IMG/VR virus record: IMGVR_UViG_3300008117_006248
Coordinates: 1 to 64,000 of that record
Length of the DNA stretch: 64,000 bases
Direction: 5' to 3' (one strand)
Source: a virus
The notes under the pieces: model-generated
Told to the model about the DNA's origin: nothing
Seen by the model: only the letters and a program-made list of their open reading frames with translations
Databases searched by the model: none
Position numbers and translations under genes: made by a program
Shown here: piece after piece, positions 1 through 64,000 of the stretch
Position numbering within the stretch: the first letter of the stretch is position 1
Layout of the letters: each line of letters begins with the position of its first letter

Positions 1-245
1 CGCTACTGGTGGCACAGGCGGTACTGGCGGCACTGGTGGAATAGGATCCACCGGTTCGATAGGATCTGTAGGTAGTAGAGGTTCTATTGGTGGCACTGGC
101 GGCACTGGCGCTACTGGTGGCACAGGCGGTACAGGCGGTACTGGCGGCATAGGATCTACTGGATCAATAGGATTCACAGGTGGCACTGGTGGAACCGGCG
201 GAACAGGTGGTACTGGAGGAATAGGAAGTACGGGTGCTACTGGTA
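1..245 (+). repeat. Gly-X-Y 9-nt tandem coding repeat block 1
   Basis: Repeats such as ggtggcact/ggcggtact/ggatctact encoding GGT, GAT, GST, GSI. Confidence 0.9.
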
Positions 246-1797
246 ATCCATTCGGGGGAGGAACGTTTACTGGAGACGTTACTTTTCAAGGTCTTGCTAC
301 AAGTCAAAAAGGTGTTTCTGATGTAACTGGTTCTGCAAATAACGCTACTCCATTAAGATTAACTCATCCAGGAGGCGGAGCTTATGCGACTAATGCAGCA
401 TCAATAACAGGAGCAATAAAAATAAGACTCCCTTTAAATGCTTATCGTTCTAGCACAATGATGAGAATGACTGTAAAAATTTATCTTTATAGCGGCGGAT
501 CTACAGGTAATTCAAGAACAATAGACATTGGTGGTTACAATTATAACTTAGGTGGATGGTACAATATATTTGCTTATCAAAATTCAATGAATGGTGTGGC
601 CGCATTGAATGTTAGATTTGGTTTTGAAGGTGGATATAACGTAATTTGGATTGGAGAAACAAATACTGTTTGGGATTACCCACAAGTATTTATAGAAGAT
701 TTTCAAGCGGGTTACAGCGCTACCGATCAAAGTAGGTGGGCTAGCGGTTGGGATATTAGTTTTATAACAACTTTTGGCACTGTTGAAAATGGTCCTATAA
801 CAGCGGCTCTTTCTATGGGCTCAACAGGAAGTACTGGCGGCACAGGCGGAACGGGAGGCACAGGTGGAACAGGCGGAATTGGATCAACGGGATCTACTGG
901 CGCTACAGGAGGAACTGGTGGCACTGGCGCTACTGGTGGCACAGGCGGTACTGGCGGCACTGGTGGAATAGGGTCCACCGGTTCAATAGGATCTACTGGA
1001 TCAATAGGATTCACAGGTGGCACTGGTGCTACAGCGGCACTGGTGCTACAGGCGGCACAGGCGGTACTGGTGGAATAGGATCAACTGGGTCGATAGGATC
1101 AACTGGGTCGATAGGATCATCAGGAGCTACAGGAGGTACTGGCGCTACTGGTGGTACTGGTGGCACTGGCGCTACTGGTGGCACTGGTGGCACTGGTGGA
1201 ATAGGATCGACCGGTTCGATAGGATCTGTAGGCAGTAGAGGTTCTACGGGTTCATCAGGAGCAACAGGTGGCACCGGCGCTACAGGCGGTACAGGCGGTA
1301 CAGGCGGTACAGGGGGCACAGGCTCAGCGGCTATAACAAATAATACTGATAATAATGTTTTAACTGCTACTGGCTCAGCTACAATAAATGGTGAAGTTAA
1401 CTTACAATTTGATGGTAATAATTTCTATGTTAATGGCGCAGTAGTACAAGATAGCGCATCACAATCTATTAGCGGGACCGCTGCTCTTACAATTGACGTT
1501 CAAGCTGCGAACTTGCATGTGATATCAGTTGCGGCAGGAACGGTAACATCGAGTATAACATATAACAACAGAGGTAATAATCCGAAAGTTAATACTTTAA
1601 TTTTAGTATTTAAATATTCAGGTACACATACTATTACATGGACTAACGTTTTATGGGCAAATAATACAACTCCAACAGTAACAGGCGCAAACACTTACGC
1701 TGACGTATATATGTTAACATCTTATCAAGGTGGCGCAGGCACTCCAAGTTGGATTGGAACGGTTGTCGCGCAAGGCTTAATAAGTACAACTCTATAA
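2..1797 (+). CDS. Collagen-like (Gly-X-Thr/Ser) tail fibre/adhesin, 5'-partial, with an internal 1-nt frameshift at ~1034
   Basis: Frame +2 is open from base 2 through GGT/GAT/GST repeats and a globular domain ([29 protein letters not shown] 458-1078). At 1031-1038 'aca gc ggc' lacks one G relative to the repeat unit. The repeat continues in frame +1 into [23 protein letters not shown] and ORF 1513-1797. Followed by a fibre-assembly gene. Confidence 0.8.
818..1326 (+). repeat. Gly-X-Y 9-nt tandem coding repeat block 2
   Basis: Same repeat units, with sub-blocks nearly identical to bases 1-90 (e.g. from ~929 and ~1170). Confidence 0.9.
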
Positions 1798-1800
1798 TCT

Positions 1801-2568
1801 ATGCTTACAAGTATTGCATCAAATTTAAACGGAAGCGCCTTCCCATACAACCCTTCCGCCGCAGCTACGGTTAACAGATTTAATTTAAGCCAAGGTAGAA
1901 GTTATAACCCAAAGAAATCTACCAGCAACTTTTTAGATGTATCTGGTAATGGTGTAGTTGGGACAGCGTATTCTGTATCAAATGAATATTACCCATGGAA
2001 ATATGGTGGCATGGTTTATTTAAATAACACTACAGGTTATAACCCAACACCAGGTAGCGGTCAAACTATTTATTTAAATGTTGGCACTACCAATGAATAT
2101 ACATTTATAGTAGCATGGGAATATGTAGCGTCTAATTTAACATACGGCGCAGATATCATAGCAGGTGCTTATGCTAATAGTACTCACGACTGGTGGATTG
2201 GGCAGGTTGATTATAATCCTGCTAACCCTTATCGTTATTCCCGGAATGGCACAGGTTATACTTTAGGAGGTGCTCCAGTAGCTGGGAGACGTTACATTGC
2301 AGTAGTTGGGAATAGCTTTGCGACAAACACTGGATATTTTTATTTATTTGATAGTGCTGGTAATTCGAATAGTAACGTTAGCATTGGCGGTGTTGCGTTA
2401 AACACATCAGGTAAAATTGCTCTTGGTAGATATGGAGACTATGGATTTGATAACTATATGCCTAGATGCTATTTCGGAGATGCAATTTATAGTAGCACAT
2501 TTTTATCTGGCGCAAATGCTTTAGCAATAAAAGATCAAATCAAATACAGATACGGAATAACAGTTTAA
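1801..2568 (+). CDS. Putative LamG/concanavalin-like virion (tail) protein
   Basis: Beta-rich, G/N/Y/S-rich; FLDVSGNG and IALGRYG..YFGDAIYSS..LS motifs resemble phage LamG-like domains; lies between fibre and chaperone genes. Confidence 0.5.
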   Translation: MLTSIASNLNGSAFPYNPSAAATVNRFNLSQGRSYNPKKSTSNFLDVSGNGVVGTAYSVSNEYYPWKYGGMVYLNNTTGYNPTPGSGQTIYLNVGTTNEYTFIVAWEYVASNLTYGADIIAGAYANSTHDWWIGQVDYNPANPYRYSRNGTGYTLGGAPVAGRRYIAVVGNSFATNTGYFYLFDSAGNSNSNVSIGGVALNTSGKIALGRYGDYGFDNYMPRCYFGDAIYSSTFLSGANALAIKDQIKYRYGITV

Positions 2569-2569
2569 T

Positions 2570-3127
2570 ATGAACACGAATCTTTACTTTTTAATTCAAA
2601 AAAATTCAGACGGATCTATCACGATTCTAAATGGACCAGATTATTTGCCTATTACTTTCCTTAATGTTAGTAATTTTAATAATCTTGAAAAAGACGCGCC
2701 TCAATTACTAAAAAATCTAGATTGGCTAGACAGGCCCACGTTAAGTTTTTGGCAGGCTGTTATTGGAGTTAAGCCAGTAGGCGTTTTTAGTAAAAAAATT
2801 GTATCTGAAAATAATGTAAACCCTGAATCAGAAACAGTAAATGTTGTCTATATCGAAGTAGATTTAACACCTCAAGAACAAGAGGAAAAAAAACAACTTC
2901 TTAAAAATAGATACACCCCAGTAAGAGACTCTTGTTTGAAACTCACAGACTTCACTCAGTTAGCCGACGCTCCTATTTCCGAACAAGCTAGAATCGATTT
3001 TTCTAATTTCAGGCAACAGTTGAGAGCAATGTTTGATATTTCTGATTATAGTCAATTAGCTTGGCCTGCGATTCCTACGTCTGCTCCAAATATAACTATA
3101 CCACCATTTCCGCCAATAGAAAAATAA
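2570..3127 (+). CDS. Tail fibre assembly chaperone-like protein
   Basis: C-terminal RDSCLKLTDFTQLADAP...FRQQLRAM...WPAIP matches the Tfa/phage tail assembly chaperone pattern. Confidence 0.75.
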   Translation: MNTNLYFLIQKNSDGSITILNGPDYLPITFLNVSNFNNLEKDAPQLLKNLDWLDRPTLSFWQAVIGVKPVGVFSKKIVSENNVNPESETVNVVYIEVDLTPQEQEEKKQLLKNRYTPVRDSCLKLTDFTQLADAPISEQARIDFSNFRQQLRAMFDISDYSQLAWPAIPTSAPNITIPPFPPIEK

Positions 3128-3146
3128 AGTTAGAACTCTTATTCTT

Positions 3147-3153
3147 GTGTAAT
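3147..3153 (+). promoter_or_regulatory. GTGTAAT motif (candidate phage late promoter)
   Basis: GTGTAA lies 9 nt before ATG 3162; identical motif and spacing at 6287-6293 (-). Confidence 0.4.
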
Positions 3154-3161
3154 TAACTAAT

Positions 3162-3686
3162 ATGAAGGTTGTTGATATAGCTCAAGAAATTTATTTTGAT
3201 TTAAATAGCCCAAGCGATTTAAGCATAGCGGCTATATCTTTTTGGGTAAGAGCTAACGTCGGGGCTTTAAATAGTTTCTTGTTTTCTAATTTTGTTATAG
3301 ATGGAACTACTTATGAAATAGTAGACGCAGATGATAACAATGCCGAAATAAATATTAATGCTGTGGCGATATTAAAAAAGATGTACATGATACATCGTTA
3401 CGCCGTAATTATTAGATCTAAATTAACTTCTACAGATTCAGACGACGTAATAGAAGTAACGCATAACGACACAAAAGTAAGAAAAATAGACAAAAATCAA
3501 ATCATTAAAACAGTTAGCGCAGAAAAGAAACAAGAAGAAGAATCTCTCAAGCTTCTAATTAGCGCATATAGAGGAAAACAATTTACCCCAGAACAGGTAG
3601 TCGGAGACGATATTGTCGCTGGAGCATTCCCAGACAATTATCCATACATTAGATCTGGCAGAACTTATGGATATACAGCTTATTAA
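3162..3686 (+). CDS. Hypothetical protein (possibly virion/head-tail connector)
   Basis: 174-aa ORF; no recognisable catalytic motif. Confidence 0.55.
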   Translation: MKVVDIAQEIYFDLNSPSDLSIAAISFWVRANVGALNSFLFSNFVIDGTTYEIVDADDNNAEININAVAILKKMYMIHRYAVIIRSKLTSTDSDDVIEVTHNDTKVRKIDKNQIIKTVSAEKKQEEESLKLLISAYRGKQFTPEQVVGDDIVAGAFPDNYPYIRSGRTYGYTAY

Positions 3687-3880
3687 AGATCTGAGTTTTC
3701 TTCTATTATTTTTTCTATTTGAGTTATTTCAAAAAGAATCTTACTCTTTAGACTCTTCAACTCATTAAGCACAGCGGCGGCTTGTTTTTTAGATTTGGCT
3801 TTTTCTAGTTTTTTTATAAGTCTGTCTGATTCTTTTTCATAAAACTCCGCCGTCTTGAGCATCATTTGCAAATGGTCCAT
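3683..3880 (-). CDS. Small coiled-coil hypothetical protein
   Basis: 65 aa, K/E/L-rich helical pattern. Confidence 0.55.
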   Translation of the reverse strand: MDHLQMMLKTAEFYEKESDRLIKKLEKAKSKKQAAAVLNELKSLKSKILFEITQIEKIIEENSDL

Positions 3881-3883
3881 ATA

Positions 3884-3913
3884 AAATGAAAGAGGGGAGC
3901 TTTCGCTCCCCTC
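3884..3913 (-). terminator. Rho-independent terminator
   Basis: On the minus strand GAGGGGAGC-GAAA-GCTCCCCTC then TTTCATTTT, just downstream of ORF 3925-4113. Confidence 0.85.
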
Positions 3914-3924
3914 AGTTTTGTATT

Positions 3925-4113
3925 TTAACGCTTACGTCGAGCCGCTCGCTTACTTAGGGTTTGTGGGTCAGATGCAGTTGCGAAACCGAATGCATTACGC
4001 GCAATACGCTTGGTGTCGGTTCGATGTTGGTTGATCTTAACAACCTTCTGGACATCAGTCACTGTTAGCCTACCGCAGTCAGACTCGGTAACCGTAATAG
4101 AGTACTTATTCAT
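3925..4113 (-). CDS. Small basic hypothetical protein (monocistronic)
   Basis: 62 aa with R/K-rich C-terminus; flanked by a TTGACT promoter (4145-4150) and its own terminator. Confidence 0.65.
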   Translation of the reverse strand: MNKYSITVTESDCGRLTVTDVQKVVKINQHRTDTKRIARNAFGFATASDPQTLSKRAARRKR

Positions 4114-4146
4114 AGCATCTATATTGTTGCTGAAAAATAGAAAAAG

Positions 4147-4485
4147 TCAAGTTATTTTTACAGAAATTTCCCTGCTTTCTGGGTTTTCTTTTTCCGGCAA
4201 AGAAACATTTAAAACACCGTTTTCTAGTTCAGCGGAAGTTTTTGCAAGATCGCAATCTTTTGGCAAAATAAATACGATTGACTTGGATTTTCTTTTGTTT
4301 TCTTTAGAGGGTGCAGCTTTAATAATCAATCTGCCTTGCTTGGTTTTAACAGAAACCTCTTCTTTAGAAAATCCGGGGACATCAAAAGAAAGCAAATACT
4401 TTCCATTTTCATGCCGCCAATCATATTCAATGTTAGAGGTGCTATCGATTAGGTTATAAAATAATGAATTATATGTATTGTCCAT
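4147..4485 (-). CDS. Small heat shock protein (Hsp20/alpha-crystallin family)
   Basis: FDVPGFSKEEVSV...LP..D..SAELENGVLNVSLP alpha-crystallin motif. Confidence 0.9.
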   Translation of the reverse strand: MDNTYNSLFYNLIDSTSNIEYDWRHENGKYLLSFDVPGFSKEEVSVKTKQGRLIIKAAPSKENKRKSKSIVFILPKDCDLAKTSAELENGVLNVSLPEKENPESREISVKIT

Positions 4486-4499
4486 AGGTACTTTTTAAA

Positions 4500-4515
4500 A
4501 GCAAAGGCTGTGCCG
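4500..4515 (-). promoter_or_regulatory. Sigma54-like -24/-12 promoter of hsp20
   Basis: Minus strand CGGCACAGCCTTTGCT = GG-N10-GC, matching TGGCAC-N5-TTGCW; ends 14 nt before the ATG. Confidence 0.6.
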
Positions 4516-5202
4516 TTAGATTTGGCTTAGATTTTCTATGTTTTTCTTGTTTTTCCGAGACTTGGAGGAACTTTTTGTCTCACTAAGTGCGCCATAGATG
4601 AGACTAAATAACTCATAAACAGACTGCTTAGAAAAATGGCTCTCTTCAGGAGGCTTCGGAGATGTGTCTTGCCATTCTAAAACATAATCAGCGAGGGCTT
4701 CGACCTTTGGAGTATGAGTCGCTTCTTGATTGTTGACTGGGATTGAAAATGTTTTTTTGAAAGGGGATGCGCTTTCTATTTTATACTTTTTGACATGAAT
4801 TAAAATACCGCCATTTTTCTTTAACCAATAAACTTCATCGTTTTCATATTCAGCGTGTCTAATATCTGGAATGCAAATTATTCTTTCGTTTTTTGTTTTC
4901 TCGAACTTGGCTATGGCTTTAGAGATCTTGTCGGTCCAATGAGTGCCTCTGGTTTCAATGCGCTTAACTTTGCCATGAAAAACCAAAAAGTCTCGTATTT
5001 TACTCTTGTCTTCTCTTGAACAAATTATTGGGTCTATGCCGTAGAGAGACAAAAGAGCTTCTTTGCATTCTTCTTTAATAGAATCTGCCAAAGCAATTCT
5101 TTCAAATTCATAGCCCATTTCTTCGAACAACTCTCTAAGCATATTGCATAAAGAGTCTTTGCCGTCGCCAGCTAATCCTGATATTCCTATTAATTTATTC
5201 AT
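4516..5202 (-). CDS. Deoxynucleoside monophosphate kinase
   Basis: N-terminal P-loop GLAGDGKD, LADSIK and IPDIRH..E motifs of phage dNMP kinases; start placed at ATG 5202 (ATGA overlap with HNH stop). Confidence 0.8.
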   Translation of the reverse strand: MNKLIGISGLAGDGKDSLCNMLRELFEEMGYEFERIALADSIKEECKEALLSLYGIDPIICSREDKSKIRDFLVFHGKVKRIETRGTHWTDKISKAIAKFEKTKNERIICIPDIRHAEYENDEVYWLKKNGGILIHVKKYKIESASPFKKTFSIPVNNQEATHTPKVEALADYVLEWQDTSPKPPEESHFSKQSVYELFSLIYGALSETKSSSKSRKNKKNIENLSQI

Positions 5203-5810
5203 TTGATAAAAACATTCCAATCTATATGATTTTTAAATTCTATTAAATCTGTTGCCAGAATGGGCGGCATGGCTTTGGGCTTTCTTATGAGTTTCAGCCC
5301 AGCTTCTTCTGGGGTTTTGTTTCCTTTTTTAGAGTTTATGTCTTTATGACATAGCACCATGTTTTCCCAAGTGTTTGGGCCTCCTCTAGACTTTGGAAAA
5401 GGGTGGTCTATATTTGCTTCTTCTGGTTTTAACTTTTTGCCGCTGTATTGGCAAATTCCTTTGTCTCTGATCCAAATGTTGTTCTTGGTAGGGCGGAATG
5501 TCTTTACTGGGATTTCAGCGTATTTAGAAGAGGCAATAATTGTAGGAACTCTAATTGACATTTTACTTGTTCTTATTTCTAGGTCACATTCTCTAACTGG
5601 GAGCGTTATCCATTCTTCCCATTTGACCGCTTGAATATCTTCTACTTCAGAAAAATTTAAAGAACCATCTTTATTTTTACCGTAGAGAACATTAAGCGCC
5701 ACGCAGTTAGGATTAACAAGCTCGCTAAAAGCGTCTCTAACAGACTTAACTCCAATAGGTTGCCACCTCTTGTTAAGACATAGACATATAATTTTGTCCT
5801 CTATACCCAT
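5199..5810 (-). CDS. HNH endonuclease (McrA/HNH_5-like)
   Basis: RDKGICQYSG...IDHPFPKSRGGPNTWENMVLCHKDINSKKGN. Confidence 0.9.
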   Translation of the reverse strand: MGIEDKIICLCLNKRWQPIGVKSVRDAFSELVNPNCVALNVLYGKNKDGSLNFSEVEDIQAVKWEEWITLPVRECDLEIRTSKMSIRVPTIIASSKYAEIPVKTFRPTKNNIWIRDKGICQYSGKKLKPEEANIDHPFPKSRGGPNTWENMVLCHKDINSKKGNKTPEEAGLKLIRKPKAMPPILATDLIEFKNHIDWNVFIK

Positions 5811-5816
5811 GCATTA

Positions 5817-5845
5817 AGTATGATTTTTTTTCTTATTAATGTCAA
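5817..5845 (-). promoter_or_regulatory. Sigma70-like promoter, leaderless (HNH)
   Basis: TTGACA-N17-CATACT-N6-ATG. Confidence 0.75.
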
Positions 5846-5888
5846 GATTTTTTCTAGATTTTTTTAACGTTATTTTTAGAATGAATTG

Positions 5889-6044
5889 ATGAAGAAAAAT
5901 TCTACTTCTAAAAATGCTATAAAGAAGGCGGCTAAGAAGCCAACGTCTTCTGGCAACGCAGGTAACACAGGCAACACAGGTAATGTTGGCAAGGGAGGCC
6001 AGCCAGGAAGTTCTGGTAGCTCGGGCTCCGCTAAAAAGCGATAA
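5889..6044 (+). CDS. Unannotated 51-aa Lys-rich/Gly-X-Y peptide
   Basis: MKKNSTSKNAIKKAAKKPTSSGNAGNTGNTGNVGKGGQPGSSGSSGSAKKR*; TAGAAT lies 6 nt upstream and a terminator directly downstream. Confidence 0.65.
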   Translation: MKKNSTSKNAIKKAAKKPTSSGNAGNTGNTGNVGKGGQPGSSGSSGSAKKR

Positions 6045-6049
6045 AACAC

Positions 6050-6075
6050 GGCGCGATGAAAATCGCGCCTTTTTT
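6050..6075 (+). terminator. Rho-independent terminator
   Basis: GGCGCGAT-GAAA-ATCGCGCC-TTTTTT. Confidence 0.85.
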
Positions 6076-6077
6076 AT

Positions 6078-6278
6078 TTAATAAATTAAGAAAGACTCGT
6101 CAGAGCAATCTTCCCAGTCTAAAGATTCAGAGGCTTTGGATTTTCTTTTGAATTGACTATAGCACACAGCGGCTCTTTGTTTTTGCTGCGGGAAATCCTT
6201 GTTCATTGTAGGATCCCCCATGCATTTTGATACAAACTCGCTTTGCTTTTCGTTCTTTCTAGGTTTAGGTAATGGCAT
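6078..6278 (-). CDS. Small phage hypothetical protein (MPLPKP..F.S.CM..QR.AVC type)
   Basis: 66 aa; this motif recurs in phage genomes; GTGTAAT motif upstream. Confidence 0.7.
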   Translation of the reverse strand: MPLPKPRKNEKQSEFVSKCMGDPTMNKDFPQQKQRAAVCYSQFKRKSKASESLDWEDCSDESFLIY

Positions 6279-6293
6279 ATAATCGTATTACAC

Positions 6294-6473
6294 CTAATTA
6301 AGAGACCTAATATCAAAAATATCAACAGAAACTAAGGTATCTCCGTTTGATACAATGAACGTCTCCTCATCCTTTACGGCTGTAACCTCTCCGATCCACT
6401 CTCCTTCTGGATCTAAAATCTTTACAGTTTTGCCAATTAACCTTGAATTGATATCAAGTCTGGATTCTTTCAT
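6294..6473 (-). CDS. Unannotated 59-aa small beta-barrel (SH3/Sm-like) hypothetical protein
   Basis: MKESRLDINSRLIGKTVKILDPEGEWIGEVTAVKDEETFIVSNGDTLVSVDIFDIRSLN*; ATGA overlap with the upstream ORF stop. Confidence 0.65.
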   Translation of the reverse strand: MKESRLDINSRLIGKTVKILDPEGEWIGEVTAVKDEETFIVSNGDTLVSVDIFDIRSLN

Positions 6474-6769
6474 TTGATTTTTATTATTTTGTCTGAATAT
6501 GGGAATGTTATGCTTATGTTTGAATAAGTTTTATTCGGATCTAATATTTCAGCAAGAATTTTGATGGTATCTTGAGAAAACTTCTCTGCGATTTCAACAT
6601 ATTTGCTTTCATGGATTTCAGTAGCTGCCTTATTTGAGCAGTTGCATTTCGACAAACTGTCTATACAAAAAGACAGCGCTTCTACTAATTCTGAGGATCT
6701 TGACACTTCTGTCGGGCTTGTCGAGATGGCTTTGCAAAATTCTATTAGTCCCTTAATTTCTATTTCCAT
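6470..6769 (-). CDS. Hypothetical protein
   Basis: 99-aa ORF in a tightly packed operon. Confidence 0.6.
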   Translation of the reverse strand: MEIEIKGLIEFCKAISTSPTEVSRSSELVEALSFCIDSLSKCNCSNKAATEIHESKYVEIAEKFSQDTIKILAEILDPNKTYSNISITFPYSDKIIKIK

Positions 6770-7112
6770 GGTTAAACATTATATCTACAGTTTTGTATAG
6801 TATTACATACACAAAATAAACAAAAAAAACAAATTGAATTTTTGAAACAGCAAAACATAACCAAAAGCCCAAACAATATGGGCAGCTCAATAATCTAGTA
6901 AAAAAATTATTGTTCTTGAGAAGCAAGAAGTCAAAATAATTTGTCTTGCCATTGTTTTGAATTTTAAAACATTTATACTCAATGTCTCTGGTAAAAGACA
7001 AAATTTTAAATATCTTGCCGTATTCGACAATGAAATCTGTCTTATAAAGCAAAATAGAAATCGCCGCGCAAGAGGCGGCTTGGACAATATTATCCTGAAT
7101 GCCCATAGCCAC
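6753..7112 (-). CDS. Membrane protein, DUF1360-like
   Basis: LLSCPYCLGFW followed by hydrophobic segments. Confidence 0.5.
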   Translation of the reverse strand: MAMGIQDNIVQAASCAAISILLYKTDFIVEYGKIFKILSFTRDIEYKCFKIQNNGKTNYFDFLLLKNNNFFTRLLSCPYCLGFWLCFAVSKIQFVFFVYFVYVILYKTVDIMFNHGNRN

Positions 7113-7512
7113 CCTCGCCTCGCTTGGTTGAAGTTAGGTCGTTAGACTTTACAAAATTAACATGAGCGCATGGCTCAATTATTATTTGAGCAATTTTGTC
7201 TCCAGCTTTCACATTAAAATCAACATTGTTGTCGGTGTTATACAAAATAACACCAATATCGCCCCTGTAGTCAGAGTCTATTACACCGGCTAAAACGTCA
7301 ATTCCATTTTTATATGCCAGTCCAGATCTTGGAGCTATTCTTCCATAGTGGTTCATGGGAATGGCCATGCTGACGTTTGTCTTAATCAATGCCCTGCCAA
7401 GTCTGGGAATAATTGCGCTTTCAGCAGCATACAAATCGTATCCAGCAGAAAATGCAGTAGCTTGCGTAGGAATCTTGGCCAAGTCGCTTAACAGTTTGAT
7501 GTGTATGTCCAC
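7090..7512 (-). CDS. dut: dUTPase (trimeric)
   Basis: AGYDL, GRIAPRSGLA, AGVIDSDYRGDIGV, KIAQII, RGEGGYGHSG motifs. Confidence 0.97.
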   Translation of the reverse strand: MDIHIKLLSDLAKIPTQATAFSAGYDLYAAESAIIPRLGRALIKTNVSMAIPMNHYGRIAPRSGLAYKNGIDVLAGVIDSDYRGDIGVILYNTDNNVDFNVKAGDKIAQIIIEPCAHVNFVKSNDLTSTKRGEGGYGHSG

Positions 7513-7518
7513 GACGAT

Positions 7519-7583
7519 ATTATGCAGCTATAGTAAAAAAAGTCAACTTAAAATTTGATTTTTTTACTTTTTGAGATCATATT
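7519..7583. promoter_or_regulatory. Divergent pair of leaderless sigma70-like promoters
   Basis: Minus: TTGACT(7546-41)-N16-CATAAT-N6-GTG(dut). Plus: TTGATT(7555-60)-N17-CATATT-N5-GTG(7589). Confidence 0.7.
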
Positions 7584-7588
7584 AAAGT

Positions 7589-7996
7589 GTGAACATCATT
7601 GAATGTTATCAGCTACTCAACGAGTACTTCAACAGCCGCAGTTGCTTCAATCTAAAGAAAAATAGGAAAGAAGTGATTTTGGTGTCTGACGATGAACCAT
7701 CGGAAAACGCGGCGCTTGTCTGCGCTCTGAGAGAAATGGAAAAAGCCAATGTGCTTCGCTCATGCGTTCTAGACGGCGAAGAATATTGGGTTTTAGTGAA
7801 GTCTCTTGAGTCCTTTTCTCAGACGATAGAAGTAAGCGGGCTGGTAGCCGCTGGCATAGCTTCTATTATTAATAATATGTGCCAAGAGTTAAACAGCGAG
7901 TCAGAGAAGTGCGACGTTTTAAATATTACAGAAAAGGATTTAAAGAATTTAATTTATATCGCTTCTAAGGCCACTCCAGACTCGCTTAAGAAATGA
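7589..7996 (+). CDS. Hypothetical protein, possible winged-helix
   Basis: ALREMEKANVLRSCVLDGEEYWVL resembles a wHTH recognition helix plus wing. Confidence 0.5.
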   Translation: MNIIECYQLLNEYFNSRSCFNLKKNRKEVILVSDDEPSENAALVCALREMEKANVLRSCVLDGEEYWVLVKSLESFSQTIEVSGLVAAGIASIINNMCQELNSESEKCDVLNITEKDLKNLIYIASKATPDSLKK

Positions 7997-7997
7997 T

Positions 7998-8025
7998 TTG
8001 ACTTTTCCAGAAAACAGGTCATAGT
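7998..8025 (+). promoter_or_regulatory. Sigma70-like promoter driving the non-coding RNA/sigma gene
   Basis: TTGACT-N16-CATAGT; the context GGTCATAGTCATCC nearly matches GGTCATAATCATCC before ATG 41018, predicting +1 near 8031. Confidence 0.7.
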
Positions 8026-8030
8026 CATCC

Positions 8031-8470
8031 AGACTGTTGTGCAGAGGTAACCTGAGCAAAACCATGCTCACTTAAGAATAAAATCTTATTTAAACTCGTA
8101 AGAGACAGCAAGCCCGTTGAAAGACGATAGGAAATTGGAGGAAACTCCAGCGTGCGTTCGGGAGAGGTCGCGTCGTAACTGAGTCCTATTTAAAACTACT
8201 AGAAACTTCATTCCTCTCAAAGGAAAAGGCGATGGTGGAACGTCTGAAAAAAAGTCGCTGCGCAAACAACAGTCTAGCATAGCCAAAAGTAGTCACTAGC
8301 TAAACGGACTCACTAAAGCCGGAGATGCGATGACTGATGTGGGTACTTTTGGGTGAATAATATCTTAGATAACAACATCTAAGCTGACCTACTATTGCTT
8401 AATAGCCAACTCAAGGAAAAGTTATAAGGCGATGGTGGAGAGGCAAAGTCTCTGTGGCAACACAGAGCAT
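8031..8470 (+). ncRNA. Candidate large structured RNA (unknown class) upstream of phage sigma factor
   Basis: Long-range helices 8031-40/8266-75, 8127-32/8184-89, 8283-91/8344-52; GNRA-capped hairpins at 8095-8104, 8115-26, 8135-50, 8157-66, 8450-67; further hairpins 8053-70, 8364-83, 8392-8405; no credible ORF. Confidence 0.7.
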
Positions 8471-8484
8471 TAAGGAAAAAGTTT

Positions 8485-9093
8485 ATGTCTAAATCAAAAT
8501 CTATTAAAGATCTTGATCTTGTTTTAGTTAATAAGATCAAAGATAATAACTGCAACGACAGTTTCGAAAAATTATCAGGTTCTTACGATAATTTTTATTT
8601 CTCTATCGCAAGAAAATATTCTCAAGCATTAAACAGAATGGGAATGAGCAAAGAAGAGATAAAGTCTGAAAAAGATTTTATTCTTTACAAAGCAATTCAG
8701 TCTTTTGATGCGAAGCAGAAAACGAAGTTTTCAACTTGGTTTTGCAACTGTGCGAGATATCATTTTCTTAATTACATTAATTCAAACAAAAAATACATCT
8801 TGAACGAGGGTTTAGGTGTTGATGTTTATATTAATAAAGATATCTTAACTGTAACAGATAAGAATAATGATTTATTTGATTATTTGTCTTCTCTTCTTTC
8901 TTCTTTCAAAGATCCTAGAGTTAATGAGGTATATAAATTAAGGTATTTTTCTAACACGGCTAAACCTGTTACATGGAATAAGATCGCTAAAAAACTAAAT
9001 ATAAGCACACAGACAGCAATCAACCTGCACGAAAAGGCTAGAGTTTTCCTAAAAAACAAGATTCTTAGTAAAAATTCTTTCGATTTGGTTTGA
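8485..9093 (+). CDS. Phage RNA polymerase sigma factor (sigma70 family, regions 2+4)
   Basis: LYKAIQSFDAKQKTKFSTW (region 2) and TWNKIAKKLNISTQTAINLH (region 4 HTH); AAGGA SD 8 nt upstream. Confidence 0.85.
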   Translation: MSKSKSIKDLDLVLVNKIKDNNCNDSFEKLSGSYDNFYFSIARKYSQALNRMGMSKEEIKSEKDFILYKAIQSFDAKQKTKFSTWFCNCARYHFLNYINSNKKYILNEGLGVDVYINKDILTVTDKNNDLFDYLSSLLSSFKDPRVNEVYKLRYFSNTAKPVTWNKIAKKLNISTQTAINLHEKARVFLKNKILSKNSFDLV

Positions 9094-9126
9094 CTTTTTG
9101 GTTTTTTGGGTCATAATGTGTTTAGC

Positions 9127-9423
9127 ATGAATGCTACCAAGACTGAAAACAAGTGGGATAACCGCGAACTGGGCGCCTTGTGGACGAAAGTCAGCAAGGA
9201 TAAATCACAGAAGTATATGACTGGTCATATTAACACCTCTTTGGAGGGAAAGATTGACATTGTCATTTTCTCGAACAAGGAAAAGAAAACCGATAAATCT
9301 CCAGATTTTCGGATTTATGCTTCTGATCGCTCGGACAAGCAAAAGGATCAGGCTAGCAAAACCTCTCCAGCACTTGCCCAAAAAGTGCAATCGGAGTCTG
9401 AGGATGACGACGGAGTTCTATAA
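9127..9423 (+). CDS. DUF736-like protein with acidic tail
   Basis: ELGALW..SK..YMTG.I....IVIF.N..K...SPDFRIY; promoter TTGACT(9090)-N16-CATAAT(9112) supports ATG 9127. Confidence 0.6.
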   Translation: MNATKTENKWDNRELGALWTKVSKDKSQKYMTGHINTSLEGKIDIVIFSNKEKKTDKSPDFRIYASDRSDKQKDQASKTSPALAQKVQSESEDDDGVL

Positions 9424-9445
9424 TAAAAAGTAGAAAATCCTTTTC

Positions 9446-9475
9446 ACCTACCTATAACAATAGGTAGGTTTTTTT
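9446..9475 (+). terminator. Terminator-like hairpin abutting the next start codon
   Basis: ACCTACCTAT-AACA-ATAGGTAGGT-TTTTTT, then ATG 9476. Confidence 0.7.
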
Positions 9476-10558
9476 ATGCAATTTGCCGTTCAAGTTCCGC
9501 TAAATTCTTTGAGCTTTGGCCAAGTTAGTTTTAATTTGCTTTACGAGTTTTACAAGCTCGGGCTTAATCCACATATTTTCAAATCTTCTGACCATCAGAT
9601 AGACTTTTCAGCTTATGACTTTGAACAAGACTTTACCAACTGGATCATTAAAAATCACAATGAAGCACTATTGAAGCATAATAGAAATATTCCATGTATA
9701 AGACTTTGGCATATTAATGATTCACTCAGGACATATTCAAATAGGCAAATTCTTTTAACTTTCCACGAAACGGATCAACTTACTCCTATTGAAGCAAATA
9801 TCTTAAAAAATAGCGAAGTTTGCGTGACTTCAAAATACACTCAAGATGTTTTCGCGGACGCTGGCGTTTCTTCTTCTATCGTACATCTTGGATTTGATTC
9901 TAATCACTTTAAGATTTTAGATAAAAAATATTTTGATGACGGAAGAATAACTTTTAATCTTTGCGGCAAGTACGAAAAACGCAAGCATCATACAAAGATT
10001 GTAAAGACATGGATTAAAAAATTTGGTAAAGATAAGAGATATTCTTTGCAATGCGCTTTACACAATCCGTTTTATCAAGACCCCGCTGAATTAAAAGGAG
10101 TATTCTCAAATATGTTAGACGGCAAGCCCGTTTTTAACGTTACATTTTTGACATCGATGCCAAAAAATTCCACCTACAATGATTTTCTAAATTCTTCAGA
10201 TATCGTTATCGCAATGTCTGGCGCAGAAGGCTGGGGCCTTCCAGAGTTTCAATCTGTAGGGCTTGGCAAGCACGCAGTTGTTTTAAATGCCACATCTTAC
10301 AAAGAGTGGGCTAATAAAGAAAACTCTATAATTGTCGAGCCAAATAATAAAATTGAAGTCTATGATGGAAAGTTTTTCTCTAAGGGAGCGCCATTCAACC
10401 AGGGAAATATTTTTGATTTTAGTGAAGATGAATTCATTGCTGGCTGTGAAGAAGCGATTAAGAGGGTCGAATCAGATAGAGTTAATCACGAAGGATTAAA
10501 ACTCCAAGAAAAATTCAAGTATTCAGATACGGCTAATAAACTGCTATCAATGATTTAA
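9476..10558 (+). CDS. Glycosyltransferase, GT-B/GT4 family
   Basis: GKYEKRK and SGAEGWGLPEFQS (E-x7-E-like) motifs. Confidence 0.85.
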   Translation: MQFAVQVPLNSLSFGQVSFNLLYEFYKLGLNPHIFKSSDHQIDFSAYDFEQDFTNWIIKNHNEALLKHNRNIPCIRLWHINDSLRTYSNRQILLTFHETDQLTPIEANILKNSEVCVTSKYTQDVFADAGVSSSIVHLGFDSNHFKILDKKYFDDGRITFNLCGKYEKRKHHTKIVKTWIKKFGKDKRYSLQCALHNPFYQDPAELKGVFSNMLDGKPVFNVTFLTSMPKNSTYNDFLNSSDIVIAMSGAEGWGLPEFQSVGLGKHAVVLNATSYKEWANKENSIIVEPNNKIEVYDGKFFSKGAPFNQGNIFDFSEDEFIAGCEEAIKRVESDRVNHEGLKLQEKFKYSDTANKLLSMI

Positions 10559-10559
10559 T

Positions 10560-10934
10560 ATGCCAATTTATCTATTTAAGAACCCTAAAACCGGCAAAAT
10601 TGTTTCTGTTTTTCAGCAAATGAATGAAGAACATGTTCATTCTGAAGATGGAATTAAGTATGAAAGAGTCTTTACAGTACCTAACGCTCAAATTGATGCC
10701 GATATTGATGTTGATTCTTCTGAAAAGTTTATAGAAAAAACAGGAAAAATGAAAGGCACACTTGGAGAAATTTGGGACTACTCTCAAGAATTAAGTAACA
10801 AAAGAGCTGAAAAAAACGGTGGTATTGATCCTGTGCGTCAAAAAGCAGAAGAAAAATATTCCAAAAAGCGCAGGGGTATGAAATATAAAAACAAGATAAA
10901 CCCTTCGGAAATGCCCAAGATTCAGCTTGACTAA
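10560..10934 (+). CDS. FmdB-like regulatory protein (Cys-less variant)
   Basis: MPIYLFKNPKTG...YERVFTVP N-terminus resembles the FmdB zinc-ribbon family but lacks the cysteines. Confidence 0.5.
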   Translation: MPIYLFKNPKTGKIVSVFQQMNEEHVHSEDGIKYERVFTVPNAQIDADIDVDSSEKFIEKTGKMKGTLGEIWDYSQELSNKRAEKNGGIDPVRQKAEEKYSKKRRGMKYKNKINPSEMPKIQLD

Positions 10935-10971
10935 TTCTATTTTCCGGGAATATTGTGTAAACCATCATCCT

Positions 10972-12942
10972 ATGAGCATTCTATCTAAAGATTTTATTTC
11001 AAAATATAAAGGCAAACAACCAAACTGGGGCTTCAATGGTTTGGGCTATGTTGTCTACAAAAGAACATACGCAAGACTCAAGGAAGATGGCTCTACCGAA
11101 GAGTGGCATGAAACTGTAGAGCGTTGCGTAAATGGGGCGCAAAAGATTGGCGCTGGATACACAGAAGAAGAGGCCGAAAGAATATATGATTATGTATTTA
11201 ATCTAAAGTGCAATTTTGCCGGAAGAATGCTTTGGCAGCTTGGTACATCTACAGTTGATCGCTTTGGGGCTAATTCATTGCTTAATTGCTGGGCTGTAGC
11301 AATGCGAGAGCCTAATGCATTTTTGTTTCTTTTTGAGAATCTGATGCTTGGTGGTGGCGTTGGTTATAGTATCCGAAGAGAAGATGTTCATGAGTTACCT
11401 AAAATAAAGAAAAGTGTAAAGGTTATTCATGAAGGCTCTAAAGATGCTGATTACATTGTCCCTGATAAGCGCGAAGGCTGGGTTAACTTGCTATCTAAAG
11501 TCTTGGATGCTTTTTATGTCACTGGCAAATCGTTTTCTTATTCGACCATTCTTATCAGAGGGTATGGAGAACCAATCAAAGGCTTTGGGGGAAAAGCTAG
11601 CGGCCCACAAGTCCTTATTGATGGAATCGATAAGATCACAAAAATTTTCCAGTCTAGAGAAGGCAAAAAACTTCGTTCGCTCGATGTTCTAGATATCTGC
11701 AATATAATTGGCAGCATTGTTGTCGCTGGTAATGTTCGTCGAAGTGCTGAAATCGCTCTTGGCGACCCTGACGACATTCTTTATTTGCGAGCAAAGAATT
11801 GGGGCACTGGCAATGTTCCAAACTGGAGAGCTATGAGCAATAATACTATTTATGCTGATAGCTACAGTCATGTTCTTGAAGAAATTTGGAAAAACGGCTA
11901 TGAAATAAACCCAGACAGCGGATACGCGAACGGAGAGCCTTATGGCTTTTTTAATCTACCGCTTTCTCAAAAATTCGGAAGAATTAAAGATGGCGACATT
12001 TCTCAAAACGCAATGTATCCGACAGATATAGATAATTGCGAAATGACCAATCCATGCGCTGAAATTAGCCTTTCTAATTATGAATGCTGCAATCTTTGCG
12101 AACTGTATTTAAATAATATCTCTAGTAAAGAAGAGCTTCTTGATTGCTCTCAGCTTCTTTATAAAACTCAAAAAGCAATAGCTTCTCTCCCTTTCATCCA
12201 TGAAGAAACTAATAAAATCGTTCACAAGAACATGCGCCTTGGCCTTGGCATTACTGGTGTATGTCAGTCTCTTGATAAGCTTTCTTGGCTTGATGATTGC
12301 TATGTTGCTCTTCGCGCTTTTGATAGGGCTTGGAGCAAGAAGCGCGGATGGCCTGAAAGCATTAAGCTCACGACTGTTAAACCCAGCGGCACATTAAGCT
12401 TGCTTGGCGGAGCTACCCCCGGAGTACATCCAGCATTTAGCCAATATTATATGCGCACAGTTCGCATGTCTAGTTCTGATGCGTTAGTTCAAATTTGTAA
12501 GGACATGGGTTATCATGTTGAGTTTCTTGTTAATTTTGACGGGACAGAAAACAGAGATACTGTTGTTGTTTATTTCCCATGCAAAACACCAGAAGGATCA
12601 ATCTTGGCTAAAGATATGGACGTTTTGAAGCAGCTTGACATGGTGAAAAAGCTTCAAACAGATTGGTCTGACAACGCCGTGTCCGTAACTGCTTATTATA
12701 AACCAGAAGAACTTGATTCATTAAAAGCTTGGCTTAAGGAAAATTACGAGCATAATGTAAAGAGCGTTAGCTTCTTGCTGTTTAAAAACCACGGATTTAA
12801 GCAGGCTCCCTATCAAGAGATTGACGAAGAAACATATTTGTTAGCTTCGTCTAAAGTTAAACCAATATCTTCTTTATCTATCAACAGCACTGAAATGCTA
12901 GATATGGCTGAGTGCGCTACTGGCGCTTGCCCAATCCGCTAA
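10972..12942 (+). CDS. nrdJ: Ribonucleotide reductase class II, monomeric adenosylcobalamin-dependent (RTPR type)
   Basis: GRMLWQLG, GNVRRSAEI, TNPCAEI..CNL.E, TTVKPSGT, C-terminal CATGACPIR; no beta subunit gene nearby; start placed at MSILSK. Confidence 0.92.
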   Translation: MSILSKDFISKYKGKQPNWGFNGLGYVVYKRTYARLKEDGSTEEWHETVERCVNGAQKIGAGYTEEEAERIYDYVFNLKCNFAGRMLWQLGTSTVDRFGANSLLNCWAVAMREPNAFLFLFENLMLGGGVGYSIRREDVHELPKIKKSVKVIHEGSKDADYIVPDKREGWVNLLSKVLDAFYVTGKSFSYSTILIRGYGEPIKGFGGKASGPQVLIDGIDKITKIFQSREGKKLRSLDVLDICNIIGSIVVAGNVRRSAEIALGDPDDILYLRAKNWGTGNVPNWRAMSNNTIYADSYSHVLEEIWKNGYEINPDSGYANGEPYGFFNLPLSQKFGRIKDGDISQNAMYPTDIDNCEMTNPCAEISLSNYECCNLCELYLNNISSKEELLDCSQLLYKTQKAIASLPFIHEETNKIVHKNMRLGLGITGVCQSLDKLSWLDDCYVALRAFDRAWSKKRGWPESIKLTTVKPSGTLSLLGGATPGVHPAFSQYYMRTVRMSSSDALVQICKDMGYHVEFLVNFDGTENRDTVVVYFPCKTPEGSILAKDMDVLKQLDMVKKLQTDWSDNAVSVTAYYKPEELDSLKAWLKENYEHNVKSVSFLLFKNHGFKQAPYQEIDEETYLLASSKVKPISSLSINSTEMLDMAECATGACPIR

Positions 12943-12961
12943 TCACATAAAAAATTACAAA

Positions 12962-13005
12962 ATTAGGGTCTAATTTTATGGAAATTTCCATAGTTAGGCC
13001 CTAAT
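12962..13005. other. Long imperfect inverted repeat between nrdJ and the glycan island
   Basis: ATTAGGGTCTAA..TATGG-AAATTT-CCATA..TTAGGCCCTAAT; no U-tract. Confidence 0.6.
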
Positions 13006-13018
13006 ACATTTTAATAAC

Positions 13019-13795
13019 ATGAAATTTTACGTCAGAGGCGGGGTGGGCGATTTTTTACAATGCTCTTGGTTTATACAAAATAACAAAACCAAAGAATTTA
13101 TTGTCCACACACATTTTAAAGAGGCCGAATCTTTTTTCAAAAACTTAAATGCAGAAAATGTTTTCTTTTACTATTTTGATACTATAGAAGAACACGATAA
13201 ACAAATAGATAAAATTCTTGAAAACCATGGAGAAAACTCTACCACCAACATAAGAGAATGCCCCAGAAGTTATTATTCTAACATTAATTTTTCTCAACAA
13301 TTCAAAGACGAAGCTGAATCTTTTATTAAAAAGTTTTCTAATAAAAAACCAATAATAGGTATTCATCCTTTCGGAAGCAATTTTTCTTGCGACACTTATT
13401 CTCGTTTCAATTTACCTATAAAATATTTATCTCCAGAGATAGTTTCAGAAATGATTAGCGAAAATTATAATTATATTATATTTGGATCTAAATCTCAACT
13501 AGAGTCTTACGGAATACCACAGTCTGAAAATATACTACACACTGACATTAGCATTGAATCCTGTTTGGAGTTAGTGAAACTCTGCTGTAAATTTTTTGGC
13601 ACAGACAGCTGCTTTAAAACAATGTCTTCTATGTCAAGAATACCAACATATTGCGTTTTAGGAGATTTCGAGGATACTATAAGAGATCAATTTTTTATTA
13701 ATCAATACGAAAAAGACAATGTTATGAAAGTTTTTAGATTCAAAGATGCCTATTCTGAAAAAAACAAGCTAATTGACTTTTTAAAACTAAATTGA
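13019..13795 (+). CDS. Glycosyltransferase, GT9 (heptosyltransferase)-like
   Basis: GGVGDFLQ N-terminus, IGIHPFGS and FFGTDSC motifs. Confidence 0.65.
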   Translation: MKFYVRGGVGDFLQCSWFIQNNKTKEFIVHTHFKEAESFFKNLNAENVFFYYFDTIEEHDKQIDKILENHGENSTTNIRECPRSYYSNINFSQQFKDEAESFIKKFSNKKPIIGIHPFGSNFSCDTYSRFNLPIKYLSPEIVSEMISENYNYIIFGSKSQLESYGIPQSENILHTDISIESCLELVKLCCKFFGTDSCFKTMSSMSRIPTYCVLGDFEDTIRDQFFINQYEKDNVMKVFRFKDAYSEKNKLIDFLKLN

Positions 13796-13796
13796 T

Positions 13797-14534
13797 ATGA
13801 AATTTTCTTTATTTCTAAATACAAGAAATAGACCTCACCTACTTAGAAATTTTTTAAATTCTGTCTATCAAACTACAAGCGATAAAAATTCTATAGAAAT
13901 TATTATTACTTATGATGACGATGACGAGCTAACTCACGCTATTTCTAAAAATAATTTTGGACTGGATATAAGGTTTATCAGAGGTCCAAGGCCTGATAAT
14001 TTAATTGCCTCTTACAACAGAATGGTCAGAGTTGCAAAAGGAGAAAATCTTTTTGTTTGCAACGATGATATCTCTATTTTAACTAAAAGCTGGGATGAAA
14101 TAGCCTTAAATAAAATAAATGAATACAAGGAAATTCATGGATTTTCTGATAATATTTATTATTGCAAAACCCACTGCAATAGCGCAGATAGAGACATAAC
14201 CGCAGGATATTGTTCTTTTCCAATAATTTCCAAAAAAGCGACCGAGGTTTTAGGGTTTTTCATGTATGAATCTTTTAAAACTTTAGGAGGAGACACTTCT
14301 ATATACAGACTCTATAAAGAAATAGAAAGAATTATAGATTTACAAGAAATAAAAATAGATCATATTTTGCATAATACTGTTTCTGCGGTTTGTTCTCCTG
14401 ATAAAGTAGCCGAAGAATATAGACATAAATTTTTTTCTAATGTAATAAACCCACTGACTTTTGATGTATCTAAAGAAGCTAAATTACTAATAGATTATAT
14501 AAATGAAAATTCTGAATCTAAGTTCTTTGAATAA
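13797..14534 (+). CDS. Glycosyltransferase, GT-A/GT2-like
   Basis: TRNRP, EIIITYDDDD, FVCNDD motifs. Confidence 0.8.
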   Translation: MKFSLFLNTRNRPHLLRNFLNSVYQTTSDKNSIEIIITYDDDDELTHAISKNNFGLDIRFIRGPRPDNLIASYNRMVRVAKGENLFVCNDDISILTKSWDEIALNKINEYKEIHGFSDNIYYCKTHCNSADRDITAGYCSFPIISKKATEVLGFFMYESFKTLGGDTSIYRLYKEIERIIDLQEIKIDHILHNTVSAVCSPDKVAEEYRHKFFSNVINPLTFDVSKEAKLLIDYINENSESKFFE

Positions 14535-15045
14535 CTGCAAAATAAAAGACCTTTTTGTTCTTCAGCCAGAAACTTTTAGCGATTTTAGAGGGGAAAATTT
14601 TGAAGGATACAACGACTGCTCCTATCAAAAAATTTTTTCTTCTAGCGAAAGGTGGTCGAAAGCAAGCCCCAAATTTATAGTAGATAGTTTTTCTAAATCT
14701 AGAAAAGATGTCTTGCGTGGATTTCATGGAGATATTTTTACATGGAAACTTATAGAGTGTCTGAAAGGATCAATATACTTTGCCGTCATAGACTTAAGGA
14801 AAGATTCTGAAACATTCGGTGAACATCAAACATTTACTCTCACAGAACATAATAAGTACCAAGTGCTTGTACCGAATGGGTGCGTTAATGCGCATTTATG
14901 TGTCAGTGAAGAATGCTTATTTCATTATAAATTTACGCATGAATACGTTGCGCAAAAAGACCAGATGCATGTAAAATGGAACGACCCAAAATATAATATT
15001 TTTTGGCCTATAAACAATCCAATCCTTTCTGAAAGAGATAAATGA
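14503..15045 (+). CDS. rmlC: dTDP-4-dehydrorhamnose 3,5-epimerase (RmlC cupin family)
   Basis: DFRG.N.E, VLRGFH, IDLRKDSETFG, VPNGCVNAH, WNDP..I.WP..P.LSERD. Confidence 0.9.
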   Translation: MKILNLSSLNNCKIKDLFVLQPETFSDFRGENFEGYNDCSYQKIFSSSERWSKASPKFIVDSFSKSRKDVLRGFHGDIFTWKLIECLKGSIYFAVIDLRKDSETFGEHQTFTLTEHNKYQVLVPNGCVNAHLCVSEECLFHYKFTHEYVAQKDQMHVKWNDPKYNIFWPINNPILSERDK

Positions 15046-15551
15046 AAAATTTTATAATAGTCTCTGCGATAAAAGAAGAGTTTCCATTTGACGAAGATTT
15101 TCCAATTATTTACACTGGAATCGGCAAAGTAAACGCTGCGATTGGTTTGTGTAATTACTTAAATCTTAATCCAAAAATAGATATTGTTATAAATTTAGGA
15201 TCTGCTGGAGGATTAAATTGCGAAATTGGATCAATTGTTGAATGCGGTATTTTTATAGACGGCCAATTAGACTATCCCGGATATATACAAGAGCAAATAG
15301 TATTTGGAATTAATAAAAAAACATGTTGCACTTTTGATAATTTTGTAACTGAAAAACCAAAAATTTATGCAAATTGTGTCGATATGGAGGCGGCGGCTCT
15401 CGCCAAAACTTGCATGCAAAAAGAACTTAAATTTTTGTGTTTTAAATATATTTCTGATATAATAGGTGAAGAAAAACAAACAACTAAATGGCTTAAAAAT
15501 TATAAAGAAGGTAAAAATCTTCTGAGAAAAGCTCTAGAAAACATAATATGA
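15042..15551 (+). CDS. MTA/SAH nucleosidase-like (PNP_UDP_1 family)
   Basis: TGIGKVNAA, INLGSAGG, VDMEAAALA, KYISD. Confidence 0.85.
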   Translation: MKNFIIVSAIKEEFPFDEDFPIIYTGIGKVNAAIGLCNYLNLNPKIDIVINLGSAGGLNCEIGSIVECGIFIDGQLDYPGYIQEQIVFGINKKTCCTFDNFVTEKPKIYANCVDMEAAALAKTCMQKELKFLCFKYISDIIGEEKQTTKWLKNYKEGKNLLRKALENII

Positions 15552-16483
15552 AAATTTTAATCACAGGGGGCGCGGGATATTTAGGCTCAGTATTAACTGA
15601 AAACTTACTTAAAGAAGGTAACGAAGTAACTATTTTAGATAATTTATGCTATAATCAGTTATCTCTGAGCGGATTTTTTTCTAATAAACTGTTTAAATTT
15701 GTACTGGGAGACGTTAGAGAAAAATCTCTTTTAGAAAAACTTGTAAGTGAAAATGATGTAATTATACCATTGGCAGCTATTGTTGGAATGCCAGCTTGCA
15801 AAAGCAATCCCCAAGCCGCAATCGATATAAATCTAAATCAAATAAAAAATATAATTAAATTTTCTAGTAAAAACCAAAGAATCATATTGCCTAATACTAA
15901 TAGTCAATATGGCTCATCTTCTGAAATAATTACAGAAAGTAGTCCTTTCAAACCCCTATCTCTTTATGCAGAAACCAAATGCGATGCCGAAAAAGCGCTT
16001 CTTGACTCTGGAAATGGAATTGCTCTAAGACTAGCTACTGTTTTTGGTATGTCTTATAGAATGAGAATGGATCTTTTAGTTAACGATCTTGTATTTAAAT
16101 CTTTGACTGATGGATATCTTGTTCTTTTTGAATCTCATTTTATCAGAAATTATATTCATGTAAGAGATGTTTCTAAGGCTTTCTCTTTTATGATATATAG
16201 ATACCTAAATTGCAATAATAACGCTTTCAATGTAGGTCTTTCTGATGCTAATTTAAATAAATTGCAATTAGCAGAAACTATCAAAAAGTTTATTCCTGAA
16301 TTAGTTATCGTGCAAAATGAATTCAAAAAAGATTTTGACCAAAGAAATTATAGAGTGTCAAATAAAAAAATAGAATCATATGGATGGTCTCCAGATTTTT
16401 CTCTAGAATCCGGCATAAAAGAATTGATTAATGGGTATCAGCAAATAATAAAATATAAAAATAAAGATTTTACTAACTTGTAA
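15548..16483 (+). CDS. NAD-dependent nucleotide-sugar epimerase/dehydratase (extended SDR)
   Basis: GGAGYLG, YAETK (YxxxK), RLATVFG, RNYIHVRD. Confidence 0.92.
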   Translation: MKILITGGAGYLGSVLTENLLKEGNEVTILDNLCYNQLSLSGFFSNKLFKFVLGDVREKSLLEKLVSENDVIIPLAAIVGMPACKSNPQAAIDINLNQIKNIIKFSSKNQRIILPNTNSQYGSSSEIITESSPFKPLSLYAETKCDAEKALLDSGNGIALRLATVFGMSYRMRMDLLVNDLVFKSLTDGYLVLFESHFIRNYIHVRDVSKAFSFMIYRYLNCNNNAFNVGLSDANLNKLQLAETIKKFIPELVIVQNEFKKDFDQRNYRVSNKKIESYGWSPDFSLESGIKELINGYQQIIKYKNKDFTNL

Positions 16484-16490
16484 TTTATTT

Positions 16491-18011
16491 ATGGATATAT
16501 TATTTGTTTCTCCCGGTAACGCCTCTGGAATTTACCAAGACCTTTCTGAAAACTATTCTGCGATAGAACCTCCGACTTGGGCATTACTTTTAGCTCAATC
16601 TTGCAGATCTATAGGTCTTAGCGTAGGAATTCTTGATATAAACGCTGAAAAGCTAAATAACGATAAAGTCTTACAAAGAATAAATGCACTCAATCCCAAT
16701 CTGATTTGTTTTGTCGTCTACGGTCAAAATGTTAATTCTGGGACCGTCAATATGTCTGGGGCATTATATACTTCTAATTTTTTAAAGGAAAAAGACGTAA
16801 AAATTCCAATCTCATACGTAGGTTCATATATGCAGGCTGTTCCTTTCAAAGTAATGAAAGACGAGCCTTCTATTGATTTTGCTTTTACGAATGAAGCGGT
16901 TTACGCTTTAAGAAATGTAGCCAAGCTTAAAGATTTTTCTAATTTAGAAAATATAAATGGAATTATTTGGAGAAAGAATGGAGTTATAACAATAAACCCT
17001 CCAGAAAAATCTGTTCCAAACGATAGGATGGATATAGACTTACCTGGTTACGCTTGGGATCTTCTTCCTTATCAAAATAAACCGCTAGATTTATATAGAT
17101 CTCCATTATGGCATTCTGAATATAATGAAGACAATAGAACACCATACGCCGCTATACAAACATCTTTAGGATGCCAATTTTCTTGCAGTTTTTGCATGAT
17201 TAATATCATTAACAGAAATGATAACGATGAAATAGGCGTAGCTGGCAAATATAGCGGCATGAGATATTGGAGTCCTGATTTTATTATTAAAGAATTCGAA
17301 AAACTGTATTCTCTTGGAGTTAGAACAATAAAAATAACAGACGAAATGTTTTTATTAAATAAAAAATTTTATGCCCCGCTTTGCGAAATGCTACGCGATA
17401 GAGGTTATGGCAAAAACTTAAGAATGTGGGCATATTCAAGGATAGACACAGTAAGAAATCCTGAGCTTCTTAAATTAGTAAGATCTGCTGGAATTAGATG
17501 GCTGGCCCTCGGCATAGAAAGCGCAGATAAAACAGTAAGACTAGAAGTATCTAAAGGAAAATTCGAAGATGTAGACATTAAAAGAGTTATATCTCAAATC
17601 CATGACGCTAACATTGAAGTAATGGCGAATTATATATTTGGCCTTCCCGGAGACACTGTTGAAAGCATGCGTAAAACTCTTGACTTTTCTAAAGATTTAT
17701 GTACATCTGGATGGAATGCTTATGCCGCCATGGCATTACCAGGAAGTCAATTGTATAAAGATGCTATCTTAAAAAATACAAAATTGCCAGACTCTTATGA
17801 AGGATATTCTTTTCATGGCTACGAGACTCTTCCCCTGCCAACAGAATCGTTGTCCGCTGAAGAAGTGTTAAAATTCAGGGATTCGGCTTTTTCCGAATAC
17901 CACTCTTCTGGCGCTTTTTTGGATAGAATAAAAAATAAATTTGGGGAAAACGCTGTAAAAAATATAAAAGACATGTTAAAGATAAAAATAGTTAGAAAAA
18001 TCTATAATTAA
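16491..18011 (+). CDS. B12-binding radical SAM enzyme (class B)
   Basis: N-terminal cobalamin-binding-like domain (EPPTWALLLA), CQFSCSFC CxxxCxxC, LGIES, NYIFGLPGDT. Confidence 0.9.
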   Translation: MDILFVSPGNASGIYQDLSENYSAIEPPTWALLLAQSCRSIGLSVGILDINAEKLNNDKVLQRINALNPNLICFVVYGQNVNSGTVNMSGALYTSNFLKEKDVKIPISYVGSYMQAVPFKVMKDEPSIDFAFTNEAVYALRNVAKLKDFSNLENINGIIWRKNGVITINPPEKSVPNDRMDIDLPGYAWDLLPYQNKPLDLYRSPLWHSEYNEDNRTPYAAIQTSLGCQFSCSFCMINIINRNDNDEIGVAGKYSGMRYWSPDFIIKEFEKLYSLGVRTIKITDEMFLLNKKFYAPLCEMLRDRGYGKNLRMWAYSRIDTVRNPELLKLVRSAGIRWLALGIESADKTVRLEVSKGKFEDVDIKRVISQIHDANIEVMANYIFGLPGDTVESMRKTLDFSKDLCTSGWNAYAAMALPGSQLYKDAILKNTKLPDSYEGYSFHGYETLPLPTESLSAEEVLKFRDSAFSEYHSSGAFLDRIKNKFGENAVKNIKDMLKIKIVRKIYN

Positions 18012-18012
18012 A

Positions 18013-18621
18013 ATGAAACAATATTCTGAAAAAGATTTATTAGATTTTGAAGAAGACATCGCAAAAGAATTTAATTCAGGCAAAATAAAGGCTCCGATTC
18101 ATCTTCACAATGGAAATGAGAAAGAAATAATAGAAATATTTAAAAACATAAATCCTAAAGATTGGATTCTATGCAGCTGGAGAAGTCATTATCACTGCCT
18201 GCTTAAAGGAGTGCCTCCAGAAGAATTAAAACAAAATATAATGGACGGAAAATCTATAGCTCTTTGTTTCCCAGAGTATAATATTTTTTCTTCAGCTATC
18301 GTAACCGGCATTCTTCCTATCGCGGTAGGAATAGGTATGGCGTCAAAAATGAATGGTGATGGAAGATGGGTGTATTGTTTTGTCGGCGACATGACATCTG
18401 AGACAGGATGTTTCGAAGAGTGTTATAAATATGTTTGCAACCACGATCTTCCAGTCAAATTTATAATAGAAGATAATGGCAAATCTGTTTGTACAGATAC
18501 TCGGAAAATATGGAACACCATAAGACTTAGCAAAGAAGGCTTATTTAATAAGCATCTTTACTATTATAAATATGAAACAAAATGGCCTCACGCTGGAGCC
18601 GGACAAAGAGTTCAATTTTAA
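18013..18621 (+). CDS. TPP-dependent E1 alpha-like subunit (short)
   Basis: HLHNGNE, WRSHYH, GDMTSETG..E...EDN TPP motif; only 202 aa. Confidence 0.85.
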   Translation: MKQYSEKDLLDFEEDIAKEFNSGKIKAPIHLHNGNEKEIIEIFKNINPKDWILCSWRSHYHCLLKGVPPEELKQNIMDGKSIALCFPEYNIFSSAIVTGILPIAVGIGMASKMNGDGRWVYCFVGDMTSETGCFEECYKYVCNHDLPVKFIIEDNGKSVCTDTRKIWNTIRLSKEGLFNKHLYYYKYETKWPHAGAGQRVQF

Positions 18622-18622
18622 T

Positions 18623-19153
18623 ATGAAATATTTTGATGAATTAAAAAGATCAATGGATTATCTAGCGGCTCATCCGGACACTTTATTTATTGGCCAAGCT
18701 GTTGAGTATGCTGGCACAGCAATGAGCAACACTTTAAAAGATGTACCAAATAATAAAAAACTAGAGCTTCCTGTTTGCGAAGATTTGCAAGCTGGAATGA
18801 CAAATGGCTTTGCTTTATCTGGCAAAATTCCAATAAGCATCTATCCACGATGGAATTTCTTTTTGCTCGCCACAAATCAAGTAGTTAATCATTTAGATAA
18901 GATCCCAATGATTTCTGATTTTAAAACTAAAGCAATTATTAGAACTGGAATTGGTTCGGAAAGACCTCTTCATCCGCAGCATCAACACGTTGGCGATTTC
19001 ACTGATGCATTTAATCTTATGCTCAAAAATGTAGAAGTAATTAGGCTTGACGAGCCAGAAGATATATTTCCAGCTTATGAAAAAGCTTTAAATAGAACCG
19101 ATGGCAAATCAACTATTTTAGTTGAGTGGGGAGATTTTTATAACGAAAAATAA
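18623..19153 (+). CDS. TPP-dependent E1 beta/transketolase pyrimidine-binding subunit (short)
   Basis: FIGQAV, ELPVCEDLQAG, NQVVNHLDK, HPQHQH; lacks the C-terminal domain; start placed at ATG 18623. Confidence 0.8.
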   Translation: MKYFDELKRSMDYLAAHPDTLFIGQAVEYAGTAMSNTLKDVPNNKKLELPVCEDLQAGMTNGFALSGKIPISIYPRWNFFLLATNQVVNHLDKIPMISDFKTKAIIRTGIGSERPLHPQHQHVGDFTDAFNLMLKNVEVIRLDEPEDIFPAYEKALNRTDGKSTILVEWGDFYNEK

Positions 19154-19171
19154 AAACTGCAATTAAAGATA

Positions 19172-19993
19172 ATGGATTTCTCTTTTTTAATTGCCTCTAA
19201 AAAACCGTATGATGACTACGCTCGAAAATCTGTTGATTCCATTTGTGCGATAGATACTAAATTAAAATACGAAATCATAATATGCCACCAAGATGAAATA
19301 AGAGACAGCAGAGTCAGATGGATAAAAGACGATAAGCTATCTGGATCTTGTTATGCTTATAATACTTGCTATAAATATTCTTCTGGTAAATATATTTTTA
19401 TTTTTACAGATGATGCTATTTTGCATGGAGACATTTACGGAACAATTGATTTTCTTGAGTCTGATTTATTTAAAAATAAAAAATTTAAGATAACAACTTT
19501 GCCTGGAATGCTGCGAGATAAAACAAGCCCTATTAATATTACAAAATTTGAAAAAGAACCGTCCTATCCTGATATATTAAAATTAACAGATTGTTATATT
19601 ATTTGTCCGCCGTTTAATGTTCCATGTTTCCCAATATTTTCTAGGGAAACCGTAGATAATTTTTTGGGTGGCATTCTTTTCCATCCAAGCGTAAAAATAT
19701 GTCATGACTGGTGGCTTGGGGCTTTTTTGTATTTTAATGGCGAACCAATAGTGCAGTACGACAAAGCTTTAATTATTGGAGATCCTATTTTAGCAATACC
19801 ACATGAAGATTTAATTTTGGAAGATACAAAAGTAAAATTTTTTGGAGAAAGCTATGTGAATACATATAGAATTATTAAAAACTATTTCAAAGGCATGCCT
19901 TACGTATACGATGAAGGAAAAAGTTATATTTCAGAGCAAGAAATCCTAAAATTAAAAAATGAAAGAAAAACATCACATCCTATTTGTAACTGA
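19172..19993 (+). CDS. Glycosyltransferase, GT-A/GT2-like
   Basis: YEIII, AYN, GKYIFIFTDD. Confidence 0.75.
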   Translation: MDFSFLIASKKPYDDYARKSVDSICAIDTKLKYEIIICHQDEIRDSRVRWIKDDKLSGSCYAYNTCYKYSSGKYIFIFTDDAILHGDIYGTIDFLESDLFKNKKFKITTLPGMLRDKTSPINITKFEKEPSYPDILKLTDCYIICPPFNVPCFPIFSRETVDNFLGGILFHPSVKICHDWWLGAFLYFNGEPIVQYDKALIIGDPILAIPHEDLILEDTKVKFFGESYVNTYRIIKNYFKGMPYVYDEGKSYISEQEILKLKNERKTSHPICN

Positions 19994-20933
19994 AAAGTGG
20001 TTCAATGGCTGCCCGCAGCTTTCATTCACAAATAATTTTCACAATTTATTCAATACATTTAACTCGGCCGTAGGTGAAGATTTTTCCTGGAACACAATTC
20101 ACATAGATGAATCGTATTCTATTTATGGAAAACATGTAGATGAAATAATCTTAAACTACTGTTTATACAATAACGTATCCGTTGTTTTTTATTCTCTTTT
20201 AGGCACTGACCCCAGAAATCCAACAATAAAAACATATCAAGCTCTTAAAAATGCTAAAATAAAGCAATGTTTTATGTGGCCAGATACTGCTGGCTGGGCT
20301 ATAGAAAAAATAAAAGAACTTGACAGTTTATCTGATCTTCACATCTCTTGGGATAATCCATCTATTAAAATTGGATATTCAAATAAGCATTTATCTATGT
20401 GGGTTCCTCAAGATCAATTTTTATTTTGCCCAGACGAACAAAATATAGATGTTAATTTTTCTGGCAGCAAGCATCAGGAAGACAGAATAGAATATTTAAA
20501 TTTTTTAATTAAAAAACTAAATGCAATATCAATTAGAGGCGGGCAAGCGGAAGAAAGGCTAAGCCCTCAGCTATATGCATTTTTGATAAGAAGAAGCAAA
20601 ATAAATCTTAATTTCCCACTGCACCCTTTCGGATTTGATCAGGTTAAAGGAAGAGTGTTTGAAGTTTTGGCTTCTAAATCTTTGCTTTTGGAAAAGGCTA
20701 ATAGCGAAACAAAAAAATTATTAATTCCAAATGAAGAATACGTTGAGTTTTACAGCCCCCAAGATGCTTTAGGCAAAATTAAATATTTTTTAAACAACGA
20801 AGAGCACAGAATCGACATAGCTCGAAAAGGATATGAAAAATATAGAGAAAAATATTCGTCTGATATATTTTGGAAAACTATAATTAATAAACTGTTTGCG
20901 TCTCAAATTTATGAAATTAACAATAATTTTTAA
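19959..20933 (+). CDS. Glycosyltransferase, GT-B (CgeB/Glyco_trans_1_2-like)
   Basis: IDVNFSGS, SKINLNF, KGRVFEVLAS, E.R..IARKGY. Confidence 0.85.
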   Translation: MKEKHHILFVTEKWFNGCPQLSFTNNFHNLFNTFNSAVGEDFSWNTIHIDESYSIYGKHVDEIILNYCLYNNVSVVFYSLLGTDPRNPTIKTYQALKNAKIKQCFMWPDTAGWAIEKIKELDSLSDLHISWDNPSIKIGYSNKHLSMWVPQDQFLFCPDEQNIDVNFSGSKHQEDRIEYLNFLIKKLNAISIRGGQAEERLSPQLYAFLIRRSKINLNFPLHPFGFDQVKGRVFEVLASKSLLLEKANSETKKLLIPNEEYVEFYSPQDALGKIKYFLNNEEHRIDIARKGYEKYREKYSSDIFWKTIINKLFASQIYEINNNF

Positions 20934-21906
20934 TACATGCGGAATATCCGGCAATGAAAATGTAGAAAGATACATTTCTTCAATAAATAGCATTCTTAAT
21001 CAAAAATTTGATGACTTTAGAGTTGTTTTGTCTAGTTGCTTAAACTCCAATAAAACAAAAAACAGACTTATAAACGAATTTAAAAATAAAATTTCTTATA
21101 GCTTTATAGACGAACTTTTACCTGTAAACATAACTTTTAATAAAAGCGTTCAAAGCTCAGTAGCTCATATTGGCAAATCCGATGGATACTTATATGTTGA
21201 TTCTGGTATTGATATGTCAAATGATTTAAATACTTTGTCTAAATTGTATGATTTGCATAAGTCTGGACCAAACGGAATGACCGCTTCTAGAGTAGATTGT
21301 GACGCTGGCTATTGGCTTTGGTTCGGCCAAAATGTTCCGGGATGGTCTCCTTATCATAATCCAACTCCGGAGCAGGATTTCGAATGCAGCCAAGCAATGT
21401 TTAAAAATGGTAATTTTACCGTCCCAATTGGCAAAACAGTTAATTTACACCTTCAGATTTTTGACAATTCTATATTTGAGTCTTTTGATAACAGATTAAT
21501 GCCTGATATTTTTGCCTCTCACTCTACGGAAGGCACTTTCACTTTCATTAATTCTTGTTTAAATAAAAAATTCGTTGTTCATAAAGATGTTTCAGTCAAC
21601 CATTTCACCAGCATGGATGGAGGAAGCTCTGGATTTAGGCCAGAAAGAGCAGGCGTCCCTGGATATCAACACACGATAAATTTTAGCAAAAAAACTATAA
21701 TGGACGCAGTTAATAGCCAAGAAGCGAAAGAATGCGGGTTCGGTTATGAGGAATGCCAAAATATACTAATTCATGATGAATCTAAATTTGATGAAAATGG
21801 ATTTTCAAAAAATCCAGAAAGATTAAAGAAATTTTTATTAGAAGGCTTTTATCTTTCAAAAGAAGAGTTTAGTTACGAAAACATCAATCATGTTTTCTTT
21901 AAATAA
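20911..21906 (+). CDS. Putative GT-A fold glycosyltransferase
   Basis: SINSILNQKFDDFRVV, YLYVDSG; island context. Confidence 0.55.
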   Translation: MKLTIIFNTCGISGNENVERYISSINSILNQKFDDFRVVLSSCLNSNKTKNRLINEFKNKISYSFIDELLPVNITFNKSVQSSVAHIGKSDGYLYVDSGIDMSNDLNTLSKLYDLHKSGPNGMTASRVDCDAGYWLWFGQNVPGWSPYHNPTPEQDFECSQAMFKNGNFTVPIGKTVNLHLQIFDNSIFESFDNRLMPDIFASHSTEGTFTFINSCLNKKFVVHKDVSVNHFTSMDGGSSGFRPERAGVPGYQHTINFSKKTIMDAVNSQEAKECGFGYEECQNILIHDESKFDENGFSKNPERLKKFLLEGFYLSKEEFSYENINHVFFK

Positions 21907-21907
21907 T

Positions 21908-22666
21908 ATGATAAAACTTTCAGTTATAATACCAGGAATAAGACCTCAAAATTGGCAAAAAATTTATGAAAGCGTTAAGGATTCTTTAGGTTCTTATCAG
22001 TTTGAAATGGTCGCTATAGGCCCAAACTTACCAAGTTCTTTTTTTAACGACAAATTAAATTTTAAATACGTAAGAGATTTTGGACACCCCAGCAGATGTT
22101 TGCAAATAGCTTCGATTTTATCTTCTGGAGAATATCTATGTTGGCTTCCTGATGACATTATTTTAGAATCAGGCTCTCTTGGTAAATGCGTCGAATTTAT
22201 GATTGGAAAATCATCTTTGGACGGAATGACGCTAAGATATTCGGAAGGGCAAGGATTTACAGGCTCTCAAGACAAAGATGACTCTTATTGGATCGGATAC
22301 ACCCACCCAGACCAAAGATTTCCGCATGTAAACAAAGATTGGAAAATAGCGCCAGTGTTTTTATATAACAGAAACCATTTTATATCAATTGGAGGTTTGG
22401 ATTGTAGATTCGAGCATATAAATTTTAATACTCATGATTTTGCTTATAGAACTCAAGCTTTAGGTGGCAAAATTTACCTTTCTCCAACTAAAGTTTTTAG
22501 CGCAGACTGGACTCCAAACGATCCTATTATATCTGGGGCTCATTATGAAAATGACGCGCCATTATTCGCTCAAATATATTCTCAACAAAATTTTATTAGA
22601 AACGTGAGCATTGATAATTGGAAAGACCAACCAAATTATTGGCCAAGAAGAAATTATAAAATATGA
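21908..22666 (+). CDS. Glycosyltransferase GT2
   Basis: LSVIIPGIR, GEYLCWLPDD, IGGLDCRF..D..YR. Confidence 0.8.
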   Translation: MIKLSVIIPGIRPQNWQKIYESVKDSLGSYQFEMVAIGPNLPSSFFNDKLNFKYVRDFGHPSRCLQIASILSSGEYLCWLPDDIILESGSLGKCVEFMIGKSSLDGMTLRYSEGQGFTGSQDKDDSYWIGYTHPDQRFPHVNKDWKIAPVFLYNRNHFISIGGLDCRFEHINFNTHDFAYRTQALGGKIYLSPTKVFSADWTPNDPIISGAHYENDAPLFAQIYSQQNFIRNVSIDNWKDQPNYWPRRNYKI

Positions 22667-23220
22667 AACTGCACCTAGGCTGTTATCGCAAAAAAATTCA
22701 CGGCTATACTAATATAGACATACGAGAAGAAGTAAATCCAGACTTAGTTGACGATGTTTTCTCTTTAGAAAAAATCTCAAATAATTCAGCGGAATTAATT
22801 TATGCCTGTCATGTTTTAGAGCATGCTAGACTGGATGAGGCTAAAAAAGCTTTTGCAAGATGGAATTCTATATTAAAGCCAGAAGGTGTTCTCAGAATAG
22901 CCGTTCCCGATTTGGAAGCTGTTTTTGATTATTATAAACAAACTGGAAATATTGCAGAGCTTAGATCTTTTATATATGGTTCTCAAAAGCATCCATACGA
23001 TATCCATTACACTGGATGGGATTTTCATTCTCTAAAGAATGACTTGGAACAATGTGGATTTAAAAATGTACGCAGATACGACTGGAGAGAAACTGATCAT
23101 TTTTATATTGATGATTATAGCCAATCTTATATGCCTAAAATTTCCTATAAATCAAGAAGAATCAACGATATAATAGAAGGAAAATTAATGAGCTTAAATG
23201 TAGAGGCCACTAAACAATGA
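22663..23220 (+). CDS. SAM-dependent methyltransferase (type 11-like)
   Basis: KLHLGC, YACHVLEH, LKPEGVLRIAVPD. Confidence 0.85.
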   Translation: MKLHLGCYRKKIHGYTNIDIREEVNPDLVDDVFSLEKISNNSAELIYACHVLEHARLDEAKKAFARWNSILKPEGVLRIAVPDLEAVFDYYKQTGNIAELRSFIYGSQKHPYDIHYTGWDFHSLKNDLEQCGFKNVRRYDWRETDHFYIDDYSQSYMPKISYKSRRINDIIEGKLMSLNVEATKQ

Positions 23221-24146
23221 AAATTCTAGTAACAGGAGGCAATGGATTAGTCGGCAATGCTATCAAAAAAATTGCATCAAAAAATCCACAATTTGATTTT
23301 ATTTTTGTCGGCAGAGAAGATTGCGATTTAACTAAAGAAAGCCAAGTCGAGTCTCTCTTTTTAAACTATAAGCCAAATTATGTCATTCATACCGCCGCTA
23401 AAGTAGGTGGAATTGGTGGCAATATGATCGGCCACGCTGACTATTTTTATCAAAATATTTTAATTAATTCTTTTCTAATACACTATTCGTGGAAATATAA
23501 TGTAGAAAAACTTTTAGCATTTTCTTCGGTTTGCGTTTTCCCAGATGACTCTCAAATTCTTAAAGAAGAGAATATGCATAATGGGCCTCCATTTTCTGGA
23601 AATTTTGCCTATGCTTTTGCGAAAAGAATGGTTGATGTTCAAATAAGAGCTTACAAACACCAGCACAATATTAAAAATTATTGCTCTATTATTCCTTCCA
23701 ACATAATTGGAACTCATGATTTTTATAATTTGCAACACGGGCATGTTCTTCCGAGCTTAATACACAAAATTTATTTAGCCAAAAAAAACAACTCTAACCT
23801 AGAAGTTTGGGGAGACGGCAAGTCCCTTAGAGAGTTTATTTTTGCCGATGATCTTGCCCTAGCTTTGGTTGATTTGCTAAAGAAAAGCAACATACCTGAA
23901 AGACTAACTATAGCTGGAAACAAACAGTATTCTATAAAAGATATTGTAGATATGCTTGTTAAAGCTTCAGGATTTGCAGGAGAGGTCATTTTCAATGGTG
24001 CTAAACCCAACGGCCAAAGAAATCGACAATCCGATTTATCTTTATTCAACAGCTTATTTCCAAATTTTAATTTTACAAACATCGAAGAAGCTGTTAAAAT
24101 TAGTTACGACTGGTTCGAGAAAAACTATCCCAACATAAGACTATGA
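23217..24146 (+). CDS. fcl: GDP-L-fucose synthase / GDP-colitose synthase (Fcl/ColC-like)
   Basis: GGNGLVG, AAKVGGI, SSVCVFP, YAFAKR, HVLPSLI, VWGDG..LREF. Confidence 0.9.
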   Translation: MKILVTGGNGLVGNAIKKIASKNPQFDFIFVGREDCDLTKESQVESLFLNYKPNYVIHTAAKVGGIGGNMIGHADYFYQNILINSFLIHYSWKYNVEKLLAFSSVCVFPDDSQILKEENMHNGPPFSGNFAYAFAKRMVDVQIRAYKHQHNIKNYCSIIPSNIIGTHDFYNLQHGHVLPSLIHKIYLAKKNNSNLEVWGDGKSLREFIFADDLALALVDLLKKSNIPERLTIAGNKQYSIKDIVDMLVKASGFAGEVIFNGAKPNGQRNRQSDLSLFNSLFPNFNFTNIEEAVKISYDWFEKNYPNIRL

Positions 24147-25324
24147 ATATAAAATGGCCATTAATGCACAACAATATCTCTCGCTCAGACGCGAATGCTA
24201 TTATTGATTTTTTGTCTCAAGACCCGCTGCCTATTCTTACCAACGCTTCGAAAGTAAAAGAGTTTGAGCAAAAGTGGGGCGAATGGTTGGGTACTAAATA
24301 CAACGTGATGGTGAACTCGGGCAGCGCAGCGAATGAGCTATCTTTGCTTTATCTTAAGCATAAATTCCCTCAAGGAGGAGAGGTCATTGTTCCCCCTATG
24401 GCGTGGGTTTCAGACGTCGCTGCCGTTTTGCAAAATGATTTTACTCCTGTTTTTTGCGATATTAAATTAAACAACCTTGCCCTCGATATCGAAGATGTTA
24501 AAAAGAAAATCACACCCAGAACAAGAGCTATTATTTTAATACATATCCTTGGATACAACGGTATTTCAGATGAGCTAATCCAAATCTGCAAAGAAAAAAA
24601 TATCTTATTGATTGAAGATGTTTGTGAGTCTCATGGGGCCACATTCAAAGGCCAAAAAGTCGGCACATTTGGTGATATTTCTAATTTTTCATTTTATTAT
24701 GCCCATCACATGACCTCTATCGAAGGAGGGATGATAAGCACAAATAATCATGACATATATCAATTAATTAGAGCTTTTAGATCTCACGGCATGCTTAGAG
24801 AAACCACGGACGAAAGTTTAAAGCAAAAAGTTTTAAATGAACATCCAGATCTTAATAAAGATTTCGTTTTCCTAGAAGCTGCTCATAATTTTAGATCAAC
24901 AGAAATCAACGCTATATTAGCCCTAAATCAAATACAAAATCTAGACGAAAATAATAAAATACGAGCAGAAAATTTAGATATATTTTTAAATAATTTAAAC
25001 CCAGAAAAGTTTTTCGTTGATTTCGACAGAGTAGGCAACTCTAATTACGCTTTCACGTTAATTCTAAAAAAACCAGATTGGGCATTAAGAATTAATGTAG
25101 AAACAGCATTGCGCAATGCAGGTATTGAGTTTAGGCGAGGTTTGTCTGGCGGAGGCAACCAACTACGTCAACCCTATCTTAAGAGATTATTTGGAAATAG
25201 TTATCTTAATTTTCCAATAACTGATCACTGCCATAACTTTGGCTGGTACATTGGAAACTACCCAGAACTTCCAAAACAGCGAATTACAGAGCTTACTTCT
25301 ATCGTAAATGATTTACCTTCATGA
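24143..25324 (+). CDS. GDP-4-keto-6-deoxymannose 3-dehydratase-like (ColD; DegT/PLP family)
   Basis: NSGSAAN, EDVCESHGA, FSFYYAHHMTSIEGG with His replacing the Schiff-base Lys; no RfbH-type CxC Fe-S motif. Confidence 0.8.
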   Translation: MNIKWPLMHNNISRSDANAIIDFLSQDPLPILTNASKVKEFEQKWGEWLGTKYNVMVNSGSAANELSLLYLKHKFPQGGEVIVPPMAWVSDVAAVLQNDFTPVFCDIKLNNLALDIEDVKKKITPRTRAIILIHILGYNGISDELIQICKEKNILLIEDVCESHGATFKGQKVGTFGDISNFSFYYAHHMTSIEGGMISTNNHDIYQLIRAFRSHGMLRETTDESLKQKVLNEHPDLNKDFVFLEAAHNFRSTEINAILALNQIQNLDENNKIRAENLDIFLNNLNPEKFFVDFDRVGNSNYAFTLILKKPDWALRINVETALRNAGIEFRRGLSGGGNQLRQPYLKRLFGNSYLNFPITDHCHNFGWYIGNYPELPKQRITELTSIVNDLPS

Positions 25325-26298
25325 TTTTAGTCAAATCTCCATTTAGAGTATCATTTTTTGGCGGATCAACCGACTATGCTGATTTTTATGAGCAGCATGG
25401 CTCTTTTATATTCGGGTGTGCTATCAATAAATATGCATATCTTTCTATCAGAAACAAGCCTAAAATTTTATCAGAAGCCAGCACCATAAGTTATTCTAAG
25501 TTTGAACGAGTTAAAGATTTAAGAGATATAGAAAATCCTTTGATCAGAGAAACTTTAAAATATTTCGGAGTAAATGGATCAATAGAATTTATCTCTTTTT
25601 CTGATATTCCATCTAGAACTGGCCTAGGAGGCTCTTCTTCTTATTGCGTCGGCATGAGCCATCTTTTAAGAACCTTTTTAGGCAAAGAAATATCAAAAAA
25701 ACAAATAGCAAAAGATGCTATAGAAATAGAAAGGAATATTCTCAAAGAAAGCGGAGGAATCCAAGACCAGATTTGGGCAGCGTATGGCGGTTTAAATACG
25801 ATAGAAATACAAAAAAATGGAAACTTCTTTGTAAAACCATTGCCAATCACAAATGAATTCAAGCAGCATCTCCGCGATTCAATGATTCTAATTTATTCTA
25901 ACGAGCAAAGAATTTCTGATAACGTAGCTAAATCTCACGAAAATAAAGATAAAATGCCAATCTTGAAATTGGCTTACGAAGCTTATAATCATTTACTTTC
26001 CGAAGACATTAAATCTATGGGAAATCTTATGTACAATGCTTGGCTCGAAAAATCTAAAATTTCCAGCCATGTTTCTACCAAATCTGTTGAGTCTATAATA
26101 TCTTCATGTATGAACGCTGGGGCTTATGGAGCTAAATTGCTAGGAGCTGGAGGATGTGGATTCGTCTTGGTTTTATGCGACCCCTCCGTTAAGAAAAAAA
26201 TATCAGAAATTTTTGCAGATAATATTTTAGAATTTGATTTTGACTATAATGGAGCTTATACAATCTTTGATAATTCATATGGATCATCCATTAAATGA
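25321..26298 (+). CDS. hddA: GHMP sugar kinase, D-glycero-D-manno-heptose-7-phosphate kinase-like
   Basis: PFRVSFFGGSTD, DIPSRTGLGGSS, GIQDQ..AAYGG, KLLGAGGCGF. Confidence 0.85.
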   Translation: MILVKSPFRVSFFGGSTDYADFYEQHGSFIFGCAINKYAYLSIRNKPKILSEASTISYSKFERVKDLRDIENPLIRETLKYFGVNGSIEFISFSDIPSRTGLGGSSSYCVGMSHLLRTFLGKEISKKQIAKDAIEIERNILKESGGIQDQIWAAYGGLNTIEIQKNGNFFVKPLPITNEFKQHLRDSMILIYSNEQRISDNVAKSHENKDKMPILKLAYEAYNHLLSEDIKSMGNLMYNAWLEKSKISSHVSTKSVESIISSCMNAGAYGAKLLGAGGCGFVLVLCDPSVKKKISEIFADNILEFDFDYNGAYTIFDNSYGSSIK

Positions 26299-26725
26299 TT
26301 TTAGAGTCGGTATCGTATCTGGATATTTTAATCCAATACACTATGGACATATAGAATATATCGATGGCGCAAAAGATAATTGCGACCTTTTGATAGCTAT
26401 AGTCAATAGCGATTTACAAGTTTTTTTGAAAGGAAGCAAGCGCTTCATGGACGAAGAGCATAGAAGAAAAATCGTTTCTAGATTAAAATCTGTTGATATA
26501 GCTACTATTTCCATTGACAAAGATAAAACTCAATGCGCTACTTTAATTAAAATAAGAGAGATGTTTCCTAAATATAAAATGTACTTTTTTAATAGCGGAG
26601 ATAGAAAGGAAGGCAACCTCGTATCGGCAGAATCTGAAACATGTAAAGCTCATAATATTTTTGAAATCGTATTAGATTTGCCTAAAATATATTCATCAAG
26701 TGATTTATTAAAAAATAATTTATGA
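26279..26725 (+). CDS. Cytidylyltransferase-like nucleotidyltransferase (HxGH family)
   Basis: SGYFNPIHYGH, IVNSD, GDR, KIYSSS. Confidence 0.85.
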   Translation: MDHPLNDFRVGIVSGYFNPIHYGHIEYIDGAKDNCDLLIAIVNSDLQVFLKGSKRFMDEEHRRKIVSRLKSVDIATISIDKDKTQCATLIKIREMFPKYKMYFFNSGDRKEGNLVSAESETCKAHNIFEIVLDLPKIYSSSDLLKNNL

Positions 26726-27030
26726 CATTCAAAGAATATTACCAAATGTATTTGACTTTGCACAAAAATAAATGGAACAGAAGACTTCATGTTCTTGGGC
26801 AATTAGTCACGATTGCTTATTTTATTGCGTGTGTTTATTTGGTGTTTTGGAAGTCTTTGTTTTTCTTACCGTTGTTTATAGCTCTTCCTTTCGTAGTGTA
26901 CCCATTTGCATGGAGCGGTCATTTTTTCATTGAGAAAAATAAGCCAGCTGCTTTTAAGAATCCTATTTGGGCTAAAGCCGCAGATTGGGTAATGTTAAAA
27001 GATATCATCCTCGGCAGAATTGAATTCTAA
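26722..27030 (+). CDS. DUF962/Mpo1-like membrane protein
   Basis: YL.LH...NRRLH..G, AWSGHFFIEKNKPAAF. Confidence 0.85.
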   Translation: MTFKEYYQMYLTLHKNKWNRRLHVLGQLVTIAYFIACVYLVFWKSLFFLPLFIALPFVVYPFAWSGHFFIEKNKPAAFKNPIWAKAADWVMLKDIILGRIEF

Positions 27031-28160
27031 TGAAAATTATTGTCACAGGCATACTTGGCCAAGATGGCGCCAATATGGTGGAGTATTTATTAAAAAATAC
27101 TACCGCTGAAATTTATGGAATGATTAGAAGAAGCTCTAATCCAAATTTTATAAATTGTTTAAATTTTATTGGAGATTCTAGATTTAAATTGGTTTATGGA
27201 GACCTTTCGGATAGCGTAAGCATAGATAATCTAGTAAGAGAAATCCAGCCAGATTATTTTATTAATTTTGCTGCTCAAAGTTTTGTAGGATGTAGTTGGA
27301 ATATTCCGCTTCAGACATTCGACACTAACGCTACAGGCGTAGTAAGATGCTTAGAAGCTATAAGAAGATTTAAGCCAAACTGCCGATTTTACTCTGCTGG
27401 ATCTAGTGAAGAATTTGGCGACGTTTCTGCTATTCCCCAAGACATAACCCACCCCATCCGCCCAAGGAGTCCATATGGTGCATCCAAAGCTGCTGCAAGA
27501 CATGCTGTTAAAGTTTACAGAGAGTCTTATAACTTATACGCTATACATGGAATTCTTTTTAATCACGAAGGAACTAAGAGAGGAGAAGAGTTTGTAACCA
27601 GAAAGATAACAAAGGGTGTTGCTAGAATATATCACGCTCTTAAAAATAATAAGACATTTAATCCGATAGAATTAGGTAATTTAGATGCTAAAAGAGACTG
27701 GTCCGACTCTGAAGATTTTGTTGATGGTGTATGGAAAATGTTAAATCAAGAAATTTATAGAAAAGAAGATTTTCAACCAGAACTTTATAGAGAAGAATCT
27801 TATAGTAAAAATTTACTTAAAAACATAAAAGATTATGTTCTTTCTAGCGACGAGACTCATTCTATTAGAGAATTTATTGAAATTGCATTTAATGAAATTG
27901 GAATTGAAGGAGTTTGGCACGGAACTGGAATTTTAGAAGAATATAGTATTTCTACAAAGTACGCCATCGCAAATGATCCATTGTCTTCTGTTTTAATTAA
28001 AGTAAATGAAAAATTTTACAGACCAGCAGAAGTCGATTTATTGATGGGAGACTCTACGCCAGCCAGAACAGAACTTAATTGGCTTCCAAAAACTGATTTC
28101 CAAGGTCTGGTGAAAAAGATGGTCGCCCACGACATATCTCTCCTTGACAAATCGGCTTGA
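27030..28160 (+). CDS. gmd: GDP-mannose 4,6-dehydratase
   Basis: TGILGQDG, AAQSFV, PRSPYGASK, LFNHE..RGEEFVTRKI, LGNLDAKRDW, RPAEVDLLMGD. Confidence 0.95.
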   Translation: MKIIVTGILGQDGANMVEYLLKNTTAEIYGMIRRSSNPNFINCLNFIGDSRFKLVYGDLSDSVSIDNLVREIQPDYFINFAAQSFVGCSWNIPLQTFDTNATGVVRCLEAIRRFKPNCRFYSAGSSEEFGDVSAIPQDITHPIRPRSPYGASKAAARHAVKVYRESYNLYAIHGILFNHEGTKRGEEFVTRKITKGVARIYHALKNNKTFNPIELGNLDAKRDWSDSEDFVDGVWKMLNQEIYRKEDFQPELYREESYSKNLLKNIKDYVLSSDETHSIREFIEIAFNEIGIEGVWHGTGILEEYSISTKYAIANDPLSSVLIKVNEKFYRPAEVDLLMGDSTPARTELNWLPKTDFQGLVKKMVAHDISLLDKSA

Positions 28161-28172
28161 TCAGGCAATACT
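28144..28172 (+). promoter_or_regulatory. Sigma70-like leaderless promoter of the replication operon
   Basis: TTGACA-N17-AATACT-N6-GTG(28179). Confidence 0.65.
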
Positions 28173-28178
28173 AGGCGG

Positions 28179-28538
28179 GTGACTGCGAAAACCAAAAAGC
28201 CCAGAAGTCTAAGCAAGCAACAACAATTAATCATAAATTTTTTATTAGAAACTAAGTCTTGTAATTGGCCTAACGAGATGCGAATCGCAAATATGCTTAT
28301 TAAAGAGCATGGCTTTGAGTGGCTCATGAGCCTTAGAGGCAGGACCAAAGTTATATCGCTTGTTTGGTTTTTGGGCGAAAACGGGAAAAATTTTCTAAGA
28401 GACATCAAAAAATATCAATCCCTTTCTTTTGAAAAGGAGAAAATAATTCTAGAAGATAAACCTGTTGCCCCAGAAGTCGAAGTAAATAAAAAACCAACCT
28501 CAGTCAAAGAGTTCTTAAATCTTTTTAACAAAAAATAA
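28179..28538 (+). CDS. Hypothetical protein
   Basis: 119-aa basic ORF heading the recA operon. Confidence 0.65.
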   Translation: MTAKTKKPRSLSKQQQLIINFLLETKSCNWPNEMRIANMLIKEHGFEWLMSLRGRTKVISLVWFLGENGKNFLRDIKKYQSLSFEKEKIILEDKPVAPEVEVNKKPTSVKEFLNLFNKK

Positions 28539-28539
28539 T

Positions 28540-29655
28540 ATGGCAAGACCCAAGAAAGAAGTGCAAGAAGTAGCAGAAGAATCAAACGCTTCAGGAAAAC
28601 TAAAGGTTCTAGATAGCATCCTAAGCCGCAACAAAGATCACCATTATGCTTTTGATAATAATATTGATTATATCGTCAGCAGCGGCAGCTTGACTCTCGA
28701 TATTGAAATGGGCGGCGGCATTCACCCCGGTATAGTACGGTCTTCTGGAATCACTGAAGGCGGCAAGACCAGCAACGCTCTTGCCTTCGCCCGTAATTTT
28801 CAAGTATTGCACCCTGAGAAAGGTTGTATTATTTATATCAAATCAGAGGGCCGTCTTAGCGAAAATATGGTCGCTAGGTCTGGTGTTGATACAGATCCAG
28901 CAAAATGGCGAGTCATTCCTACAAACGATTATGAGTTTGTGACCGACACAATGCGCGAATTGATTAAAGATAATGATGAAGGCAACATTTACTTTTTTAT
29001 AATTGATAGCCTCGACGCTTTGGTTCCCAGAAATGATCTAGCCAAGTCTGCTACTGAAGCGAACAAAACCGCTGGAGCGGCTTTGCTCACATCAGATCTG
29101 TTGCGCAAGATGGCTGCGGCCTTTTCTTCTAGAGGCCATATTTGCTTCATTATTTCTCAAGTTAGATCTTCGATCAAGATTAACCCGTACGAGAAAGGCG
29201 ACCCAAAGGTCACTAACGCAAGCGGCGGAAATGCTGCTCTGCACTACTCCGATTGGATCCTTGAATTCCAGCAGCGGTGGAATAAAGATTTTATTTATGC
29301 TAACGCTAAAGGCGATGGCAACCCTGTTGGTCATTGGTGCAAGATAGTCTTTAGAAAGACGCCTAATGAAAAGTCTGGTAGAGAGGTCCGCTATCCAATC
29401 AAATATGGACGCTCTAACGGCTCTAGTGTTTGGGTGGAATACGAAATCGTAGACCAACTTTTAGCTTGGGAATTTGCCCACGCCAAAGGAGCGTGGATTA
29501 CCATTACCGACGAGCTTATCAAAGAACTTGCTGACAATAGTCTTGAGATGCCAAAACAACATCAAGGCGAGGCCAATCTTAAAAATTTCCTTGAAGAGCA
29601 TCAAGACATTACACAGTATTTATTCAATAAATTTATAAGCGCTCTTAAAAAGTGA
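28540..29655 (+). CDS. recA: RecA/UvsX-like recombinase
   Basis: SSGSLTLD..MGGG, Walker A GITEGGKTS, IIDSLDAL, ISQVR, SGGNAALHYS. Confidence 0.9.
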   Translation: MARPKKEVQEVAEESNASGKLKVLDSILSRNKDHHYAFDNNIDYIVSSGSLTLDIEMGGGIHPGIVRSSGITEGGKTSNALAFARNFQVLHPEKGCIIYIKSEGRLSENMVARSGVDTDPAKWRVIPTNDYEFVTDTMRELIKDNDEGNIYFFIIDSLDALVPRNDLAKSATEANKTAGAALLTSDLLRKMAAAFSSRGHICFIISQVRSSIKINPYEKGDPKVTNASGGNAALHYSDWILEFQQRWNKDFIYANAKGDGNPVGHWCKIVFRKTPNEKSGREVRYPIKYGRSNGSSVWVEYEIVDQLLAWEFAHAKGAWITITDELIKELADNSLEMPKQHQGEANLKNFLEEHQDITQYLFNKFISALKK

Positions 29656-30068
29656 AGCTTTACAATGTGTACGGAAAGATAGTTAGCAAAAATGTCTCTC
29701 AATATTTGATTGACTGGGACGCTAATTCTCGATCCAAAGTACAATTCAACACAAAGCAATTCTTAAGGACTTACTGGAAAAATCATATAGTATACGAAGA
29801 GTTTCCCGTCTTTGGCTCTAGACTGAAAGTAGATATCGTCAACGCTACCCTCAGAATAGCCGTTGAAGTACACGGCAAGCAACACACTTCATATAATAAA
29901 TTTTTTCATGGTGAGTCTCGTCTAAACTATCTTAAATCTATTAAAAGAGATGTAGCTAAAGAGAAGTGGCTATCTATAAATAAGTTCCAACTTGTGGAAA
30001 TTTATGAAGACGAAGTCAAAAATCTTTCCGCTCAGTTTTTTAAGGATAAATTTAATATAATTCTTTAA
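29652..30068 (+). CDS. PD-(D/E)XK-type endonuclease (DUF559/Vsr-like)
   Basis: EEFPV...VDIV....IAVEVHGKQH, RD..K..W. Confidence 0.7.
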   Translation: MKLYNVYGKIVSKNVSQYLIDWDANSRSKVQFNTKQFLRTYWKNHIVYEEFPVFGSRLKVDIVNATLRIAVEVHGKQHTSYNKFFHGESRLNYLKSIKRDVAKEKWLSINKFQLVEIYEDEVKNLSAQFFKDKFNIIL

Positions 30069-31531
30069 TGGCCATATACTCGCTACAGGTAGAAAAATAC
30101 GTCTTGTCTGGTCTTATCAGACATCCAGCTTCTTTCGCTGACATAGAAAGCTTTATTAATGAAAGTGATTTTATTAATGATGTGCATTACACCATCTTCT
30201 GCGTCTTCAAGGAAACGTTTAACAAAGGCGAGCAGATTGACAAGATCTTGATTTCTCAAAAATGCAAGAATCTTGGGATTACATTTAAGGATCAATCTAT
30301 TGATATCTTTAGTTATGTTAACAGCATCTGTTTGATACCAACCTCTCAGGCTGGTCTTATTGAAGGCGCTAAAGAGTTGCTTAAACTGCGCGTCAGGCGA
30401 GAAATCGAGCAGACCGGGGACGAGATCAAAAAGTTTGCTAATTCTTGCGCCGAAAAGCCAATTGAAGAAATCATTACAGAATCTGATAAGATTTACAATA
30501 GCAAAATTTGCACCTACGCCTCTGAAAATAATAAACCAGAAGACATAACTAATAATGTCATTGAAATTATTGAAGAGCGCGGCAACAACCCCATCGAAGA
30601 CACAGGCCTAACAAGCCCTTACGCGAACTTTAATCGCCTCTATGGCGGAATTCGACCCGGCAATCTGTATGCTTGGGTAAGCAGGCCAAAGCATGGCAAG
30701 TCAACGATCCTAAATGATCTCGCCATCAAAATTACTTCAATTAACAAAGGATGCAAGGCGCTGGTTCTTGATACAGAAATGTCTACCATAGATATGAAGT
30801 TTAGAATAGCTTCATCTTTGACTGGAATTCCAGTATGGTATCTTGAAACTGGAAACTGGAAAAAGAACAATAATCTATATCAAAAGTTTGAGCAAAGTAA
30901 GGATAAAATTCGTGCTCTTAATAATCAAGTCGATCATTTACAAGTCGCAGGCAAACCAATTGAAGAGGTTGTTTCTATTGTCAAGCGCTGGTATTTCTCG
31001 AAGGTAGGTCGTGGCAATCAATGTGTTGTTGTTTACGATTATATTAAATTAACCGGAGAATCAGATAAGAATAAACAAGAATATCAGCTAATCGGCGAAA
31101 AAGTCAATGCCTTAAAGGAGCTTTGCTCTGAGCTTAATATTCCCATTCTTACTGCTTGCCAATTAAATCGTAGCGCAGAAAGCGGCGTTGATGATAGCAG
31201 CGCGATCTCTCAGTCTGATCGGTTGCAATGGTTCGCTTCATTTGTAGCTATTTTTAGACGCAAAAGTGTTGAAGAAATAGCTGACGACGGCCCAGAATTT
31301 GGTTCTCATAAGCTCATACCGCTTGCCACCCGCTTTCAAGGAAAAGATTCTGCTGGCCATCACGACTTAGTCAGAATCCAAGAAGGCAAAAAAGTTAAAT
31401 ATATGCCTAACTATATAAGCTTTAACATTAATAATTTTAATGTTCAAGAGACTGGAACGCTTGAGGATATTCTGTCTGCGAGAGCGTTGAAACCTGAGCT
31501 TGATGATTCTGGCGATGGCGAAGTTCTATGA
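30068..31531 (+). CDS. dnaB: Replicative DNA helicase
   Basis: SRPKHGKS Walker A, LDTEM, VYDYIK, ACQLNR, SDRLQW; no intein. Confidence 0.92.
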   Translation: MAIYSLQVEKYVLSGLIRHPASFADIESFINESDFINDVHYTIFCVFKETFNKGEQIDKILISQKCKNLGITFKDQSIDIFSYVNSICLIPTSQAGLIEGAKELLKLRVRREIEQTGDEIKKFANSCAEKPIEEIITESDKIYNSKICTYASENNKPEDITNNVIEIIEERGNNPIEDTGLTSPYANFNRLYGGIRPGNLYAWVSRPKHGKSTILNDLAIKITSINKGCKALVLDTEMSTIDMKFRIASSLTGIPVWYLETGNWKKNNNLYQKFEQSKDKIRALNNQVDHLQVAGKPIEEVVSIVKRWYFSKVGRGNQCVVVYDYIKLTGESDKNKQEYQLIGEKVNALKELCSELNIPILTACQLNRSAESGVDDSSAISQSDRLQWFASFVAIFRRKSVEEIADDGPEFGSHKLIPLATRFQGKDSAGHHDLVRIQEGKKVKYMPNYISFNINNFNVQETGTLEDILSARALKPELDDSGDGEVL

Positions 31532-32463
31532 ATGACTGCGAATCTGTAAGAAAAATACTTACTGACATAGGATATGTTTTAACTGATCATGGCCGAGAAT
31601 ATCGGACAAGACCTCTTTATAGAGATTCCGGTAACGATAATGTTCTTAGAATTTGGAAGAATTCTGGCCAATGGGTGGACTTCAAAGAAAACATTAGCGG
31701 TTCTATTGAAGATTTAGTAAAACTTACCCTAAAACTTAAAACGATTGACGATGCTAAAAAGTGGATTTCTGAGAAAGGGATAGACACATCTTATTCTGAA
31801 GACCACCAGCAAAGAGTCACCACCACCCAAACTACTGTTTTCGATAAATCTTTATTAATAAAGCTCTCAAGAGACGATTCTTATTGGGAAGGAAGAGGTA
31901 TTTCAACTCAAACCTTGCAACCGTTCCAAGGAGGCGTTGCTTCTACAGGCAAGATGTTTAATAGATATGTTTTTCCCATCTTTAACTGCAAAGATGAGAT
32001 AGTCGGATTCGCTGGGAGAGATGTTTCTAAAACAAGTCTAGAAGGACGACCTAAGTGGAAGCTTATTGGAGATAAAAAAGAGTGGGCCTTCCCGCTAAAG
32101 GTTAATGCTAAAGACATCAAGTCTTCTAAAATAATTATCTTAGTAGAAAGCATAGGCGATATGCTGGCGCTTAGAGAAAATGGAATTAATAATTCTATTG
32201 TTTCTTTTGGTTTAAACCTTTCTCCTAAAATTATTTACTCTTTGATTGGCTATAATCCTAAAAAAATTATCATTGCTTTCAACGACGACTCTTTTAATAA
32301 TGCTGCCGGAAATCTGGCGGCAGAATCAGCGCAGCAAAGGCTTTTAAATTACTTTGATCCAAGTCAAGTGCAAATCAAGCTTCCTTTCGGAGCAAAAGAT
32401 TTTGGAGAAATGCATTTAAAAGATAGATCTTTAGTTTTTAACTGGTATAATTCTATCCAATGA
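31528..32463 (+). CDS. dnaG: DNA primase (DnaG-like, TOPRIM)
   Basis: RYVFPI...IVGFAGR, PKW, LVESIGD, AFNDD, KDFGEM; N-terminus lacks Zn-binding Cys. Confidence 0.8.
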   Translation: MNDCESVRKILTDIGYVLTDHGREYRTRPLYRDSGNDNVLRIWKNSGQWVDFKENISGSIEDLVKLTLKLKTIDDAKKWISEKGIDTSYSEDHQQRVTTTQTTVFDKSLLIKLSRDDSYWEGRGISTQTLQPFQGGVASTGKMFNRYVFPIFNCKDEIVGFAGRDVSKTSLEGRPKWKLIGDKKEWAFPLKVNAKDIKSSKIIILVESIGDMLALRENGINNSIVSFGLNLSPKIIYSLIGYNPKKIIIAFNDDSFNNAAGNLAAESAQQRLLNYFDPSQVQIKLPFGAKDFGEMHLKDRSLVFNWYNSIQ

Positions 32464-33407
32464 GCAACGTAGAAAAAGTAAAGCTAAGCGCTAGTAAAAT
32501 CAAAACTGCCGAAGGTTGCAGTTGGCTTTACTATACTAAATATATCCTTAAGCTGCCAGATACATCAAACTCTGGCGCATCTAGAGGAACAATCTGCCAT
32601 TTAATTTTTGAGCTTCTCTTAACTGACAGACACAAGAAATATTTTGAAGATCTATGCTCTGGTAAAGCTGGCGTGATTAAAAACCCAGCTATTCATAGAC
32701 TTATTCTAAAACACGCTAAAAAACTAAAAGTAGATGATGAAGAAAATCTAGATCTGATTTATAACATGATTCAGACTGGTCTTCAAAGCGACTTTTTTTG
32801 CAACGGAGCGTTACTTGTAGAAGCAGAGTCTGAGTTCAAGCTAGAAGAAGAAGACTACATCATCAATGGCTTCATCGACAAGCTCGCAAAATTCAGCGAC
32901 ACAGAATATAAAATATACGACTACAAATCAAGCAAGGGAAAATTCTCTAAAGAAGAAATTGACTTCAATCTTCAAAACTTGATGTATTCTTTAGCTGTAT
33001 TTAAAACTAAGGGGCACATTCCTGACGTATCTTTTATATTTCTTAAGTTTAAAAAGCAACCGATTCAAGAAGCCCCGAAACCAACCGCAGAACAGCTAGA
33101 AGGTTTTAAGGCCTATCTAAGTTATGTAGCTGGTTATATTTCTTCTTTTGATGAAAAGAAAGCTATCGAAAATCTTGCTGCAAGCTCGCCAAAGAAAAAA
33201 TGGATGTGTGGAAGCGATGTCCCCGGCAAGTGGATTTGCCCGTCGAGATCTCCAGTTACTTATTACGTTGGGGTTGACGAGAATGATAAATTTATAAAGT
33301 CTTCATTTAAAAAAGAAGATCTAATTAATGATGCAAAGGTAAAGTTAATAAACAAAAAAGACTACAAAGGCTGCCCCTTCTGGCGCAAGGATGACCCAAC
33401 TTTCTGA
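32460..33407 (+). CDS. PD-(D/E)XK exonuclease, Cas4/AddB-like with probable Fe-S cysteines
   Basis: LSASKI...C, RGTICH, GFIDKL, IYDYKS, QNLMY, three C-terminal Cys (WMC, WICP, GCPFW). Confidence 0.8.
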   Translation: MSNVEKVKLSASKIKTAEGCSWLYYTKYILKLPDTSNSGASRGTICHLIFELLLTDRHKKYFEDLCSGKAGVIKNPAIHRLILKHAKKLKVDDEENLDLIYNMIQTGLQSDFFCNGALLVEAESEFKLEEEDYIINGFIDKLAKFSDTEYKIYDYKSSKGKFSKEEIDFNLQNLMYSLAVFKTKGHIPDVSFIFLKFKKQPIQEAPKPTAEQLEGFKAYLSYVAGYISSFDEKKAIENLAASSPKKKWMCGSDVPGKWICPSRSPVTYYVGVDENDKFIKSSFKKEDLINDAKVKLINKKDYKGCPFWRKDDPTF

Positions 33408-33436
33408 TTGACTCTCTCCGAAAACCACGCCATAAT
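33408..33436 (+). promoter_or_regulatory. Sigma70-like leaderless promoter of the polymerase operon
   Basis: TTGACT-N17-CATAAT-N5-ATG(33442). Confidence 0.8.
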
Positions 33437-33441
33437 CCATC

Positions 33442-34206
33442 ATGTACTCGGCTGTCCCTTTATTTAAGTCTCACTATAGTCTTGGCAAATCTGTTCTAAC
33501 TCTTGCGAAAGCCGGATCAAGCGAGCCTGATGAACCGAGTTCTGTAATAGACATTGCTAAAAAACTAAATCTTAGTAAAATATATTTAGTAGATGATTCT
33601 ATTTCTGGCTTCCTTGAAGCTTGCAAATCTTGTGAAGACGCCAAATTAGATTTTACTTTTGGCCTTCGCTTGACTGTCTGCGACGACATCAATAATAAAA
33701 CAGCTGAATCCAGAGAGAAAGAGCACAAGATAATAGTCTTCATTAAAAAATCAGAAGGCTATCAGAATCTTATTAAGATATCTACCGTAGCAAGCACTAA
33801 TGGATTTTACTATTATCCGAGAATAGACTGTAAAACTTTAAGAGAGCTTTGGAATAATGAGAATCTTTTGCTTTGCATTCCATTCTACGACTCTTATGTT
33901 TACAAAAACAATTTGACTTACAGCATTTGCGCCCCTGACTTCAGCTTTTGCAATCCAACCTATTTTATTGAAGATAATAATCTTCCGTTTGATGGTATAT
34001 TAAAGAAGAAAGTAGAGGAAATAGTTCCTGATAAAAATCTTGTAGTCAAAGCTCAGTCTATTTATTACGAAAACAAAGAAGATTTCTTGGCATACCTTAC
34101 TTTTAGGTGCATCTCAGAAAGAACAACTTTGAGCAAACCCAACTTAGAGCACTGCTCTTCAAACGAATTCTGCGCCGAGTCATTCAAGGAAAAATATGGA
34201 AAATGA
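33442..34206 (+). CDS. Stand-alone PHP domain of DNA polymerase III alpha (degenerate metal site)
   Basis: FKSHYSLGKS, GYQNLIKIST, GFYYYPRID typical of the DnaE N-terminal PHP domain. Confidence 0.85.
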   Translation: MYSAVPLFKSHYSLGKSVLTLAKAGSSEPDEPSSVIDIAKKLNLSKIYLVDDSISGFLEACKSCEDAKLDFTFGLRLTVCDDINNKTAESREKEHKIIVFIKKSEGYQNLIKISTVASTNGFYYYPRIDCKTLRELWNNENLLLCIPFYDSYVYKNNLTYSICAPDFSFCNPTYFIEDNNLPFDGILKKKVEEIVPDKNLVVKAQSIYYENKEDFLAYLTFRCISERTTLSKPNLEHCSSNEFCAESFKEKYGK

Positions 34207-34834
34207 ACTACTGAGATTTGATAAGTCTAAAAAGCTTGTCTTTATTGATTGCGAGACTTTGAATCTCTGCCTTAACTTCTGCCAAAATCTTCCTTGGCAG
34301 ATTGCGATGCTGCATACTGTTGGCGGCAAAAAGGTTGACGAAAGAGATTTCTTGATCAAATGGGAAACCAACCTTAAGATATCAGACGATGCAAGACGAA
34401 TCACAAGATATCCGGAACAACTTATCCAAACAACTGGCAAGAAATTTGACGATATCTTTGATACTGTTAGGGATTGGCTTGACTCTGCTGACTATATTGT
34501 CGGTCACAATATTCTTGGCTTCGATCTATATCTCATAAAGGAGATGTACCTGTTGAAAGGATTAAGGTCGAATCATTTAGTTGACAAAATTTTAGACACC
34601 AACTGCTTAGCTAAAGGAATTAAGTACGGGATTCCAAAACTCCAAAAGGAATCCCTTGTAGAATATCAATATAAATTACTGCACACTTATAAAAAAGGAA
34701 TCAAGACAAATCTAACAGCACTTGGTAAAGACTATAATATCGATCATGATTATGATAATCTCCACAACGCTATAATAGATTTGGAGCTTAACTTAAAAGT
34801 CTGGAACAAAATTAAATTTCAAGTCGAAATATGA
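34196..34834 (+). CDS. DEDDh 3'-5' exonuclease (DnaQ/epsilon-like)
   Basis: FIDCET, VGHNILGFD, LDT, LHNAIID. Confidence 0.88.
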   Translation: MENELLRFDKSKKLVFIDCETLNLCLNFCQNLPWQIAMLHTVGGKKVDERDFLIKWETNLKISDDARRITRYPEQLIQTTGKKFDDIFDTVRDWLDSADYIVGHNILGFDLYLIKEMYLLKGLRSNHLVDKILDTNCLAKGIKYGIPKLQKESLVEYQYKLLHTYKKGIKTNLTALGKDYNIDHDYDNLHNAIIDLELNLKVWNKIKFQVEI

Positions 34835-37398
34835 GCAACTTTCACGATAATTTTTCTAATGTCAAGCTGCCTTTTCATGGCGTTAGATTGCCTGAATTCA
34901 ATATCGAGTCTCGCTTAAAAAAGCAATATGGGCTAAAAGAAGATTCTTCTAACTACGATTTCTTGATGCAGGTATGCAGAACCAACTTCAAGAAACTAAA
35001 TATCGCCAAAGAAGACTTTCCAAAGTATTCGGAAAGAGTAAAATATGAACTTGAGACCATTAAAGAACTTGGGTTTCTTGATTATATTCTTTTGGTTTGG
35101 ACTGTTATTAACTACTGTAACGAAAATTCCATACCTGTCGGCCTTGGGCGCGGTTCTGCTGCTGGTAGTCTTATTCTTTATTTACTTGGCGTCACGAAGG
35201 TAGATCCAATTAAATACGAACTATTCTTTGAGCGTTTCATTTCTAAGATTCGCGCAAAGAAACAGGTAGTAGATGGAATCACTTATCTTGACGGATCCTT
35301 GATGTGCGATGTCGATATCGATATCTGTTATTATAATCGCCATAAAGTAATTAAGTATCTTGACCAGCTTTTCTCTGGCAGAACTTCGAAAATCCTCACT
35401 CTTACCACCTTGAGCGGCAAACTGCTTATCAAAGAATGCGGTAAAATCATTGAGGAGAAGCAGGAATCAGAAATGAACGATGTAAGCTCTCTGATTCCAA
35501 AGGTGTTCGGCCAAGTGAAAGACTTGAAAGAGGCTTACGCCGAAGTCCCAGAATTTCAAACTTGGTGCGACAATAATCCAAGAGCCTATAAGACAGCTTT
35601 GCGTTTGCGTAATCTTATTAAGAATAAGAGCGTTCACGCCTCCGGGATGATGCTTTCATACTACCCGATAGATCAAAGCTGCCCTGTTGAACTTACCAGC
35701 GACAAAGAACAGGTATCTAGTTATGACATGAATTGGATTTCCATCTTCAATGTAAAACTAGACCTGCTTGGCCTTAGAAGCGTTTCAATTGTTGATAGAG
35801 TCTGCAAGCTTGTCGGGATTAAAGTTTCTGATATTGATTTTAATGATTCTTTAATCTATCAGCAACTTCAAGATCTCAAAACTCCTCATGGATGCTTCCA
35901 AATTGAAGCTGAAACGAACTTTAAGGTATGCAAAAAGGTAAAACCTAAAAACCTAGAAGAACTTAGCGGTGTATTGGCGCTGGCTAGACCTGGAGCATTA
36001 GAGTTCGTAGATCAGTACGCTAACTTTACAAATAATAATGTTTACGAACCGATCCACCCATTCTTCGACTCTGTACTTAGCAAGAGCGGCGGCGTTGCTC
36101 TTTATCAAGAGCAGTTGATGAAAATGTCTAATAAAATCGGATTCACGCTAGACGAAGCAGAAGTTCTTCGGCGTATCGTAGGTAAAAAGAAGGTTGAAGA
36201 GGTGAAGAAATGGAAAGAAAAGATTTCCGATAAAATCAAGGAGAATAATCTAGCCCCAGAAGTCGGAGATATTCTATGGCGTATTCTTGAAAATTCTGCT
36301 AATTATTCTTTCAATAAGTCTCACTCAATGAGCTATGCTGCTTTGGCGGCTTGTACAGTGTATCTCAAGTTCAAGCACTCCAAAGAATTCTTCTTGGCTT
36401 TGCTTGAGATGACGAAGCACGAACCTGCTCCTTTGGAAGAAATATCTAAGATTCAAAAGGAATTGCGTCATTTTGGCATTCAACTTCTTGGGCCTCATAT
36501 CTTAAAATCAGAAACAGATTTTTCTATTCAAGGCAATAATATTAGATTTGGCCTTTCTTCTATTAAGGGCATTTCTGAGAAGACAATGGATAAGCTCAAG
36601 CTTTTCAAGAGTGAGCAATCTAGTAAATTTGAAGTTTTCCAAGCAGCTAAAGAAGTCGGCTTGTCTATTGGCGTATTGTCTGCGTTGATTCAAGCTGGTG
36701 CGCTTGACGGCTTCTCTAGCTCAAGAAGCAGAGTCGTCCTAGAAGCTCAGCTATGGAATGTATTAACAGATAAAGAGAAAGTCCTAGCCATGGAGTATGG
36801 CCCTCAATGCGAAAACGATCTTCTTAAAACTGTTAAAAAACTTTCAGAGACCAAAAATGAGAACGGTAAACTTCTTATCAAAGAAACCCGTTTAGCCACC
36901 ATTAAAAAGAAATATGATCCATATTTAAAGATCTATCAGCAGAATAATAAATCAGAAAGCTTTGCAAACTGGTTTTATGAAAATAAGCTATTAGGCTATA
37001 GCTACGACAAATCTCTCAATGGCATATTCTCGCAAAAAATGCCAAATCTAATCACAACTTCTCAGGCTTTGGAATGCTCTGATAATCAGACAGTTTATGT
37101 GGTTGGCAAGGTTGACGATTCATCCGAATGGATATCTAAAAACGAGAAGAAAACCAAAACATTTAAGATGATTGTTTCTGATGAATTTGGTTCCATCCCA
37201 ATTCTTACTTTCAATGATAAGATAGAATTTAATAAATCAGCAAATGGTGATAAACTACCTGAGAAAGACGATATAGTTATCGTTAAAGGACAAAAGAAAA
37301 AAGACTGCATTTTCGGCGACACAATAGGTATCCAAACCCTCAAAATCTACACAAAATTATCAGAACTGAAAGAAAAAAATCTTGACAATCAAGAGTAA
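34831..37398 (+). CDS. dnaE: DNA polymerase III alpha catalytic core (palm/fingers, HhH, OB) lacking PHP
   Basis: GRGSAAGSL, FERF, CDVDID, HASG, KLDLLGL, YQEQ, YSFNKSH, IRFGLSSIKG. Confidence 0.93.
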   Translation: MSNFHDNFSNVKLPFHGVRLPEFNIESRLKKQYGLKEDSSNYDFLMQVCRTNFKKLNIAKEDFPKYSERVKYELETIKELGFLDYILLVWTVINYCNENSIPVGLGRGSAAGSLILYLLGVTKVDPIKYELFFERFISKIRAKKQVVDGITYLDGSLMCDVDIDICYYNRHKVIKYLDQLFSGRTSKILTLTTLSGKLLIKECGKIIEEKQESEMNDVSSLIPKVFGQVKDLKEAYAEVPEFQTWCDNNPRAYKTALRLRNLIKNKSVHASGMMLSYYPIDQSCPVELTSDKEQVSSYDMNWISIFNVKLDLLGLRSVSIVDRVCKLVGIKVSDIDFNDSLIYQQLQDLKTPHGCFQIEAETNFKVCKKVKPKNLEELSGVLALARPGALEFVDQYANFTNNNVYEPIHPFFDSVLSKSGGVALYQEQLMKMSNKIGFTLDEAEVLRRIVGKKKVEEVKKWKEKISDKIKENNLAPEVGDILWRILENSANYSFNKSHSMSYAALAACTVYLKFKHSKEFFLALLEMTKHEPAPLEEISKIQKELRHFGIQLLGPHILKSETDFSIQGNNIRFGLSSIKGISEKTMDKLKLFKSEQSSKFEVFQAAKEVGLSIGVLSALIQAGALDGFSSSRSRVVLEAQLWNVLTDKEKVLAMEYGPQCENDLLKTVKKLSETKNENGKLLIKETRLATIKKKYDPYLKIYQQNNKSESFANWFYENKLLGYSYDKSLNGIFSQKMPNLITTSQALECSDNQTVYVVGKVDDSSEWISKNEKKTKTFKMIVSDEFGSIPILTFNDKIEFNKSANGDKLPEKDDIVIVKGQKKKDCIFGDTIGIQTLKIYTKLSELKEKNLDNQE

Positions 37399-37417
37399 AA
37401 CCCTCATCATATAACGT

Positions 37418-37993
37418 ATGCTTCAATTCTACAAGCCTAACTCTAAGAATACTGGTTGCGGTTGTTCCTTTAAATATTCTGCCAAGGATGACTGTATTTT
37501 TGTCAATATGATCAAGCAAGCCAGTTGGGATGATCAAACCAAGCGAGGATCATTCGCTGGTAATGCTCAAAACCCAAAGGCGTCTTGCTCTGTAAAGCTC
37601 AGCCTAACGGAGGCCGCTGATATTATTTCTGCCGTCCGTCGTAATGGAGAAGTTTCAGCTTTCCATGATTCTGCGAAACAAGTAACCAGAATCAAGTTCT
37701 CGCCTTATGTTCGACCCACCAAGGATGACCCAAGCAAGACTGCTCAAGTAGGCTATTCTTTTTCAATCTCCAAGGAAAGTAAGGAAAACGCTCAAGACAA
37801 GACGTCTTTTCTAATTGGCTTTACTTTTGGAGAGGGAGTACGTCTTGAGTCTTTCTTTTGCTATGCTCTAGCTAAAAGTTTTGAAAAGGCTTCACTAGAT
37901 CAAGATAATAGATCAGCCGCTATTCCTCCAGCAGCCTCTCCTAAGAAAGAGGAGGCTCCGAAGCAGGAATCGTCGGATGACGATCTATGGTAA
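37418..37993 (+). CDS. Putative ssDNA-binding protein (PC4/Whirly-like) with acidic tail
   Basis: Beta-rich core with VKLSLTEAADII helix; ends ESSDDDLW; follows dnaE; own TTGACA-N17-CATCAT promoter (37382-37410). Confidence 0.45.
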   Translation: MLQFYKPNSKNTGCGCSFKYSAKDDCIFVNMIKQASWDDQTKRGSFAGNAQNPKASCSVKLSLTEAADIISAVRRNGEVSAFHDSAKQVTRIKFSPYVRPTKDDPSKTAQVGYSFSISKESKENAQDKTSFLIGFTFGEGVRLESFFCYALAKSFEKASLDQDNRSAAIPPAASPKKEEAPKQESSDDDLW

Positions 37994-39852
37994 AAAAGAA
38001 AAAGATACTTTATCACAGCGATTTTGCTTTGTCTAAGACTGGCTTTGGTAGAAATACCAAGGCCATTCTTTCTTATTTATATAAGACTGGCAAGTATGAA
38101 ATTGTATCTCTTAGTGGCGGCCTAACATTAAACCATCCAGAGCTAGAAAGAACTCCCTGGAAAAGCTACGGCTCTTATCCTACCTCCGGTGCAGCTTTAG
38201 AAGACGCAAATACAAACTCAGATAAAAGCAGGCTTTATTCTTATGGCGCGTTTGAGTTAGACAAAGTAATAGAATTAGAAAAGCCAGATATATATATTGG
38301 CGTCCAAGATTTTTGGGGAGTAGATTATGCCATCGAAAAGCCTTGGTTCAATAGGCTTAACCATGTACTTTGGGTTACTTTAGATTCTTTACCGCTTCTT
38401 CCTTCTGCCGTAGCTGCTGCTCCTAAAGTTAAAAATTATTGGGTGTGGTCTAGTTTTGCTGAAAAAGAAATGCATAAGCTCGGGCATACTCACGTTAAAA
38501 CTGTTCACGGAGCAATCGACATTTCCGACTTTAAGCCTCTATCAAAAGAAGATAAACGAAGTATAAGAAAAAAGAACGATATTTCTAATGATGACTTTAT
38601 AATTGGTTTCGTTTTTAGAAATCAATTAAGAAAGTCTGTACCAAATCTTCTACAAGGTTTTAAAATTTTCAAAGAGAAAAATCCTCAATGTAAAGCCAAA
38701 CTTCTTTTTCATACACATTGGAAAGAGGGCTGGGGTATTGAAAAGCTGTGCAAAGAAACCGGAGTAGATATAACTGAAATATTAACCACTTATATTTGCA
38801 AAAAGTGCAGAAACTACGATGTGCGCTCGTTCGACGGTCACGAAGTAAACTGCAAGAAGTGCCAAAGCGAAAAGTCTTGCGTTACTACTTCTACATCTTT
38901 AGGAACTACTGAGGCGCAACTCAATGAAGTTTATAATTTGATGGATGTTTACTGTCATCCATTCACAAGCGGAGGCCAAGAAATTCCCATACAAGAAGCA
39001 AAATTAACTGGATTAATTACTCTTGTAACTAATTATAGTTGCGGAGAAGAGATGTGTGTTCCTGAAGCGAACTCTATCCCGCTTGAATGGAGTCAATATA
39101 GAGAATTTGGTACAGAGTTTATTAAAGCTTCCACTTGCCCTAATTCTATTGCTGAAAAATTAGGTATAGTTTTTTCTATGCCTGAAGAACAAAGAATCAA
39201 AATGGGAAGAGCCGCTAGAAAATGGGCTATTGATAATTTTTCTGTAGATAGCGTTGGTCAAAAAATCGAAAAGTTCTTGGATTCTTGCGATGTCAAAGAA
39301 TATACTACGGAAAAAGATCCGCCCAAGCTTAACGATCCAGACGCCTCTATACCAGACACAGAAGACGAAGTCAAGTGGCTAAAATCTTTATACTCTTTAA
39401 TCTTAAAGAGAGATATCGCTGACAATGATGACGGCTTGATTCACTGGATTGAAAAAATTAAAAGCGGCGTTTCAAGGCCAACAATAGATCAATACTTTAG
39501 AGAGGTCGCTCGTAAAGAAAATGACAAAAATAGAACTTTTAAATTAGAAGACTTATTTGGAGACACCCAACCAGAAGATAGAATCTTTGTTTCTATAAAT
39601 TCAACAATAGAAAATATATTCTTATCCACTAAAATAATTTCTTCTATAAAAGAAAAATATCCTAACAAACACATCTTTGTTTCTTCTAATGAGCAAAGCC
39701 AACCCATATTCTCCGGCAACACTAATATAAAAGAAGCATTTATACAAACAAAGCAATTCTCTGATCCAGAATTTTTAAGAAAGAATTTCTTTGAGAGTTA
39801 TTGCTTAGATAATTTTTCAATCAACAATCATCATTCTGTTCTAATCAAATGA
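37987..39852 (+). CDS. Multi-domain GT4 glycosyltransferase with CxxC..CxxC insert
   Basis: TGFGR, RNQLRKS, CKKC..CKKC, GGQEIPIQEA, then a DUF4214-like helical segment (LYSLILKR...DGLIHW). Confidence 0.8.
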   Translation: MVKKKKILYHSDFALSKTGFGRNTKAILSYLYKTGKYEIVSLSGGLTLNHPELERTPWKSYGSYPTSGAALEDANTNSDKSRLYSYGAFELDKVIELEKPDIYIGVQDFWGVDYAIEKPWFNRLNHVLWVTLDSLPLLPSAVAAAPKVKNYWVWSSFAEKEMHKLGHTHVKTVHGAIDISDFKPLSKEDKRSIRKKNDISNDDFIIGFVFRNQLRKSVPNLLQGFKIFKEKNPQCKAKLLFHTHWKEGWGIEKLCKETGVDITEILTTYICKKCRNYDVRSFDGHEVNCKKCQSEKSCVTTSTSLGTTEAQLNEVYNLMDVYCHPFTSGGQEIPIQEAKLTGLITLVTNYSCGEEMCVPEANSIPLEWSQYREFGTEFIKASTCPNSIAEKLGIVFSMPEEQRIKMGRAARKWAIDNFSVDSVGQKIEKFLDSCDVKEYTTEKDPPKLNDPDASIPDTEDEVKWLKSLYSLILKRDIADNDDGLIHWIEKIKSGVSRPTIDQYFREVARKENDKNRTFKLEDLFGDTQPEDRIFVSINSTIENIFLSTKIISSIKEKYPNKHIFVSSNEQSQPIFSGNTNIKEAFIQTKQFSDPEFLRKNFFESYCLDNFSINNHHSVLIK

Positions 39853-41003
39853 ATCTATTAAAGTCTTTTCAATCCACAACTGGTTTAGAGCCCGGCAAAG
39901 GACATATCTATGAAAAAATATATCCACTGCCATTTGATAATTTTATAGTTTTAGATACTCAGTCTGCTGATGCTAACAGGAATTACAGTTTCTGGTTCAG
40001 AGTAATAGAGCTAATCGAACCAATACTATCAAAGCAAAAAATTAATATTGTTCAATTTGTGGAAGACAAGAAGTATCACTTTAATCATACTTATATTGAC
40101 AATAGCGTTCACTTAAGCCAAAAAACCTATCTTCTTAAAAAAGCAAAATTCTTTTGCGGCGCTTCCAAAATATACTCTCTAATCTGTTCTGAGTATGGCG
40201 TGAAGCAATGCTACCTTAAATATGATTACTATTTAGAAAATACTCTAGTAGAAGATGATTGCATCATTCATTCTAATTACAAAAGAAAAAACTTTGTAAA
40301 TCCAACTAATGCTCCAATAAATAATATTAGGCCGGAAGAAATAGCCAGAAAAATTATACAAATGATTTTGGGCTATGAACCTGAATTTGATAGCACAATA
40401 TCTATCGGCAGGGTTTACGCAACTCAAAGCATAGAAATTATTCCCGATAATGTTTTTGATATAAAAGCGGATGGTAAAAATGAAATAATTATAAGAATGG
40501 ATTACCTTTTTTCTGAAGCTCATTTAGATAAGCAGCTTAAGATTTTGCCCGCCTTCATAGTTACGAACAAGCCAATAGATAAAAACATCCTACTACGCAA
40601 TAGAAAAAATATCAAAAAAATATACTTTAAAATAGAAAAAAATTCTGAAGAAAATTTTGTAGCAGAATTAAGCAAAATAGGCATCGATTGTGATCTTATA
40701 ACAGGCTTAACCGGAGAAGATTTAGATAAAGAAAAAATCAAATACCTAGATTTTAAAAAAATCAATAGATTAAATGTTTTAGATTTAAGCTTTCTAGACG
40801 GCCTTGATAAGTCTAAAGTTTATTATAAAGTAAATAAAATCGTGGTAAAGTCTAGTAAAACATTTTGTAGCAGATGGAACGCCAAAGCATCTTTGAGCCA
40901 CTCAAATGTAAGAGAAGCGGAATGCGCTTTGCCGCCTTCTTTCGATGATGCTTTCAAAGAAGAGGCCGACTATTTTTATTTCTTGACAAAAGAGAAGCTG
41001 TAG
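39849..41003 (+). CDS. Hypothetical protein, degenerate GT-B/GT9-like N-terminal half
   Basis: FIVLDT..NYSFW..VIELI, QKTYLLKKAKFFCG, INNIRPEEIA pattern. Confidence 0.45.
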   Translation: MNLLKSFQSTTGLEPGKGHIYEKIYPLPFDNFIVLDTQSADANRNYSFWFRVIELIEPILSKQKINIVQFVEDKKYHFNHTYIDNSVHLSQKTYLLKKAKFFCGASKIYSLICSEYGVKQCYLKYDYYLENTLVEDDCIIHSNYKRKNFVNPTNAPINNIRPEEIARKIIQMILGYEPEFDSTISIGRVYATQSIEIIPDNVFDIKADGKNEIIIRMDYLFSEAHLDKQLKILPAFIVTNKPIDKNILLRNRKNIKKIYFKIEKNSEENFVAELSKIGIDCDLITGLTGEDLDKEKIKYLDFKKINRLNVLDLSFLDGLDKSKVYYKVNKIVVKSSKTFCSRWNAKASLSHSNVREAECALPPSFDDAFKEEADYFYFLTKEKL

Positions 41004-41011
41004 GTCATAAT
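40983..41011 (+). promoter_or_regulatory. Sigma70-like leaderless promoter
   Basis: TTGACA-N17-CATAAT-N6-ATG(41018). Confidence 0.8.
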
Positions 41012-41017
41012 CATCCG

Positions 41018-41710
41018 ATGAGTATTCCTCCAAAAGTTCTCAAGAGAAATGAGTACGGTCTTCTTGAAGACCCTCCCATCCCGTACGTATTTAATGATGA
41101 CGGATACGTTAACTGGCGCAAAATGATCCGTCCAGAGTTCCTTGTGCCTAACAAGCAAAGAACTCAAGAAACCGACATCTCGAAGCTAGAAGATAAAGAC
41201 CTATTGATTCTTTTGGGCGGCATTAAAGAACTCGCTCAAATCAGAGGTTTTACTTGCGTTTCTTATGATGTGCCAGAAGCTGGGCCTAATTACGTAATTG
41301 CTAGTTGCTATATTAATTGGATTGGCAATTATGAGACTTCTAATGTAGATGTGTCTTTCCAAGCCTTGGCTGACGCCTCTCCCGACAATACTCAAAGTTT
41401 TGCAAGAAACTACTTAGCTGCCATTGCCGAAAATAGAGCTTTCGTTAGATGCGTCAGAAACTTTCTAAAGATCAATATTGTCGGCCAAGAAGAAATCGGC
41501 ACAAAGGTTGTTGATGAGCCAGCTCCAGAAAATCCAATGTCTCCTGCTACTGTTCTTTACAATCTCATGAAAGAAAAGAACATCTCTTTTGAGCAAATTC
41601 AAAAGAGACTAGTCAAAGACAAGTACGAAAAGGCAGAAGAAATTACATCTATCAACGACCTTTCTAAGCCAAAGATTTTCGAGCTTATCGAAAGAATTAA
41701 GAAGGCTTAA
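41018..41710 (+). CDS. Putative single-strand annealing protein (Rad52/Sak-like)
   Basis: GIKELAQIRG, ALADAS, AIAENRAFVRCVRNFLKI..EE resembles the A-E-x-R-A-x-x-R helix of Rad52-superfamily SSAPs. Confidence 0.45.
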   Translation: MSIPPKVLKRNEYGLLEDPPIPYVFNDDGYVNWRKMIRPEFLVPNKQRTQETDISKLEDKDLLILLGGIKELAQIRGFTCVSYDVPEAGPNYVIASCYINWIGNYETSNVDVSFQALADASPDNTQSFARNYLAAIAENRAFVRCVRNFLKINIVGQEEIGTKVVDEPAPENPMSPATVLYNLMKEKNISFEQIQKRLVKDKYEKAEEITSINDLSKPKIFELIERIKKA

Positions 41711-41974
41711 TTACCACCTGTTAGCAGGGCAGCTTTCGTAGTCGGCTTTTACTTTCATCGACACGAAACATCCGCAAATCGTGCATCGACCTAGATCTCT
41801 ATCTAGGTCTTTGCATTTACTACATATGTCTAGTCTTTCTTGAGCTTTGTCTTTTTGAGATATTATCGGTCTTCCATTAGCTATTGCTGATCCAGCTTTC
41901 ACCGCAGATCCGCTTAAACTTTTTGAAACCTTCGCTGCTTCTTTAAATAAATCGCTGAAGTCATTTAAGTTCAT
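41711..41974 (-). CDS. Small Cys-rich protein (DUF6171-like)
   Basis: RLDICSKC...RCTICGCFV..K....SCPANRW. Confidence 0.65.
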   Translation of the reverse strand: MNLNDFSDLFKEAAKVSKSLSGSAVKAGSAIANGRPIISQKDKAQERLDICSKCKDLDRDLGRCTICGCFVSMKVKADYESCPANRW

Positions 41975-44900
41975 ATTTTTATTGTTCCTGGAAACATATT
42001 TGCGTATGTAAAATCTATTGCTTTAGAATAAGAGTCTCCGCATCCGTAAGTACAGAATATAGCTTCTCCATTTATTCTCCCATTAGAAACTGATAATGCT
42101 TGCGCCGTTCCTCTTGCATTGGCTTCTATAGTGCCGCCTGCATTATAAAATTGAAAATAAGTATTAGGAACAGTATTAGCTGTCGGGAGCAAAGTCCCCG
42201 GAGGCACATATTTTTCATAGCTATCATTATTTAAACCACGACAACCAATTGCTGTATATCCCCCTACTCCTATTGGCGCGCTATTATTAACGCAAGACGT
42301 TGTTTGTTCTGTAACTATTCCTAATATTTTTCTTCTAAATGTTCTTAAATAACTTTCTTTAAATGCTCCCGCCATCAAAGGGTGCAAGAAAGGCTTAAAG
42401 CTTAAAGTCATTGAATCTTCAGAAGAAACTTTATATATTCCTTGAGCCAAACCTAAAGGCTCAGCTTTATCTGATTTTAATTCTACTCTTCCTACACTTC
42501 TAGAAGCAGAAACTGCAATAGAAGAGTTTATTGGCAAATAAAGACTAGCTTCATTTGTTAGGGCTTCTTTTGTTCCATTTGTATTAAATGAAATCAAATC
42601 AAATTCATTATCTCCTAAAGACGACTCGAACCAAGCATTATAAGAATTCTTTTGATCTACAGCCCAAATCATTGGTAAAATAACTCTAACTTCATTAAGA
42701 TTATTTATCCCCATAACTAGTCTATTGAACATCTCTGCTCTAGGCAGCATGTTTGGCAAAGGACCGAAGCCGTATTGCCCATCTCCTCTCACAGAAAGAG
42801 GCAGCAGCGTGAGCCATGGAGGAGGAGTAAACCTGCTCGTAGAGAAAACTGCTGCGCTGCCATCTGGCACAACAGTCAAATTATTTAAAGAAAACAATTC
42901 TGGAACCCCACCATCAGCGCTCTTTTGTTCTACATTTGGATTTAAAGAAACTGGAGTTATAGCACTAGAATCTTTTGTTGGCTCTATTGTGCTTGAAATC
43001 GTCGAGTCTTCCACTTCGCTCACGCCCGCGTCCGTATCTTCGGTATAAATTTGGCTATTTTCTAGTGGATTTGTAAATTTATCTGTATATAATTTTGAAA
43101 TTATATTCCAAGTTTCATCTAATATTCCTATAGAAGACACATCTTTCTCTTCTGGCGTTGCGTCAAGATCGTAAAAAGCTACAGAATTTTCTGAGTTTGG
43201 CTGCTCTTCTGGTATAGAAAAATTTAAATATTCATCGAGCCTAGCCTTTTGCTCTACGGAAAAAGGATTTCCATTGTTTTGCTCAAGTCTTTGTTTGTCA
43301 GAATATACGCTTGCCAGTCTCACTCCGCCTTCAATAGACGCTTTTAGATTGTCTCTATCAAAAGAATTATTCTGCAAAACCAATACGCTCCTGTTTATAT
43401 TTAAATCATTAGCTACTATTTGGAAAGATCTTTTAACAAAAGGAACAAGGTCTGTGAAAGTCTGCTCTCTTTTGCTTTGTAAATTTTTGAATAAAGAATA
43501 ACCGTGCCCCGGATCAGTTATTTGTATGCCCACTATTTTTCCATATTCATTTAACTTTACTATTCCCTCTGCTCGCTTGCCGCCCTGCGACTCAGGAACT
43601 AAGTTTGGAGGAGGTATTTTTAAAGTAGGAGGAATAAGGAATACATCTTTAGGCACTGAAGGTAAAAGAATAGAATTTACTGTACCTTCTAATACTGGAT
43701 CTCTGTAAAAAACATCATATTCGCACGCTAATTTATAAAATATTTTAAAGTCAAATGTAGACGACGAAGATCTCCCATCTGAAGTTGTGATGCCTTTCAG
43801 TTCATCATATTTATAAAAACCAGCTTCAGGTATTCTAATGCCCCTCAAAACTGGGCTATTTAAGTCTAAATTTATCTTTTTGTCTTTTTCGCTTCTTGTT
43901 TCGGCATTTAATGGCACATACTTATCGTAAGCAATGTATCTCCAGTAAGGTGGAATTAGTAATTTAGAAAAACTCAGAGACTTTGTCCTTCCACTTGATG
44001 TGCATTCTACTTCATGTTTTACCACCAGAAGTCTTAAGTTATCATTTTTGTTATCTTCTAATTCGTCTATTCTATCAAATAAAGATCTTTGCGCCGCGAT
44101 AATATCCACATCTCGCTCTATTGATAAAACAAATTTTTGAGATTTGGTAAAGAAACCAAATTTTTTGTTTTCCGTAGCCGAAGTCGTAGTTGGATCTTTT
44201 GTTATTGTTATTGCTTTAGTTAAATCTACATAAGAAGCTCCACTTTTATATTGTAATTTTACCTGGAAAAGCGTTGTTTTAATTGATATTTTATTTTCAA
44301 AAAAAGAATAGTCGAAAAAGTCATCATTTATTTTCCAGAATAAAACTATCGATTTATTAGCTAATCCTTCTTTGTTAGTTATTATACATGGATGTATTTC
44401 TGTAACTGAAGCTGGATAAAAATACCCCTTTGTTTCATTATTTGTTTTTGTATAATTAGGCTCATAGTAGAAAAAATCATTTCCTACTCCATTCGTAAAA
44501 TAATAATTTCCTATATCCAATCCTTTAAAAACTGAAGTATCTAAAAAACCATGCGAATAAGTGGGTTCTGCGCTCGTAATCTCATCACCTTGAATTGATT
44601 CTGTCCGATTATTTGATATTGTATAAACCTCAGAAAATTTAGTATATATTTCGTATCTTAAAGTTGCTGGATTAACTACATCTATTATATTTGTTGATAT
44701 AGAAGAATCTATTGGTCTTTGTGGTTCTGCATTGTCTATGTTATCAAAGAAAAGAGTCTTTTGCTCTGTAGTTTGAGGCGTAAACCTATCAAAACTAACC
44801 TTTATATAAAAATCAAAATACCCTCCAGAGTCTGATCTTATTATAGATTGCTTATTAAAATTAAAAATATAACCACTAATTTTTCCTTTGCTATCTTTTC

Positions 44901-45468
44901 TAGCTAAATATTTATCCTTACTTAGAATTATAGTTTTCCAACTTTCTGCGTCTTTTCTCTTATAAAAAAGCTCTAACCCTGATAAAGCAGATATATTGAA
45001 CTCTTCTGTCGGCGCTAACACTAATTGCGCATTTACTAAATCATAAGTTTTAGGCTCTCTTTTTATAGAAAAGCTTTCTATGACGCTTGTTGGTAAATCT
45101 GTTATAGTTGAACTCGATGGATCTATGGTAATAGGCTCGGTGGATACTGTCCCAATAGAATTAGAAGCCGTTAATATGAATCTAGTTTTATATACTCTGT
45201 CTACCTCAAAAGACTTGAACTTTACAGTTTGTGCGTCAAATAATTCTGGCTCTCCTACGGGTTCTTCATCTCCATTTTTGGTAGTAAAAAATTGCTTTGA
45301 TAAAACAGCCGAAGAAGCATTTAAAACTATTATTATTAAATTAAACTTATCTAAATTGTTTTCGTATTTTTCTACGGTTAGGCCCACTGTAGGCAAAGAA
45401 GATGTTCCCGGGTCTTCTCTATTTACAGCTATTGGATATGATTTTTGTTGTGTTAATCTTATTGGCAT
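41971..45468 (-). CDS. Large putative virion structural protein (1165 aa)
   Basis: Long ORF in the minus-strand block; GKIVGIQITDPGHGY motif typical of phage baseplate/structural repeats. Confidence 0.6.
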   Translation of the reverse strand: MPIRLTQQKSYPIAVNREDPGTSSLPTVGLTVEKYENNLDKFNLIIIVLNASSAVLSKQFFTTKNGDEEPVGEPELFDAQTVKFKSFEVDRVYKTRFILTASNSIGTVSTEPITIDPSSSTITDLPTSVIESFSIKREPKTYDLVNAQLVLAPTEEFNISALSGLELFYKRKDAESWKTIILSKDKYLARKDSKGKISGYIFNFNKQSIIRSDSGGYFDFYIKVSFDRFTPQTTEQKTLFFDNIDNAEPQRPIDSSISTNIIDVVNPATLRYEIYTKFSEVYTISNNRTESIQGDEITSAEPTYSHGFLDTSVFKGLDIGNYYFTNGVGNDFFYYEPNYTKTNNETKGYFYPASVTEIHPCIITNKEGLANKSIVLFWKINDDFFDYSFFENKISIKTTLFQVKLQYKSGASYVDLTKAITITKDPTTTSATENKKFGFFTKSQKFVLSIERDVDIIAAQRSLFDRIDELEDNKNDNLRLLVVKHEVECTSSGRTKSLSFSKLLIPPYWRYIAYDKYVPLNAETRSEKDKKINLDLNSPVLRGIRIPEAGFYKYDELKGITTSDGRSSSSTFDFKIFYKLACEYDVFYRDPVLEGTVNSILLPSVPKDVFLIPPTLKIPPPNLVPESQGGKRAEGIVKLNEYGKIVGIQITDPGHGYSLFKNLQSKREQTFTDLVPFVKRSFQIVANDLNINRSVLVLQNNSFDRDNLKASIEGGVRLASVYSDKQRLEQNNGNPFSVEQKARLDEYLNFSIPEEQPNSENSVAFYDLDATPEEKDVSSIGILDETWNIISKLYTDKFTNPLENSQIYTEDTDAGVSEVEDSTISSTIEPTKDSSAITPVSLNPNVEQKSADGGVPELFSLNNLTVVPDGSAAVFSTSRFTPPPWLTLLPLSVRGDGQYGFGPLPNMLPRAEMFNRLVMGINNLNEVRVILPMIWAVDQKNSYNAWFESSLGDNEFDLISFNTNGTKEALTNEASLYLPINSSIAVSASRSVGRVELKSDKAEPLGLAQGIYKVSSEDSMTLSFKPFLHPLMAGAFKESYLRTFRRKILGIVTEQTTSCVNNSAPIGVGGYTAIGCRGLNNDSYEKYVPPGTLLPTANTVPNTYFQFYNAGGTIEANARGTAQALSVSNGRINGEAIFCTYGCGDSYSKAIDFTYANMFPGTIKI

Positions 45469-48278
45469 TATTGTATCTCCGAGTCTAGGATTGGTTGATA
45501 TTTAGCTTGGAACACAGCGTCTGTATCATTAAAAAGAGTGCTGTTTTGTATTTTAAATTTAAAAATATATTCAGTCACTCTTTCTGAAATTACACCATCT
45601 AAGTCTTTATTAGAGTCGGCTGATTCAAGTAGCAAAATTTCAGGCTTGTAGTTTGAGTTCAAATAGCTAGAATAATTCCCTACAGGAATTACATTTCCAT
45701 CAACATCTTTTAACTGCAAAAACGCCCAAAAAAATTCTCCCTTTGTTATCTCAGATATTTCTGTACTCAATATATTCGATGAATAATCAGAATATAAAAT
45801 AACTTCTGCTTCCCCTATTTTAGACGGCACAGAGTATGAGTTAGAAGAGGTTTGAGTGCTTTCTGCTTTAGATGGATTCGCTGCAGATATTATATTCCTA
45901 ACTGTTGCTCTAGCCCTCAGAGATGTAACTTGATTATTTATTTTTATGTTATTTATTTGTATTGTTCTTTGCCTAGTCAATCCAGATGTAAAGTAATATT
46001 CTATATCATCAAATTTTTCTTTTATTAATATAGGACCATATAGCTGCTGATCATTTTGATCTATAATAGAGTATTCGACCTCATCCGCATAAGTATAAGT
46101 CAAAGGAAAAGATATCGACGCATTTGGGTAATCAAGCTGCACTCTAGACAAAGAAAAAGAATTACAAACCGGAGGATTAGAAACTGAAGTGTTTAAGAAT
46201 GTGAAAGGAAAATTAAATGGCACTTCTCCATCTGCTAAAAATGAAAGAATTATTCTATTTTCTTTATCTAATAATCTAAATAAGTTAGACTTTGTTATCA
46301 CTGCCGAAGAAACCCCGGCGCTTAAAACCATCGGCCTCAAAGTCGGATCATTCCCTAATCTTAAAAACATCGAAGAATATTTAGTATTAACTAAACTATA
46401 AGCTAATTGGAATGTGTAAGATCCCCCCTCCGTTATATAATCTGAAAAAACAGTATAGTCAAGTATTTGATCTTGAGACAAGTCAGTAAATGTTAAAGAA
46501 CTAGACGAATTTCTATTTTCGTCATAGATTGTTTTTGTTACGCCTCCTATTTTTATTGTTAAAGTAAAAGCTGGTATTGTTATGTTTCTAATTAATTCTA
46601 TTGATTGTTCGTCCGTTGAGTATTGATTTCTTATTGTATTTCCAAAATCATAATAGAAATTAAATGCTTTGCAAGAAAAAGTCCCGACTTTTCCTGTCGA
46701 GCTTATTATTGTTGTTTGATTTGTCCCATTAGCAGTGTCTGTCACGTTCACAGAAATGGTTGATTCTTGATTAAATCTATAGACTAACCTTGTAGCAAAA
46801 TCAGTTTTGATTATAATTTGTTTTGCTTCAGTGTCCTCGTCTATTGAAACTATTCTTGGAATTTTAATTTCGACAGGAATATCCAAAGAATAATCTGTTC
46901 CATCAGCATCTGTCTCTACTACCTTAAAAACCCTGAATCTTAATGTTATGGCTGTTATTGTTCCTGAGTCGGATAGAACCGTTCCATCAGAAATTTCTTT
47001 AATGCTAAAGTATTTTGACAAATCTAAAACTTGGTCTATATAAGATACAGTCGCTGAAGCAACGCTTCCGTTATCCTTGAAAGCATGATAAACCGTTCCA
47101 TCAAAATATTTTATATATCTAAAATTATATCCCCATATGTCTGCTTTTACTGTATTAACCGATGCGAAGTTTTTGTATAATTCTAGTGTTTGATCTGCTT
47201 TTAATGAAAAAACTGCTATTACTGTTTTTGCTGTTCCATTAATTGGACAAATTTGTTGATCTTCAAATATTTTTATTACTCCATTTACATTTACGGAAAC
47301 TTCTCCAGCATTACTTGTGCATGTTATTGTATTATTAGGAGCTACAGATACTGAAGAATTGCAAACGTCAACATATTCAAATGATATTTCAGACGATATG
47401 TTTTCTAAAGTAGCGTCGTTAGTTTTTTCTAATTGAAAAGAAACTGGTCCATGAAAAACACTTTTAGTCACCCATCCATCTGACGTAACTAGAAGGATAA
47501 AAGGACAAAAATAGTCGCTTAACTTGATCGAACATTCTGTTAGTTGATCATCTAAATAATATCTTTGCGTGCCTGGATCATAATAAAATTTATTAGAAAA
47601 ATCTTCTAAATAATCATGACTTTTATTTTCTATCAAAATTAAATTTTTATAGTAAAAAGTAGCGGGTGATGCGGTGGGAGTAATTTTATAATTTAAAATT
47701 TTGCAATAACTATAGTTTATATAAACATTATTTGTAGGCACTTTATTTATGTCTATATCAGACATATTAAAAGAAAGCATCGTGGCAGAACTACCATCTC
47801 CAGAAGGAAGCAATTTATGATATATTTTATTTATTAGCAGCGCGGAATAAGAATATATATCGACCTCAAATACGCTAAGAGCTTCTGCGCTTACTATTGT
47901 TCTTCTTTCTATAAAATTTCCTGCTCCCAATTGCACGTTGCCCATGGTCCCGCCTACGCCATTACTCCCAGCGCCACCATTATCGCTAACGCATTTTAAT
48001 TGGCCTGATCTATAACCGGCAGATAAGTAAAGATTTGATATGTCTAAAGCTGTACCGCCGCCATCTAAACCCAAAGCATCAGTCCAAAATAAATTAGCAT
48101 TATTAGCCACCCCGAGATGGTCTAAATAATTTCTAGCTACACCCTTAACATAAGTTGGACTGTTAAAAGCCTCCGAAGGAGAAGTCAAATACTGATTATC
48201 GCTAAATATAGAAGCGTAAGAATCAGAAAAAGCATTATCCGCATAAAAAAAATCAGCTCTTACATAAAAAGATGACAT
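45468..48278 (-). CDS. Large putative virion structural protein (936 aa)
   Basis: Beta-rich S/T/N/Y composition; translationally coupled to neighbours. Confidence 0.55.
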   Translation of the reverse strand: MSSFYVRADFFYADNAFSDSYASIFSDNQYLTSPSEAFNSPTYVKGVARNYLDHLGVANNANLFWTDALGLDGGGTALDISNLYLSAGYRSGQLKCVSDNGGAGSNGVGGTMGNVQLGAGNFIERRTIVSAEALSVFEVDIYSYSALLINKIYHKLLPSGDGSSATMLSFNMSDIDINKVPTNNVYINYSYCKILNYKITPTASPATFYYKNLILIENKSHDYLEDFSNKFYYDPGTQRYYLDDQLTECSIKLSDYFCPFILLVTSDGWVTKSVFHGPVSFQLEKTNDATLENISSEISFEYVDVCNSSVSVAPNNTITCTSNAGEVSVNVNGVIKIFEDQQICPINGTAKTVIAVFSLKADQTLELYKNFASVNTVKADIWGYNFRYIKYFDGTVYHAFKDNGSVASATVSYIDQVLDLSKYFSIKEISDGTVLSDSGTITAITLRFRVFKVVETDADGTDYSLDIPVEIKIPRIVSIDEDTEAKQIIIKTDFATRLVYRFNQESTISVNVTDTANGTNQTTIISSTGKVGTFSCKAFNFYYDFGNTIRNQYSTDEQSIELIRNITIPAFTLTIKIGGVTKTIYDENRNSSSSLTFTDLSQDQILDYTVFSDYITEGGSYTFQLAYSLVNTKYSSMFLRLGNDPTLRPMVLSAGVSSAVITKSNLFRLLDKENRIILSFLADGEVPFNFPFTFLNTSVSNPPVCNSFSLSRVQLDYPNASISFPLTYTYADEVEYSIIDQNDQQLYGPILIKEKFDDIEYYFTSGLTRQRTIQINNIKINNQVTSLRARATVRNIISAANPSKAESTQTSSNSYSVPSKIGEAEVILYSDYSSNILSTEISEITKGEFFWAFLQLKDVDGNVIPVGNYSSYLNSNYKPEILLLESADSNKDLDGVISERVTEYIFKFKIQNSTLFNDTDAVFQAKYQPILDSEIQ

Positions 48279-48279
48279 A

Positions 48280-51200
48280 TTATTTTCTATTTATAATTTT
48301 AATTACAGAAGATTTAGAGAAATCGTCAAATTTAATATCTGGCGCACTCTTTATCTTGCTTATTGTTATATTCACTTCTATATCAGAATTATTAATTATA
48401 TTATAATTTGCATCTACTGTATTTTCTGGGAACAAGCTTTCTACATAAAGACCGCCTATTTCCATTTCGCTTTGTGGCAGTAAAGTATTGTCGGCTGTTT
48501 GAGATTGACCCAATAGCTTTTTGATATTATTTATTTGAGTTGGGTTTAGATTTGCGTCTAAGCCAATCGTAAGCTGTCTATTATCAGGCATCTGCCTAAC
48601 TGGGCTCAAAGCAGAAAAGAACGAATAATTATAATTAAATATAGGAGACCTAAGCCCCGTCTTCTTTATCTCGCATCTTTTAAATGTTATTGTTTTATTT
48701 GTGCCTTCTAGATTTATAGTTATAGTTTGGCTGTTGTCGATAGCGCTAATAGTCCACCAATCATCAACGTAATCGGAGTTTAACCAAAAAGCCGACTGGT
48801 CTCTTGGTATCCAAGCTATAATACTATTTGCAGTTGACTTGTACGCATTTCTAATTTGAGCTTTGAATAACTCAAGTTGATCCACGGCGACCTCTTCTTC
48901 TTCAGTTATGCTTGCGTCTGCCCCACCTTCTTCCCCTTTCTCCTCGGCTTTATTAAACGGCCTGTCTATGTCTTCTACGACTTTATACAAACGAACGAAA
49001 TTAGGATACTTTATTTCATAAGTTGTTACATCTTCTCCCACAAATGTCTCGCCATCTGAATAAAACTTTCCTTTATATTTTAAATAAGGCAACTCTGTAG
49101 TGTTGGTAAACGCCGTGTCTGTTGGTATATTTATATTATCAAAAAAGCTCTGGCTTATGCTTACTTGATATTTAATTCCATTTTGTATGCCCGGCAAAGT
49201 ATAAGTCGATTGGTAGGCATCAAAGAATAAAAATCTATAAATTGTTTCATGGCCGATTCCTACTTCGTATCCTACCACATTAGAAGGCGAATCCGTTGGT
49301 ATGTCTTTGCCATTATAGTAATTTCTAAGAGCCAGATTTATTGTCGTAGAAGTTCCATCTTTAGATAATAGTTTAACATATGATTTTTGCTCCACTTGAT
49401 TGTCGTCTAGTATTGGCAAAAGCTCTTCATTTCTTATTATTCCCAAATTTAGAGTTATTTCTCTCTGTGTCGATATCGCCGTGTTAGGATTGAATATGCA
49501 ATAAAATTCGTCCCTAGCTTTTGCTTTTTTCAAATATCTAGAAACAACTCCGCTTGTCGGACCAGCTTCTACGATCATCACTGAATTTCTATAGACTTTT
49601 CTTCTTCTATTTTCATCACTTAATATATTTACAAAAATATCTCTTGGACAATTATTTATCAAGAAAATTTGCTGCCCATAGCTTGGTGCAGTTACCGTCA
49701 AGTCATTATTATTATCTGTTAATAGATAATGCCCGGCTGTTGTTATTCTATAGACTGGTTTTAACAAATTATACGATTGAGTATTATTTGTTAAATTCAT
49801 CGAAGCTAAATTTGTTATATATATGCCTCTGAAATTATTAACTACTGTTTCTATAATGGCTTGATCAGCATAATAATAAGAAGAAGCGTACGTCTCGTCT
49901 TTTATTAAAGGAGTGATTATGATATTTTTATTATCTTTATCTGACTCTTTTTCCCCAGCAAAACTAACGTAATCATAAATACCATTCAAGAAAAACTTCA
50001 AATCAGTTTTTAATAAATAGTTCGTAGAAGAATCTTTCTTTGATATATAATAAATTCCTTTTTCGTAAGACCCCAAGAAACTAACTCTGGAATCACTTAT
50101 TTCTATAAAAGATTTTGGCGGTATAGAACAAAAAGTCTCTGTAGCAAAATCAAAAAAGATGCTTAAATAATAAGGTGTATTATTGTAAATATAGAACTTT
50201 TCTGATCCAAGAAGCCCAGCGTTTAATAGCTTCAAACTATACGAGTCGAAGAAATTGCCAGAACTGTTTACTTGAGAAGAGCCGTAAATAAACAATTTAC
50301 TATTAGCATCATAAGAAGTTAAATCTTTAAGGTCAAGAACTCCGAATTCTCTGTTTTTTATTATTATTTCTTCTGCTTTATTTTTTGAGTTATATCTAAA
50401 TAAATATGTATACTTGCTATTGCCTATATTTTGAATGACCTTTATTCTTGCTCCAAATTTTAGATTTGGATAAAGTTCATTTACTGTTTGTGTTAGATTT
50501 TCTGGCGCTCTTCCTTCTGCATAGTTGAGCGTTGTCACTGAAAAAACTGACGAAGCATTTAAATCTAAGCTAGATGCAGTAAACAAGTTTTGAGTGGCAT
50601 TTCTAATTACTCTTGTCAAAGCTCCATTGCCTAGCAACGAATTATTAGAGCCAATGTACATTCTATATTTGCAAGGATTAAAAACATAAAAATCTCTAAA
50701 TGATTTATCAATAAAACTATTGATGTCTACATTGAATCTATTAAAATTTGGAAGATATAAAAACTCATTGCCCCCTACTATTTCCGTGGTTGATAGCCCA
50801 GATATTCCTTTCAGATTTCTAGCCGTAGCAAATACTTTTTTAACTTGAGGCAAACTAGATGTTTCCTTTACCCAAGCAGAGCCGCTCACAGAATATAAAG
50901 CTATTGAATTTACATCAAGTAAATTGCTAGTCACCGCTGTGGAATAATTATAAATTGAATTCGGAGCAGAAGAATCTGACTTTACTAAATTAACAAATAA
51001 TATCTTTTTGCCCGATAGCAATGAAGCCAAAGTCGAACCACCAATACTTATATCAAGATTTGGCAAGTAAAATTTAGATGAGTATTTAGTTATTGGAATT
51101 AATATAACATTTGGCAAACCATTTATTGCATTTTGTGATTTAAAAAACTTAGTTAAATCAGTATGATTTGTATCTATAACTTTTAAATTATATGCCCCGG

Positions 51201-54200
51201 CGTTGAACTCATCACTTACTCTGTCGGTCAAATAAAATTGCTCCTTCTTTATCTTTGTTCCATCGTAAGATGCAAAAAGATAAAAATCATTGACAATATA
51301 CTTTTTATCGCCTAATTGAGTTATGTCGATAGCTTTTCTCCCATAGCAGTAAATAATTTTCGAAGTTGAAACTGATACGGAAGAATAAACGTCAAAAACT
51401 GAATAATCAATATCCAGTTTAATAGCGTCACCATCTATATCAATAAACGCATCTTGTATTAAATCTATCTTAGAAAAACCAGCCGCCCACAAGGAAGCCA
51501 AAGGATGTTCTGCTTCTAAATCAAAGGCTTGATTACTTAGCGCTATAGAGGTCGGCAAATAAGACACGTTTTCTACTTCGCCAAAAATGTTTGAATCGCT
51601 AAAATCAGTAGTATCTGTAGTAACTGTGTAAGGCGCTCCAGTATATGTAAACAATTTTTGATTATTACCAGAAGATGGCAAAAGCGTATGCACAAGAACT
51701 CCACTCAATGTTTTTATTTCATATGGCCTTCCTGAAACATTTTTAATTACAAAAGAAATCGTTGCTGAAATATCCGGCAAAATAATAGAATCTACATCTG
51801 CTTTGTCTGCTTCTATTATATAATAAAATGTTGTGCCTCCTGATTTTCTAGTATTAGTTCTTTCAGAATTTACTTGCGCTATGAAGAATTCTTTGTTATT
51901 GTATATTGGATATACATAATTCGCTCCAGAGTTTTTTACTAAGCGGTTTTTCTTAAGAGTTTTTGTAACTGAATCTACTGAAACTGTAACAGTATCATAA
52001 GCAAAATTTATTAAAATCTGATCTGTCGCTAATGCATTAGGAAAGCTTTTAGCAGTCGATCCGCTCTCACTTTCGTAACTGAATATTCTGGCGTCCGGTA
52101 TTAAAGGCTTAGAAGCCTGAAGTCTTCCATTAACATACTCATCTGGAGCATAATCAAAATCAATAGAATTAACTTCTTTTATTCTATATAGATTATTGCC
52201 ATCCGCTGAATCAAATGATTGTATTCCGACGGATTGTTCCAATGTCGGCAAAAATATCTTTCCTTTATACCCATATTTTCTATTATAGCTATCTTTTATT
52301 GTAAATGTGTCTATTTGGCTATTTCTAATATAAAAATAGTCTTCATGATATCTATCTATTACATTATCCTCTAAATCAATAACAGTGCCGTTTACATTTC
52401 TGCTTAAGAAACTTGTTCTTTGCAATATTGGCAAAGCGTCAGAACTTGAACCAGTTACCCTTAAACATATTGAATTTTGAGCTAAATCCCCTATTTCATT
52501 TATTTCCAATGTAGAAGGATTATCTTCTGTAGATATTATGTTCTCGGTATCTTTTACTGATTCTTTATTAATTTTATTTGGTAAAAATCTATTTCTGCAA
52601 ATCAGGAACAGTTCTTTATTTTGAAGGCTAGAGGCAGGCGGCAAGTTGATTTGAGTTCCGCAGAAATTCAAGTCTAAAATATTAATAGAAGACGAAATCA
52701 AAGAATTATCTATATCAAAATAAAAATGACTCAGAGTTTCGTTTAGGATATCTAATCTGACAACTTGCGTCGAGCCTACTGTCACCAACATTGCTCTTGC
52801 TATTTGGTTTTCTGCTAGCGTATAGACTATATTTTCCTGGGTATTTCTATAGAAAAATACCGATTGGCTATTTTTATTTACAAAATAAACGAAAGACTCT
52901 TTCGGCAACCCTGCGTCTAAAGATTTAAGATCTATATATTGAACCAAATCACCTTTAAGCAAAACTAATTGCTCTCTTGAATTTGACAACTCAAAGAATG
53001 GCGAAGAAGAAGGATATATAATAGAGTAAGTCACCAGTGAAGCAGATTTTTGCGTTACTGTTAACTTGAAATCTTGATATTGCCTTTGCAAAACTTCTAT
53101 AGAAGAGCCATTAATTATTCTTATATTTAATGCTCTATTTATAGATTCATCTTTCAGGAAAAAATAATCTCTAGTCGTTCCAACGGCGGTTGAGAATTGG
53201 GACAGGATTATATCTGTATCGTCTTTTAAGAGTTTAGTAGAATCTTCTTCTGTTTCTTTAGCTTTTAAATATATTTTTATTCCATCAAAATAAGTTTTCT
53301 GAGATTTTGAAGCGGATGAGCCATTCCAAGAAACATAGTTGAAAGAATCCGCATCTAAACTCAAACCATTGATAACTAATGAGTCTTTAGAAAAATTATA
53401 AATTGGCAGATTTGCAAAAGAATCAGCCGAAGAAAATTCTCCAGTTGTATGATTAAAATTTATAAACCCTTCTTTAGGATGATAAATTTTAGAGTCTTGC
53501 ATTGTTACATTTGAATATGTACTTTGCGTTTGGATAGACTTAGTCACTCCATCGTCTGAAAACAACAGTTTTTTTGTTTGATTTGCCGATATAGAAACCG
53601 TAGATCCAAATGTTACGTTTATAGAAGAATTAGAGTCGTTTACTAGAGTTAAAGTTTTCGACGCTATTGAGCTGCTATTTAAAACAGTTACGTTCGCACT
53701 TAAATAAAGAATATCATCATCTTGTTCTGCGTCTAGTAGATCAAAAGAAGAAGAAGGAAGCGAAGCAGCATTTGCTACAGTAATCACCCCATTGTTGGAT
53801 ATTTTAGCGTATTGATTAGTGTTTACTGATGATCCCCCTACAAAACAACTTGCGTTTCCAGTGTTTAAAACATAAGATTCAAACGAAGATGGAATATTCT
53901 CTAAAGATGCGTCCGCCTTGTCTGTCACGAAATAATATTCATTATAATCTTGATTTATTTTGAAACCAGAGGTTTTAGACTCAGGGTTATTGAAGTCTAA
54001 CAGTTGACTATAAGTTGGGCTAGAAACGCTTACCGGAGTGTAAGAAGCCACATTCTCGAACTTTGTTACTGTGTTTTGCTGGGAGTTTGAGTCCCCAACT
54101 TCAAAACCATATTCGCTGGCTAGAGTTTCTTTTTTCTTTACGACAGAAGATTTTATTCCGGAAACTACAATATCATAATAATTATTGCCATTGGCACCGA

Positions 54201-57200
54201 AATTATAAACTCCTAGATCCACATTTCTTTGACTAACATCTGGTATAACATATGAAAAACTATTAATTCCAGAAGGCTCCGATCTTAAGAATGTCAGTTT
54301 GTTGTTTCTATCTTTCTGATATATATTGTAATAACCACATCCAGCAACCTCATTCCAATCTACCTTAATCGGCAAAAAGTTTGTTTTTTTGATTACATTC
54401 GCTGAGTCAGAAGAAACTACTAATTTTTCTTGCTTAAAAATCCTAAATTCGTAATTCGCATCGTCTAAGAAAAGTGGCAAATTAGTCTTGAAAGCCACCA
54501 TTGATAAATAATTTGGCGTCTCTAAGTCCTCTGCTGAAAAATAATAAGGAGATATCGCCGAATATTCCGCTGAAATAATATCTTTCGAGAACCCAACGTC
54601 TTTCGACATCGTTGTCCACCCAGTAGAAGCCCCAGGGCCAGAAGATCCAGACGATCCAGAAGATCCAGCAGGTGCAGTTTTTAACTTGTATTGCAAATCA
54701 TACTCCCATCCATAATTAAAATTTATGGAATATGGAGATCCAGCATCGCCTATTAAAACTAAGTCCTTAGTATAAAAGTTATATTTTACTTTAGTTATCT
54801 GAAGCCTTCTTGTGTTCCTGAATCGCCCCTTGCCGTCTAGCACTTCTGTTGAAGGCCTTAATTTTGTTATGTAGCCATTTTCTAGTGTTTCTAAGACATA
54901 ATTTGATTCGTATTTTTTAGAAGTTTCGTTTTCTTCTTTTATGTAAATATGATTTTCAAACAATCCGTCGCTTAAAGCGTTTATAGAAGATGTCGTGATT
55001 GGTTTGCCCTCATAGTTTTTAGAGGTATAAGAGCCATTCGGGAAAAAGAATAATGTCGAAAGAAGTTCTTTGGTTTCTTCTTTATCGTCTTGAAAAAATC
55101 TAGGTTCAGAGAAATTAGAAGAATCTCTTGAGCCGTAGATATTATTATTTATTGGATTTTGATTAAAAAGTGTCCATTGATGATTTTCTAAATTTGCTAC
55201 TACTTTATAATTATATGTTTGTATATTAATTCTAACTTTGGAAGGATCTAAAAGTGAACCAGAGTTATTTGCTATTGTGGTATTAATATATGATTTTGTT
55301 ATCTTTGCATCGCCTTCGTTTTCTTCTTGTTGAAAAACTGAATTTGTTAGTCCTTGTTTTATAAACTTCAAAACCACCAAATTTGAGAAAGACGCAGAAG
55401 TGGCAGATTCGCCGTTTTGCACATTACTCTTTATAAAAGACAGCGGAGCAGAAGAACTATTATATCCATATAAATGATAAGAATAAGATTTTGTATCTTG
55501 GTTCGATATTGTTATATTTGATGGAGGGGCGGCAGTCGCAGACCAAGCTCTAAAATTCGAAGTATCATCATAGCTAAAGCTGTTGCCAGTCACATATTCA
55601 ATTCTGAACAATTTTTCCACTTCAATATCTTGGTCTTTGAACGATACTGCCCCGAAATTTTCGCCTGTCTGATAAGATAAACTGGCGGCAGAATTTTCCA
55701 AAAATCTTCTAAAAGACACTTCTTCATTGTAATCTTGCGCTGGATAGTAGTAATTTTGTTTACTTATTGTAAAACTATTAGCTTCGTATGGCTCATATGT
55801 TTGAACGCAGTAGAGTTTTTCGACCTCTTCAGCCGCTAAATCTGCGTCTCCCGGCGTATAAACTCCGCTTAAAATAGCTTGGTTAAGCTCAAATGCTTCG
55901 TTTGCTTTGTAAGACTTGGTGTATATTTCTCTTTCTACAAACACCCTAGGAGCTTTCGCGGTATTAGAACTAAAAGAATTCACTCCATCTGCGATAGCCG
56001 GGCCGCCTATTCTCTCATTTACATCTCGCAAAGCTTGAGAAAACAAAGTATTATAACTATTTTCTGATAAAGAAGGATAAACATTAAAAGATGCTACATA
56101 ATTTTTAGTATAAAAATAATTAACCGCTTTAAGCCAAGACTCTTGATTTACGTAATTATTTTTTGTTATTACCCCATCGCTTTGTATTTGAGTAACTGAA
56201 CCGTTTTGTATTTTTAAACCGTCTGAAGCGTATCTGTTGTTATCAAAAAGCGCTGTGTCTCCCTTGCAAAGTCCTGTAGCGTCTATAAAATAGCCATCAC
56301 AAGTAGAGTTTACTACAGTTCTAAAAACAGGCTCTGAAGCAGTCGAATTTTTATCTTCATTAATATAATAAGCCAAAACCCCGAACTGATCTCCACAAGA
56401 CACAAAAGTAGGGCTTAATCCATAGTTTGACAGAGGAGTAACTATGTAACTTTCTCCGGTATTTAGATAATTTGAATAGAAGTCTCTAGTTATTATTTTT
56501 TTAGGAAGAGGAAAATTCGGCAAAGCTGTTTTATAAACAGGCATTTCATTATTTGCTTCCGTTAGCAAGTCTTGATCATTTTGGTCTATTTCAGCTCTGG
56601 TTTCCCAAGCCTCAGTATTTTCTGCCCTAGAATCCTCTTCTCCAAAATCATCGTTATAAGCTTTAGCTAAAGCATCAAAATTATCCTGTATTGTTTTAGC
56701 CAATTGACTTTGGTCTTCTTCGTCTCCTGCTTCTGGAATTTGTATATCTTGAGCGTATTTTTCTGATTCATTTAATTGCTCTACGTCAATCAAATCTTGA
56801 ACGTTTTCATATCCGAATGGCTCACCATCTTCGCTTATTCTTGGATAAACTGCGCCACCTGCATTTAATGATATATTAACAGCACCAGCTCCTAGATTAT
56901 AACTTGACATGACATACCCAGAAACCGCTGGTTTTTCTCTTGTGTTATATCTTTCTACTTGGACATCTAATTTATAAATTTCTTCTGTATCGCCAGTAGT
57001 TAGGAGAATAAACTTAAACAAGTTATCGCTTTTGCTTAATTTGAATCCAGTGAAGAATGAGTCGTTCTTGATTTCTCTTGTTTTTATTTTGTCTGTATCT
57101 AATATATTTTGGAACTCTTCTTTAGTGAAAGAAATCTCTGTCACAGGTTCAAATGCATAACTTATTTGGCCATCTATTACTCCAGAGACCTCTTCCTTGT

Positions 57201-57996
57201 ATTTAGAGTAGTCTATTATAGCCTTGCCATCTGCCGTTAAATCTGCATAATCATAAATACCAAGTGGCTCGCTTGCTCTAGAAATTCTATACTTTAAAGA
57301 AGTTTGGTTCTCTAACTGGAACGGTATTTCAAAAATTGAATTATCCTGCGGTAAAGAATATCCACTATCATTATATAAAAATTTGTATCTAGTTGTTACT
57401 TCATTTCTATAGCCCACATATCCAGAATCAATATATGAATAAGTAGCATCAGTATTATTAGTGTATAGTGAAATATTAGTATTAGCCCAGTCTTCGCCAG
57501 AAACAGTTAATAGATCATTATTTGTTGACTGAGATTTTGTTAAACCTGTAATCTCATATCTTCTATATACTTTGCCAGGAAAGTCCATATCTGGCATAAT
57601 AACATTTGGCTTTGACCCAGAAACGAATCTATCTGTTATTTCAAAATCTCTTAAGTAATTGTAACCATCAATACCTAATAGCCCTTCTGTTATAAAAAAC
57701 CTTGCTTTTGGGGCTTCTCCTTCGAAGTTGATGATAGAGAACTTTTTGCCTGTGACTGTAAATTTTGATGCGACGATGTCTTCCACCAACGGTCTTGGGA
57801 CAGAATATCCATTAGGGCTATGGTTTGGGTTTTCGAAAAACGAAATCCAAAGGCCGTAAGTATATTTAGAAAAATCTGGTGTTATTCCAGAGCCCCCGCC
57901 GCTGCCAGAAGAACCAGATGAGCCAGAAGATCCTGATGAACCTACAGCACCTAAAACTGTTGTTATAAAATTTTTATTGTCTGTTTCTACGCTCAT
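48280..57996 (-). CDS. Giant putative virion/tail protein (~3238 aa)
   Basis: Single uninterrupted ORF; GSS linkers, FN3-like segment (VDWNEVAGCGYYNIY) and repeated hhhN-x-S beta motifs; start placed at ATG 57996. Confidence 0.65.
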   Translation of the reverse strand: MSVETDNKNFITTVLGAVGSSGSSGSSGSSGSGGGSGITPDFSKYTYGLWISFFENPNHSPNGYSVPRPLVEDIVASKFTVTGKKFSIINFEGEAPKARFFITEGLLGIDGYNYLRDFEITDRFVSGSKPNVIMPDMDFPGKVYRRYEITGLTKSQSTNNDLLTVSGEDWANTNISLYTNNTDATYSYIDSGYVGYRNEVTTRYKFLYNDSGYSLPQDNSIFEIPFQLENQTSLKYRISRASEPLGIYDYADLTADGKAIIDYSKYKEEVSGVIDGQISYAFEPVTEISFTKEEFQNILDTDKIKTREIKNDSFFTGFKLSKSDNLFKFILLTTGDTEEIYKLDVQVERYNTREKPAVSGYVMSSYNLGAGAVNISLNAGGAVYPRISEDGEPFGYENVQDLIDVEQLNESEKYAQDIQIPEAGDEEDQSQLAKTIQDNFDALAKAYNDDFGEEDSRAENTEAWETRAEIDQNDQDLLTEANNEMPVYKTALPNFPLPKKIITRDFYSNYLNTGESYIVTPLSNYGLSPTFVSCGDQFGVLAYYINEDKNSTASEPVFRTVVNSTCDGYFIDATGLCKGDTALFDNNRYASDGLKIQNGSVTQIQSDGVITKNNYVNQESWLKAVNYFYTKNYVASFNVYPSLSENSYNTLFSQALRDVNERIGGPAIADGVNSFSSNTAKAPRVFVEREIYTKSYKANEAFELNQAILSGVYTPGDADLAAEEVEKLYCVQTYEPYEANSFTISKQNYYYPAQDYNEEVSFRRFLENSAASLSYQTGENFGAVSFKDQDIEVEKLFRIEYVTGNSFSYDDTSNFRAWSATAAPPSNITISNQDTKSYSYHLYGYNSSSAPLSFIKSNVQNGESATSASFSNLVVLKFIKQGLTNSVFQQEENEGDAKITKSYINTTIANNSGSLLDPSKVRINIQTYNYKVVANLENHQWTLFNQNPINNNIYGSRDSSNFSEPRFFQDDKEETKELLSTLFFFPNGSYTSKNYEGKPITTSSINALSDGLFENHIYIKEENETSKKYESNYVLETLENGYITKLRPSTEVLDGKGRFRNTRRLQITKVKYNFYTKDLVLIGDAGSPYSINFNYGWEYDLQYKLKTAPAGSSGSSGSSGPGASTGWTTMSKDVGFSKDIISAEYSAISPYYFSAEDLETPNYLSMVAFKTNLPLFLDDANYEFRIFKQEKLVVSSDSANVIKKTNFLPIKVDWNEVAGCGYYNIYQKDRNNKLTFLRSEPSGINSFSYVIPDVSQRNVDLGVYNFGANGNNYYDIVVSGIKSSVVKKKETLASEYGFEVGDSNSQQNTVTKFENVASYTPVSVSSPTYSQLLDFNNPESKTSGFKINQDYNEYYFVTDKADASLENIPSSFESYVLNTGNASCFVGGSSVNTNQYAKISNNGVITVANAASLPSSSFDLLDAEQDDDILYLSANVTVLNSSSIASKTLTLVNDSNSSINVTFGSTVSISANQTKKLLFSDDGVTKSIQTQSTYSNVTMQDSKIYHPKEGFINFNHTTGEFSSADSFANLPIYNFSKDSLVINGLSLDADSFNYVSWNGSSASKSQKTYFDGIKIYLKAKETEEDSTKLLKDDTDIILSQFSTAVGTTRDYFFLKDESINRALNIRIINGSSIEVLQRQYQDFKLTVTQKSASLVTYSIIYPSSSPFFELSNSREQLVLLKGDLVQYIDLKSLDAGLPKESFVYFVNKNSQSVFFYRNTQENIVYTLAENQIARAMLVTVGSTQVVRLDILNETLSHFYFDIDNSLISSSINILDLNFCGTQINLPPASSLQNKELFLICRNRFLPNKINKESVKDTENIISTEDNPSTLEINEIGDLAQNSICLRVTGSSSDALPILQRTSFLSRNVNGTVIDLEDNVIDRYHEDYFYIRNSQIDTFTIKDSYNRKYGYKGKIFLPTLEQSVGIQSFDSADGNNLYRIKEVNSIDFDYAPDEYVNGRLQASKPLIPDARIFSYESESGSTAKSFPNALATDQILINFAYDTVTVSVDSVTKTLKKNRLVKNSGANYVYPIYNNKEFFIAQVNSERTNTRKSGGTTFYYIIEADKADVDSIILPDISATISFVIKNVSGRPYEIKTLSGVLVHTLLPSSGNNQKLFTYTGAPYTVTTDTTDFSDSNIFGEVENVSYLPTSIALSNQAFDLEAEHPLASLWAAGFSKIDLIQDAFIDIDGDAIKLDIDYSVFDVYSSVSVSTSKIIYCYGRKAIDITQLGDKKYIVNDFYLFASYDGTKIKKEQFYLTDRVSDEFNAGAYNLKVIDTNHTDLTKFFKSQNAINGLPNVILIPITKYSSKFYLPNLDISIGGSTLASLLSGKKILFVNLVKSDSSAPNSIYNYSTAVTSNLLDVNSIALYSVSGSAWVKETSSLPQVKKVFATARNLKGISGLSTTEIVGGNEFLYLPNFNRFNVDINSFIDKSFRDFYVFNPCKYRMYIGSNNSLLGNGALTRVIRNATQNLFTASSLDLNASSVFSVTTLNYAEGRAPENLTQTVNELYPNLKFGARIKVIQNIGNSKYTYLFRYNSKNKAEEIIIKNREFGVLDLKDLTSYDANSKLFIYGSSQVNSSGNFFDSYSLKLLNAGLLGSEKFYIYNNTPYYLSIFFDFATETFCSIPPKSFIEISDSRVSFLGSYEKGIYYISKKDSSTNYLLKTDLKFFLNGIYDYVSFAGEKESDKDNKNIIITPLIKDETYASSYYYADQAIIETVVNNFRGIYITNLASMNLTNNTQSYNLLKPVYRITTAGHYLLTDNNNDLTVTAPSYGQQIFLINNCPRDIFVNILSDENRRRKVYRNSVMIVEAGPTSGVVSRYLKKAKARDEFYCIFNPNTAISTQREITLNLGIIRNEELLPILDDNQVEQKSYVKLLSKDGTSTTINLALRNYYNGKDIPTDSPSNVVGYEVGIGHETIYRFLFFDAYQSTYTLPGIQNGIKYQVSISQSFFDNINIPTDTAFTNTTELPYLKYKGKFYSDGETFVGEDVTTYEIKYPNFVRLYKVVEDIDRPFNKAEEKGEEGGADASITEEEEVAVDQLELFKAQIRNAYKSTANSIIAWIPRDQSAFWLNSDYVDDWWTISAIDNSQTITINLEGTNKTITFKRCEIKKTGLRSPIFNYNYSFFSALSPVRQMPDNRQLTIGLDANLNPTQINNIKKLLGQSQTADNTLLPQSEMEIGGLYVESLFPENTVDANYNIINNSDIEVNITISKIKSAPDIKFDDFSKSSVIKIINRK

Positions 57997-57997
57997 G

Positions 57998-60900
57998 TTA
58001 TTGTCTTCCAACCATATTTGGACTTATTGGTACTGATTGATCGCCAGAATTATCATAAGAGTCTCTCATTAGGTCTTCAAATAAATAATCTCCTATAGCA
58101 GAATCATAACCTCCAGGTATATTTATTCCACTTAAACCAGCCCTAATAATAGCTTCTACTTGTCCCGGACTCATTTCAGAACCTTTATTCACAAAACCAT
58201 TACACATTGCTCTTAAATAATATTCCATTTGTATATAATGGTCGGAATACATTATCGTGTTTTTATCGACCTTTGGGATAAGTTTTACAAAGTAAAATCT
58301 TGGATAACAACACCCAAACGGTCTTTGTTTTTGCCAAAAGTTACCATTATCCATTGAAACATCCCCATTTACGCCTCTCGGGCATTGAATGCCAGCCATT
58401 GTATGACAAAGATAATTTATTAATGCATTTTCATCTGTTCTATATGAATCAACATTAACTGCCGCAAACTTTATAAACTCTTGGATTTTGCTACTTAGTC
58501 TTCCTTTAGGAGTTCCATCTCCAGTATTTTGTAATCTATTTTCTATAATTACTTTAACGATATCTGATTTCGGGTCGTATGGATTTAGTCTAACTATTGA
58601 TTTTATTTTATATGGAGGTCTATAAATAGGACAACTAGCTGCAAAGTTTGCTGGATGATTTAAATTTCCGCGCCAGTCTCCGTACTGAGGTTTTGTATTT
58701 GCGCTTTCTATGTAGTTGTATCCAGATGGCGCTTCTACAATCAAAGGCAAATCGTTCGGCTTAGAAGACACATTAGCCAAAGCTTGCTTCACATTCCTTG
58801 ATGTGCCTCTGAATGGCTCAAGAGACTGGCTAGCCGTTAAGCATCTTGCGTTTAAAGCTCCCATTATGTCTCCATACATTGAAGGCTTCCAATAAGAGCT
58901 ATTAGACCAGTGGTATAAATTATAAGTCATGAACATGGTCCATTCGTTACTTATATTGCCAGATGGTTTTTGTTTTATTCCATCTATAATGATTTCTCCC
59001 TTATCTATTCCTTTAATTAAAGAGTCTGGTGTTATTCCATCTAACTCAAAAACTCCGATTGTGCCCGTAGAATACTCTGAAACAAAATAATAATCTCCGC
59101 CCTTGAATGTCGCGCCGTGCTTTAATATTTTCTTTTTATTATTATCTATATATATAACATGAGAATTTGTTCCCCTTAGTGAGGGTTCTAATTCTATCAC
59201 AATATAATCCTTGCCTTTGACTATTGGAATAAATGTTTCTGCTTTTGCGCCTCTTATCGATCTGTTGCCTACTTCAGTAACAGATGGCCCCATGTTTCTG
59301 AAGATATCTACGCCAGTATTTTTCATACCCATTGCGTATCTATTAAAATATAAAACAGAATCGCCATCTTCATTTACTTCATAATCCAATAAAGCTGTTC
59401 TATCAGCCATTCTTACGTTACTAGTTATGAATTTTCTAGCAGATTCATACACTGGATTAGCGCTAACATAAGCATCATTTTGATAAAGAGTTTTCTTTCT
59501 AAAGTTATACGCTACTCCATATCTTATATAATTTGTAAATACTGTTTTAGCAGTATCCGCATTAAAATGCCCTACTGGGTCCATTTGCCCAGCATCTGTT
59601 CCTGCGCCTTCTGTAGTCGCCACTCTCATCATTACATAAGCATCAGCGGCGCTTGGCTTCATTTCTAGAACATGAGCGAACTGTATTGTTATGGCAAAGT
59701 TATTTTTTGTTACTGTTTGAGTTACAATTTTCTTTCCTAAATTTATAGAACCAAAATTATTGTAAGAAGGATTAGGTATTCCATTCGAACCTCTTATCTT
59801 AAAAGAAACACTCCCTTTAACTGGATAAACAAAATAGTGTATTTTATTGAATTGATAAACTTTATAAGTGTTAGCAGAGTTTAAGGAAAGATCATTAACT
59901 ACTCCAGTTCTATTATTTAAAATATACTTATCATTAGAACTCAATGACACAGATTCGTAAATTTCATTATTAACATAAATATCAATAAACATTCCAGATA
60001 ACAGGGACTCCCCGTTCTCCGAAATACCACAAGCTATGTCAGAAGTTTGTATAAAGATAGCCGATAAACAAAATCTATTGTTAGATCCTGGAGGATTAGT
60101 ATTAAAAGCTCTTAATTCTTTGCCAGATTCATCTTGACCTTTAAATAAAAACGTATCGCTAGCATTTGTTGGTAAAAAATAATCATTTGTTGCCGTATTT
60201 TTAACTGCCAAATCAAATGAAATATTCCACAAAAAACTTCCTGGCCCTTCTGGGAAAAGTTCAGGATAGCCAAAAGAGTCATATTTTATTTTTTTATTTC
60301 CCAAGCTATCCGTCTTTATTTTACCCGAAGAATCTAGTTCATATTTTGGTCTAGAATAATTTGGGGCTAAAAGAAATTGTCTTGAAAAAAACTTTTCAAA
60401 ATCAAACCCATGAGTTATCACGGTTCTTCCTTTTATTGAATGTCTAGCTCTTTGATCTTCTGTGCCTCTGAAAAAACTTAAATAATAAAAAATAGCTTGC
60501 TCAATTTGATCTTTGGAAGCATTCTTTTTTCTGAAAATCCCGCCTTTTCCCTCTTGGTCAGGCACATAGCTAGGCGCATATCTTCCTGAAGATATTGCCT
60601 CTGTAACATATCTTAAATGCCTTCTGGCCGCAGAGCATATCCCTAAAGAAGAAAGCTGCAACTCTTTAGTTGATGGCTGCAAGGCATTTCTTGGTAAATA
60701 TTTATAATTTTGCTCAAACGCTAAACAACCTCTTTGTATTTCTGAATCGCTCCATACAATATTTAAGTTCGGATCGCCGCTTATTTTTTTAGGCATTTTG
60801 TCTGGCAGCGCTAGCTCTAAGCCGCTTAATCTAATCGGCTCAGACCAATATCCATGAACTCCATCTCTCGTATTGTCTTTAGTACCATTAGCTTGTGTTA

Positions 60901-61240
60901 CTCTTGCTGCGTTGCCAAAAATCCAAGCCATAAACGGATTGGCCACGTTTGCACCTTGAGCTTCTCCAGCTTGCGCTTCTGGCCAACCAAACTTACCATA
61001 AGTCATTTTCGGCTCTAAATTAGCATAAAATTTAAACCACTCATCTTGCGCTGGAAATTGACTATCTTGAGGATTTCTTATTCCTCTAAACATTGAAAAT
61101 GCGTAGTAAAAGATTCTCCAAGAACAATCTCCTAACCCAGATAAAATTTTCTCATTAAATGCGTCCGCCAACAGATTATGATGCTCGTAATCAGTTGATT
61201 GATTAATTTTTACTTTCTTGGCTAGTGGAAGAGATGGCAT
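57998..61240 (-). CDS. Large putative virion protein (~1080 aa)
   Basis: Long ORF coupled to its neighbours; start placed at ATG 61240. Confidence 0.55.
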   Translation of the reverse strand: MPSLPLAKKVKINQSTDYEHHNLLADAFNEKILSGLGDCSWRIFYYAFSMFRGIRNPQDSQFPAQDEWFKFYANLEPKMTYGKFGWPEAQAGEAQGANVANPFMAWIFGNAARVTQANGTKDNTRDGVHGYWSEPIRLSGLELALPDKMPKKISGDPNLNIVWSDSEIQRGCLAFEQNYKYLPRNALQPSTKELQLSSLGICSAARRHLRYVTEAISSGRYAPSYVPDQEGKGGIFRKKNASKDQIEQAIFYYLSFFRGTEDQRARHSIKGRTVITHGFDFEKFFSRQFLLAPNYSRPKYELDSSGKIKTDSLGNKKIKYDSFGYPELFPEGPGSFLWNISFDLAVKNTATNDYFLPTNASDTFLFKGQDESGKELRAFNTNPPGSNNRFCLSAIFIQTSDIACGISENGESLLSGMFIDIYVNNEIYESVSLSSNDKYILNNRTGVVNDLSLNSANTYKVYQFNKIHYFVYPVKGSVSFKIRGSNGIPNPSYNNFGSINLGKKIVTQTVTKNNFAITIQFAHVLEMKPSAADAYVMMRVATTEGAGTDAGQMDPVGHFNADTAKTVFTNYIRYGVAYNFRKKTLYQNDAYVSANPVYESARKFITSNVRMADRTALLDYEVNEDGDSVLYFNRYAMGMKNTGVDIFRNMGPSVTEVGNRSIRGAKAETFIPIVKGKDYIVIELEPSLRGTNSHVIYIDNNKKKILKHGATFKGGDYYFVSEYSTGTIGVFELDGITPDSLIKGIDKGEIIIDGIKQKPSGNISNEWTMFMTYNLYHWSNSSYWKPSMYGDIMGALNARCLTASQSLEPFRGTSRNVKQALANVSSKPNDLPLIVEAPSGYNYIESANTKPQYGDWRGNLNHPANFAASCPIYRPPYKIKSIVRLNPYDPKSDIVKVIIENRLQNTGDGTPKGRLSSKIQEFIKFAAVNVDSYRTDENALINYLCHTMAGIQCPRGVNGDVSMDNGNFWQKQRPFGCCYPRFYFVKLIPKVDKNTIMYSDHYIQMEYYLRAMCNGFVNKGSEMSPGQVEAIIRAGLSGINIPGGYDSAIGDYLFEDLMRDSYDNSGDQSVPISPNMVGRQ

Positions 61241-61242
61241 AA

Positions 61243-61812
61243 TTAACTCCAAACTCCAATTCCGCCGCCTCCGCCTCCGGATTGGGATTTTAAAGTTCTT
61301 GCGCTTATATTAGAATCTCTATAAGATAGATATTGTTTGCCTGCGCCATTTTTTGATTTAAGAGGCCCTTGACTTTGTTGCACAGAAGAATTGTTTATGT
61401 ATGGAGTCTGCGCTATTTTAACTTGAGATATTTTTTCAAAAGAAACAGAAGCGACTAACTGTTCTCCATACTCATAGTTTTTTGAAAGATTGCCTTTCTG
61501 CCCAATAAAAGTAGATGGCATGGCTACCTTAGTAAAAGTTAGCGTCTTTATAAAATTCCTATCGCTTGTTTGTATAGTAGGTCCAAAAAAATTAATTAAA
61601 TTGACTGGAACATTTAGGCATAAAATGTATCCTTTATTATAATTTATAAAATCCTCTTCAAACAATGCGGCGGCTTCTGGCCCCATTTGCGCCGTAACAA
61701 AAGCCCTTAAAGTCGCGCTAACTTTTAAACCTACCGTAGTGTTTTTATCCGATCCATTCCAAGACGCTATATAAGGATAAGCGTCTTTTGCAGCTATTGT
61801 TGATCTTCTCAT
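61243..61812 (-). CDS. Hypothetical protein
   Basis: 189-aa ORF ending in a Gly tract. Confidence 0.6.
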   Translation of the reverse strand: MRRSTIAAKDAYPYIASWNGSDKNTTVGLKVSATLRAFVTAQMGPEAAALFEEDFINYNKGYILCLNVPVNLINFFGPTIQTSDRNFIKTLTFTKVAMPSTFIGQKGNLSKNYEYGEQLVASVSFEKISQVKIAQTPYINNSSVQQSQGPLKSKNGAGKQYLSYRDSNISARTLKSQSGGGGGGIGVWS

Positions 61813-61813
61813 T

Positions 61814-63199
61814 TTATTTTACTCCTGTTATATATCTTTCTATTATATTGTTGTTTATGCCGCTAAGAGTAAGTTTTGCGACTAGTGGATTTTCGTCAAA
61901 TTGAGTGCTATAAATAACTTTAACATTTATAGACGTATCTTCTGTTATGGCAACTCCAGTTTTAACATATCCAGCGGAGCCAGAAACAAAAGAACTATCT
62001 CTATAACTTATCAAATTATTTCCTATTCCGGTAAGCAAATCAAAAAATCCAGTTACACTCTTTGTGTAAAAAGAAGTCTGCGCCGTTCCAGAAGCTATGC
62101 TTGGATTTGTATTATTTAATATTCCGGTGCCCCCAGAAAAGATTACTGTTGGTGCGGATGTATATCCAGAACCAAAATTGGTCATAGTTACATCTACTAC
62201 AGAATCATATGTTGTGCTGTCTATACCAAGAACAGCCACTCCGGAGGCCGATCCCGATGCCCCACCTCCACTAAATATAACACTCGGCGCAGACAAATAT
62301 CCATTGCCTCCACTAGCTACATTTACATCGGTTACCATTCCCATGTAACCAGTAGCTCCAGAAAAATAAGTCAAAGAAATACTTATCGGTAAACTAGCAG
62401 GCACTAGCTCTTCTCTATTAGTAGAATATCCGTAATCTAAAACTAAAGACCCCACTTTAGAAACCCCACTTTCAAATGTTGCTTCTGATATAGAACTTAA
62501 AGAATCAGACCCTTCTTGAATATTAAAAACATACTCTAAGAATGGAACATCAACCCCCGTAACAGTCAACTGACTTGTATAATCTCCAGCGCTTGTATTT
62601 AATGTATAATTTGAAATAAGTTCTCCAAGACCAGGATAGTTTTGTTGTATTAATATTTGCTGACTGCTAGAAGATTTAACTAGTCCCGTAGGAATGCTTT
62701 GAAACGAAAACGAAGATTGAGAATCAAAATCTCCTGAGAAAACTTTGATTCCGCTTAGCGAATTTGTCGTTAGCGTGCCTGTTATATAATTTCCAGTTAT
62801 AAATGTTTGAGGCGTCGTTAAAGAGAGCGTTGGTTTTTCTGAGCTAATACTTATAGAAGAATCTAACGTGCAACCAGTTAAATTAATAAAAAATCTTTCA
62901 GCGTAAAAATCTTCTTTTAGCCCAGATCTTACTATTTGATCTCCATTTATAGCGTAGTCATAAGCAGCCCCTGAAAAATTTGTAGTAATATTAACTTGAT
63001 TATCTGGGGTATAAGAGCCGCAGTATCGATTTTCATTATCAATAATTTTGCCACTTATAAAAGAGATTTTGTAAGTTTTGCTTTGACCACTAAAACCTAT
63101 GTCGCAAACGCCCGTGCAATTATCGAAAGAAAGACCAAATTCTGCTGAAAAGCGGTTCTCTCTTAAAACACTTCTGAATGTATTGCCGGAGATTATCAT
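61814..63199 (-). CDS. Putative baseplate/structural protein
   Basis: Two copies of V..V....G.GY.SAP.V.FSGG, a motif common in large-phage structural proteins. Confidence 0.65.
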   Translation of the reverse strand: MIISGNTFRSVLRENRFSAEFGLSFDNCTGVCDIGFSGQSKTYKISFISGKIIDNENRYCGSYTPDNQVNITTNFSGAAYDYAINGDQIVRSGLKEDFYAERFFINLTGCTLDSSISISSEKPTLSLTTPQTFITGNYITGTLTTNSLSGIKVFSGDFDSQSSFSFQSIPTGLVKSSSSQQILIQQNYPGLGELISNYTLNTSAGDYTSQLTVTGVDVPFLEYVFNIQEGSDSLSSISEATFESGVSKVGSLVLDYGYSTNREELVPASLPISISLTYFSGATGYMGMVTDVNVASGGNGYLSAPSVIFSGGGASGSASGVAVLGIDSTTYDSVVDVTMTNFGSGYTSAPTVIFSGGTGILNNTNPSIASGTAQTSFYTKSVTGFFDLLTGIGNNLISYRDSSFVSGSAGYVKTGVAITEDTSINVKVIYSTQFDENPLVAKLTLSGINNNIIERYITGVK

Positions 63200-63999
63200 T
63201 AGCTTAAGAAGTTAGTGTTTACTAGTTTTATATTTGGTCTATTTTTGTAGATTAAAGTTTGCAAATTTAACGGCTTGCCCGGATAGCTCTGGAAAGAGCA
63301 TTGAATAGTCAAGCCATTTTCTGCTAAAGCAATATTTAATTTCGTTAAACCGTTGTCTACTGTAAGCAAAGACTTTAGCTGATCTGAAATACTAGAACAG
63401 AACAAATCAGCAGAATAACTTACGTTGGGCTGTAATAAAGATGCGGCTTTATAATCATAAATTGATTTTATTTTTTCGTGAAAGCTTTCAAAGGTGTCGA
63501 ATTCATATCTTGGTTTTTGATTTGATCCATATCCTTGGAAATTCATAACTACAGGAGTTCCATCTCCAAAAGCGCCGCCGATTGATTGATTACTAGAGTA
63601 AGACTGCTCCGTCTCGTCTGCGTAAAGCTCTCTTACATTCGGAGTAATATTATTTACATCTAATTCTAGCGAAAACCCTTCGTTGTTCAATATTCTTAGT
63701 ATGTCATCTTTATCTTCTAGCCCGCCTCTAATAAAGTTTTTAAAAGGAGCGAAAATCTGACTAGAACTCTTGCTCTTTAAAGTAACTATATAGTTAACTT
63801 GCGATGGCAAAGTTATATATTCTGATTCTAATCTAGTAGTGTTTACCATTGTGAATGGAACTGGAGTAGGAAATCTTGTGCTTCTTACAAGTATATTGTT
63901 TAAAGCTGGAGACGCCAAAGCTAACATGCCACTAGAAGATTGCAAAGATTTGCTAATGTGAGCTGTCAAGAAAGCGTTCGATGGCATTTTTCTTGTTAT
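63199..63999 (-). CDS. Hypothetical (structural block) protein, 5'-partial
   Basis: Frame of ORF 63199-63987 remains open to the window edge. Confidence 0.55.
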   Translation of the reverse strand: MTRKMPSNAFLTAHISKSLQSSSGMLALASPALNNILVRSTRFPTPVPFTMVNTTRLESEYITLPSQVNYIVTLKSKSSSQIFAPFKNFIRGGLEDKDDILRILNNEGFSLELDVNNITPNVRELYADETEQSYSSNQSIGGAFGDGTPVVMNFQGYGSNQKPRYEFDTFESFHEKIKSIYDYKAASLLQPNVSYSADLFCSSISDQLKSLLTVDNGLTKLNIALAENGLTIQCSFQSYPGKPLNLQTLIYKNRPNIKLVNTNFLS

Positions 64000-64000
64000 A

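Follow-up and report, generated by a model that had tools for sequence, protein, structure and literature searches.

A ~410-nt pseudoknotted RNA with twin strands in uncultured aquatic phages

What does a phage keep in the non-coding stretch that precedes its own sigma factor gene? The question arose from a 64,000-nt window, which is the whole stretch of DNA that was analysed and comes from an uncultured lake phage (IMG/VR record IMGVR_UViG_3300008117_006248, positions 1 to 64,000). To our knowledge, large RNAs that adopt complex tertiary folds are rare, those that are understood are mostly ribozymes or ribosome-linked machines, and every new class of large folded RNA has so far opened new biology. 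Here, positions 7997-8484 of the window were found to contain the gene for a ~410-nt non-coding RNA encoded on the + strand. The locus comprises the following elements.

7589-7996, + strand: w135, a predicted winged-helix protein of 135 aa with a modelled C-terminal helical dimer interface
7998-8025, + strand: promoter of the RNA, with -35 box TTGACT (7998-8003), 16-nt spacer and -10 box CATAGT (8020-8025)
8031-8439, + strand: conserved core of the non-coding RNA (~410 nt), supported by nhmmer/blastn matches, fold z-score and covariation
8472-8476, + strand: AAGGA, the Shine-Dalgarno sequence serving the sigma gene, spaced 8 nt from its ATG at 8485
8485-9093, + strand: phage sigma factor of 202 aa (Pfam Sigma70_r2 and phrog_351)

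The first-pass annotation had described a promoter-driven RNA of ~440 nt in the only long intergenic gap of the genome. The gap is one of three ORF-free gaps of at least 200 nt within the window, when ORFs of at least 70 aa are considered. The length was also revised: matches of relatives obtained with nhmmer and blastn start at 8029-8043 and end at 8435-8484, and because the conserved part stops at about 8439, the RNA measures ~410 rather than ~440 nt. The stretch was further said to be GC-richer than its flanks, which is true with respect to the sigma gene (42.5% versus 28.9%) and to the window as a whole (35.3%), but hardly applies to the upstream gene (41.2%). The TTGACT-N16-CATAGT promoter is present as annotated, with a score of 9/12 in a promoter scan that was also run on four other loci (L025, L032, L058 and L120). 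Its -35 box is invariant in alignment A1, and a -35/-10 pair occurs 5-9 nt upstream of the first helix in 36 of 46 extracted flanks; seven of the ten flanks devoid of such a pair are, by our reading, cut inside the -35 box. As previously claimed, no terminator separates the RNA from the sigma gene, a scan having found nothing terminator-like on the + strand between 8031 and 8484. The sigma factor itself was recognized by PF04542 (Sigma70_r2; 26 bits for a cut-off of 24, E 7.9e-6) and phrog_351 (E 1.7e-10), together with a weak region 4-like HTH, and the Shine-Dalgarno sequence and 8-nt spacing noted earlier were found again. Contigs of four sequencing runs were compared with the window. Metatranscriptome contigs (three sets from three studies) cover only 9143-9403, corresponding to the gene after sigma, and are uninformative either way on the RNA; none of the RNA contigs falls on 8031-8484, and a contig of one run that is probably DNA covers 7951-8335. 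Transcription of the RNA, the position of its 3' end, and any partner or effect are treated below as predictions.

Folding energies point to a structured RNA encoded by one strand only. The minimum free energy (MFE) of the + strand is -127.5 kcal/mol, compared to -108.2 +/- 5.3 for shuffled sequences (z -3.62; 0 of 100 shuffles as good), and the 410-nt core alone reaches a z of -3.13. For the - strand, z is -0.77 and 22 of 100 shuffles folded as well. Only the + strand is thus more stable than its shuffles, and its fold can be described by the following elements.

8031-8044, + strand: 5' strand of P1/P1b, paired with 8258-8275 to close domain 1 as a two-part helix
8095-8104, + strand: P3 hairpin with a family-wide GUAA tetraloop
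8106-8109, + strand: 5' strand of pseudoknot PK1, paired with 8383-8386
8113-8126, + strand: most conserved core, unpaired or in a short helix, with a CCGU..AAAGAC motif and invariant columns in alignment A3
8127-8189, + strand: P5 three-way subdomain, with P5 (8127-8132/8184-8189), P5a (8135-8150) and P5b/c (8151-8175)
8196-8239, + strand: module M1, with a 5' strand (8196-8208), an inner hairpin (8211-8224) and the 3' strand R1, or R-box (8226-8239)
8253-8257, + strand: 5' strand of pseudoknot PK2, paired with 8331-8335 inside domain 2
8283-8352, + strand: domain 2, with P6 (9 bp), P6a, P6b and P6c
8364-8383, + strand: P7 hairpin, present in the window's clade and variable elsewhere
8389-8439, + strand: module M2, with a 5' strand (8389-8400) forming 12 bp with R2 (8427-8438)
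8450-8467, + strand: clade-specific 3' hairpin with a GCAA loop and no T-run

Much of the architecture proposed by the first-pass annotation was recovered. The decamer pair that closes the first domain (8031-8040/8266-8275) is 100% complementary, and P1/P1b carries an A-rich bulge on its 3' side; the closing pair of the second domain was found between 8283-8296 and 8339-8352, and all the hairpins that had been named are part of the MFE fold. One helix had to be reassigned, since the CTATT/AATAG pairing is not conserved and the strand is instead engaged in the 12-bp helix with 8427-8438. Among the five GNRA tetraloops reported, GUAA (8098-8101) is family-wide and the other four are not: the GAAA loop at 8119-8122 has its closing C-G in 6 of 46 rows, and the GAAA loop at 8141-8144 and the GCAA loop at 8457-8460 are clade-specific. 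The two pseudoknots and the twin-strand feature described below had been overlooked.

Covariation across relatives is strong, as the first-pass annotation had proposed to verify. It supports P1, TGAGCA/TGCTCA, ATAGGA/TCCTAT, the GAAA hairpin, CCAAAAGTA/TACTTTTGG and CTTAGAT/ATCTAAG, with compensatory changes that are G-U-tolerant. RNAalifold recovered only 29 pairs from the broad alignment A3 because MAFFT misaligns P1, P2 and P7 between clades, and P1 was therefore tested by duplex energies between its two segments. After removal of L043, L044, L047 and L116, for which the anchor pattern failed, z was below -2 in 39 of 42 representatives, one of which (L073) has a misplaced anchor; pairs taken from the same genome averaged -17.9 kcal/mol and cross-genome pairs -11.1. 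The remaining helices were counted on a hand-written structure that was picked after viewing the pair tables and therefore leans towards well-aligned pairs: across 46 representatives, the 54 tested pairs are 93.3% paired, versus 81.4% when shuffled and 36-46% when slid, with none of 500 shuffles reaching the observed pairing, and 34 of the 54 co-vary, that is, are changed on both sides. The signal is unevenly distributed along the molecule. Twelve of the 13 pairs of domain 2 are changed on both sides (92.3% paired), and all four pairs of P5a co-vary (95.7% paired). The P5 subdomain displays compensatory changes in A1, P5 itself being poorly aligned in A3, and so does P7, which is gapped in about 18 of the 46 rows of A3. 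P3 shows no covariation, its pairs being retained in 42, 36 and 44 of 46 rows; in the 8113-8126 core, no pair other than the G-C and the U-A is universal (46/46); and the 3' hairpin at 8450-8467, which is absent from other clades, shows a single compensatory change, in L010.

Both long-range pseudoknots are paired in every representative. All four positions of PK1 are paired in 46/46 rows, with exchanges of pair types (AU 28/CG 18; AU 38/GC 4/GU 2/UA 2; CG 45/UA 1). In PK2, four positions are paired in 46/46 rows (GC 43/AU 3; CG 45/UA 1), and the fifth is paired in 40/46 rows with three pair types. In addition, 48 columns of the family alignment are invariant, including many at junctions. With two pseudoknots proven by covariation and 48 invariant positions, the ~410-nt RNA is a well-defined object.

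Several lines of evidence support the view that this RNA represents a family that had not been described before and is carried by uncultured phages of aquatic habitats. The whole window yielded no match at gathering score in Rfam 15, which covers GOLLD, ROOL, OLE, HEARO, raiA, 6S and RNase P, and the tmRNA, group I/II intron, T-box and riboswitch models were likewise without match. When region 7500-9200 was searched in E-value mode, six sub-threshold matches of at most 23 bits were obtained for gathering scores of 40-208; ceN108 (8325-8400, 19.7 bits versus 50) was the sole one inside the RNA, the other five falling in flanking genes or in the upstream region. Ten diverse family members gave no Rfam match at E <=1. 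Database searches revealed the RNA in 27 of 34 viral loci anchored on the sigma gene, and in 92 of 92 viral and metagenome loci matched by pattern, from lakes and the sea. Among relatives, the non-coding stretch shares 75-95% DNA identity where the sigma factor shares 65-91% protein identity. Neither the window stretch nor a marine member matched cultured phages by blastn, nor did the sigma factor by tblastn, in searches from which near-identical records may be omitted. A search of 185,579 prokaryote genomes with a pattern specifying 20 bases, which a divergent cellular relative would escape, also returned no match. We found no description of this ~410-nt RNA in the literature. A survey of IMG/VR lists 8,495 candidate structured RNAs of 29-151 bases (PMC10690425), and fragments of the present RNA may be among them; the part of 10.64898/2026.09.22.753630 considered here covers other RNAs. 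ARAGORN detected no tRNA and no tmRNA in the 64-kb window. A self-splicing intron was rejected, the flanking genes being complete and separate and no intron model giving a match.

Could the locus be something other than an RNA gene? It might consist of small coding genes, such as a reverse-strand ORF or twin leader peptides, or of operator- or iteron-like repeats acting at the DNA level. The window indeed contains a 66-aa reverse ORF (8086-8286), whose conservation as a protein had been designated as the observation that would overturn the RNA. Yet in 45 of 46 rows all reverse frames of this segment contain a stop, and its length varies by non-multiples of 3; apart from the terminal stop, the frame is open only in the window and in the 99%-identical L075, and is already interrupted by an internal stop in L007 (95% identity). 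Together with the lack of Rfam match and the strong covariation, this agrees with the initial proposal of a new phage RNA class. Leader peptides are suggested by an ATG in each R-box, which by eye opens ORFs of 16 and 13 codons, but we counted 26 of 46 shared R-box strings devoid of ATG, and within the closest clade the frame is broken behind R1 by indels of 1 and 2 nt. The longest ORF has a median length of 43.5 codons and lacks conservation. DNA repeats would be in line with the exact 14-nt direct repeat described below, but the window holds only two exact copies of it. Given that only the + strand folds better than its shuffles and that the compensatory changes tolerate G-U, we regard these coding or DNA-level explanations as the least probable of all those considered.

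An unusual feature of the family is a pair of twin strands. R1 (8226-8239) is an exact 14-nt direct repeat of 8426-8439, and the two R-boxes share an exact string of at least 10 nt in 44 of 46 rows. The shared string averages 14.1 nt, versus 7.2 nt between genomes and 5.4 nt after shuffling, and 29 distinct strings were found, identical within a genome and differing between genomes. The central letters of R1 track those of R2 even where R1 is unpaired in M1, and both copies carry the same extra A in L013. The two sites differ in their local structure, the one in M1 forming an internal loop and the one in M2 being fully helical. Along the RNA, the strands occur in the order 5'1, R1, 5'2, R2, 150-190 nt apart, and can by sequence pair alternatively, either as two local hairpins or as R1:5'2 plus 5'1:R2; since R1 and R2 are identical in sequence, the two schemes have equal helix energy. 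The R-box is not enriched in the window, where eight matches at up to 3 mismatches were found, nor are complementary target sites (45 versus 34.3 +/- 5.6 expected for a G-U-tolerant complement pattern). The concerted change of the twin strands is an unusual evolutionary signal that points to strand exchange or to one shared partner.

Two interchangeable pairing schemes of equal energy, with twins that are maintained and evolve in concert even where R1 is unpaired, would fit a dedicated cis-acting leader or switch heading a sigma (or dNMP kinase-sigma) operon. The pairing of the strands would be set by folding kinetics, a ligand or a protein, and the pairing state would decide translation or read-through of the next gene, thereby timing the early-to-late switch. 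Such a leader, which we hold possible if doubtful, is also consistent with the downstream organization. In most lineages, window included, the start of a co-oriented gene follows R2 at a distance of 6-70 nt, and no promoter or terminator is recognizable in between; R2 ends 6 nt ahead of the start codon in L101, and in the L019/L022 clade the ribosome-binding site lies, by eye, in a hairpin right behind R2. By eye also, no convincing promoter was seen between the RNA and the kinase-like gene in the marine clade. These short spacers confer a leader-like look on the RNA that speaks against a self-contained gene.

However, the identity of the gene behind the RNA varies: among 39 informative representatives, 22 have a sigma gene there and 17 a dNMP-kinase-like gene, and the RNA is not sigma-specific. 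Other elements also intervene in several lineages: in L025, the RNA is followed by tRNA-Gly, a promoter (TTGACA-N18-TATTAT) and only then the next gene; in L026 and L032, a promoter separates the RNA from the gene that follows; and the RNA of L058 is followed by a terminator-like hairpin with a T-run. In L120, where the RNA has an 11/12 promoter and is surrounded by an integrase, a PARG-like gene and a helicase, no co-oriented annotated gene follows it, and the locus has neither sigma nor w135. The conserved core stops at R2 and the 3' flank is clade-specific, leaving no conserved expression platform, and the leaders known to us are far smaller than ~410 nt with two pseudoknots. The cis switch on sigma translation put forward by the first-pass annotation is weakened accordingly, though a cis effect is possible in the window's clade, where nothing separates the RNA from sigma.

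Two further explanations were considered. The RNA may be self-processing, a ribozyme cutting itself from the early transcript and freeing the downstream mRNA or, in L025, the tRNA directly behind it. A large pseudoknotted fold with invariant junction columns, predicted to be embedded in a longer transcript in most clades, would suit a catalyst, but no Rfam ribozyme family matches and no conserved sequence marks the would-be 3' cut site, making this improbable in our opinion. A 6S-like decoy or guide binding the host RNA polymerase or the phage sigma had also been suggested. Its appeal lies in the context, as early expression is predicted and most lineages have a sigma gene no more than 1.5 kb away; no 6S model matches, the fold is multibranched and pseudoknotted rather than a long hairpin with a central bubble, and L120 has no sigma at its locus. 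The decoy idea is left without support, and we consider it very improbable.

The upstream gene, whose product the first-pass annotation had already mentioned as a possible associate, provides a candidate partner, and an inverted repeat is present in the DNA at 7532-7568. The w135 protein has no Pfam or PHROG family, and an AlphaFold2 model based on a 30-row alignment (pLDDT 86.7) displays an H-E-H-H-E-E order followed by helices. Foldseek placed MecI, MarR and small viral winged-helix proteins at the top, with weak E-values of 0.016 or worse. The homodimer model scored 0.54, versus 0.00 for the best control, with at least 62% of contacts in common between runs and pLDDT of at least 76; among proteins solved as one-chain pairs, 20 of 30 attain the dimer mark, compared with 1 of 23 solved as single chains, counts that are only a rough calibration because our own alignment was used for the dimer model. 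A search of the Protein Atlas with w135 gave scores of at most 0.83 and nothing usable. A w135 homolog precedes the RNA in 38 of 45 representatives, or 38 of the 41 with enough flank, a co-occurrence that may be plain synteny. An HMM search of the loci detected no w135 in L076, L099 and L120, three representatives in which the RNA is preceded by at least 1.6 kb of flank, so that w135 is not an obligatory partner; a search of the L058 record also found nothing.

Our preferred reading, to which we assign a probability of roughly 0.5, is that of a self-contained early phage RNA gene giving rise to a ribonucleoprotein or RNA-only particle, and acting in the window's clade also as the leader of the sigma mRNA. 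A host-type (sigma70-like) early promoter would drive the RNA, whose transcript would start at the first base of the closing helix. This two-part helix encloses a multibranch domain, followed by a second hairpin domain, and two long-range pseudoknots join the first domain to the second and to the linker. The folded particle would work as an RNA, alone or with protein, without being a device reserved for sigma. Both R-box helices might be equivalent docking sites for one dimeric partner, the winged-helix dimer w135 being the obvious candidate, or alternatively four interchangeable strands swapping partners. As there is no stop to transcription between the RNA and sigma in the window's clade, the sigma mRNA would there begin with the RNA as its 5' part, and the RNA could, as such, influence sigma.

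A bolder version, which strikes us as unlikely, pictures an early RNA machine whose four strands a, a', a, a' are selected to be identical, and which flips between two global folds or swaps strands between copies. Swapping between copies might produce homo-oligomers, RNA-only or bridged by winged-helix dimers, an idea modelled on the ROOL and GOLLD assemblies. If true, an RNA machine would be at work during the first minutes of an infection, alongside the sigma factor that the phage encodes. As for the self-contained RNA gene, an effect on sigma expression, if there is one, would give phages a new way to time their transcription programme. The family is widespread among uncultured phages of lakes and the sea, and the size of the RNA suits SHAPE, cryo-EM and reporter work.

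This RNA and its neighbouring protein can be compared with several known systems. Regarding the candidate partner, MecI/BlaI and MarR dimers resemble w135 in combining an N-terminal winged helix with C-terminal helices, modelled in w135 as the dimer interface, although the similarity is limited to a TM of ~0.4 and ~10% identity. With 6S RNA, the window RNA shares the theme of an RNA tied to sigma or polymerase choice, but it has another architecture. GOLLD and ROOL, which are encoded in prophages and phages and for which some covarying pairs proved to be intermolecular (PMC12286853), are likewise large, intricate phage-encoded RNAs of unassigned function backed by covariation. The window RNA differs from both in matching neither Rfam model, and from GOLLD in size, many GOLLD members exceeding 800 nt (PMC12286853). 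It also stands behind an early promoter, in a regulatory region adjoining the sigma gene, and not near tRNA islands; of 33 loci, L025 alone has a tRNA adjoining the RNA, and the arrays of tRNAs in L044, L051 and L087 are kilobases off.

Four-segment attenuators and riboswitch platforms rely on four strands and two pairing schemes, which the sequence of the window RNA would also allow, and have a gene behind, as here in most lineages. In the window RNA, by contrast, a folded pseudoknotted domain lies between the widely spaced strands, and there is no conserved leader peptide and no match to a known aptamer; the RNA stands alone in some lineages, and its downstream genes lack the constancy across members that is the rule for riboswitches. 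Finally, autoregulatory leaders such as that of ribosomal protein L20 contain two look-alike sites for one protein. The sites of the window RNA differ from these in being set in unlike structures, but in both cases the two sites stay alike, which in the leaders goes with the same partner reading both; a partner shared by the two sites would likewise account for R1 and R2 changing in concert.

The record from which the window derives is an uncultured virus genome of 88.7 kb, in which a 488-nt stretch without conserved ORF separates a 135-aa ORF from a sigma factor gene. The first-pass annotation had described this stretch as the only long intergenic gap, whereas the window has three internal ORF-free gaps of at least 200 nt, including this one. 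The stretch bearing the RNA is richer in GC than the whole window (42.5% vs 35.3%). A second gap (3687-4009, 323 nt, no ORF of at least 70 aa) has no Rfam match at gathering score. The features of the locus are as follows:

7589-7996, + strand: w135 ORF, 135 aa
7998-8025: promoter TTGACT-N16-CATAGT
8031-8439, + strand: candidate RNA, containing modules M1 (8196-8239) and M2 (8389-8439)
8450-8467: clade-specific hairpin, followed by the Shine-Dalgarno sequence of the sigma gene
8485-9093: sigma factor gene, 202 aa (Pfam Sigma70_r2, E 7.9e-6; also phrog_351)

Comparative analyses indicate that 8031-8439 is a conserved RNA that does not belong to a known family. With the sigma protein as bait, 34 viral loci were fetched, 27 of which contain a homologue of the RNA stretch. 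Searching with a conserved-core pattern recovered 34 viral loci, many of them the same contigs as in the sigma-anchored set, and 58 loci in metagenomes; the samples were freshwater and marine, and nhmmer found full homologues in all 92. Altogether there are 105 full-length copies, which comprise 58 distinct cores and, at no more than 96% identity, 45 representatives. The pattern had no match in 185,579 prokaryote species (one genome each), and neither the RNA nor the sigma protein was matched in 50,697 GenBank phage records. The gap DNA is conserved as much as or more than the neighbouring protein, with 85% identity vs 70% amino-acid identity for sigma, and 76-77% where sigma reaches 65-70%. 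No reading frame is conserved across relatives, the segment differs in length by numbers not divisible by three, and the longest ORF per sequence has a median of 43.5 codons; the reverse ORF 8086-8286, whose conservation as a protein would argue against an RNA, is kept only in the window and one 99%-identical contig. Readings in which the stretch is coding, or acts at the DNA level, are very improbable.

Folding of the + strand gave a minimum energy better than 100 of 100 dinucleotide shuffles (z -3.62; core alone, z -3.13), vs a z of -0.77 for the minus strand, with 22 of 100 shuffles equally good. Every element listed from the sequence is present, including the perfect decamer pair 8031-8040/8266-8275, the second-domain pair 8283-8296/8339-8352 and, in the minimum-energy fold, all listed hairpins. 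The proposed CTATT/AATAG helix is not conserved, its strand forming a 12-bp helix with 8427-8438, and among the five GNRA tetraloops GUAA is family-wide and the others are not. RNAalifold predicted 95 pairs from 15 close sequences, 32 with compensatory changes. For 46 representatives, pairing was counted on a structure written by hand (54 pairs, 16 helices): 93.3% of cells were paired vs 81.4% after shuffling (0/500 shuffles as high), although this structure was picked after the per-pair tables had been viewed, which favours well-aligned helices. Sliding the partner by 1-3 columns lowered pairing to 36-46%, and 34 of the 54 pairs had changes on both sides. Because MAFFT misaligns P1, the closing helix of domain 1, this helix was tested by duplex energy, with z < -2 in 39/42 representatives; its 5' and 3' segments averaged -17.9 kcal/mol when taken from the same genome vs -11.1 from different genomes. 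Two long-range pairings had been missed. PK1 (8106-8109/8383-8386) pairs at each of its four positions in 46/46 rows, with AU/CG, GC, GU and UA alternatives. PK2 (8253-8257/8331-8335) pairs at four positions in 46/46 rows, GC being replaced by AU three times and CG by UA once. Together they connect domain 1 with both the linker and the inside of domain 2.

M1 and M2 are related and built alike: the 5' strand is rich in pyrimidines, the 3' strand (R-box) is rich in purines, and the loop holds a conserved purine-rich motif. The two R-boxes, R1 (8226-8239) and R2 (8426-8439), are identical over 14 nt in the window. Although 29 different R-box strings occur among the 46 representatives, in 44/46 (exceptions L018 and L099) the two R-boxes of one genome are identical over a run of at least 10 nt, the shared string averaging 14.1 nt within genomes vs 7.2 between genomes and 5.4 for shuffles. 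The 5' strands change along with them. An ATG is missing from 26 of the 46 R-boxes, which contradicts a reading of the two as twin leader peptides. In M2 every R-box position is paired, whereas the middle letters of the M1 R-box lie opposite an invariant internal loop of GAAA type and nevertheless match those of M2. Since independent helices would diverge, one of two explanations must hold: either the four strands would be interchangeable, whether as two hairpins or as a nested exchange with the same helix energy, in one molecule or across molecules, or a single co-evolving partner would read both R-boxes. No complementary target set for the R-box was found in the window.

The promoter is present as proposed, and conservation begins at its predicted +1 and stops near 8439. 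In the window's clade neither promoter nor terminator was seen between RNA and sigma gene. By eye, the sequence following R2 in this clade (8443-8456) repeats that following R1 (8251-8263), so the 3' tail might reach back to the closing helix; 8449-8454 could pair with 8041-8046 in its 5' strand (by eye; not conserved in L013). Within the marine clade (L041, L044, L087 and others), a stretch of ca. 20 nt located 10-30 nt past R2 is conserved, with no obvious promoter.

The next gene is sigma in 22/39 informative representatives and a dNMP-kinase-like gene (phrog_139) in 17/39, followed by sigma in 14 of these 17. In five loci the context marks the RNA as its own unit: L025 has a tRNA-Gly(GCC) directly behind it (2935-3010), then an 11-of-12 promoter ahead of the kinase-like gene; L026 and L032 have a promoter before the next start codon; L058 carries a T-run and terminator-like hairpin; and in L120 (3945-11599) the RNA, preceded by a near-consensus (11-of-12) promoter, lies among an integrase, a PARG-like macro-domain protein and a DEAD/ResIII helicase, sigma and w135 being absent. 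This unrelated neighbourhood suggests that the RNA gene is movable as a cassette. The window has no tRNAs; in the marine clade, tRNA arrays occur a few kb from the RNA (eight genes in L044, 9293-11981; four in L051, 10565-11557).

Large, knotted RNA folds are typical of ribozymes and RNPs rather than leaders. Going from the demonstrated conservation of sequence and structure to transcription, ends, partner and effect, we infer, with a probability of about one half, that the RNA is a self-contained gene expressed early, whose product would act as a folded particle and use the twin helices as its working surface, and which would double as leader of the sigma mRNA in the window's clade. A stand-alone gene is supported by the conservation of the promoter, by conservation that ends sharply at R2, by the change of downstream gene between lineages, by the five lineages in which the context is a tRNA, a promoter, a terminator or a foreign neighbourhood, and by a size and knotted fold better suited to ribozymes or RNPs than to leaders. 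A cis switch dedicated to the downstream operon is possible but on balance unlikely; it would fit the closeness of the next gene, which in most clades follows after a short spacer without promoter, the hairpin sequestering the Shine-Dalgarno sequence directly past R2 in one clade (by eye) and the degenerate four-strand design. A self-processing ribozyme is improbable, and a 6S-like decoy very improbable.

A w135 homologue precedes the RNA in 38/45 representatives; of the seven others, four are cut by contig ends, and in L076, L099 and L120 a flank of 1.6 kb or more contains none. w135 is likewise missing from four distinct sigma loci that have no RNA. The protein matched no Pfam or PHROG family. 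In line with its earlier description as wHTH-like, it was modelled as a winged helix followed by helices (pLDDT 86.7), with consistent but weak Foldseek matches to MecI, MarR and small viral winged-helix proteins (best E 0.016). A homodimer model through residues 76-134 scored 0.54 (best control 0.00), with contacts agreeing between runs at 62% or more and pLDDT of at least 76; the mark was reached by 20/30 proteins solved as one-chain pairs and 1/23 solved as single chains, counts that apply only roughly as a custom alignment was used. The model supports self-binding, without showing it. Between the divergent promoters ahead of the w135 gene, 7532-7568 forms a perfect inverted repeat of 10 bp around a 17-nt spacer, a plausible DNA operator for the dimer. 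Beyond sigma, a DUF736-like gene (9106-9423, Pfam E 5e-6) is covered at 9143-9403 by metatranscriptome contigs from three studies, all starting at 9143, ca. 25 nt past a promoter TTGACT-N16-CATAAT; it looks like an abundantly expressed early gene. No transcript contig covered the RNA, a result that counts neither for nor against its transcription.

The claim of novelty held: no Rfam 15 family matched any part of the window at gathering score. Six sub-threshold matches appeared in E-value mode, one of them within the RNA (ceN108, 8325-8400, 19.7 bits vs a gathering score of 50), and ten diverse relatives gave nothing at E ≤1. A literature search found no description of the RNA, the supplementary candidate tables of a 2023 IMG/VR survey lying outside the comparison; that survey gives structured-RNA candidates of up to 151 bases (PMC10690425), some of which might overlap parts of the RNA. 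The nearest known RNAs are GOLLD and ROOL, likewise large, ornate, phage-borne orphan RNAs, which differ in their models, size and tRNA-island context (PMC12286853). With attenuators, the likeness is limited to the four exchangeable strands.
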